Assembly (NCBI GenBank): GCA_030525085.1
Contig: JAUNFK010000005.1
Coordinates: 1 to 48,676, forward strand
Direction of reading: 5' to 3'
Origin: a bacterium
GTDB taxonomy: Bacteria > Bacillota_I > Bacilli_A > RF39 > UBA660
DNA length: 48,676 bases
Positions 1 through 48,676 of this stretch are shown one piece after another. The notes under the pieces are model-generated. The model saw only the letters and a list, made by a program, of their open reading frames with translations. It was not told where the DNA came from and searched no databases. A program made the translations under genes and the position numbers. Every line of letters starts with the position of its first letter. Within the stretch, counting starts at the first letter, position 1.

Positions 1-8
1 AAAGATAC

Positions 9-584
9 TTATTCAAGTACCTTATCTAAATATTTATCTATTATATTTCTAACATATTCAAAATCGTTATCATTTTGTATTTTTATACATTTTTCTAATA
101 ATTGACGATTTTTCTTTGAAATACTTTTAAATTTATTTTCTGCATCAATTTCTTCAATAATATTAAATGTAAACATTTTAACACCATTAAACTTAGTAAT
201 AACAAATGCTAATATGCTTTTAGTTTTATTTTTTTTATAAATTATTCTTTTTTTTATAACTCTTCTATTGATTTTTTTGCTTTTTAATAAAATAATCCTA
301 TCCAATTCTTTAAAATAATTAATATCTTTTTCTTGTTTATTTTCAAAATGCATTTCAATTGGATATAAATCTCTAATATTTGCATCTAGATCATACATTT
401 TATTTTTTTCTTTATTTAATTCTATTTCAACAAATTTTTTAAATTTTTCAGTGTGTATTATAGAATTTTTTCCAGTCAAATCATTTAATGCAATAAGCTC
501 TACTTCATATTTATAAATTGTTTTGTTAAGTTTACTTACATAGGCATCTTCAAATTCAAAAGTATCTCTTGCTAAAACACAAGG
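9..584 (-). CDS. Hypothetical Lys/Ile-rich protein in very AT-rich DNA, probably 5'-truncated at the spoVD junction
   Basis: ORF track gives 9..479 (TTG). The frame stays open upstream to 584 (PCVLARDTFEFEDAY...) with no ATG or RBS. Sampled GC is about 15-18%. Confidence 0.5.
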   Translation of the reverse strand, partial: PCVLARDTFEFEDAYVSKLNKTIYKYEVELIALNDLTGKNSIIHTEKFKKFVEIELNKEKNKMYDLDANIRDLYPIEMHFENKQEKDINYFKELDRIILLKSKKINRRVIKKRIIYKKNKTKSILAFVITKFNGVKMFTFNIIEEIDAENKFKSISKKNRQLLEKCIKIQNDNDFEYVRNIIDKYLDKVLE

Positions 585-1630
585 TTACAAGAGTTTTCAA
601 CAACGTTCAAAAAAGTTTCAGCACCATGACCACCAGCTTTCCAACATTTAATCCTTGCATTTTCAACAGAAATACTTCCGCCATCATAATAAGTATCTGT
701 AAATAAATTAACCTTTTCTTCATTAATCGCACTTGCAAGAGTAATAATTTTAAAAGTACTACCTGGCTCATAACTCATCCATATTGGTAAATTTCTATTT
801 ATTGTTTCAATATCATAATTCTGATAATTATTTGGATCAAAAGTAGGCCTACTACTCATCCCAATAATCTCCCCAGTATTAGGATTCATTACCATAATAA
901 GTGCATTTTCCGGGTTATACTTAGTCACAACATTATCAAGTTCTCTTTCGATTGCTTCTTGAACTCTAACATCTATTGTAAGAGCAATATTATTACCACT
1001 TACTGGTTTATCATAAACTTCACTCATTTTAAGTCTTAAACCTTTACCATCAGAATAATACTTTATTCCTCCATCAGTTCCTTTTAAATATTTATCATAT
1101 AAAAGCTCTATACCACTTAATCCCTGATTATCTATACCAACATAACCAATAACATGAGAAAGCATTTCCTTATAAGGATAATACCTTTTAGATTCTTTAA
1201 GTAAATATACGCCGTCATAATTAAGCGCACTTATTTCCTCTGCAATATCATATGATAATCTTCTACCTTCCGGATGAATTCTTTCAATAGAAGTATGCTT
1301 CGTTAAATGCGAATAAATATTTAAATAATCCGTATTTAAAATTCTTGCTAAATTCTCTGCAACTTCTTCTTTATTCTTAATTTGAACTGGTACAACCACT
1401 AAACTTGTCGTAGTAATATTATCTGCAAGTACTACACCATTACGATCAGTTATTTTACCTCTATCAGCTAGTATAGGTAAATTTCTACTCCATAAACTAT
1501 TCGCTAAATTATCGAGTTTATTTTTACTGAAAACCTGAATATAAAATATTCTTATAACAATTACTAAAAAAACTAAAAAAATTAATATACCAACTATCTT
1601 AATTCTCTTTTGCACAACATAATGAAACAT
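572..1630 (-). CDS. spoVD: Stage V sporulation protein D (class B PBP), N-terminal 352 aa only; interrupted or truncated
   Basis: N-terminal TM, RGKITDRNG, RYYP, GLSGIE, EPGSTFK (SxxK), CWKAGGHG and NSCN (SxN), then an immediate stop. The KTG motif and PASTA domain are missing. Lies downstream of the spoVA genes. Confidence 0.85.
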   Translation of the reverse strand: MFHYVVQKRIKIVGILIFLVFLVIVIRIFYIQVFSKNKLDNLANSLWSRNLPILADRGKITDRNGVVLADNITTTSLVVVPVQIKNKEEVAENLARILNTDYLNIYSHLTKHTSIERIHPEGRRLSYDIAEEISALNYDGVYLLKESKRYYPYKEMLSHVIGYVGIDNQGLSGIELLYDKYLKGTDGGIKYYSDGKGLRLKMSEVYDKPVSGNNIALTIDVRVQEAIERELDNVVTKYNPENALIMVMNPNTGEIIGMSSRPTFDPNNYQNYDIETINRNLPIWMSYEPGSTFKIITLASAINEEKVNLFTDTYYDGGSISVENARIKCWKAGGHGAETFLNVVENSCNLVF

Positions 1631-1644
1631 ATAATCACCTATTA

Positions 1645-1671
1645 ATTTTATGCAAACAAAAACCTAAGTAT
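1645..1671 (-). promoter_or_regulatory. Putative sigma-E promoter of spoVD
   Basis: Minus strand ATA-N16-CATAAAAT just upstream of the RBS AGGTGA. spoVD is sigma-E dependent in Bacillus. Confidence 0.5.
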
Positions 1672-2021
1672 CAATCCTTAGGTTTTAAAAATAACATTAA
1701 TATAAAGGAAAATACGACAGCAGCTACTACTCCAGTACTAACCTCACCAAGCATCCCACTAAACAAACCTATAAATCCATCTTGAACAAATCCTTTATAA
1801 GCCCCATTAGTAAGAGTGTTACCAAAAGACACAATTGGTAAGTTAGCTCCAGCGCCAACATAATCTGCAATCTTATCATAAACTCCAATTAAACTCAAGA
1901 TAGAACCAATTACAACAAATAAACTGGTAACATGTCCAAAAGTAAGCTTTGTATTTTCAAATATTATCTCACCTATCAAACATATAAGACCACAAAATAG
2001 AAATGAATAAACGAGTGTCAT
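1671..2021 (-). CDS. spoVAE: SpoVAE(b) / SpoVAC-family membrane protein
   Basis: 116-aa hydrophobic protein with FLFCGLICLIGE, GAGANLPIVSFG and C-terminal KPKD; follows spoVAD. Confidence 0.88.
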   Translation of the reverse strand: MTLVYSFLFCGLICLIGEIIFENTKLTFGHVTSLFVVIGSILSLIGVYDKIADYVGAGANLPIVSFGNTLTNGAYKGFVQDGFIGLFSGMLGEVSTGVVAAVVFSFILMLFLKPKD

Positions 2022-2965
2022 CTTTCCACCTCAATTTCTACAGCATGGGTAACCGAAGGAATACTCATCTTCTGATTCACCAATAATGGACTATGTAATG
2101 AACCAGTAGCAAGTAATAATATCTTTTTATACTTTTTATTATAGATAACATTATCAAACAAAAATAGTGGTAATGCTGCTGGCCCACTTGCTCCAGAGCA
2201 ATCAATCGTCTTATAAAAATTTTCTCCTGCATCCATATAATTTTTTAAATTATATCCTTCTTTTTCTAAAACTTTCTTAAAAATTTTACTTCCGCAAGCT
2301 CCCAAATCTCCAGTTAATATCAAATCATAATCAGTTTCACTTTTATGGCTCCTTTTTAAATGCTCTTTAAAAGTATCTACTGCACTAATTGCCATAACCC
2401 CACCCATATTAAATGCATCTTTAACAAAAGAATCTTTGACTTTGCCTAGCGTTGCACTTATAACTTTTATCTTACCTTCTTTATTTGTTACTTTTACTCC
2501 AATAGCTCCAGTAGCTGTGAATGTGCTTCTCACGGGTTTAACAGCTCCATATTCAACTGGAAATCTAAACTGTTTTTCAGCGGCTAAATTATGACTGCTA
2601 GTAATATATATTCCATTTTTAATTTCTTTAGCTTGTATCATATTAGCTATGCTTATTAATCCTGCAGCAAAACTTGCACACGCATTATAAACTCCTAAAA
2701 AAGGAATGTTCTCTTCTTCAGCCATCAAATTAGAAACTATCATTTGGTCCATCAAATCACTAGCACATATTACATCTATATCACTACTTTTTAAATGATT
2801 TAAGACAAACTTTTGCATCTTAACTTCAGCTTTCTCAAAAGTTTTCTCATTAAAATAGTAATCATTTAATCCTAAATTATATTTCTTTAAATTACCATCA
2901 CTTTTTTCTTTTGGTCCAATAATACTATACCAATCATCTATATAAACATTTTTATAATTAAACAT
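2018..2965 (-). CDS. spoVAD: Stage V sporulation protein AD (DPA binding)
   Basis: TFEKAE, PFLGVYNACAS, SSHNLAAEKQFRFPVEYG, DLILTGDLG, ATGSLHSP. Confidence 0.93.
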   Translation of the reverse strand: MFNYKNVYIDDWYSIIGPKEKSDGNLKKYNLGLNDYYFNEKTFEKAEVKMQKFVLNHLKSSDIDVICASDLMDQMIVSNLMAEEENIPFLGVYNACASFAAGLISIANMIQAKEIKNGIYITSSHNLAAEKQFRFPVEYGAVKPVRSTFTATGAIGVKVTNKEGKIKVISATLGKVKDSFVKDAFNMGGVMAISAVDTFKEHLKRSHKSETDYDLILTGDLGACGSKIFKKVLEKEGYNLKNYMDAGENFYKTIDCSGASGPAALPLFLFDNVIYNKKYKKILLLATGSLHSPLLVNQKMSIPSVTHAVEIEVER

Positions 2966-3398
2966 TAATAATCACCTTTATAACTGCACATATAAAACCA
3001 CTAACAATACCATAAAGTAAAACACTACCGGCAAGTCTAAAAAAATTAGCTCCTACACCAGTAATTAATCCATCATTTTTATAATCTAAAGCACTACTCA
3101 TTATGGAGTGAGCAAAACCTGTTATAGGTATCACAATACCACATCTAAATTTTGAAACAATATCATCAAAAAATCCAAGTCCTGTACACAAACACGAAAT
3201 AAATATTAAGATCACAAGCACATAACTTATAGCTTCACTAACTGGTAAATGATAATAATTTGTACATATCATTTTAATGCCCTCACCAAGAAAACCAATT
3301 AATCCACCAACAGTAAAGGAATTGACATAATTAATAAGTTTCTTATCTTTGGCCGTACACTCTTCTACCACTTTTAAATATTCTTGCTTTTTCATCAT
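2958..3398 (-). CDS. spoVAC: Stage V sporulation protein AC
   Basis: SFTVGGLIG, IPITGFAHS, GVGANFFRLAGSVLLYG. Start is more likely ATG 3398 than GTG 3404. Confidence 0.9.
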   Translation of the reverse strand: MMKKQEYLKVVEECTAKDKKLINYVNSFTVGGLIGFLGEGIKMICTNYYHLPVSEAISYVLVILIFISCLCTGLGFFDDIVSKFRCGIVIPITGFAHSIMSSALDYKNDGLITGVGANFFRLAGSVLLYGIVSGFICAVIKVIINV

Positions 3399-3409
3399 AA
3401 TCACATTTC

Positions 3410-3439
3410 TATTATGAGAAAGAAATTTAAAAATTATGC
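3410..3439 (-). promoter_or_regulatory. Sigma-G type promoter of the spoVA operon
   Basis: GCATA-N18-CATAATA on the minus strand matches the sigma-G consensus. The -35 overlaps the sigma-factor stop codon. Confidence 0.7.
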
Positions 3440-4087
3440 AGCTATAAATTCTTTTATCTTCTGTTTTCCCTTATTTTCTATTCTTGAAACCTTAACCTGA
3501 CTGATTCCAAGAGCTTTTGCTGTTTCCATCTGTGTTAAATCCTCAAAATATCTTATTTTGATAACTTTCTGTTCCATATCATCTAGACTATCTATACCAT
3601 CTTCTATCATCATATTAGTAATGTAATCAGTACTTTCACCAATACACTCTTTTATAGGTAAATAATCACCATTTAAAGTCTGATATTCATCATCTAAACT
3701 CATCATTTTACTTGTTAAAGTGACAACCTCTAAGTAAAGACTAGAATCTATTTCAAGGTATGAACATATTTCATCACTGCTTGGCATCCTTCCAATACGA
3801 TGTGCAAGAGCCATCCTAGCTTCTTCTATCTTTTTATAAAGTTTTAAATAAGCCTTATTAAGCTTAATATCTCTACTTTTATTAGCTAAATCATACATCT
3901 CCCCAAATATATACTTATAAGCATAATTTATAAAGGAAGCTGAAGATGCCTCATCATAATTTCGGTAAGCCTTTATTAAACCAATACACCCAGCCTGATA
4001 TAAATCATCAAGTTCTACATTATAGAACTTTTTAGCTATCTTATATATTAGCTTCTCATACTTTAATGTGAGGCTATATTCATCCAT
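3434..4087 (-). CDS. sigF: Sporulation sigma factor of the SigF/SigG family (SigF by synteny), short N-terminus
   Basis: DDLYQAGCIGLIKA (region 2) and RYFEDLTQMETAKALGISQVKVSRIE (region 4); lies between spoIIAA and spoVAC. Confidence 0.8.
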   Translation of the reverse strand: MDEYSLTLKYEKLIYKIAKKFYNVELDDLYQAGCIGLIKAYRNYDEASSASFINYAYKYIFGEMYDLANKSRDIKLNKAYLKLYKKIEEARMALAHRIGRMPSSDEICSYLEIDSSLYLEVVTLTSKMMSLDDEYQTLNGDYLPIKECIGESTDYITNMMIEDGIDSLDDMEQKVIKIRYFEDLTQMETAKALGISQVKVSRIENKGKQKIKEFIAA

Positions 4088-4095
4088 TTAATCAC

Positions 4096-4416
4096 CTATA
4101 TTTTTATTAATTTTATTGCACTAAGTTCATCTTCAGTTACATGAACATTCTCAAATCTAATACAAGTATTACAAATTATACCTTCTCCTAGATTCTTTCT
4201 AACAGCGCAAATTCCCTCTAAAAGTGATTCTTTACCTTTATCATCTATAACGTTAACGTTCTCTAGATTATAGACAATATACTTAATGCCTTGGTTTCCT
4301 ATAACAGGTATCAAATAATCATTCAAACACTTGTAAGTAACTTTAGTTAAATTACCACAAGGCCTAACAAATAGTATACCTTTTCGGTATTCCATATTTA
4401 TCTTTAACATACTCAT
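4096..4416 (-). CDS. spoIIAA: STAS anti-anti-sigma factor SpoIIAA-like, with degenerate phospho-site
   Basis: KGILFVRPCGNL and IVYNLENVNVIDDKG align to the SpoIIAA STAS core; directly upstream of sigF. Start may be ATG 4410. Confidence 0.7.
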   Translation of the reverse strand: MSMLKINMEYRKGILFVRPCGNLTKVTYKCLNDYLIPVIGNQGIKYIVYNLENVNVIDDKGKESLLEGICAVRKNLGEGIICNTCIRFENVHVTEDELSAIKLIKI

Positions 4417-4443
4417 CTCCTATTCTAATATAAATATTATTTA

Positions 4444-5670
4444 TTATAATTTATACCCTTTCGTCAAAATATACCTATTTTTCCCTATTAAATAAATAAC
4501 TAAAATGCATAATATAATTATTACTCGTTTACACTTTTTATGTTCACAGAAAGTTGTACATTTCTTCTCCTCTAAGATAGTGCAGTTATCTAAATACTTA
4601 TAAACTACCTTTTCTTTAAAACTAGGCATCCTATTTATTTTAATTTCTTTATTATTATCTGGAATATCAACAGTAACATTAAATAAATGATTATTAACCC
4701 ATAAATCATAATCGCCATTTTTATTTAAATCAATATTGCTTTTAATACTACTAACATTACCCTTAACTAATGTAAAAACATCATCCACACTATTAATTAC
4801 ATCTGATACTTCTATCCTATTTCTTTCATAATAATCATAAACTATAATATAATCACTATAATCAAGTTCATAATCGTCATAACTTTCTTCTTTATAATCT
4901 CCTTTTATTACATTTTCTTTAAAACATCCATAATACTTCTCTTCTTTATAAAAATAATTAATCACGTCACTGTAAGGTGTTTTAAATCCTAAAGAATTAA
5001 ATATCTCATCATACTCTTTATCATCAATAACATTCACATATTGCTCACTTACCCAGCGATTAACATAAATATTTGCAATGTATTTATTTAAAAGCGGTGG
5101 AACATAACTGTCATAACTAAAAAATAAAGTATAATTTGCTGAATCAACCTCAAACTCTCCATCATAATAAATAATAAAAGATAAATCTTTAAAATCATAC
5201 GCTTTATTTAAATCTATAATTAAATAAGGATTACTATCAAGATACGGACTTTCCACGTCAAATAATTCATCATATGAAAGAAGTTCATTTTTATAAAAAA
5301 CATCTATATGCTTTATTGGTGGAACAATATCATAATCAAATATCATCAGGTATCGCACTTTTTCAATATAACTACTTCTTAAATTTATCACTGCATTATA
5401 ACCGGCCAAATAATCTTTTTTATAATCCTTTACCGCCTTATAATCATCTAATACAGCTTTTCCATCGCACTCATCAATAAGAGTATACTTATAATCCTTA
5501 TTAACTTTTATATTTCTATAAAGCTTTACTTCCTCTCTTTTAAGTAACTCATTTTCCTCATAAAACTTATCAGTTCTTTCCTTAAACGAATAATCTGTAT
5601 AATATACACTTCCCATAACATTTACGGGAATAAAAACAAATAATAGTAATAAAATCTTAACCATATTCAC
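4444..5670 (-). CDS. Hypothetical exported protein with signal peptide and C-terminal TM anchor
   Basis: 408-aa Tyr/Asp-rich ORF with RBS AGGAGG and hydrophobic N- and C-termini. Confidence 0.7.
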   Translation of the reverse strand: MNMVKILLLLFVFIPVNVMGSVYYTDYSFKERTDKFYEENELLKREEVKLYRNIKVNKDYKYTLIDECDGKAVLDDYKAVKDYKKDYLAGYNAVINLRSSYIEKVRYLMIFDYDIVPPIKHIDVFYKNELLSYDELFDVESPYLDSNPYLIIDLNKAYDFKDLSFIIYYDGEFEVDSANYTLFFSYDSYVPPLLNKYIANIYVNRWVSEQYVNVIDDKEYDEIFNSLGFKTPYSDVINYFYKEEKYYGCFKENVIKGDYKEESYDDYELDYSDYIIVYDYYERNRIEVSDVINSVDDVFTLVKGNVSSIKSNIDLNKNGDYDLWVNNHLFNVTVDIPDNNKEIKINRMPSFKEKVVYKYLDNCTILEEKKCTTFCEHKKCKRVIIILCILVIYLIGKNRYILTKGYKL

Positions 5671-5738
5671 CCTCCTATTACTTATTGTTGTAAACAGTTC
5701 ACTAATTTCCTTTAATTTTTTTAAAAATTTTAGAGTAC

Positions 5739-5767
5739 TAGACTTTTTATCATATTTGTTATATAAT
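5739..5767 (+). promoter_or_regulatory. Sigma-A promoter of rnj
   Basis: TAGACT-N17-TATAAT, with RBS AAGGAGG before ATG 5819. Confidence 0.6.
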
Positions 5768-5818
5768 TATTGACAGGAAAAAAGCTTTTCTTTTTATTTT
5801 TTTACAAGGAGGAATTAT

Positions 5819-7489
5819 ATGAATAATAACGAGAAAGTTACGACTATTTTTGCCTTGGGTGGCCTTGGCGAAGTCGGAAAAAATATGTATGTCGTACAAC
5901 ACGACGATGAAATAATAATAATTGATGCTGGAGTTATGTTTCCAGAAAGTGAATTACTTGGAATAGACTATGTAATCCAAGATGTTACTTACTTAAAACA
6001 AAATGAAGACAAAATTAAAGCCTTATTTATTACTCACGGACATGAAGATCATATAGGTGGTATTACATTCTTACTTCAAAATATTAATATACCAGTTATA
6101 TATGCTCCAAGAATTGCTTGTGATCTTATTAAAAACAAATTCTATGATCGAAACATTGGTTACCAAAATCTTGAAGTTTATGATAAAGACAGTGTATTTA
6201 AATATAAATATTTTGAAATATCTTTCGTAACAACAACTCACTCTATCCCAGACAGCTTTGCAATAGTAATTAGAACACCCAACGGAATAATTTTTGAAAC
6301 CGGTGACTTTAAATTTGATTTAACACCAATTGGCCCTATGGCTGATATTCATAAAATGGCTGCCCTAGGTAGTGAAGGAGTTAAACTTCTATTAAGTGAT
6401 AGTACAAACGCATTAAGTCCAGGATTTTCAGCAAGTGAATCTTGTGTAGATGAAGCTTTAAGTGATGTGTTTGCTCGTCATAACTCAAGAATTATCCTAG
6501 CAACATTTGCATCTAACATCTACCGTATTAAACATATTGTTGAAACATGTCGTAAAAATAACCGTAAAATTGTTACATTCGGTCGTTCTATGGAAACTGC
6601 AAAAGAAATTGCTCTAAAAAATAATCTTATAACTGATAAAACAATTTTCATTGAAGCAAATGAAGCTAAAAATTTAAAAAAACATGAAATATGCATTTTA
6701 TGTACTGGTTCTCAAGGTGAACCTCTAGCTGCTCTATCAAGAATAGCTAATGGAACTCATAAACAAATCGAACTTATGCCAGATGACATTGTTGTCTTCT
6801 CATCATCACCTATTCCAGGAAATCGTGCATCTATTAACCGCATAATTAACAAACTATATCTAAAAGGTGTAAAAGTATATACAAACACTGAATTATCCGA
6901 CATCCATACATCCGGTCACGCAAAACAAGAAGAGCAAAAATGGATGCTTAGAATTATCAAACCAGAATACTTTATGCCAATGCATGGTGAATACCGTATG
7001 CTTAAAACTCATGGAGACTTAGCTATCGACTGTGGCATTCCCAAAGAAAATATCTTTATCTGTAAAAATGGTGATTCTGTCGAACTTACAAAAGATGGCG
7101 CTAGACTCGGAAAGAAATACCAAGCTGGCGACGTATACGTAGATGGTTCTCGTATCGGTGACATTGGTTCAGTCGTAATTAAAGACCGTAAACTCATGAG
7201 TCAAGACGGCATCTTAGTAACAATTTTAAATATTAACCCTACAACTAGAGAACTACTAATTAAACCAAACATTACAACAAGAGGTTTCGTATTAGTAAAC
7301 GAAAATGCTGGATTAATAAATAAAATCGAAAACAAAGTTACTGAAATTGTAACCCGTACAATAAAAAATTCATACAACTATGTTGATCTTAAAAATCAAA
7401 TCATCTTAGAATTAAACCCATTTATAAATGAACTAACTGGACGTAGACCAATCATCTTACCAGTAATTATGGAAGTAAAAGACAATTAA
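5819..7489 (+). CDS. rnj: Ribonuclease J
   Basis: ALGGLGEVGKN, THGHEDHIGG, HSIPD, TGSQGEP, HTSGH, PMHGE. Confidence 0.97.
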   Translation: MNNNEKVTTIFALGGLGEVGKNMYVVQHDDEIIIIDAGVMFPESELLGIDYVIQDVTYLKQNEDKIKALFITHGHEDHIGGITFLLQNINIPVIYAPRIACDLIKNKFYDRNIGYQNLEVYDKDSVFKYKYFEISFVTTTHSIPDSFAIVIRTPNGIIFETGDFKFDLTPIGPMADIHKMAALGSEGVKLLLSDSTNALSPGFSASESCVDEALSDVFARHNSRIILATFASNIYRIKHIVETCRKNNRKIVTFGRSMETAKEIALKNNLITDKTIFIEANEAKNLKKHEICILCTGSQGEPLAALSRIANGTHKQIELMPDDIVVFSSSPIPGNRASINRIINKLYLKGVKVYTNTELSDIHTSGHAKQEEQKWMLRIIKPEYFMPMHGEYRMLKTHGDLAIDCGIPKENIFICKNGDSVELTKDGARLGKKYQAGDVYVDGSRIGDIGSVVIKDRKLMSQDGILVTILNINPTTRELLIKPNITTRGFVLVNENAGLINKIENKVTEIVTRTIKNSYNYVDLKNQIILELNPFINELTGRRPIILPVIMEVKDN

Positions 7490-7500
7490 GTCTTTTTTTC
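7477..7500 (+). terminator. Intrinsic terminator overlapping the rnj stop
   Basis: AAAAGAC-aattaa-GTCTTTT followed by a T run. Confidence 0.55.
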
Positions 7501-7536
7501 TTTAACCAAAAAGGCATGCTTAGAATACAATAAAGT

Positions 7537-8307
7537 ATGATAAAGTTTTTTAGTGAAATAAATCCAATTATTGCTGCCTTTATCATGGGGCTAGTAACAT
7601 TTGCTATTACATCACTTGGTGCTGCAACAATTTTTCTATTTAAAAAAATAAACCAAAATATAATGGATAAACTCCTAAGCTTATCAGCTGGTATCATGTT
7701 ATCTTCATCAGTATTTTCCTTAATAGTTCCAGCAATCGACCACTCAAAATTGCTTAATTTAACACCATGGATAGTCTGCTCTATTGGTATCCTGTTAGGT
7801 GCTCTCCTTTTATATGGAACAGATAAAATAGAAGAAAAACAAAAAAGTAAAAAAATAGATAAACTATTACTATCCATTACAATACATAACATACCAGAAG
7901 GAGCTGCTATAGGAGTTGCTTTTGGAGCTCTAGCATTAAACAACAGTCCAGAATCCGTAATGAAAGCTCTAACTCTAGCAATCGGGATTGGTATTCAAAA
8001 CTTTCCAGAAGGTCTTGCCATATCATTTCCAATGCTAAAAAAAGGTAACACTAAATTTAAGTCATTTTTAATTGGTAGTTTAAGTGCAATTGTTGAGCCA
8101 ATATCTGCCATGCTAGGTGCCCTTCTCGTAATTAAGATGCAGTTTATCTTACCATTACTTTTATCAGTAGCAGGTGGAGCAATGCTATATGTAATAATTG
8201 TTGAGCTTATCCCTGAAAGCATGGCAAACAAGAAAAAAGAGCTCATGGCTCTTTACACAATAGTTGGTTTTATAATAATGATGATATTAGATATTTCCCT
8301 AGGGTAA
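7537..8307 (+). CDS. ZIP family (ZupT/GufA) metal transporter
   Basis: ITIHNIPEG, GIGIQNFPEG, AGGAMLYV..ELIPE; multiple TM segments. Confidence 0.92.
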   Translation: MIKFFSEINPIIAAFIMGLVTFAITSLGAATIFLFKKINQNIMDKLLSLSAGIMLSSSVFSLIVPAIDHSKLLNLTPWIVCSIGILLGALLLYGTDKIEEKQKSKKIDKLLLSITIHNIPEGAAIGVAFGALALNNSPESVMKALTLAIGIGIQNFPEGLAISFPMLKKGNTKFKSFLIGSLSAIVEPISAMLGALLVIKMQFILPLLLSVAGGAMLYVIIVELIPESMANKKKELMALYTIVGFIIMMILDISLG

Positions 8308-8316
8308 TATCTTTTT
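8290..8316. terminator. Probable terminator between the convergent ZIP and XRE genes
   Basis: GATATT-tccctagggt-AATATC hairpin followed by a T run. Confidence 0.45.
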
Positions 8317-9839
8317 TATTCACTTAAAGCACTAATTTTTCTCTTATAATCATCTATCTTATCACTTAACTCACGATTATTTCTTTCAAGTTCATTAATC
8401 TGACTTTCTAACTCTCTTATTCTCATTTGATAATCATATATTTTTTGATTCTTGATTTCTTTTTCTTCTTCTTTTTGGTTTGCTTCACTATTCTTTTTTA
8501 TTGTACTAATATTTTTTTCACTTGAAGTTACTACAATTCTAACTCCACCATATAATGAATAATTGTATACTTCTTTATTCCTTAAATCCTTAACAAATAT
8601 ATCAAGAAGATTCTTAAAACTAAATGTATTATCTCTTTGTAAAACAGATAAATATAACTTATTATCATCAAGTTTAACATCATAATTAGTACTATATTCA
8701 CTATTAGTTACTTCAATATTAACCTTATCATTTAAGCCATCATCAATCTCATAAGTAACATGGTAATAATCTAGAATATCACTATCTAAATAAAGTTTTC
8801 CATTATAATCATAAGAAGCATCATTACTTATTAAAATATCTGCACTTTCTTCATTGTGATAAGTATATTTAGAGCACTCAATTACAAATAGACCACCTGC
8901 TACTCCTATAAAAGCAAGAGAAGCAAGAATTGTTATAAGCATTCTTTTATAACATTGCACTCTATCAAAAATAAAATTATAAATAAACTCTAAAGCAATT
9001 TCATTAAGCATTATTAAACTTACTAACCCTATAAAAATACTAAAAAAGAAAACGCCTCTAAACATAAAATAAATTGAAATAATAAAAGCAAACATAAAAA
9101 ATATAAATGAACAAATAAGTGGAATAGCTCCAATTAAGAAGAACATCTTTATAAAGAACATCACAATACTAACTAGAGCATCAAATATTGAATATCTCTT
9201 TTTTGTTTTAGTACTGGTTATGTTTTGCTTTTCTTCTACCTCAGCGCCACCCTTTTCATCCTGCACGTTTTCAATTATAGTTACTTCTTTTTTATCTAAA
9301 AAACCTATCTTAAATACATAAGCAAGAACAAATAACTTTAAACTATAATATAAAATATTAATAATTAGATTAAAAAAGTTAGAAGAAAAACTAAGTCCTT
9401 TACCCTCCATAAATGAATTAAAAAAACTATATAATCCACTTTTTAAAGCATCAAAAGGATACTCACATAAACCTAAAAATAAATAAACAACAATCATTAT
9501 AATGAAGCATTTAAGAATATCTTTAAATGTACTTCCAGCAAAATAATGATAAGTTTTTTCAATATATTCTTCTACACTACTAGTAATATCACTTACCTTA
9601 CTCTTCTTTTCTCCAGTAAACTCATTTAACTTAATTGTATCATTAGTAAGTTCTTCTAAAGTGCAACCAAATATCTTACATATTGCAAGAAGCTTATCCA
9701 TCTCTGGATACGTCTGACCACTTTCCCACTTAGAAACACTTTGTCTAGTAACATCTAACATATCCGCAAGTTCTTCTTGACTATACTTTTTTTCTTTTCT
9801 TAACTTTTGCAATTTTTCATTAAAATTCATTTCTTTCAC
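8316..9839 (-). CDS. XRE-family HTH protein with several TM helices, an extracellular domain and a C-terminal coiled coil
   Basis: LRKEKKYSQEELADMLDVTRQSVSKWESG at the N-terminus, hydrophobic segments, heptad-like tail. Start is likely ATG 9830. Confidence 0.8.
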   Translation of the reverse strand: MKEMNFNEKLQKLRKEKKYSQEELADMLDVTRQSVSKWESGQTYPEMDKLLAICKIFGCTLEELTNDTIKLNEFTGEKKSKVSDITSSVEEYIEKTYHYFAGSTFKDILKCFIIMIVVYLFLGLCEYPFDALKSGLYSFFNSFMEGKGLSFSSNFFNLIINILYYSLKLFVLAYVFKIGFLDKKEVTIIENVQDEKGGAEVEEKQNITSTKTKKRYSIFDALVSIVMFFIKMFFLIGAIPLICSFIFFMFAFIISIYFMFRGVFFFSIFIGLVSLIMLNEIALEFIYNFIFDRVQCYKRMLITILASLAFIGVAGGLFVIECSKYTYHNEESADILISNDASYDYNGKLYLDSDILDYYHVTYEIDDGLNDKVNIEVTNSEYSTNYDVKLDDNKLYLSVLQRDNTFSFKNLLDIFVKDLRNKEVYNYSLYGGVRIVVTSSEKNISTIKKNSEANQKEEEKEIKNQKIYDYQMRIRELESQINELERNNRELSDKIDDYKRKISALSE

Positions 9840-9898
9840 CTCACAGCCAATATACTATGAAACCCTGTTGCGTACTACCAAATTTAAGTAGAATTATG

Positions 9899-10558
9899 TC
9901 ACTTTTTAGTTGCACTTTCAAATATTTTCTTAAAATCAGCTGGAATTTCATCTTCGATAACAATTTTTTTATTATTAATTGGATGATTAAACTCTAAATA
10001 GTAAGCATGCAGCCCAAGTCTACCAATTGGATTCTTCTTAGCTCCATATTTCTTATCGCCAATAATTGGATGTCCTAAACTAGAAAAACAAACTCTAATC
10101 TGATTACGTCTTCCAGTTTTAATTAATACATCCATTAAAGAATAAGCTGATGACACATTTAAACATTTATAATCAGTAATTGCAAGCTTTCCTTTATTAC
10201 TAACATAAACTCTTAAAGTTTTATCTTCACTTAAATACTGTTTAACTTCACCCTCACCATTTAACTTGCCACAAACAACAGCATAATATTTTCTTATAAC
10301 CTTATCCCAGTTATCCTGCATAATATTTTTAACTCGTTCACTCTTAGCAAATAACACTAAACCACTAGTATCTCTATCAAGTCTATGAACTACAAAAACC
10401 TTTTGATTTTTCTTATGCAAATAATCATAAACCTCACTATATAATGTATTAAAACTTTTACCATCACTTACTGTAAGAACCTTATCATCTTTTCTTACAA
10501 CTATTAAATCTTTATCTTCATAAAGTATTTTTAATTTCTTCATAAACATCACGCTCAT
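9899..10558 (-). CDS. RluA-family RNA pseudouridine synthase
   Basis: VHRLDRDTSG, TGRRNQIR, HPIIGDKKYG, LHA. Confidence 0.93.
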   Translation of the reverse strand: MSVMFMKKLKILYEDKDLIVVRKDDKVLTVSDGKSFNTLYSEVYDYLHKKNQKVFVVHRLDRDTSGLVLFAKSERVKNIMQDNWDKVIRKYYAVVCGKLNGEGEVKQYLSEDKTLRVYVSNKGKLAITDYKCLNVSSAYSLMDVLIKTGRRNQIRVCFSSLGHPIIGDKKYGAKKNPIGRLGLHAYYLEFNHPINNKKIVIEDEIPADFKKIFESATKK

Positions 10559-10574
10559 ATTATACCATAAACTA

Positions 10575-10604
10575 AAAAAAAGATTATAAATTAATTTATA
10601 ATCT
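10575..10604 (-). terminator. Terminator of paralog A
   Basis: AGATTATAAATT/AATTTATAATCT perfect palindrome followed by a U tract on the minus strand. Confidence 0.6.
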
Positions 10605-12547
10605 TATTTAACGATATAAGGGTCTTCGCTTGTACCAGTTCCGCCGGATAATTGAACACTTGAATCAAGGGCAATAGAAGGTCTGATGCGTGCCTTCATA
10701 GCAACCGGGTCACAATCACTTCCAAGTAAAATGCGATTATTATTTATAACAAACATACATGCTTCAGCACCTGTAAACCAAGCAGGCGTCATCGACCAAT
10801 ATTTTATACCACCAGTATTTTCCCATAAATAATTATAATCACCATTATAAAAACCATAATTACCAGCAAATATAATCTCGTCCATTGTTAAAAGTCCAAT
10901 TTTATAATCTAATGCTCCATTTCCATTAGTTATATCACTTACCGTAAATTTAGATAAATTACCGCCATCATTGTCATTCGAACATTTTAAAGATGGTTTT
11001 ATATTATTTGAAGATGATGCTAACTCTGTTAATCGAAGAGTAGCATTATATCCATTTGCATTTGTTCCATAACCAAAATTAGTGTCATTTTTACTATTAA
11101 CGTATGGAATGTTTATTGTAGTATCAGTTACAACACTTTTATCATTACACCATATCACATCAGCTAGTTTATCTTCATATGACATCAAATTATTTTTATA
11201 CCAAGTTTCTAAATTAGTTAGCACAGTACTTTTATTTATATTAGCTTGAGCCTCTGCATAACTACTGCCACCAGCTGTCCCATACATAAATCCTACATAT
11301 GCATTATCATCACCACTTGTATTAAATACAGAGCCAGTTGCTGTGTCAGAAAATTTAGCAAATGCGCCTGTATTAAGATTATTTACAGATGAGCAGGGAC
11401 TACTTACCCCATTAAGATTATTATTATGTAATACTAATTTAACAGAGCCATTGCCGGTTATTCGTACTATCCTCCAGCACATGTTAGCAAATTCTACATA
11501 ATTATTTTTTACTGTTCCTCTAAAATAATACGAAGTGCCATAATCATCTTCGGTACTCGAAAGAAGTGCTTCAGTTACATTTTTATTAGAACGAATTTCT
11601 TTATATGTAAGACTATCTGCTGTAGCTGAAACAACATAATAAATAGTATATAAATTAGTCGTATCCCTCATTGTTCCTGCGGAAGTGGAAGAAAATTGAT
11701 AAGGTAAATATTTACCAACCAAACTAGAATATGAATTAGCATATGTATCAGTGGTTACTTCAGTTCCAGTCAAGTTTATTTTATAACCGTTTGCTTCATA
11801 TCCAGTACCATAAGTTATATAAACGTTAGTATTCGAAAAAGTATCTGTAGTACTCTCTACATCATTATAGGTATAAGCACTAGGTTCGTACCCTGGATTT
11901 GAAATAGTCTTTTGAACAACATTATCAGCAAGAATCTTTTCACTTAAAGTCGGTTCATTTGAAGCACTAGTTACTACCACTATTTTCCCTGCCCAACTTT
12001 TATTCAAGCCTTGATCTGCAGTAACTGCAGCATCCATCCATATTCTTAAATCATATGTTTTCTCTTCATTAGCTTTTAGATAAATACTACTAAGAATATA
12101 ACCTTTTCTACTATTATCTATATCAGTTAATGTTTGACCACCTAATATAACAGAAGGATTACTTGTAGTACCACCAGGAGATAAATTAACTTTAATATAA
12201 TTATCACTTAAATAAGATGAACTAGTACTAGTTCTATATTCACTATCTATTGTTATATAAGCTTTAACATAAGAAGCACAATTATTTTTTATAGTAAAAG
12301 TAAAAGGTGTTTCCTTTAGTCCGTCAGCATCCGTTAGTGGAAATGCCTCAGTTAAAGCTATCTTTTCAGTATCTTCCGTTAGCGTTGTACTAAAACATGT
12401 CCTAGATGCTATTGTATTATTTTCACTTTGACTTAAATAAAGTCTAAACCAAGCAAAAGAGACTCCAATTATACATAGAACGGTAATAAGCATTCCATAA
12501 TATACTCTAAGTCTCTTTTTATCTGCATTATTTTTGTTATTTGTCAT
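10604..12547 (-). CDS. Surface protein paralog A: SipW-type signal peptide, TasA/camelysin-like N-domain, C-terminal CLec-like domain
   Basis: GVSFAWF signal end; DDYGTSYYFRG..NNYVEFA..WRIVRI and YWSMTP...IRPSIAL...GTGTSEDPY, shared with paralogs B and C. Confidence 0.75.
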   Translation of the reverse strand: MTNNKNNADKKRLRVYYGMLITVLCIIGVSFAWFRLYLSQSENNTIASRTCFSTTLTEDTEKIALTEAFPLTDADGLKETPFTFTIKNNCASYVKAYITIDSEYRTSTSSSYLSDNYIKVNLSPGGTTSNPSVILGGQTLTDIDNSRKGYILSSIYLKANEEKTYDLRIWMDAAVTADQGLNKSWAGKIVVVTSASNEPTLSEKILADNVVQKTISNPGYEPSAYTYNDVESTTDTFSNTNVYITYGTGYEANGYKINLTGTEVTTDTYANSYSSLVGKYLPYQFSSTSAGTMRDTTNLYTIYYVVSATADSLTYKEIRSNKNVTEALLSSTEDDYGTSYYFRGTVKNNYVEFANMCWRIVRITGNGSVKLVLHNNNLNGVSSPCSSVNNLNTGAFAKFSDTATGSVFNTSGDDNAYVGFMYGTAGGSSYAEAQANINKSTVLTNLETWYKNNLMSYEDKLADVIWCNDKSVVTDTTINIPYVNSKNDTNFGYGTNANGYNATLRLTELASSSNNIKPSLKCSNDNDGGNLSKFTVSDITNGNGALDYKIGLLTMDEIIFAGNYGFYNGDYNYLWENTGGIKYWSMTPAWFTGAEACMFVINNNRILLGSDCDPVAMKARIRPSIALDSSVQLSGGTGTSEDPYIVK

Positions 12548-12572
12548 ATCTTCCTACCATTTCTATAATAGA

Positions 12573-12601
12573 ATTATAAACCGCAAAATATTGCGAGTCA
12601 A
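12573..12601 (-). promoter_or_regulatory. Sigma-A promoter of paralog A with a palindrome in the spacer
   Basis: TTGACT-N17-TATAAT; the spacer holds CGCAA-N4-TTGCG (12582-12595). Confidence 0.65.
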
Positions 12602-12659
12602 GAAATATGACAAAATATTCACTTTTTTTATTTTATTTTACAAATTATTTTACTATGCC

Positions 12660-15600
12660 CTAAAATAAACTTAACTGACTAGATTCTGGCATAGCATCTA
12701 ATACATGCATAGAACGTAATTTTTCAATAAGAGTTTGACTGACTTTGCCACGTAACTGTAAGTCTTCAACACTTATAAACTTACCATTTTCTCTTTCTTT
12801 AACTATCTGCTTAGCAACTGTCTCTCCTAGCCCATCAACAGATGAAAATGGTGGTCTTATACTTGTTTCATCATAAACTCCCCAAACACTTGCATTACTG
12901 TCATACAAATCAATTGGTAAAAACTTAATCCCACGAGCGCACGCCTCTAAACAAACTTTCAAACTTTCAAGTAAGCCCTGTTCTTTATTAGTTGCATCAA
13001 AACCTTTAGCTTGAATTTCAGTAATTCTTCTCTTTATTCCTTCATACCCAAGAGTCATTGTTTCAACATCAAAATCAGTTGCTTTACTAGTAAGCCATGA
13101 CGCATAAAAATATACTGGCATATGAACCTTAAACCAAGCTATTCTAAATGCCGAAATAACATACGCAGCTGCATGAGCTTTCGGGAACATGTACTTAATT
13201 TTATGACAACTCTCAATGTACCAATCTGGAATATGATTATCAATCATTGTCTGTTTATGTTTTTCCCAAGTTTCTTTCTCCTTAGGTTTACTAGCTTTAC
13301 CTTTACGTACAAACTCCATTATCTTAAATGCTTTAATAGGTTCTACACCTTGTTGCATCAAATAAACCATAATATCGTCACGACAACCAATAGTTTCTTT
13401 AAATGGAACTTTAATATTGCCATTTTCATCTGGAGTACACAAATCTCTAGCATTACCAAGCCATACATCTGTACCATGTGATAAGCCTGCAATCTTAATA
13501 AGTTCAGCAAACGTTGTTGGTTTAATCTCATCTACCATACCAATAGTAAAGTTAGTACCAAACTCTGGAATACCTAAAGTACCAGTTGGACACATAATCT
13601 GTTCATTCGTTACGCCTAAGGCTTTAGTGCTTGAGAAAATACTCATTGTTTCTTTATCATCTAGTGGCACTTTACTAACATCCATCTTAGTTAAATCTTG
13701 AATCATTCTAAGCTGTGTTGGATCAGAGTGACCTAAAATATCTAACTTAAGTAAACATTCCTCAATTGAGTGATAACCAAAGTGTGTTGTTCTCCATGCA
13801 CTAGTAACATCATCAGCTGGATACTGAAATGGTGTAAAATCATATACTTCCTTATAATCAGGAACAACAACAATACCACCAGGATGCTGACCAGTAGTTC
13901 TCTTAACACCAGTACATCCTAATGCAAGTCTTTCAATCTCAGCATTTCTTAAAATAATACCCTTATCTTCAGCATAACCTCTAACAAAACCAAATGCTGT
14001 CTTCTCAGCAACTGTACCGATAGTACCAGCACGATAAACATTATCAACACCAAATAGTACCTTTGTATACTCATGAGCACTAGCTTGATTTAAATCTGAG
14101 AAGTTTAAATCGATATCTGGTACCTTATCTGCATTAAAACCTAAGAATGTAGCAAATGGCATATCATGACCATCTTTATATAATTTCTCACCACATTCAC
14201 AAACTCTATCAGGTAAATCTATACCACATGAATAGTTCAAACTTAAATCATTACCATCTTCATCTTGAAAATAACTTTTCTTACACTTTAAACATCTATA
14301 ATGTGCAGCAAGTGGATTAACTTCAGTAATACCCATCATAGTTGCTACAAATGATGAACCTACTGAACCTCTTGAACCAACCAAGAATCCTTCATCATTA
14401 GAGTGTTTAACAAGTCTTTGTGCAATCAAATATATCGGATCGAATCCTCCACCAATGATACCACCTAAACTCTTCTTAACTTTTTTATCTAATGCAGCAT
14501 CACTCATCTCACCATCGTCTTCACTCCAGTGTTCTTTTACGTAATCACGAACCATTTCTTTAACATAATCAACACCAGTATAAATACTCTTATGAACCTC
14601 ATCAAAAACCGCTCTCTCAAAAGATGGATCATCAGGACTCACAGTTGCACTTATCTTCTCTTTACATATTTTATAAACTATATCGCCATATAATTCTTTA
14701 CCAATTCTTTCTTCAATAATAATTGGAAGCTCCTGCCCATACCAACTAGTTGCTCTATCATATACCAAATCAGTAACAACTCTTGGACAGTCCAAATAAG
14801 TCTTACCATCATCAGCTTTAACTCTTGGAGAAAATGGTGTTCCACCAGTATCTGGAATAACTTCAAATTCACTAACCATATCAGCTATCTTATTGGTATT
14901 CTCAATAACAATTCTCTTAGCAACATCTTCACCTAAGAAATTAAAGTCATCAAGCATTTCTTTAGTCGTTCTAAAATGCATTGAAGGTATCTCAGTTATA
15001 CTACTCTTAGCAAGTGGATGTCTTCCTCCACCAGGAACCTTTTGATTAATTATAATCTCACGATAAATCTTATCTTCTCTAAAGAAATGATGAACATCAC
15101 CAGTTGCTACCATTATCTTACCAGTTGTCTCTACCGCATCAACAATCTTTTTAATATGATTAATAAGCTCTGCGCTATTACCAAAATCACCAGTTTGTAG
15201 TAAATGTCCATAAACCTCAGGAGGCTGAACTTCTACATAATCATAAAAACGAATTATGTTAGATAACTCTTCTCCATCTTTACTTTTAGCTTCCATAAAG
15301 ACTTCACTTTCGGCACATCCACTACCAATTAAAATTCCTTCTCTAAGCTCATTTAATTTACTTCTCGGAATTCTAGGTGTCTTATATAAATATGTTGTAT
15401 TAGCTAAACTAACTATCTTAAATAAATTCTTAAGTCCTTCTTTAGTCTTAACAATTGCATTAAAATGATAAGTACGTCCAAATTTATATATTTCATCTTT
15501 ACTAATCAATTTATCTAAATCACTTATAATTTTATAATTTTGACTAGCAAGTCTTTTAAGCATTTTATAAAATACAAGCGCGGTTCCTTCAGCATCATAA

Positions 15601-17264
15601 TCAGCTCTATGATGTGCATCTTCATCAAATACTACATCATATCTTTTAACAAGCGCAGACAAACTATGACGAGAATGTTCCTGATCCATTGCACGAGATA
15701 ACTCTAAAGTATCTACTACTGTATTTTTAAACTCACCTAAACTATACTTCTTCATCGCCATCTCAATAAATGAAATATCAAACTTAGCATTATGAGCAAC
15801 CATTGGAGCATCTCCAGTCCACTCCAAGAAACGTTTAGTAACATTCTCTTCTGTATCTTTCCCTTTTAACATATCATCAGTAATATGAGTTACCTCAGTA
15901 ATTTTAGCTGGAAGTGCTCTACCCGGATCAATTAATTCATCAAATCTATCTGTTATCTCTCCATTACAAATTTTAACTGCACCAATTTCAATCATCTGAT
16001 CTCCACCACCAGCATTAAAACCAGTAGTTTCTGTATCAAATACAACAAATTCACTCTCTAAAAGTGGTAAATCACTTGGCCTTACAACAATATTAACTGT
16101 ATCATCAACAAGCGTAAGCTCAGTACCAAATAATCCTTTAAATCTCTTACTTTCATCTTCAATTCCCTTATTATGATTTTTAATAATCTCATAACAAATA
16201 GGAAACGCTTGACAACCATTATGATCAGTAATAGCTACTGCTTTATATCCAGCATTAATTGCATTCGTAATAAGTTCACAAGAATGCTTATCCAAGTCAA
16301 ATTTAGTAACTGCATCCATCTGACTCATCATTGTATGTGCATGAAGTTCAACTCTCTTCTCTTCAGCGTCATCTTTAAACTTAACTGTTTTATCAGGTAT
16401 CTCGTTAACATCACGAATATTAAAAACCAAATCTTTAGCAAAAGTATCATTCTTAATATAACCTCTAAACTTATACCATTTACCTTCTTTTAAACCACTC
16501 TTATACTTATTAAATTCATCTTCATCTCTAGAAAATATTTTAGCAAGAATACTATCAGTCTTATCACTAATCTTCAAAGTTAATATTCTAAAATTACTTT
16601 TATTTGAAACAAACTCTTCAACTCCAAAAATATAAGCTTCGCAAGTAACATTATTTTCTTCACCTAAAATATCTTTTATCTCTGTAATAGTCTTACTCTT
16701 AATTTCTTCACCAACAATAACTTTATACTCTGGTTCCTCTTTTATTTTAGGTTCCTCTCTTTTTTGAATTTCTTTCTTTACACTACTGCTTGCTTCATCA
16801 CTAATTGTAGAAGTTATCTCTAAATTTTTAAAACCAGAATTACTTAAAAGTTTCAATAGTTTAGAACTATGACTATTTAATAAGTCACACTCCATTCTAC
16901 TAGCAAGAGCCATACTTATTACATTATCATTAATATTGATTTCTGAATCTACCAAACTCATAAGAGAAGGATTATCTATAGATAAATTATTTAAATAAAA
17001 TTTAAAATAATTTTTAACATCATCATCCGTATAATTATCATAATCAATTATAATTGTTATAGTACTAGCATCCATTATTCCTTTAGAGGCTAAAACAGAT
17101 AACTCATTAAAAGCAGCTACATCGATAACACTAGGAGCATGTAAATAAACATCCCAAGAATCATTTTTATTATTAACAACAACCTTAACCACCTTTGCTT
17201 CATTAAAAGCATCTCTATTATTAAAATCTAATTTATTAAAAAATCTTTCTAAAGCTTTATCCAT
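12660..17264 (-). CDS. polC: DNA polymerase III PolC-type alpha subunit
   Basis: RVELHAHT (PHP), FVVFDTETTG (exonuclease), VGSRGSVGSS, KVPDIDLNFS, KYMFPKAHAAAY. ATG 17264 follows RBS AGGAGG. Confidence 0.98.
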   Translation of the reverse strand: MDKALERFFNKLDFNNRDAFNEAKVVKVVVNNKNDSWDVYLHAPSVIDVAAFNELSVLASKGIMDASTITIIIDYDNYTDDDVKNYFKFYLNNLSIDNPSLMSLVDSEININDNVISMALASRMECDLLNSHSSKLLKLLSNSGFKNLEITSTISDEASSSVKKEIQKREEPKIKEEPEYKVIVGEEIKSKTITEIKDILGEENNVTCEAYIFGVEEFVSNKSNFRILTLKISDKTDSILAKIFSRDEDEFNKYKSGLKEGKWYKFRGYIKNDTFAKDLVFNIRDVNEIPDKTVKFKDDAEEKRVELHAHTMMSQMDAVTKFDLDKHSCELITNAINAGYKAVAITDHNGCQAFPICYEIIKNHNKGIEDESKRFKGLFGTELTLVDDTVNIVVRPSDLPLLESEFVVFDTETTGFNAGGGDQMIEIGAVKICNGEITDRFDELIDPGRALPAKITEVTHITDDMLKGKDTEENVTKRFLEWTGDAPMVAHNAKFDISFIEMAMKKYSLGEFKNTVVDTLELSRAMDQEHSRHSLSALVKRYDVVFDEDAHHRADYDAEGTALVFYKMLKRLASQNYKIISDLDKLISKDEIYKFGRTYHFNAIVKTKEGLKNLFKIVSLANTTYLYKTPRIPRSKLNELREGILIGSGCAESEVFMEAKSKDGEELSNIIRFYDYVEVQPPEVYGHLLQTGDFGNSAELINHIKKIVDAVETTGKIMVATGDVHHFFREDKIYREIIINQKVPGGGRHPLAKSSITEIPSMHFRTTKEMLDDFNFLGEDVAKRIVIENTNKIADMVSEFEVIPDTGGTPFSPRVKADDGKTYLDCPRVVTDLVYDRATSWYGQELPIIIEERIGKELYGDIVYKICKEKISATVSPDDPSFERAVFDEVHKSIYTGVDYVKEMVRDYVKEHWSEDDGEMSDAALDKKVKKSLGGIIGGGFDPIYLIAQRLVKHSNDEGFLVGSRGSVGSSFVATMMGITEVNPLAAHYRCLKCKKSYFQDEDGNDLSLNYSCGIDLPDRVCECGEKLYKDGHDMPFATFLGFNADKVPDIDLNFSDLNQASAHEYTKVLFGVDNVYRAGTIGTVAEKTAFGFVRGYAEDKGIILRNAEIERLALGCTGVKRTTGQHPGGIVVVPDYKEVYDFTPFQYPADDVTSAWRTTHFGYHSIEECLLKLDILGHSDPTQLRMIQDLTKMDVSKVPLDDKETMSIFSSTKALGVTNEQIMCPTGTLGIPEFGTNFTIGMVDEIKPTTFAELIKIAGLSHGTDVWLGNARDLCTPDENGNIKVPFKETIGCRDDIMVYLMQQGVEPIKAFKIMEFVRKGKASKPKEKETWEKHKQTMIDNHIPDWYIESCHKIKYMFPKAHAAAYVISAFRIAWFKVHMPVYFYASWLTSKATDFDVETMTLGYEGIKRRITEIQAKGFDATNKEQGLLESLKVCLEACARGIKFLPIDLYDSNASVWGVYDETSIRPPFSSVDGLGETVAKQIVKERENGKFISVEDLQLRGKVSQTLIEKLRSMHVLDAMPESSQLSLF

Positions 17265-17345
17265 AACTCCTCCTGCATAATTCACAACTATAATTATACC
17301 CTATTTATCAAAATAAAAAAATACTTATAAAAGCATTTTTCTCAT

Positions 17346-17501
17346 TTAACAACCTATCCCCTTTAAAGGTTTAACATAATTACTTTCTGGTAAATTATTT
17401 ACCTCAGTATGATTAAAAGTATGTACTATTAACAATAAAAATATTACTATAAAAATTAAAACAGCACAAACTATATAAACAATTTTTTTAAACTCATTCA
17501 T
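17346..17501 (-). CDS. Small single-TM membrane protein (51 aa), not in the ORF track
   Basis: RBS GAGGAG then MNEFKKIVYIVCAVLIFIVIFLLLIVHTFNHTEVNNLPESNYVKPLKGIGC; starts 7 nt after the hydrolase stop. Confidence 0.65.
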   Translation of the reverse strand: MNEFKKIVYIVCAVLIFIVIFLLLIVHTFNHTEVNNLPESNYVKPLKGIGC

Positions 17502-17508
17502 AACTCCT

Positions 17509-18525
17509 CTAAATTTTCATCAGAGCTTGTAACACACTAGATAAATATTTATAAACCTTAGGGTCGATTCCCTTCATATTCTTTAAAATATCCCATATTT
17601 CACTTATATTCAAATGAAAATCAGAATCAAAATCTTTCCCTAGCCCCTTACATAATTCCTCTACAGTATCACCTAATTGTTTTTTATCAATAGCATCTAA
17701 ATTTTTAGTAGTCATCTCATGAATCTGTTTACTAACCTTAGAAAGCTTACCACTAACAAAAAATTCACCATAAGTATTCCAGCCAATTGGATAATGTTCA
17801 CTAAAAGCTAAATCCTTACTCTTAACAGCACTATAATTATCATTATACAAACACATCCCAACAACAGAACCTGTAGGTACAATATTAACAACTTTATTCT
17901 TTATTTTATTAAACTTATTTTCATATTCATCTTTTAAAAATCCAGGTCCGTCAAAATTATATATTTTTGCTACTTTCACTAAAACATTCTCATTCATCTC
18001 CATTGCAGAACTCATTGCTAAATTTCCACCCTTGCTATGTCCTGCAAGATAAATAACTTTATCACTATCTAGTACATTTTTACTAACGTAATCTATCGCT
18101 TTTGCTTGCGTATAAGTTGGATACTGATAATTAAGTCGTAAATTCTCAACCCAACCTATCATCGAACCGTCCGTTCCTTTAAAAACAACTAAAAGATTGT
18201 TATTAAAGCGTACGCACATTGCGCCAAACTGAGTATCTTTATTTCTAACATTTTCAAAATTACTTATTACTATATTTTCATATCTTTTACTAGATTTTAA
18301 CTTTTCTAGAAGTAAAAAAGCACTTGGCTTCATAACTCCACTTAAATCATCACTTTTAAAAGTTTCTGCATACATGTAAAAATCTTTAAATGATTTGCCT
18401 TCCTCAAATGAATCTACTGGTAAATATACCAAACAAGAAAAGACTAATGCATCCATTTGATTAAAACCAATACTATCAAAAGTATAATCTTTATAATAAT
18501 CTAAGTAATCACTTACCGTAAACAT
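17509..18525 (-). CDS. DUF2974/Mbeg1-like alpha/beta hydrolase (lipase-like)
   Basis: FNQMDALVFSCLVY, QFGAM, FKGTD, GHSKGGNLA, FDGPGF. Confidence 0.85.
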   Translation of the reverse strand: MFTVSDYLDYYKDYTFDSIGFNQMDALVFSCLVYLPVDSFEEGKSFKDFYMYAETFKSDDLSGVMKPSAFLLLEKLKSSKRYENIVISNFENVRNKDTQFGAMCVRFNNNLLVVFKGTDGSMIGWVENLRLNYQYPTYTQAKAIDYVSKNVLDSDKVIYLAGHSKGGNLAMSSAMEMNENVLVKVAKIYNFDGPGFLKDEYENKFNKIKNKVVNIVPTGSVVGMCLYNDNYSAVKSKDLAFSEHYPIGWNTYGEFFVSGKLSKVSKQIHEMTTKNLDAIDKKQLGDTVEELCKGLGKDFDSDFHLNISEIWDILKNMKGIDPKVYKYLSSVLQALMKI

Positions 18526-18601
18526 AATTTACACCTCAAAAACATTTTATCACATTTTTAAAAGAAATATAAATATGTTATAATTAAAATGGTGAATATA
18601 A

Positions 18602-28252: not shown

Positions 28253-29281
28253 TTATTTTTCCTTTTTAGCTACAGGAATAAGTGGAATATTATTCGCTTC
28301 TCTAACTTGATTTTCAATCTCAATAGCTAAATCTGGATTTTCCTTTAAGAAAATTTTAACATTCTCTCTACCTTGACCAATCTTTTCACCTTTATAACTA
28401 AACCAAGCACCACTTTTATCAATTACACCAATTTGACTAGCCAAATCAACTAACTCTCCAACATGGCTAACTCCCTCTCCATACATAATATCAACTGTAG
28501 CACTTTTAAATGGAGGAGCAACTTTATTTTTAACAACTTTAATATTAGTCTTATTACCAGCAACACTATCGCCGGCTTTAATTTGCTCACCACGTCTAAC
28601 ATCTAATCTAATTGTTGAATAAAACTTTAAAGCTCTACCACCTGGAGTAGTTTCTGGATTACCAAATAAAACTCCAACTTTTTCTCTTAACTGATTAATA
28701 AAAATAGCAGTAGTTTTAGTCTTAGATATTGTTCCAGATAATTTTCTTAAGGCTTGACTCATTAATCTAGCTTGTAAACCAACATGAGAATCTCCCATCT
28801 CACCTTCAATTTCAGCTTGTGGAACTAATGCTGCAACAGAATCTATTACAACAATATTAACAGCTTCACTCTTAACTAATGCATCACAAATTTCTAATGC
28901 TTGCTCGCCTGTATCAGGTTGACTTAATAATAATTCATCAATATTTACACCTAACTTCTTGGCATAAACAGGATCAAGTGCATGTTCAGCATCTATAAAT
29001 GCGGCAGTTCCACCAGCCTTTTGTACCTCAGCAATAGCATGAAGTGCAATTGTTGTTTTACCACTAGACTCAGGTCCATAAATTTCAATTATCCTTCCTT
29101 TTGGATATCCTCCAACCCCTAACGCAATATCTAAAGTAAGCGAACCTGTTGATGTAACATCAATATTTATATGTTCACTACTTCCAAGTTTCATAATAGC
29201 ACCCTTACCGAATTGCTTTTCGATATCAGCCATTACCTGTTCTAATGCTTTACTCTTTTCTTTTGTATCAATTGTTTTCAA
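28253..29281 (-). CDS. recA: Recombinase RecA
   Basis: [45 protein letters not shown]; TTG start. Confidence 0.99.
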
Positions 29282-29313
29282 GTTATTTCACCTATTCTTT
29301 CTCTTACACACTA

Positions 29314-29365
29314 ATTGTATAATACCATATTTTATTTGTCAAGCATTTTTTCAAACAAATGTATG
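29314..29365 (-). promoter_or_regulatory. recA sigma-A promoter with an upstream SOS-box-like site
   Basis: TTGACA-N17-TACAAT; CATAC-N4-GTTTG (29352-29365) lies 9 nt upstream of the -35 and resembles the Bacillota LexA box CGAAC-N4-GTTCG. Confidence 0.65.
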
Positions 29366-29456
29366 ACAAATTTTAAAAATTACTAATCTTTAAAATTTGT
29401 CTAAATTTTTATTAGATAATGCCTTCATTCTAAGTCGGTGACAATGTGTCACCAAC

Positions 29457-30299
29457 TTAATCATCTTCCTTTTTATTATCTATTAATAAGCGCTTTCTTT
29501 CTTTTTCTAATTGTTTTAAAGATTTTTCTGGAGTTGGATAATCCTCTGGCATAGTGCCACCCATTTCTTTTATTGCTTTTCTAACAATTTTTCCAACATT
29601 ATAATGAGTAGTTGTCGCAACTTGCTCACTAGGCTCAATTTGTTTTTTTAATAAATCTTCTGTTTGAGAGATTCTAAATATATTAGCACCTAATTCAGCA
29701 CTTCCCATATTATCTAAAATATCTTGCCTATATCTAAGTTTCTTTCTTCTAGCAATATCATTAGCTGTCTCTCCATTATATAACCCCCTATATCCGGCAT
29801 TAGTAAATTTATCAAAATTTTTAACTCCAGCATTCTTAGCAGCAATATTTAATGAATAATTCCCTTTTCTTGTTATATTTCTTCTATAAAATCTTTTCTC
29901 ATCTTCACTTAATTTGTCATACTCTTCTTCAGTTAATTCCATTTTTCTGGTTTGAACTGCAAAATAAGTTTGGCCTAAAGCAATAGCTTTTTTTCTAGAG
30001 TCTCCATTTTGAACTATTAAATAGCATGCATACCTAGACAATTTATAATCTAACACGCTTCTTTTAGCTCCCTTTGCAAGGTTTATCATTTTCCCGACCT
30101 TGGGAAAATGATCCTCAACATTATAACCGCTATTTTCACATGATTTTTGTGCGTTATCAATAGCATTAGAAAATCTTTCCCATTTACTATATTCAAGTAA
30201 TGGCATTAATTCTCTAGCATACCAAAATTCATTTCCATTCTCATCTTTATGTTTTATTTTTTCAAAAACACTTTTATCATAATTTTTTAATTTATTTAT
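29457..30299 (-). CDS. dinD: DNA damage-inducible protein D (Bro-N-like N-terminus plus DinD domain)
   Basis: FEKIKH.DENGNEFWYAREL, LSRYACYLIVQNGD, AIALGQTYFAVQTR, GYRGLY, ILDNMGSAEL.ANIFR. Homology extends upstream of ORF-track 30206 to an ATA at 30299. Confidence 0.85.
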   Translation of the reverse strand: MNKLKNYDKSVFEKIKHKDENGNEFWYARELMPLLEYSKWERFSNAIDNAQKSCENSGYNVEDHFPKVGKMINLAKGAKRSVLDYKLSRYACYLIVQNGDSRKKAIALGQTYFAVQTRKMELTEEEYDKLSEDEKRFYRRNITRKGNYSLNIAAKNAGVKNFDKFTNAGYRGLYNGETANDIARRKKLRYRQDILDNMGSAELGANIFRISQTEDLLKKQIEPSEQVATTTHYNVGKIVRKAIKEMGGTMPEDYPTPEKSLKQLEKERKRLLIDNKKEDD

Positions 30300-30305
30300 A
30301 TATAA

Positions 30306-30561
30306 TCATCTCACCTTTCTTTTTATTAGTTTTGAACTCTGTATTATTAAATAACAAGCATATCTTGATAATTTATATTCTAATATATTTTTTACTCCAT
30401 CATTAGGCATTTTAGATGTTTTACCAACTTGGGTAAAATGTTCATCAATCATGAATTTACTTCGCTTGCAAGTTAACTTTGCGTTTTTTATATTCCAGAA
30501 CTTGTTGTAATTCTCTAGCATACCAAAATTCATTACCATATTCTGCTACATGTTTTATCAT
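30306..30561 (-). pseudogene. Frameshifted, truncated dinD paralog
   Basis: IKHVAEYGNEFWYARELQQVLEYK in one frame, then EHFTQVGK...YKLSRYACYLIIQ in another; C-terminal domain absent. Confidence 0.8.
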
Positions 30562-30578
30562 TTACATACAATCAAATT

Positions 30579-30798
30579 TCATATGCACGGCATTTTACCA
30601 TCTAATGACTTTAATTTTAACCGTCCGATTTTTTCGGGCACTACATTTTCTTCCAGTTTCAATCTGTATCTTAAAACTTTCCAATAATTTCTTAGATTAT
30701 CACTTTCTAATAAGACCCAACTAAAAGTATTTTTCTTGACTCGCACCCCATACAATTCTAAATGTTTTACTAATTATGTCCAAGCCTATAAAGGCCAT
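30579..30798 (-). pseudogene. Frameshifted Bro-N/phage antirepressor-like fragment
   Basis: FRIVWGASQEKYF* followed, in another frame, by VLLESDNLRNYWKVLRYRLKLEENVVPEKIGRLKLKSLDGKM. Confidence 0.65.
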
Positions 30799-30861
30799 TT
30801 CACTAACCTAAATCATCCCATTATCTGAAGTCATGCTCTCACTCCTAAGCAAGACACCTAA

Positions 30862-30913
30862 ATTGTAACCTTCAAAATTATACTTGTCAAGCATTTTTGC
30901 AAACACTTGTACG
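30862..30913 (-). promoter_or_regulatory. Second copy of the recA-type promoter with SOS-box-like site
   Basis: TTGACA-N17-TACAAT; CGTAC-N4-GTTTG (30900-30913) lies 9 nt upstream of the -35. Confidence 0.65.
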
Positions 30914-30960
30914 CAGATTTTTAATATCTGAAATTCTAAAAATTTGCATACAAAAAGAGC

Positions 30961-31578
30961 CTAATTTCTTAAACTCTCTATCGCCTTTTCGTAATCTTGG
31001 CTCTCACATACATAAGACCCACTAACCACCATATCAGCACCAATAGTTAAATCAATAGTATCTTTATTTACTCCTCCGTCAACCTCAATTAAGAAATCAC
31101 TATAATTATTTAATTCCTTTATTTTATCACTTGACTCAGGTATAAATTTTTGACCACCTTTTCCTGGATAAACACTCATAACAAGTACTGTATCAACTAA
31201 ATCTAAATACTTTTCAATTTGCTCAACTGGTGTATCAGGATTAATTGCTAGTCCAGCTTTAATTCCATAACTATGTATTTTGTTAATCGTCTCATAAATA
31301 TCCTCATCTGCTTCAGCATGAAAAATAATTTGTTTAGTATTTAAAGACGCATAATCTTTAATATAATCAAGTGGATGCCTAACCATTAAATGCACATCTA
31401 AAAGTTTATTAATACCCTCCATAAACGCTTTTATATCACTAAAATCATAATTCTTAGTGCTAACAAACTCTCCATCCATAATATCAACATGAATATAATC
31501 AGCACTTGTACTATCAATTAACTCGATTGTTTTCTTTTCATCATATAAACTTTTTATAAACGAAACTGCTACTTTCAT
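30961..31578 (-). CDS. rpe: Ribulose-phosphate 3-epimerase
   Basis: IHVDIMDGEFV, DVHLMV, MSVYPGKGGQ, EVDGG. Confidence 0.95.
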   Translation of the reverse strand: MKVAVSFIKSLYDEKKTIELIDSTSADYIHVDIMDGEFVSTKNYDFSDIKAFMEGINKLLDVHLMVRHPLDYIKDYASLNTKQIIFHAEADEDIYETINKIHSYGIKAGLAINPDTPVEQIEKYLDLVDTVLVMSVYPGKGGQKFIPESSDKIKELNNYSDFLIEVDGGVNKDTIDLTIGADMVVSGSYVCESQDYEKAIESLRN

Positions 31579-32399
31579 TTCTCCCCCATAAACTTTTTAT
31601 AATCATCATATCTACTTTTAAGTATCTTACCAGCATTTACATAATCTTTAACCATACAGTTCTTCTCATTCATATGCTTGCAATCTTTAAACTCACAATT
31701 TAAATCAAACTCTACAAATGTATTCTTTAATTCATCTTTAGGTATATGCGAAATATCTAAAGCACTAAAACCAGGAGTATCAGCAATTAAACTATTTTTA
31801 TATTTAAATAACTCAGCATGTCTAGTAGTATGCTTACCTCTTCCTAACGCTTCACTTATTTCATCTGTCTTCAAATTAAGATTTGGATTAAGTCTATTTA
31901 AAAGTGTACTCTTACCAGCACCAGTTTGGCCAGTAAGAACAACTATCTTGCCATCCAGTAATTTAGTAATTTTATTAAGTTTATTGTTAACTGTGCACTT
32001 TATACCAATCTTATTATAATATTTTATAATCTTTCTAAGTGCCATCTTTTCTTTAAAAGTAAGTAAATCAGTTTTACTAAAACATATAATTGGTTCTATT
32101 CCCTTATATGTTATATTACTAATCATCTTGTCTAATAAACTCAAAGAAAGCTCTGGCTTCTTAACACTCGTAACAATTAATGCAGCATCTACATTACTAA
32201 TAGATGGCCTATCTAAATAATTCTTACGCTCTTTTATATCTAAAATATAATTATTAACTTCATCAATTACCACATGATCACCAACCAAAGGAGAAATATT
32301 TGTGTGATAAAACTTTCCCCTAGGTTTACAATCATATAAAGTGCCCCCACAATCAACAGTACATAAATTACTAATTATTCTAACAATTATGCCTTCCAT
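31575..32399 (-). CDS. rsgA: Ribosome small subunit-dependent GTPase A
   Basis: GQTGAGKS, GRGKHTTR, DTPGF, C-terminal CxFxDCxHxxExxC. Start is ATG 32399. Confidence 0.95.
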   Translation of the reverse strand: MEGIIVRIISNLCTVDCGGTLYDCKPRGKFYHTNISPLVGDHVVIDEVNNYILDIKERKNYLDRPSISNVDAALIVTSVKKPELSLSLLDKMISNITYKGIEPIICFSKTDLLTFKEKMALRKIIKYYNKIGIKCTVNNKLNKITKLLDGKIVVLTGQTGAGKSTLLNRLNPNLNLKTDEISEALGRGKHTTRHAELFKYKNSLIADTPGFSALDISHIPKDELKNTFVEFDLNCEFKDCKHMNEKNCMVKDYVNAGKILKSRYDDYKKFMGEK

Positions 32400-32400
32400 A

Positions 32401-34122
32401 CTAATCTGTAGCATCCTCAGGTGTATCAGCAATAACTATCTTTAAAGTCATATTACTAATAATAGATGAACCTGCTATTCTAGACTGACTAATAATAGCG
32501 CCTTGCTCATATTCATCAGTCATCTTATATTCAACCTCAAGTTTCAATTTATACTTATCACAGAATGCTTGAATATCACTTAAACTATAATTACCTTTAG
32601 TAAAATCAGGATAACTATCAGTAATATCAGGTACATATAAAGTTATAGTATCTCCCTCTTTAACCTCTGTACCAGCTGCTGGTTCCTGTCTAATTATTTC
32701 ATCTTTTTCATAATTAGAATCATTGCTAACCTCTTCAGTCTTCTGAATTACAAACAACTTATTAATCTGTTCTAATATTGTTTTAACTTCAATATAATTC
32801 TTACCAGTATAATCTTCTAAAGTAATAGTTCCAGCTCCACTTGATTCATATATAACAATCTCTGAGCCTTCCTTAACTGTTCTTCCCTTATTAGGGCTAG
32901 TTTTAACCACTTTACCTTTTTCAATAGTATCACTAGTAATTGTTTTATTTTCTGCACTTATCTTAAGCCCCATCTTAGTAAGAGTATCAACAGCTTCATC
33001 TATAGTCATATTTGAAACATCAGGAACAACTAAATCCTTAGAAGATGTTAATTTAGGAAGTAACACAACTACACTAGTCGTAATAATCGCAAGCGCTGCA
33101 AATACAAAACCTAACACAATAAGAACTTTATTTTCTTTCTTATGATAATCTTTTTCAGTTATCTTCTTCACATCGACTTCTTCTTTCTTAGCCTTAACTT
33201 TTTCTGGCTTTTCCTGTTTCTTTACTTCACTAACCTGTTTCTTATCCTTTTCATCAAGTTCAGGATAATTATAAACATACTTTGGTTCATCTGCTCTGCT
33301 CTTACTTAAACATGTCTTTAAATCTTCATGCATCTCTCTGGCATCAGCATATCTATTTTTAGGATTCTTAGCACAAGCCTTTAAAATAATATTTTCAACA
33401 GGCTGAGGAACATTTGGTAGTTCTTCTCTAATACTAGGTAAAGGATCCTTTAAATGCTTTAAAGCTATCTCAACAGCATTATCACCCTTATATGGAAGCG
33501 TACCAGTCAGTAACTCATAAAACAAAATACCCATTGAATACACATCACTCTGAATAGTGCATCCTTTACCACTAGCTTGCTCTGGAGGTATATAATGAAC
33601 ACTACCCATAACACTATTAGTCTGTGTAAGCTGAGTACTATTAAGTGCCATTGCTATACCAAAATCCGTAATCTTAACAAGACCATTTTCTAAAATCATG
33701 ATATTCTGTGGTTTAATATCTCTATGAATTATATATGAATCATGTGCACAAGCCATACCATCAGTAACTTGAAGCATAATATCAACTGCTTCTTCTAAAG
33801 TGAGTTTACCTCTTCTTTTAAGAAGCTGTTTTAAATGCTTACCCTCAATATACTCCATGACAATATAATAAATACCATCATCTTCACCCACATCATAAAC
33901 TTCAACTATATTAGGATGAGATAATGAACTCGCACTTAAAGCCTCTCTTTGAAAACGTCTAACAAACTTCTCATCATTTGCTAAATCTCCTCTTAAAACC
34001 TTAACTGCAACATTACGTTCTAAAATAGTATCAAACGCTAAATACACATTAGCCATTCCACCTTCACCAATAGACTTAATTATTTGGTAACGGTCATTTA
34101 TTTTTTGCCCCTTTTGTATCAT
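32401..34122 (-). CDS. prkC: PASTA-domain Ser/Thr kinase (PrkC/Stk1)
   Basis: GEGGMA, HRDIKPQN, DFG, GSVHY; TM followed by PASTA repeats. Confidence 0.95.
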   Translation of the reverse strand: MIQKGQKINDRYQIIKSIGEGGMANVYLAFDTILERNVAVKVLRGDLANDEKFVRRFQREALSASSLSHPNIVEVYDVGEDDGIYYIVMEYIEGKHLKQLLKRRGKLTLEEAVDIMLQVTDGMACAHDSYIIHRDIKPQNIMILENGLVKITDFGIAMALNSTQLTQTNSVMGSVHYIPPEQASGKGCTIQSDVYSMGILFYELLTGTLPYKGDNAVEIALKHLKDPLPSIREELPNVPQPVENIILKACAKNPKNRYADAREMHEDLKTCLSKSRADEPKYVYNYPELDEKDKKQVSEVKKQEKPEKVKAKKEEVDVKKITEKDYHKKENKVLIVLGFVFAALAIITTSVVVLLPKLTSSKDLVVPDVSNMTIDEAVDTLTKMGLKISAENKTITSDTIEKGKVVKTSPNKGRTVKEGSEIVIYESSGAGTITLEDYTGKNYIEVKTILEQINKLFVIQKTEEVSNDSNYEKDEIIRQEPAAGTEVKEGDTITLYVPDITDSYPDFTKGNYSLSDIQAFCDKYKLKLEVEYKMTDEYEQGAIISQSRIAGSSIISNMTLKIVIADTPEDATD

Positions 34123-34862
34123 TCTATACCACCTTCTTTAACAAGATACGCTACTGTTATATTATCTGTTCCCCCTCTAGCATTACATTTCTTAATTAAC
34201 TTAATAAGTTTTCCCTCCTCATTAAGTTCCTCATCTATTAAAACCTTCTCAATCTGATCTTTAGTTAGCATATTAGTAAGACCATCACTACATAAAAGTA
34301 CAGCATCAACATTTGGATCAACATCAAATATATCAAGTTCTTGCTTTTCAGCAGCTCCGAGTGCTCTCATTAGCACGTTTTTCTTAGGATGATTAGCGGC
34401 TTCTTCAGCACTTAACTCACCGGATTCAACTAGTAAATTAACAAGTGTATGATCTTTAGTTATCTTATGAAGTTTACTATTCTTAAGTACAAACCCACTA
34501 GAATCGCCAATATTAGCAAATATCAAAAATTCTTTAGTAAGTAAGGCCATAACAACTGTAGTTCCTAAACCTGTTGCTTCTGGATTTTCCTCAGCATACT
34601 TAATTATATTAGTATTAATCTCACCTATATTTTCATTAAGCCAGCTAGCAGCATCTAATTTACTACCAATAGTAGAAAGCTCACTAAATCTAGAACCCAT
34701 ATGAGTAACTACCATTGAACTAGCTATCTCACCAGCTCTGTGTCCACCCATACCATCAGCTACGATCATTAAATGCTCACCTGATGCATTTTTAACTATT
34801 GTAACAGAGTCTTCATTATGACTTCTAACTCTTCCTGTATCTGTTAAATAAAATGATTTCAT
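34119..34862 (-). CDS. prpC: PP2C phosphatase (PrpC/Stp1)
   Basis: RSHNED, VADGMGGH, NIGDS, CSDGL, GGTDN. Confidence 0.95.
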   Translation of the reverse strand: MKSFYLTDTGRVRSHNEDSVTIVKNASGEHLMIVADGMGGHRAGEIASSMVVTHMGSRFSELSTIGSKLDAASWLNENIGEINTNIIKYAEENPEATGLGTTVVMALLTKEFLIFANIGDSSGFVLKNSKLHKITKDHTLVNLLVESGELSAEEAANHPKKNVLMRALGAAEKQELDIFDVDPNVDAVLLCSDGLTNMLTKDQIEKVLIDEELNEEGKLIKLIKKCNARGGTDNITVAYLVKEGGIE

Positions 34863-35875
34863 TTTTCCACCTCTTTAGCTCGTAACTGCCCACATGCTGC
34901 ATCTATATTAGAACCAAACTCACGTCTTACAGTTACATTAATTTTATACTTCTTTAAAGTATCATAAAAAGAGTTTATTTTATTGCTTCTTTTAAAATCC
35001 AAATGACTAGTCTCATTATAAGGAATAAGGTTAACATACACATTCATTCCCCTAAGTAAATTAGCAAGATTTCTTGCATCATCTAAACTATCATTTACAT
35101 TATTAAGCATAACATATTCTATAGTAACTCGTCTATTAGTTTTTGCAATATACTCCTTTAAGGTGTTAACTAAATCGTCAAGTGGATAAGCATTATTTAT
35201 TGGCATAATCTTACTTCTAAGCTCATTTGTTGGTGCATGCAAACTAATCGCTAAATTAACCTGCAAATCAAGATTCATAAACTCCTTTATCTTAGGAATA
35301 ATTCCACATGTACTAACTGTTATGTGTCTAGCCCCAATTGCTAAACCAAACGGATTATTAACAATCTTTATAAAATTAATAATATTATCATAATTATCAA
35401 ATGGTTCCCCTATTCCCATTATAACAATACTGCTTATTCTCTCATTTATGTCCTCACTAATAAGTAATATCTGCTCTATTATCTCAAATGCTTCTAAATT
35501 ACGTACCTTTTTAAGTCTACCACTCTCACAAAAAGCGCACCCCATATTACATCCAACTTGACTAGAAACGCATACACTAAGTCCATAATCATGTTTCATT
35601 AAAACAGCTTCAATAAAGTTTCCATCATTAAGCTTAAATAAATATTTATTAGTGCTCTCACTTCTTTGAGCAGTCACTATTTTTATATAATCAAAACTAA
35701 AATTATCCTTAAGTTTAGAAATAAGATCACCGCTTAAATTTCTCATCTCATCAAAACTCTTAACTTTTTTTTCATAAAGCCACTGCCATATTTGACGCGT
35801 TCTAAACTTTTTCTCACCCAAAGATATAAGTTTCTCTTCTAAATTTTCATAAGTAAAATTATATATATTTGGCAT
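34859..35875 (-). CDS. rlmN: 23S rRNA m2A2503 radical-SAM methyltransferase
   Basis: CVSSQVGCNMGCAFC, MGIGEP, DAACGQL. Confidence 0.96.
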   Translation of the reverse strand: MPNIYNFTYENLEEKLISLGEKKFRTRQIWQWLYEKKVKSFDEMRNLSGDLISKLKDNFSFDYIKIVTAQRSESTNKYLFKLNDGNFIEAVLMKHDYGLSVCVSSQVGCNMGCAFCESGRLKKVRNLEAFEIIEQILLISEDINERISSIVIMGIGEPFDNYDNIINFIKIVNNPFGLAIGARHITVSTCGIIPKIKEFMNLDLQVNLAISLHAPTNELRSKIMPINNAYPLDDLVNTLKEYIAKTNRRVTIEYVMLNNVNDSLDDARNLANLLRGMNVYVNLIPYNETSHLDFKRSNKINSFYDTLKKYKINVTVRREFGSNIDAACGQLRAKEVEK

Positions 35876-35910
35876 AATCCACCCCAACTTAATTATAAAG
35901 CAAAAAAGAC

Positions 35911-37152
35911 TTATTTTAAAGTCTTTTTAACTAACCTTTTACTCTCAGAATTAATTCTTTCTAAGTCATTATAACTTTCCTTATCACTAGGTAATTTCTT
36001 ATCTAATAGCTTATTTTGAACTAAATTATCAAAGTATCCATAAACAAGAGCAAACACTGGAACAGCCACAAGCATACCAACTATTCCAAAAGCATTACCA
36101 AATAATAGTATTGATGCTAAAACCCAGAAACTCTTTAATCCAGTTCTAGAACCACAAAGCCTTGGCTCAATTAAATAACTATCAACCTGCTGAAGAGCAA
36201 TAATAAATAATATAAATATTAAACACTTAGTAGGACTATCCATCAAAATAAGAAGTGCACTAGGAATAGTACCAATATATGGTCCAAAATAAGGAATCAT
36301 ATTAGTAAGACCTATAATAACACCAATTAATAATGAATAAGGATAACCAAAAATCGTTAAAAATATAAATGTAATGAAACCTACACTAAAACCATCTAAT
36401 AACTTACCAATAATAAAATTACCAAATATATAATCAGTGTGTCTTGCATTATCTAAAATCTTATTAACTGTCTTTGTTGGAAGCATCGCATAAAGCATTC
36501 TCTTAAACCCACTAACAAAGCCTTTCTTATCAAGTAAATAATAAATCGAAATAACAAACCCCATAACTATATTAAAGATAACTTTAACAGCGCCAAATAC
36601 ACCATCAGAAAGTGCTATTAACCAAGTTTCTACCTTAGGTAAAAGTTTAGTATTAAGCATTGTTGTCAAATAGTTATTAATCGCATCATAATTATTTAAA
36701 ACAACCTTCTGAATCTCTTTATGATCTTCTAATTTACCAACTAAATAATTCTTAGCTTCAGTAATATATCCTGGCATATTTACCGCAATTGTCTCTATAC
36801 TCTTAAGAAGTTCTGGTAAAATGAAACTAAATAACAAAACAATTAATCCAAGCATTAACACAACAGTAAGTGTAATACTAAGCCCATTACTTACTTTATA
36901 ACTCTTATCATCTTTTTTCTTAAATAATCTAATAAATACCCTATCTCTAAAAAAATTAACGATTGGATTTAATAAATAAGCAAATATAAAACCAATAATA
37001 AATGGTGTAAAAAAACCAACAAAAGTCTTTAAATACCCATAAAGCATTCCTATCTTATAAATTAAAAAATAAAATACAATCGCGCAAGCAATAACCAAAA
37101 ATGCTGTAAGTCCAATTTGAAAATATTTATTTTCTTCTAGTTTTCTTTTCAT
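35911..37152 (-). CDS. AI-2E family transporter
   Basis: AYLLNP, NMIPYFGPYIG, LQQVD..IEP, GMLVAVP. Confidence 0.9.
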   Translation of the reverse strand: MKRKLEENKYFQIGLTAFLVIACAIVFYFLIYKIGMLYGYLKTFVGFFTPFIIGFIFAYLLNPIVNFFRDRVFIRLFKKKDDKSYKVSNGLSITLTVVLMLGLIVLLFSFILPELLKSIETIAVNMPGYITEAKNYLVGKLEDHKEIQKVVLNNYDAINNYLTTMLNTKLLPKVETWLIALSDGVFGAVKVIFNIVMGFVISIYYLLDKKGFVSGFKRMLYAMLPTKTVNKILDNARHTDYIFGNFIIGKLLDGFSVGFITFIFLTIFGYPYSLLIGVIIGLTNMIPYFGPYIGTIPSALLILMDSPTKCLIFILFIIALQQVDSYLIEPRLCGSRTGLKSFWVLASILLFGNAFGIVGMLVAVPVFALVYGYFDNLVQNKLLDKKLPSDKESYNDLERINSESKRLVKKTLK

Positions 37153-37891
37153 TTTTCTTCTCCTCTCCTAATCTTTGAAGTAGCGGTACCCCCCTAGTAT
37201 CATTATAATAATCAGTATCAAATAATGCAAAAATCAAATCATCTTTATTCTTAAGTTTAAATTCCTTAGCATTTAACCCATTCTCTTTAGCTTTCTTAAT
37301 TTCATTCTTATTTCTCGAACGATAATCAGCAGCAACCATAATATCTGCACCAGCAGTAATACTAGCAAGAATCGCCATAATATTATCTTTATTATCTATA
37401 ATATTATTAAACACATCAATCATATATAAACCATTTCTAGTCGTATCATTAAATAAAGTAATTATTGACTCACTATAAATCGTACAAAAACCAACTACTA
37501 TCGCAATACCAAAAAGCCACGTCTTGAACTTACCTAAAAAAGAACTTTCAGTAGAACTTCCTCTAGCAGCACCATTAGTATTAATCAAACAAATAATTGT
37601 CTCAGTAATAATTGGTAAAAACATTATCGGATAACTAAATGCGAGTACAGCAAGTGTTGCAATTCCTAAAAGTTTATCTGCAATCGCATCCAATAACGCT
37701 CCAAATATCGTACAAGCATTAAGCCTTCTAGCCATAATTCCATCAATACTATCAGTAAGAAGTAAAATAATAATATAAAAAATTAACTCTCCTGGACTTA
37801 AAAGCAAACTTATAAAAGGCATTAATAAAGTGCCTATTACTCTAGTCATAGTAATAGAATTAACAAATATCTTAGCACCCTTATTCTTCAT
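37127..37891 (-). CDS. CDP-alcohol phosphatidyltransferase family protein
   Basis: TDSIDGIMARR...GALLDAIADK matches the DG(x2)AR(x8)G(x3)D(x3)D signature. Confidence 0.9.
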   Translation of the reverse strand: MKNKGAKIFVNSITMTRVIGTLLMPFISLLLSPGELIFYIIILLLTDSIDGIMARRLNACTIFGALLDAIADKLLGIATLAVLAFSYPIMFLPIITETIICLINTNGAARGSSTESSFLGKFKTWLFGIAIVVGFCTIYSESIITLFNDTTRNGLYMIDVFNNIIDNKDNIMAILASITAGADIMVAADYRSRNKNEIKKAKENGLNAKEFKLKNKDDLIFALFDTDYYNDTRGVPLLQRLGEEKKNEKKTRRK

Positions 37892-37923
37892 AATTCATCA
37901 CACTACTATTGTACTAAAATAAT

Positions 37924-37950
37924 AAAAAAAAGTCTATATTAAATAGACTT
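37924..37950 (-). terminator. Terminator of paralog C
   Basis: AAGTCTAT/ATAGACTT hairpin plus a U tract. Confidence 0.6.
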
Positions 37951-37960
37951 AATACCAAAG

Positions 37961-39523
37961 CTAAACCACTTTGTATGGATTTTCACTTGTACCAACACCA
38001 GTTACAGTAACAGATGCTTTAAGAGAAATCGAAGGACGGACACCGAGACTGCTACCGACACCACCGTTGACGTAGAAGAAACCACTCGAACCGGCAACGT
38101 ACCAAACACGAGCGCGTAAACCAGCGAAATCAACAGGAGACATAGAACTCCACAGAACATCGGTAGCATTTTCTTGCAAGTAAGTAGTTGTATTATTCTG
38201 AGCAAAAGCATAACCAGCAAATGCAAGTTCATCTGCTGTTATTAAGCCTATCTTTGTTGTTATTTCACTCAATCCTTTATTACATTTTAAACTTGGACCA
38301 GTTCCACCAGCACTACCGCTTGCACTGACTAATCGTTTAGTAGCACCATAATAAGTTACATTTCTAGCATATCCTAAACCAGTTGGGAACGAAACAAGCG
38401 GAGCATATGTTGTATCTGTTATATTAGTTTTATCATTACACCATACTGTATCTGATATTTTGTCTTCAAATAGCACAAGATTATTACTATACCATGTTTC
38501 TAAGTTTGTTAGAATTGTACTTTTATTTGTATTTGCATGGGTGCTTGCATAATCTGATGCTCCCACTGTTCCATACATAAATCCCACATATGCGTTGTCC
38601 CTTTCATTCGTATTAAATGCACTTTTGTATGTTGTCCCAGAATATCTTGCAAATGCCGCACTAATATCATTATTTGCTGATGAGCATGGACTAGCAACGC
38701 CTGTTGTATTATCATTATGTAAAATAAGCTTTACTGTACCATCCCCATTAATTCTCACAATTCTCCAACACTTATTTGCAAATTCTACATAATTATTCTT
38801 AACATTACCTCTAAAATAATAACTTGTTCCATAATTATCTTCTGTACTTGATAAAAGAGCCTCACTAGCAATAGACACTGTTGTTCCTGGTGTAGTAACA
38901 GGCACTTTAACTTCATTGTTATATAATACTAATTCTGATAACACTCCATTGATTTTAGGGGCTTTAGTACTTTCAATTTCTACATGTGCACTAAATTCTG
39001 CACCTTGATTTGCATTTTGGCTAATAGTTTTTTTGGGGTAATATATCTTTAAAAGATATGTATGTTTAGCATTACTTGCTTTTGCAAAGTATCCCTTATT
39101 TAAATCAATAGACAAACCAGTGATATCAGTTTTATTTACTGAAGGTATCACCTCTCCATTTGTACTTGTATTAGTACTTACTAATTCATATTGTAATGGA
39201 TCAGATGTTTTAAATGTATTTAAGTCTACTACTAAAGTAAGTTTGTAGTACATTTCTGCATCTGTTGTATTATTTCCAGTTACAGTAATATTTTTAGTAG
39301 CCCATACTTCATCCCTTGGATATATTCCATCAAGACTAATATTTTTCCCACCATCATATGTTATTTTCATAGTTCCCGCGTCTGCTCTAACTGTAGTTGA
39401 TGTTTCTGAGGATAATCCAGCCGTGAAGAAAGCGTAAGAAATTCCAGCTACGCAGATAAGTGATATAACCATTGCATAAATCATTATTTTCTTCGGCATT
39501 TTTTGTTTTCTTTCTTGGCTCAT
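37961..39523 (-). CDS. Surface protein paralog C: SipW-type signal peptide, TasA-like domain, C-terminal CLec-like domain with VR-like tail
   Basis: GISYAFF; DNYGTSYYFRG; WSSMSP...ARVW...GVRPSISL...GVGTSENPY. Confidence 0.8.
   Translation of the reverse strand: MSQERKQKMPKKIMIYAMVISLICVAGISYAFFTAGLSSETSTTVRADAGTMKITYDGGKNISLDGIYPRDEVWATKNITVTGNNTTDAEMYYKLTLVVDLNTFKTSDPLQYELVSTNTSTNGEVIPSVNKTDITGLSIDLNKGYFAKASNAKHTYLLKIYYPKKTISQNANQGAEFSAHVEIESTKAPKINGVLSELVLYNNEVKVPVTTPGTTVSIASEALLSSTEDNYGTSYYFRGNVKNNYVEFANKCWRIVRINGDGTVKLILHNDNTTGVASPCSSANNDISAAFARYSGTTYKSAFNTNERDNAYVGFMYGTVGASDYASTHANTNKSTILTNLETWYSNNLVLFEDKISDTVWCNDKTNITDTTYAPLVSFPTGLGYARNVTYYGATKRLVSASGSAGGTGPSLKCNKGLSEITTKIGLITADELAFAGYAFAQNNTTTYLQENATDVLWSSMSPVDFAGLRARVWYVAGSSGFFYVNGGVGSSLGVRPSISLKASVTVTGVGTSENPYKVV
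38022..38165 (-). other. DGR variable-region-like segment of paralog C
   Basis: Hand count for 38031-38160: about 52% GC and about 9% A on the coding strand, against about 40% A sampled upstream in the same gene. Confidence 0.65.
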
Positions 39524-39548
39524 AAATAATCCCTATCTTTCTATAGAA

Positions 39549-39577
39549 AGTATATAACAACCTCCCCCCCGTGTCAA
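39549..39577 (-). promoter_or_regulatory. Sigma-A promoter of paralog C with a G7 tract in the spacer
   Basis: TTGACA-cGGGGGGGaggttgtta-TATACT, spacer 17 nt. Confidence 0.75.
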
Positions 39578-39641
39578 ATTAATATTTTATATAATTTATT
39601 TTATAGAATCAGACTATTTCTAATAAAATAATAAAATAAAA

Positions 39642-39664
39642 AAAGATAACAACTCGTTATCTTT
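39642..39664 (-). terminator. Terminator of the SPFH operon
   Basis: AAAGATAAC-N5-GTTATCTTT plus a U tract. Confidence 0.65.
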
Positions 39665-39667
39665 CAA

Positions 39668-40789
39668 TTAATCTAATTTTGTTCCGCAGTTAGAGCAGAA
39701 TTTACCAGAAGCTTTAGTTCCACAGTTAGGGCAGAAATTCATCTTACCTGCTGGAGCACTTTCCTCTTTCTTTTCTTCTCCACTTAAATCTGCTTTAGAG
39801 CCTTCAGTATTAGTAAATGCTGCGCCCATTGCATTATTCATCATACCATTAGATGCCATATTTACCATACCAACACCCATCATACCAGTTGCAGCTCCAT
39901 TACTATTATTAGCAGCATCAACTACAGCTTTACTCATACCACCAACAATAGCACCTTGTTGCATGTAATTATTACTTGATAATTCATAATTATCAATCTT
40001 ACGGTTAGATTCTTCATCTAAAGTTACTGACTCAATAATGAATGATTTAATACTCATACCACGGTCTCTGATATTTTGATCAAATACCTTCTCATCCATA
40101 ATTTCTTTAATTTTATCTGTATAAGATGGAAGTTCTAAAACTGGTGCTTTATTTTCAGAATTACCTAATTCATTAAGTACCTTTTGAAAACTAGCTTGAA
40201 CTTCACTACGCATTTGTTCACAAATATCATCTTTATAATAAACATCAGCAGTTCCAGCTACTTCTCTCATAAATACTGCTGGATCAGTAATCTTAAATGT
40301 ATACTTACCAAAACATTTAACATCTACTCTAAGTGGAGTAATTGTATTTGTCATTTGATTTGGAATTGGATGTGAATAATCCTGATAAGGTACTGGAGCT
40401 GGTGTTCCAAACTTATTATCAATAATCTCTTTAGCATTTATAAAGTAAACTGCTTGATCTTTATTAGTTGCTCCATTAAATGTAAAACGAGTCCACATTT
40501 CTTTAAATACTGCTCCAAAGTCACCTGCAAAAAATGATGGAGATGAGCTTTCATCAAAAGTATAAATACCTTCCTCAGCAGTAGCATCTAAAATTTTTCC
40601 ACTTTGGAAAATTACTGCTATTTGTCCTGGTGCTACCTCAATAGCACTCTTCTTAGTAATAACACCATTTTCAGTTGTTTTCTTAACCATTAATGTGTTA
40701 TTATCCATATTTTCACACTTAATAAACTCTTTCCATTGGTCTTTAAGTGTACTTGATACTGCCTTTCCAGCTGCTTTAATTAATCCCAT
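39668..40789 (-). CDS. SPFH/Band-7-like protein with a C-terminal double zinc ribbon (YdjI-like)
   Basis: DQWKEFI, VYFINAKE..KFGT..P, FGKYTFKITDP, CPNCG...CSNCG. Confidence 0.85.
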   Translation of the reverse strand: MGLIKAAGKAVSSTLKDQWKEFIKCENMDNNTLMVKKTTENGVITKKSAIEVAPGQIAVIFQSGKILDATAEEGIYTFDESSSPSFFAGDFGAVFKEMWTRFTFNGATNKDQAVYFINAKEIIDNKFGTPAPVPYQDYSHPIPNQMTNTITPLRVDVKCFGKYTFKITDPAVFMREVAGTADVYYKDDICEQMRSEVQASFQKVLNELGNSENKAPVLELPSYTDKIKEIMDEKVFDQNIRDRGMSIKSFIIESVTLDEESNRKIDNYELSSNNYMQQGAIVGGMSKAVVDAANNSNGAATGMMGVGMVNMASNGMMNNAMGAAFTNTEGSKADLSGEEKKEESAPAGKMNFCPNCGTKASGKFCSNCGTKLD

Positions 40790-40810
40790 AATTTACCTCT
40801 TTCCTTTATT

Positions 40811-41350
40811 TTAAACATCACTTATCGATGTTAAAATCCAATCATAATTTTCATTATCAAATGTTGTTCCGCAATACTCACAGTGGCCACTTCGGTTAAC
40901 ATCTATTGATGCACCACACGATGGGCACTTGCTAACTATTCCTTTATCTTTAACATTCTTTTTTTTATGAAACTCTAAATAATTAGTTTTTTCTATTCTT
41001 CTGTCATTAACACCTCTTTTATATTTAAAAGTAGTTTTATCAATAACATAATCCATATATCTACTTACTAGAGTAACTTTGATAATATACTCATCATCTG
41101 TATCTATTATATCACTAATCTCGGTTGTTTTAACATTAAGTTCATCAAACATTTCTCTTTCATTTACTGCATTTAATTTAGCTATTCTATCTTTCATATT
41201 TTGATAAACTTCATCTGACAAAAAGTGAGCAACTCTCTTTTCATCATCCATCATTATAGCAGTATAATACATAACAAATATATTATTAACTTTAGTGATA
41301 AACATTTGAAGAGAAAAATCTCCTCCAAGTAATCTTATTTTTTCTTCCAT
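40811..41350 (-). CDS. Tim44-like domain protein with a zinc ribbon
   Basis: F.TKVNNIF, RYMDYVID, CPSCGA..CEYCG. Start is ATG 41350, coupled to the upstream stop. Confidence 0.75.
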   Translation of the reverse strand: MEEKIRLLGGDFSLQMFITKVNNIFVMYYTAIMMDDEKRVAHFLSDEVYQNMKDRIAKLNAVNEREMFDELNVKTTEISDIIDTDDEYIIKVTLVSRYMDYVIDKTTFKYKRGVNDRRIEKTNYLEFHKKKNVKDKGIVSKCPSCGASIDVNRSGHCEYCGTTFDNENYDWILTSISDV

Positions 41351-42222
41351 TATCTCATCCTTTGACCAATACAAGTTTTCTTACTCATTACATAATCCTT
41401 TGGTCCGACAACAATTGTACTACCACAGTACTCACACTTGCCACCAGCTACACCTTCAAATGGAGCTCCACAATTAGGACATTTCTCTTCAGAAGATTCA
41501 CTAGCTTTAACAAATGTAATTGAGTACTCAATATCAATTTTATGATTATCTTTTCCTCTAACTGTTTTCTTATCATTATCAACAACATAATCATACATAG
41601 CAGTATGAAGATATACTGTTACATTTACCATTCCAGACTCTTCAGTAACATTTGTAATCTTAACATCAATATACTCAAAGTCCTTCATAATATTTTGTTG
41701 TCCTTTAACCTTTAAGGCATCAAGTTGCATCACATAACTATTATATAATTCATCAGTTAAATGCTTTCTAAGACCATCATAATCAAAATTCATCCACTCG
41801 TTTTGAATTGATTTATATAACTCAAAGGCTAACTTTTTAAACTCATCAGCACTCATACCAATCTTCTTTAATCTATCATCCTTTATATCAGAATAATTGT
41901 TAAAGCTTCTGCTTGATGATGAACCACTGCCACCTTTACCACCACGGTTATTATTGTTTACAATTACATAAATTACGATAATCATTATAACAGTAAAAGC
42001 TATTAAACTTGCTAAACTAGTATCCCCAGAATAACTTCCACCAGATGACGAACTCCAACTACTTCCTGAATCCCAACTGCTGCCAGAGTCCCAGCTTCCA
42101 CCTGAATCCCAGCCACCGCCAGAATCATAACTTGAATCCCAGCCACTATCAGCTTTAACCAAACTAACCCCAGAAAATAACATTCCAATAACTGTTAAAA
42201 ATATTATAAACTTCTTTTTCAT
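41350..42222 (-). CDS. Tim44-like membrane protein with signal peptide, WDSG repeats, TM and zinc ribbon
   Basis: IQNEWMNFD..LR.HLTDELY, MYDYVVD, CPNCGA..CEYCG. Confidence 0.8.
   Translation of the reverse strand: MKKKFIIFLTVIGMLFSGVSLVKADSGWDSSYDSGGGWDSGGSWDSGSSWDSGSSWSSSSGGSYSGDTSLASLIAFTVIMIIVIYVIVNNNNRGGKGGSGSSSSRSFNNYSDIKDDRLKKIGMSADEFKKLAFELYKSIQNEWMNFDYDGLRKHLTDELYNSYVMQLDALKVKGQQNIMKDFEYIDVKITNVTEESGMVNVTVYLHTAMYDYVVDNDKKTVRGKDNHKIDIEYSITFVKASESSEEKCPNCGAPFEGVAGGKCEYCGSTIVVGPKDYVMSKKTCIGQRMR
42051..42150 (-). repeat. Degenerate 15-bp tandem repeat encoding (W/Y)DSGG/SS pentapeptides
   Basis: DSGWDSSYDSGGGWDSGGSWDSGSSWDSGSSWSS. Confidence 0.8.
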
Positions 42223-42242
42223 CTCTACCTCTTCTTTTTATC

Positions 42243-42806
42243 CTATAAATAATTATACTCTAAAGTATAAACTAAATTGTCTTTTTCATATGTAACTTTA
42301 CAAATTTTATCTTCTTTTATATAAACTACATACCTAGCTCCATCAATATCATAACTATAGCTCTTTTCATCATTAACATTTTTAAGAAGCCCATTATAAC
42401 TATCTATTAATGAAACAATATCACTAGGCAAAAGTAATTTAGTATTTAAATCTGCAAATAAATCAGTTAGAACTTTATTATTCTTATTTACTAAATACAT
42501 TTGACCATCATAATATACTTTATTAGTAACTTCACCACTTTGAATTGTTCCACTAAACGTATTATCTTTTATAACTCCCGTAACATAATAATTTTCTGTC
42601 TCCATAGTTAACATCAGTGAATTATTAGTAAACTCTTTCTTAATATCACTATAAGTTACTGTCTTAGGTTCTTCTTCTTTAACTTGTTCTTGCTTAGGTG
42701 AAATCCTTATAAAAGTAATAACTAAAGCAAAAAATATAAACCATAATCCAAGTCTTATTAAAGCATTATATGTTGGATTGTTCCATACTTCTTTTAACTT
42801 ATTCAT
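42243..42806 (-). CDS. Hypothetical protein with a single N-terminal TM
   Basis: ATG 42806 follows RBS GGAGGA; LIRLGLWFIFFALVITFI. Confidence 0.7.
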   Translation of the reverse strand: MNKLKEVWNNPTYNALIRLGLWFIFFALVITFIRISPKQEQVKEEEPKTVTYSDIKKEFTNNSLMLTMETENYYVTGVIKDNTFSGTIQSGEVTNKVYYDGQMYLVNKNNKVLTDLFADLNTKLLLPSDIVSLIDSYNGLLKNVNDEKSYSYDIDGARYVVYIKEDKICKVTYEKDNLVYTLEYNYL

Positions 42807-43272
42807 TATTTCCTCCACTATCGCAATGTAATGCATCAATTGATAATACTATCTCTAAAATAAGTAGAGCATCATCTTTATTTTTTATATCTAATTCATA
42901 AACATCAGTAAAACTTAACTTTCTCGAAACTCTTGCAATCACTTCACCATGCCTCTTAATTTCATAATTCCATCTCCAAAAGTTTCCAGTCACTTCTATA
43001 CCCAAATCCTCTATATTAAATACTTCTTTTGCCAAAGCAAACTTTTTAAGTAATACATATTCTTTGCTTCCAACGTTTAAGAAAAATTTTGGAAACCAAG
43101 TAAACATTTTTTGCTTTATAAAACCAAGCTCGTTATCATTTTCATCATAAATTCTTAATAAATGTCCCCAAGCAAATTCGCCTTTAACTTTATAAACAAT
43201 ATTTTCATTTTCGTCAAAGATATTATAACTGTCAAACCAGCTAAATACCTTTTGCTTTAAAAGAAGTTTCAC
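42799..43272 (-). CDS. LURP-one-related/scramblase (YxjI-like) protein
   Basis: KQKVFSWFDSYNI, YKVKG, GNFW..YEI, TDVYELDI. Confidence 0.85.
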   Translation of the reverse strand: MKLLLKQKVFSWFDSYNIFDENENIVYKVKGEFAWGHLLRIYDENDNELGFIKQKMFTWFPKFFLNVGSKEYVLLKKFALAKEVFNIEDLGIEVTGNFWRWNYEIKRHGEVIARVSRKLSFTDVYELDIKNKDDALLILEIVLSIDALHCDSGGNNE

Positions 43273-44192
43273 TTTAATGCCTTTCCTAAAAGACTTCCAT
43301 AACCATTCTTAAAGTCTCTTACACTCATTATATTTTTACCAGACGGTTTAATTTTAGTAACCTTTAAAGACCCACTAGCACAACCAATAACAAAATAATC
43401 TTTTCCTTCACTAATAATGCTACTAGTTTCTCCTTCTTCATCACTCAAATAACACTCTGCAATCTTATATTCTACATCATCCATTATAAAATTTGGTAAA
43501 GGATTAGGGCTTAATGCTCTAAACTTATTAAATACATCCTTATTACTTAAATTAAAATCTAAATGTTCATCACTTCTTTTGATAATTCTCGCAAAACTTG
43601 CCTTTTCATTATCTTGTTTTATTCTCTCTATTTTTCCATCAGTAATATCCTCTAAATACCTACTAATCATATCAGCACCTAAAAGAGATAATTTATCACT
43701 AAGCGTTTCAATATTATCATTATCCTCAATTTTAACACTTTCACTTACAAGCATATCTCCAGTATCCATTCCTTCATCCATATACATAAGAGTTATACCT
43801 GTTTCTGCTTCTCCATTAATTAAAGCATAATGTATAGGTGCTCCTCCTCTATATTTAGGAAGAAGTGAAGCATGAATATTAATACATCCATACTTTGGTA
43901 TATCAAGTATATCCTTAGATACTATCTGCCCATATGCACACGTAACAATCACATCCGGTTTAGCATCTACTATAGTACTAAAATCTTTACAAACCTTCTC
44001 TGGACTACTTACAGATAATCCAAGTTCTAATGCTCTTTTCTTAACTGGGCAAGGAGTCAAAACTCTCTTTCTTCCAATATAAGCATCAGGCGAAGTAACT
44101 ACTAATACTACATCCCATTTGTTATTAAGTGCCTCTAAAATATTAACACTAAATAAAGGTGTTCCCATAAACACAACTTTTAATTTTTCCAT
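43269..44192 (-). CDS. fmt: Methionyl-tRNA formyltransferase
   Basis: VVFMGTP, AYGQI, INIHASLLPKYRGGAP, MDTGD. Confidence 0.96.
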   Translation of the reverse strand: MEKLKVVFMGTPLFSVNILEALNNKWDVVLVVTSPDAYIGRKRVLTPCPVKKRALELGLSVSSPEKVCKDFSTIVDAKPDVIVTCAYGQIVSKDILDIPKYGCINIHASLLPKYRGGAPIHYALINGEAETGITLMYMDEGMDTGDMLVSESVKIEDNDNIETLSDKLSLLGADMISRYLEDITDGKIERIKQDNEKASFARIIKRSDEHLDFNLSNKDVFNKFRALSPNPLPNFIMDDVEYKIAECYLSDEEGETSSIISEGKDYFVIGCASGSLKVTKIKPSGKNIMSVRDFKNGYGSLLGKALK

Positions 44193-44252
44193 CAGTCTCA
44201 CCTTCCAATACTATTCTACCAAAATAAAGTCTAAAATAAAAGAAAAAAGAGA

Positions 44253-45209
44253 CTATATATTAGTCTCTCTATAACTTTTACAAGCATCATCTAGTGCTTT
44301 AAATAATTTATCGATATCATCTGGATTTTTTATTCTAGCACCAGAAGCAAACTTATGACCACCACCATTAAACTGCTGAGCAATCTCATTTATAACTGGC
44401 CCTCTAGAACGAATATTAACTTTATATAATTCTGTTTTCTCATCATAAGAAACAAAACTCCAAGCAATAATTTCCTTAATAAAATTAAAATTATTAACCA
44501 TGTTAGACGCACTACCTGCATCTACTCCATATTCATTTATCATATCTTTAGTTATTTTCATATAAGCAAAACCATTTTCAGTTACTGTCATATTAAGAGC
44601 TAAAAACGCTTGAAATTTAAACTCGTTAAGTGGTCTATCATAAAGCATTTTATAACTATTATTTAAATCAAAATTATAATTCTTAACTAAATATGAAGCA
44701 ACGTCTAATGTTCTTGCAGTTGTTGTTGAAAGTAAAAATCTATCACTATCAGCAACCATTCCTAAATAAAGATTTTCTGCTATCTTATCATCCATTTTAA
44801 GTCTAGTATTTTTTATAAGTAAAGAAATAAGTTCACAAGTAGATGAACTACTAGTATCAACTATCTCTAAAGAACCCATCTTATCTTCATATGGATGATG
44901 ATCTATCTTAATAACATCAGCATAATTATTTATATTAGCACTATCTATTCTAGAAATATTAGGTACATCCAAAACAATAAGTAATGGCTTTTCTAATAAA
45001 GAATCATCAATATGATCTAAATGACCAAAATATTTAAATCTAGAAACACTAAGTCCAACCGCATATACATTCTTCTTAGGAAATGTAAGTCTAATTGAAT
45101 CTCTTAAAGCTAGCTGACTGCATACAGCATCTGGATCCGGTCCAACATGTCTAGCAATAACTATATTATTATACTTGCTAATTGCCTTATATATGCTTTT
45201 TTCTAGCAT
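44253..45209 (-). CDS. nrnA: DHH/DHHA1 phosphoesterase (NrnA nanoRNase)
   Basis: HVGPDPDA, IDHH, GGGHKFASG. Confidence 0.9.
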   Translation of the reverse strand: MLEKSIYKAISKYNNIVIARHVGPDPDAVCSQLALRDSIRLTFPKKNVYAVGLSVSRFKYFGHLDHIDDSLLEKPLLIVLDVPNISRIDSANINNYADVIKIDHHPYEDKMGSLEIVDTSSSSTCELISLLIKNTRLKMDDKIAENLYLGMVADSDRFLLSTTTARTLDVASYLVKNYNFDLNNSYKMLYDRPLNEFKFQAFLALNMTVTENGFAYMKITKDMINEYGVDAGSASNMVNNFNFIKEIIAWSFVSYDEKTELYKVNIRSRGPVINEIAQQFNGGGHKFASGARIKNPDDIDKLFKALDDACKSYRETNI

Positions 45210-45221
45210 ATCATCACTTCC

Positions 45222-46400
45222 TTACTTCGCTAAATTATAAGTATCAGTAGCAATCATTAATTCTTCATTTGTTGGAATAACATAAACAGGAATCTTACTA
45301 TTATCAGCACTAATTAAAGCCTCTTTACCTCTTACATTATTTCTTTCTTCATCAGGTTTAACACCTAAACAAGCTAATTTTTCCATAACTTCCATACGAG
45401 TACTAATTGAGTTTTCACCAACGCCAGCAGTAAAGATAATAGCATCACATCCACCAAGTTCAACATAGTACTTAGCAATAAAATCAACTATTCTCTTAAC
45501 ATACATTTTTTGTGCAAGAATACATCTTTCATCACCATTTTTAATACCATCTTCAATATCTCTTGAATCTGATGATACACCACTAATACCTAATAATCCT
45601 GATTGTTTATTAAGTGCTGTATCCATTTCTTTAGCACTCATTCCAGTTTCTTCCATAATATAAGGAAGAATTGTTGCATCAATATCGCCACATCTAGTAC
45701 CCATCATAAGACCAGCATTTGGTGTTAACCCCATAGAAGTTTCAACACACTTGCCACCCTTAACAGCACTAATAGATGCACCATTACCAATATGACATGT
45801 AATAAGTCTAGCTTCATCATTATCTAAAATCTCATTAGCACGCATACTAACATACTTATGACTAGTACCATGAGCACCATATCTTCTTACAGCATACTTA
45901 GTATACCATTCATAAGGAACAGGATATAAATAAACTTCCTCTTCCATAGTTTGATGGAAAGCAGTATCAAATACTAAAGTTTGTGTAGCATTTGGAAATA
46001 CACTTTGAGCTGCACGTAAACCAACTACAGCAGCTGGATTATGAAGTGGAGCTAAACTAGATAACTTCTCAACAATTGAAATATTATCCTCAGTCGCTAA
46101 AACAGTCTTATCAAAGTATGAACCACCTTGAACTATTCTGTGTCCAATACCTGCAATTTCATCTAAAGACTCAACAATCTTATTATTAATTAATTCTTTA
46201 ACTAATAACTCAAAAGCAGCTTTATGATCTTTTAGTTCTGTCTCCTTTTTAATTTTTTCACCATTAAACTTAATAGTATAAAATGAGTTTTCAATTCCAA
46301 TTCTCTCAAAAACTCCACTAATAAGTTCTTTTTCTTCTGGCATCTCAAATAAAGTAAACTTTAATGAAGATGAACCAGCATTAACACTTAATACTTTCAT
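45222..46400 (-). CDS. ackA: Acetate kinase
   Basis: VNAGSSSLK, GHRIVQGG, APLHN, FDTAFH, FTAGVGEN, TNEE. Confidence 0.97.
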   Translation of the reverse strand: MKVLSVNAGSSSLKFTLFEMPEEKELISGVFERIGIENSFYTIKFNGEKIKKETELKDHKAAFELLVKELINNKIVESLDEIAGIGHRIVQGGSYFDKTVLATEDNISIVEKLSSLAPLHNPAAVVGLRAAQSVFPNATQTLVFDTAFHQTMEEEVYLYPVPYEWYTKYAVRRYGAHGTSHKYVSMRANEILDNDEARLITCHIGNGASISAVKGGKCVETSMGLTPNAGLMMGTRCGDIDATILPYIMEETGMSAKEMDTALNKQSGLLGISGVSSDSRDIEDGIKNGDERCILAQKMYVKRIVDFIAKYYVELGGCDAIIFTAGVGENSISTRMEVMEKLACLGVKPDEERNNVRGKEALISADNSKIPVYVIPTNEELMIATDTYNLAK

Positions 46401-46494
46401 TTCTAAATCACCTATGCCTTATTATACTAGAAAAACAAAGAGATTACCATAATTTTTTTCTGCAAAAGAAAAAAACATGCAATTCGCACGATTA

Positions 46495-46644
46495 TTATTT
46501 TTTCTTAAAACCATCACTATATTTCGGTTTAATATAACTCTTAAAAATATCTTCTTCTTTATCCTTTAAATTAAAACCATATAAATTATTATATTCATTC
46601 ATAAGTTTATCTTTATTATTACAATCTAAACTATAACCCTTCAA
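46495..46644 (-). CDS. Small hypothetical protein (49 aa), not in the ORF track
   Basis: RBS GGGTGA and TTG start; MKGYSLDCNNKDKLMNEYNNLYGFNLKDKEEDIFKSYIKPKYSDGFKKK; followed by a hairpin with a U tract. Confidence 0.45.
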   Translation of the reverse strand: MKGYSLDCNNKDKLMNEYNNLYGFNLKDKEEDIFKSYIKPKYSDGFKKK

Positions 46645-46676
46645 AAAATATCACCCACTTTTATTATGGGTGATAT
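46643..46676 (-). terminator. thiI terminator hairpin, overlapping the small-ORF RBS
   Basis: ATATCACCCA-N9-TGGGTGATAT followed by Ts. Confidence 0.65.
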
Positions 46677-46677
46677 C

Positions 46678-48676: not shown

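What the first reader, a model, noticed from the sequence alone, without database searches (positions are those of the whole stretch)
38022..38165. Second variable-region-like tail, probably from a different template
Paralog C's tail is about 9% A on the coding strand, against about 40% upstream. Only one of about 50 codons ends in A. Loop lengths differ from paralog B (SP to VW 9 vs 10 residues; W to GVRP 19 vs 16), so a single template cannot explain both by A-substitution alone. Inference: at least two template repeats or DGR cassettes serve this family.
Basis: partly seen in the sequence, partly recalled or inferred. Interest (0 to 1): 0.75.

Follow-up and report, generated by a model that had tools for sequence, protein, structure and literature searches.

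The report
Frozen DGR-written tip of surface protein
The adenine-poor end of this surface-protein gene was written by a diversity-generating retroelement, a known system that rewrites one protein tip, but this genome shows neither the enzyme nor a matching template, so the tip is most likely a frozen leftover and an ordinary case.

Summary
Window 38022-38165 is the C-terminal tail of a minus-strand gene (37961..39523, 520 aa). It has 9.7% A on the coding strand, and 1 of 47 codons ends in A where 15.3 are expected (p<5e-5).

It is a DGR variable region (VR) at the end of a C-type-lectin-like domain. Five congeners whose loci I read carry target-TR-MutS-like-Avd-RT cassettes, and 12 of 23 carry that RT. 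Their templates (TRs) are homologous to this tail. Orthologues of this gene vary exactly at TR adenine codons.

Tails B and C differ in length and in non-adenine bases. B fits the (9;16) template class and C the (9;18) class, each only with a 3-nt gap. One congener carries both classes.

This genome, 85% complete, has no DGR RT, Avd or TR. Its only RT is a retron. The conserved chromosomal site of the (9;18) cassette is empty here.

No TR found anywhere fits C. The best has 15 non-adenine mismatches plus the gap. C's only close relative shares 10 of 18 hypervariable residues, which 0 of 1435 comparable pairs reach. So C is most likely frozen.

The scan has noted orphan DGR regions on other DNA before.

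The parts
37961..39523 (-). Gene C, 520 aa. It has an N-terminal hydrophobic signal or anchor, a beta-rich N-terminal half, and a C-terminal C-type-lectin-like domain of about 306 residues (residues 215-520).
   Evidence: ORF and translation. AlphaFold2 model of residues 215-520: pLDDT 96.5, pTM 0.94. Fold matches. More than 6492 homologues.
38033..38152 (-). VR-C, the template-homologous stretch from W458 to P497. Its mutable core runs from V464 to L493 (38045-38134). Architecture is 9 residues SP->VW and 19 residues W->GVRP.
   Evidence: A depletion and codon test. Alignment to congener TRs. In the model it falls on strands 244-252, 257-263, 268-270 and 278-280 of the lectin-like domain.
38019..38041 (-). 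3' junction of the VR, an IMH-like site. It is 23 nt, from the Val codon of GVRP to the first two bases of K502.
   Evidence: It is identical to the same stretch after two live VRs of congener G021 (L102, L107). The G021 TR differs here by a 1-nt shorter variant. Contigs of runs X1 and X2 stop aligning at 38026, inside it.
22988..25102 (-). Paralogue B, 704 aa. Its tail VR-B (about 23063-23176) has the architecture (10;16).
   Evidence: A3 0 against 10.3 expected; C3 16 against 4.0. Best fit is the class-2 TR, with 11 non-A mismatches and a 3-nt gap. It is the only G000 hit of the G022 class-2 TR (23057-23177, 72%).
10604..12547 (-). Paralogue A, 647 aa. It belongs to the same family, but its tail has ordinary composition and is not VR-like.
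   Evidence: A 25%; A3 8 against 12.8 expected; C3 4 against 3.7.
18526..18601 (.). Empty site. This is the 76-nt spacer upstream of gene 17509..18525. In congeners G021 and G022 the class-1 DGR cassette (TR, MutS-like gene, Avd, RT) sits directly upstream of the orthologue of that gene.
   Evidence: Orthologue of 17509..18525 lies directly after the RT in L060 and L061 (71-73% aa). Gene order. The window is contiguous here, with no N in contig C8.

Best explanation
What it is. The segment is a variable region written by a diversity-generating retroelement (DGR). In a DGR, a reverse transcriptase copies a template repeat (TR) with errors at adenines. The cDNA then replaces the matching variable region (VR) at the 3' end of a target gene.

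Where it sits. The VR lies on the last strands of a C-type-lectin-like domain of a secreted or surface protein. The protein belongs to a family with about 24 copies in this 0.94-Mb assembly.

Which template wrote it. C was written from a template of the (9;18) lineage. B was written from the (9;16) lineage. So two templates did write this family (inferred from alignments to congener TRs).

State today. C most likely has no working template in this genome. After its last rewriting it gained one codon, and about 8 third-position C became T. It has been inherited largely unchanged, together with its only close relative P0002.

Why the signal persists. Adenine depletion lasts because the decay of NNC codons runs mainly to NNT, which adds no A (inference).

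Shown: the composition, the homology, the fold, the absence of a cassette from the assembly and from the syntenic site, and the lack of re-randomisation against P0002. Inferred: the order of events, and that the missing 15% of the genome holds no matching cassette.
For: 1. Composition. A3 is 1 against 15.3 expected and total A is 14 against 31.2, p<5e-5. C-ending codons are 13 of 36 against 3.6 expected.

2. Cassettes in congeners. Five congeners whose loci I read (G016, G018, G021, G022, G023) carry TR, MutS-like gene, Avd and RT cassettes, and 12 of 23 carry a DGR-type RT. Their TRs align to C, including the 23-nt 3' junction, which is identical to that of live VRs.

3. Live DGR in the genus. 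G021's TR matches 4 of its own tails with 0-2 non-A and 18-22 A mismatches. Of 60 orthologues of gene C, 37 have the (9;18) tail. All 17 columns with more than 1.5 bits of entropy lie at the 19 TR codons with A in position 1 or 2. None lies at the 20 other codons.

4. Fold. The model has pLDDT 96.5. Matches: T. ramosa IgAse N-terminal lectin-like domain Z 12.6 (198 aligned, rmsd 3.9), Lcl Z 6.5, TvpA Z 6.0, TaqVP Z 4.4, Mtd Z 4.3.

5. Different templates. C fits class 1 best and B fits class 2 best. Cross-searches agree.

6. Frozen state.
- No TR, Avd, MutS-like gene or DGR RT is in the assembly.
- The only RT is a retron (PADLOC RT_Ec107-like, 2.3e-124).
- The syntenic cassette site is empty.
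- The best of 15 distinct TRs still has 15 non-A mismatches plus a 3-nt gap.
- No (9;19) TR turned up in metagenome, genome or viral scans.
- P0001 and P0002 are 86% identical outside the VR and share 10 of 18 hypervariable columns. For 1435 other pairs at 80-90% the median is 0.17 and the maximum 0.47, and none reaches 0.5.
- G021 holds decayed look-alikes. L108 has 15 non-A mismatches, C3 13 and A3 1.
Against: - The assembly is only 85% complete. In congeners the cassettes sit at contig starts, where assemblies break at the TR. A cassette could therefore be missing.
- Three other tails (C30, B, C10:1939) are also A3-poor and C3-rich. C30 fits a G021-type TR with only 5-6 non-A mismatches and no gap. 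That points to a DGR that was active recently, or still is.
- C keeps an intact 3' junction.
- TRs differ between species, so the 15 mismatches may partly reflect an unseen species-specific TR.
- Contigs of runs X1 and X2 are about 99.3% identical over 2.5-2.9 kb of flank. They stop aligning at 38026 and carry 289 more letters unlike the window. This would fit a different VR in a near strain. However, X1 depth is also near nil over 38852-40000, so a larger replacement is as likely.
- Only two proteins carry this tail type, and the species is rare in the databases. The comparison with P0002 is therefore a single pair.
Confidence: 0.55

Rival explanations
1. VR-C is a live target. The organism carries, in the unassembled 15% or on an unbinned element, a cassette whose TR has the (9;19) architecture. 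That TR would use NNT rather than NNC codons and would have few adenines, so only about 8-10 codons vary.
For: The assembly is incomplete, and cassettes lie at contig edges in congeners. Four compositionally fresh tails of four different lengths are present. Congeners carry 2-3 RT hits per genome (G022, G019, G009, G017). The 3' junction is intact. All 9 residue differences between P0001 and P0002 in the VR lie at or beside positions that are Asn/Asp-coded in class-1 TRs. Contigs from X1 and X2 break at the VR edge.
Against: No such TR is among 15 distinct TRs from 30 cassettes. None appeared in the anchor-pattern scans of metagenome contigs (0 hits), of the genus (only C itself and two G023 tails) or of viral contigs (one chance hit). 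Only 2 proteins carry this tail, against thousands of class-1 variants.
Confidence: 0.3
2. The tail was imported ready-made. Recombination or gene conversion with another paralogue or strain carried a DGR-written tail into gene C. No DGR ever acted on this gene in this lineage.
For: Family genes are recombination-prone between strains. In X1-X3 the B gene is replaced or diverged over 23023-23446, with short pieces matching gene C. An X3 contig joins B's 3' flank to a C-like VR end (joints 23022>38212, 38248>23447, 23022>38021). Paralogues share a conserved 3' junction that could serve as a crossover site.
Against: Syntenic orthologues of gene C in congeners are themselves DGR targets. A history of direct writing is therefore the simpler reading. 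No donor tail was found.
Confidence: 0.1
3. The composition has nothing to do with a DGR. It reflects amino-acid content, codon preference or chance.
For: The tail is rich in Gly, Val, Ser and Phe, whose codons can lack A.
Against: With the residues held fixed, 0 of 20,000 codon draws reach the observed A or A3 count. The tail is homologous at the nucleotide level to TRs and VRs of congeners.
Confidence: 0.02

Closest known systems
Treponema denticola DGR (TvpA plus seven remote targets)
   Same: It is a chromosomal DGR that diversifies the C-terminal VR of C-type-lectin-fold surface proteins in several paralogous genes scattered over the genome (PMC5758913, passages read). TvpA (2y3c) matches the model at Z 6.0 with 140 residues aligned.
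   Different: In that survey the Treponema cassette is listed with an HRDC accessory gene. The congener cassettes here have MutS-like plus Avd genes. Here the genome with the finding has no cassette at all, and the tail fits no known TR.
DGRs of 'architecture D' (MSL + avd accessory genes, including the Legionella DGR) in Wu et al. 2018
   Same: Congener cassettes have a small MutS-domain-I-like protein (E 3.4e-5) and an Avd (NF033474, E 6.3e-6, below cut-off) between the TR and the RT. MSL and avd occurring together is described in PMC5758913 (passages).
   Different: Membership of the RT in that clade was not tested by a tree. The hosts are small-genome gut Bacilli.
DUF6273 (PF19789) DGR targets of gut phages and prophages (tentaclins; Faecalibacterium prophages)
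   Same: [quoted passage not shown] Of 60 orthologues, 20 match PF19789.
   Different: P0001 itself does not reach E<=1 against PF19789. The genes are chromosomal and cellular, form a multi-copy family, and carry a signal or anchor. They are not phage tail or decoration proteins.
N-terminal C-type-lectin-like domain of Thomasclavelia ramosa IgA peptidase (PDB 9qa6)
   Same: It is the best structural match: Z 12.6, rmsd 3.9, 198 aligned, model 27-306 against chain 37-303, and Foldseek E 1.1e-4. It is described as a lectin-like core of double size (PMC12237041, passages read).
   Different: Identity is 16%. No peptidase domain follows here. The solved domain is not known to be a DGR target. A shared fold shows no shared function.

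Membership tests
Active DGR target (VR with a cognate TR and RT) | A DGR-clade reverse transcriptase in the same genome | tested here: not met
   The only PF00078 hit in G000 is a retron RT. The G021 DGR RT finds nothing in G000 but hits 12 of 23 congeners (tblastn). The assembly is 85% complete, so absence from the organism is not proven.
Active DGR target (VR with a cognate TR and RT) | A template repeat that differs from the VR only at TR adenines | tested here: not met
   An ungapped adenine-tolerant scan of all 32 contigs gave at best 27 non-A mismatches over 144 nt. The best of 15 distinct TRs from congeners and metagenomes has 15 non-A mismatches plus a 3-nt gap. Pattern scans found no (9;19) TR.
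Active DGR target (VR with a cognate TR and RT) | Hypervariability among strains or orthologues confined to TR-adenine codons | tested here: inconclusive
   This is met for the (9;18) orthologues (17 of 17 variable columns at A codons). For the C-type tail only one relative exists, and it shares 10 of 18 such columns. Contigs of near strains break at the VR edge, but their letters could not be read.
DGR-written sequence (footprint) | Adenine depletion with an NNC/NNT codon bias beyond what the residues require | tested here: met
DGR-written sequence (footprint) | Nucleotide homology to the TRs and VRs of related cassettes, including the 3' (IMH-like) junction | tested here: met
C-type-lectin-fold DGR variable proteins | VR on the C-terminal strands of a C-type-lectin-like fold | tested here: met
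   The model has pLDDT 96.5. A long run of CTLD matches at Z 4-6.5 includes TvpA, TaqVP and Mtd, and the lectin-like IgAse domain scores Z 12.6. Z values under 8 are common for unrelated folds. The case rests on the consistent list and on the top hit.
Pfam DUF6273 (PF19789) | A match to the family HMM | tested here: inconclusive
   P0001, B and A have no hit at E<=0.1, and P0001 has none at E<=1. Of 60 orthologues, 20 match, best E 2.1e-6. Some homologues carry a precomputed PF19789.
SipW-dependent (TasA/TapA-type) secreted proteins | A match to the signal-peptide or family models | tested here: inconclusive
   There is only a weak TapA hit (TIGR04087, E 0.05, 13 bits against a cut-off of 80). 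The resemblance of the N-terminal motif to SipW-type signals is recalled, not tested.

The most novel reading that the evidence does not exclude
This roughly 1.1-Mb gut bacterium may run a multi-template hypervariation system. In this reading, several DGR cassettes hidden in assembly gaps, including an undescribed adenine-sparse (9;19) template, keep at least four lectin-tipped surface proteins (C, B, C30, C10) variable in parallel. The many adenine-poor tails of odd length in congeners would then be targets of further unseen templates rather than relics.
Probability: 0.25. Interest if true: 0.5.

Novelty: new member of a known kind. Interest (0 to 1): 0.3.

Why it matters
The finding adds a well-documented case of a DGR footprint without its element, in a lineage where live cassettes, decaying tails and ordinary tails can be compared side by side.

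It also carries a practical lesson. Adenine-poor tails of different lengths do not count live templates. A congener with one detected template carries such tails in at least five length classes.

The footprint outlives the element because NNC codons decay mainly to NNT, which adds no adenine.

For annotation, the gene should be called a lectin-like surface protein with a DGR-type variable tip. It should not be taken as evidence of a DGR in this genome.

Tried and rejected
- Template in the genome. BLASTN with short words found only paralogues. The adenine-tolerant scan found nothing.
- First pattern. It had a miscounted N run and found nothing. It was corrected.
- Anchor pattern for a (9;19) template or VR. 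Metagenome contigs gave 0 hits. The genus gave C itself and two G023 tails. Viral contigs gave one unrelated 55%-GC hit.
- The 21-nt element conserved after the TR (GTTGARYTCRTRGCAATGTCT). It hit 24 metagenome loci, of which 21 have a TR: 13 are (9;18) and 8 are (9;16). It hit 10 genome loci, of which 7 have a TR. It hit 1 viral locus, without a TR. None is (9;19).
- Reads. Only Logan contigs of three manure runs of one study and one gut run could be laid. No contig aligned across 38027-38165 at 88% or more. The 289 loose letters of X1 and X2 were not shown. These runs therefore tell neither sameness nor variation of the VR.
- Full-length AlphaFold2 model on 60 close orthologues. It was too poor to use (pLDDT 41.6).
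- Profile of A2 against PDB sequences: no hit.
- Not run: a table of the kinds of non-adenine mismatches in the G021 tails. The spectrum for VR-C (8 of 15 are third-position C>T) was read by eye from the alignment. The G021 comparison rests on the counts only.
- The DNA of P0002 could not be fetched. Its differences from C are known only at the residue level.
- No supplementary files were opened, so Supplementary Table S1 of PMC5758913 (target counts) was not seen.

Full report
WHAT IS THERE

The finding lies in the last 50 codons of a minus-strand gene, 37961..39523, which encodes a 520-residue protein with a hydrophobic N-terminal signal or anchor. On the coding strand the 144 nt hold 9.7% A, against 35.6% for the whole gene. 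One of 47 whole codons ends in A.

I held the residues fixed and drew synonymous codons from this genome's own usage. That gives an expected 15.3 A-ending codons and 31.2 A in all, against 1 and 14 observed. None of 20,000 draws reached the observed values. The rest of the gene is ordinary.

C-ending codons are enriched instead, 13 of 36 between SP and RP where 3.6 are expected. In the whole window only this tail and the tail of paralogue B (22988..25102) fall below 16% A on that strand.

THE FAMILY AND THE FOLD

The genome (G000) is 942 kb in 32 contigs, 30% G+C and 85% complete. It holds about 24 genes with this C-terminal domain.

Public proteins related to gene C number in the thousands. 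The C-terminal 306 residues have 4966 representatives at E<=0.001.

Pfam finds nothing in C, B or A. However, 20 of 60 close orthologues match DUF6273 weakly, best E 2.1e-6.

A model of residues 215-520 built on 76 diverse sequences is confident (pLDDT 96.5, pTM 0.94). Its fold matches are:
- Best match: the double-sized C-type-lectin-like N-terminal domain of the Thomasclavelia ramosa IgA peptidase (Z 12.6, rmsd 3.9, 198 aligned).
- Next: a long list of C-type-lectin domains. These include Legionella Lcl (Z 6.5) and the DGR variable proteins TvpA (Z 6.0), TaqVP (Z 4.4) and Mtd (Z 4.3).
- The nature of the solved domain comes from passages of PMC12237041.

The adenine-poor stretch falls on the last strands of this domain. 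Gut-phage DUF6273 targets carry their variable regions at the C-terminal end of the domain, on a surface beta-hairpin (PMC10743442 and PMC11792537, passages).

THE RETROELEMENT EXISTS IN THE GENUS

Five congeners (G016, G018, G021, G022, G023) carry a second RT type. An RT of this kind is found in 12 of 23 other genomes of the genus.

In the loci I read, the order is template repeat, a 120-residue protein with weak likeness to MutS domain I, an Avd-like protein, then the RT. In G022:C17 a target gene precedes the template. MSL together with avd is a described DGR architecture (PMC5758913, passages).

Counting residues SP->VW and W->G-x-RP, the templates fall into length classes:
- (9;18) in G021, G022 (second cassette), G023, G016 and G009.
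- (9;16) in G022 (first cassette) and G018.
- (9;17) in G019.
- Others further off.

G022 carries two classes at once.

The element is live in the genus. G021's template matches four of its own tails with 0-2 non-adenine and 18-22 adenine mismatches. Among 60 orthologues of gene C from metagenomes, 37 have the (9;18) tail (30 distinct). All 17 columns with entropy above 1.5 bits lie at the 19 template codons with A in position 1 or 2. None lies at the other 20 codons.

HOW TAIL C RELATES TO THESE TEMPLATES

C is homologous to class-1 templates over its whole length. It ends in a 23-nt junction identical to that of live G021 targets, where the template itself has a variant one base shorter.

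But C fits no template. Among 15 distinct templates from 30 cassettes (congeners plus 21 metagenome loci), the best needs a 3-nt gap and still leaves 15 non-adenine mismatches. By my reading of that alignment, 8 of the 15 are third-position C in the template against T in C.

The other tails compare as follows:
- B fits class 2 best, with 11 non-adenine mismatches and a 3-nt gap.
- A third tail, on contig C30, fits class 1 with 5-6 mismatches and no gap.
- A fourth, on C10, fits class 2 with 12 mismatches and a gap.

Searches of G000 agree. G021's class-1 template finds only C30. G022's class-2 template finds only B.

So B and C were written from different template lineages.

NO ELEMENT IN THIS GENOME

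- G000's single RT (contig C32) is a retron RT (PADLOC RT_Ec107-like 2.3e-124; NCBIfam retron St85 2.1e-66, just under its cut-off).
- The MutS-like, Avd and RT proteins of G021 find nothing in G000 (best E 0.1-2.5).
- An ungapped scan that tolerates any mismatch at template adenines finds no template for B or C on either strand of any contig.
- In G021 and G022 the class-1 cassette lies directly upstream of the orthologue of window gene 17509..18525 (71-73% identity). In the window that position is a 76-nt spacer with no gap in the assembly.

The assembly is incomplete, and cassettes in congeners tend to sit at contig starts. A cassette elsewhere therefore cannot be excluded.

IS C STILL BEING REWRITTEN?

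Three lines say probably not.

First, searches for a (9;19) template came back empty:
- Anchor patterns gave 0 metagenome hits, only C and two G023 tails in the genus, and one chance hit in viral contigs.
- A 21-nt element conserved after the template gave 24 metagenome loci (21 with a template), 10 genome loci (7 with one) and 1 viral locus (none). All templates found were (9;18) or (9;16).

Second, only one other protein in the 5.8-billion collection carries this tail type. It is P0002, 85% identical overall. Outside the variable region the two are 86% identical, and at the 18 hypervariable columns they share 10. Among 1435 other orthologue pairs with 80-90% identity outside, the median is 0.17 and the maximum 0.47, and none reaches 0.5.

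Third, G021 shows what unattended tails look like. Beside its four exact targets it has (9;18) tails with 5, 5, 7, 8, 10, 12, 15 and 22 non-adenine mismatches. Their C-ending codons fall from 20-23 to 12-13 of 35, while A-ending codons stay at 0-2 until the last of them. C, with 15 mismatches, C3 of 13 and A3 of 1, sits beside L108 in that series.

The same genome also has adenine-poor tails of architectures (9;15), (9;16), (14;17) and (9;25) with only a (9;18) template detected. Odd lengths are therefore common and do not by themselves count templates.

WHAT SPEAKS FOR ACTIVITY

- G000 has four compositionally fresh tails.
- C30 is close to a known template.
- C's junction is intact.
- The nine residue differences between P0001 and P0002 inside the region all lie at or next to positions that class-1 templates code as Asn or Asp. 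Seven of them are in the 3' half. Partial rewriting from the 3' end would also produce this.
- Contigs of two manure runs of one study match the window at about 99.3% from 35176/35538 up to 38026, inside the junction. They then carry 289 letters unlike it. In those runs, however, depth over 38852-40000 is near nil and gene B is replaced over 23023-23446. A swapped gene is as likely as a rewritten tip, and the letters could not be read.

VERDICT

The tail is a DGR-written variable region (about 0.9). It was written from a different template lineage than B (about 0.85). It is more likely a frozen, orphaned copy than a live target (about 0.6 against 0.3).

DGRs with several remote targets, lectin-fold or DUF6273 variable regions and MutS-like accessory genes are all in print (PMC5758913, PMC10743442, PMC11792537; passages only). 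I did not search the papers for orphan variable regions as such beyond the terms.

This scan has noted orphan DGR regions on other DNA nine times. One is on a SipW/TasA-like protein of an AT-rich gut bacterium. The case is an ordinary new member of a known kind.

Noticed in passing
Congener G021 (loci L099-L127; TR at L022:234-338): One (9;18) template faces four tails with 0-2 non-adenine mismatches. Eight more (9;18) tails have 5-22 mismatches. At least seven further adenine-poor tails have other lengths, among 28 family genes in a roughly 1.1-Mb genome. If most are or were targets, this exceeds the largest target counts quoted in the 2018 survey (eight in tandem, seven remote; passages of PMC5758913).
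   Followed up: partly
G000 contig C32, locus L001 1270..2214 (-) and 749..1252 (-): A retron reverse transcriptase (PADLOC RT_Ec107-like, 2.3e-124) is followed by a 167-residue protein with no family hit, presumably its effector. No ncRNA was looked for.
   Followed up: partly
L018, L020-L023, L063 and 28 loci among L072-L137, about 20-50 nt after each TR: A 21-nt element (GTTGARYTCRTRGCAATGTCT) is conserved after both (9;18) and (9;16) templates. It found 21 further cassettes in metagenome contigs and 7 in genome contigs. It may belong to the structured RNA that primes cDNA synthesis. It was not folded.
   Followed up: partly
window 22500-24300 and 38026-40000, runs X1-X4: Near-identical strains (flanks 98.5-99.3%) carry diverged or replaced versions of genes B and C. 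Contig joints mix B's flank with C-like pieces. These surface-protein genes are strain-variable as wholes, not only at their tips.
   Followed up: partly
Alignment A1 (orthologues of gene C): Pairs that are 97% or more identical outside the variable region mostly have the same variable region (33 of 35 share at least half of the hypervariable columns, median 1.0). Pairs at 80-90% share a median of 0.17. On this scale, rewriting is slow relative to strain divergence.
   Followed up: yes
window 37964-38881 (-), model me9a422e5b748: [quoted passage not shown] Passages of PMC12237041 report that IgAse constructs lacking this domain are comparably active, and that its differences from canonical lectin domains point to different functions.
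   Followed up: partly
window 572-5670: By eye, the window encodes sporulation-type genes (SpoVA-like, a sigma factor, an anti-sigma antagonist). Records of congeners are titled 'uncultured Tenericutes' or 'Bacilli'. This was not tested with family models.
   Followed up: no
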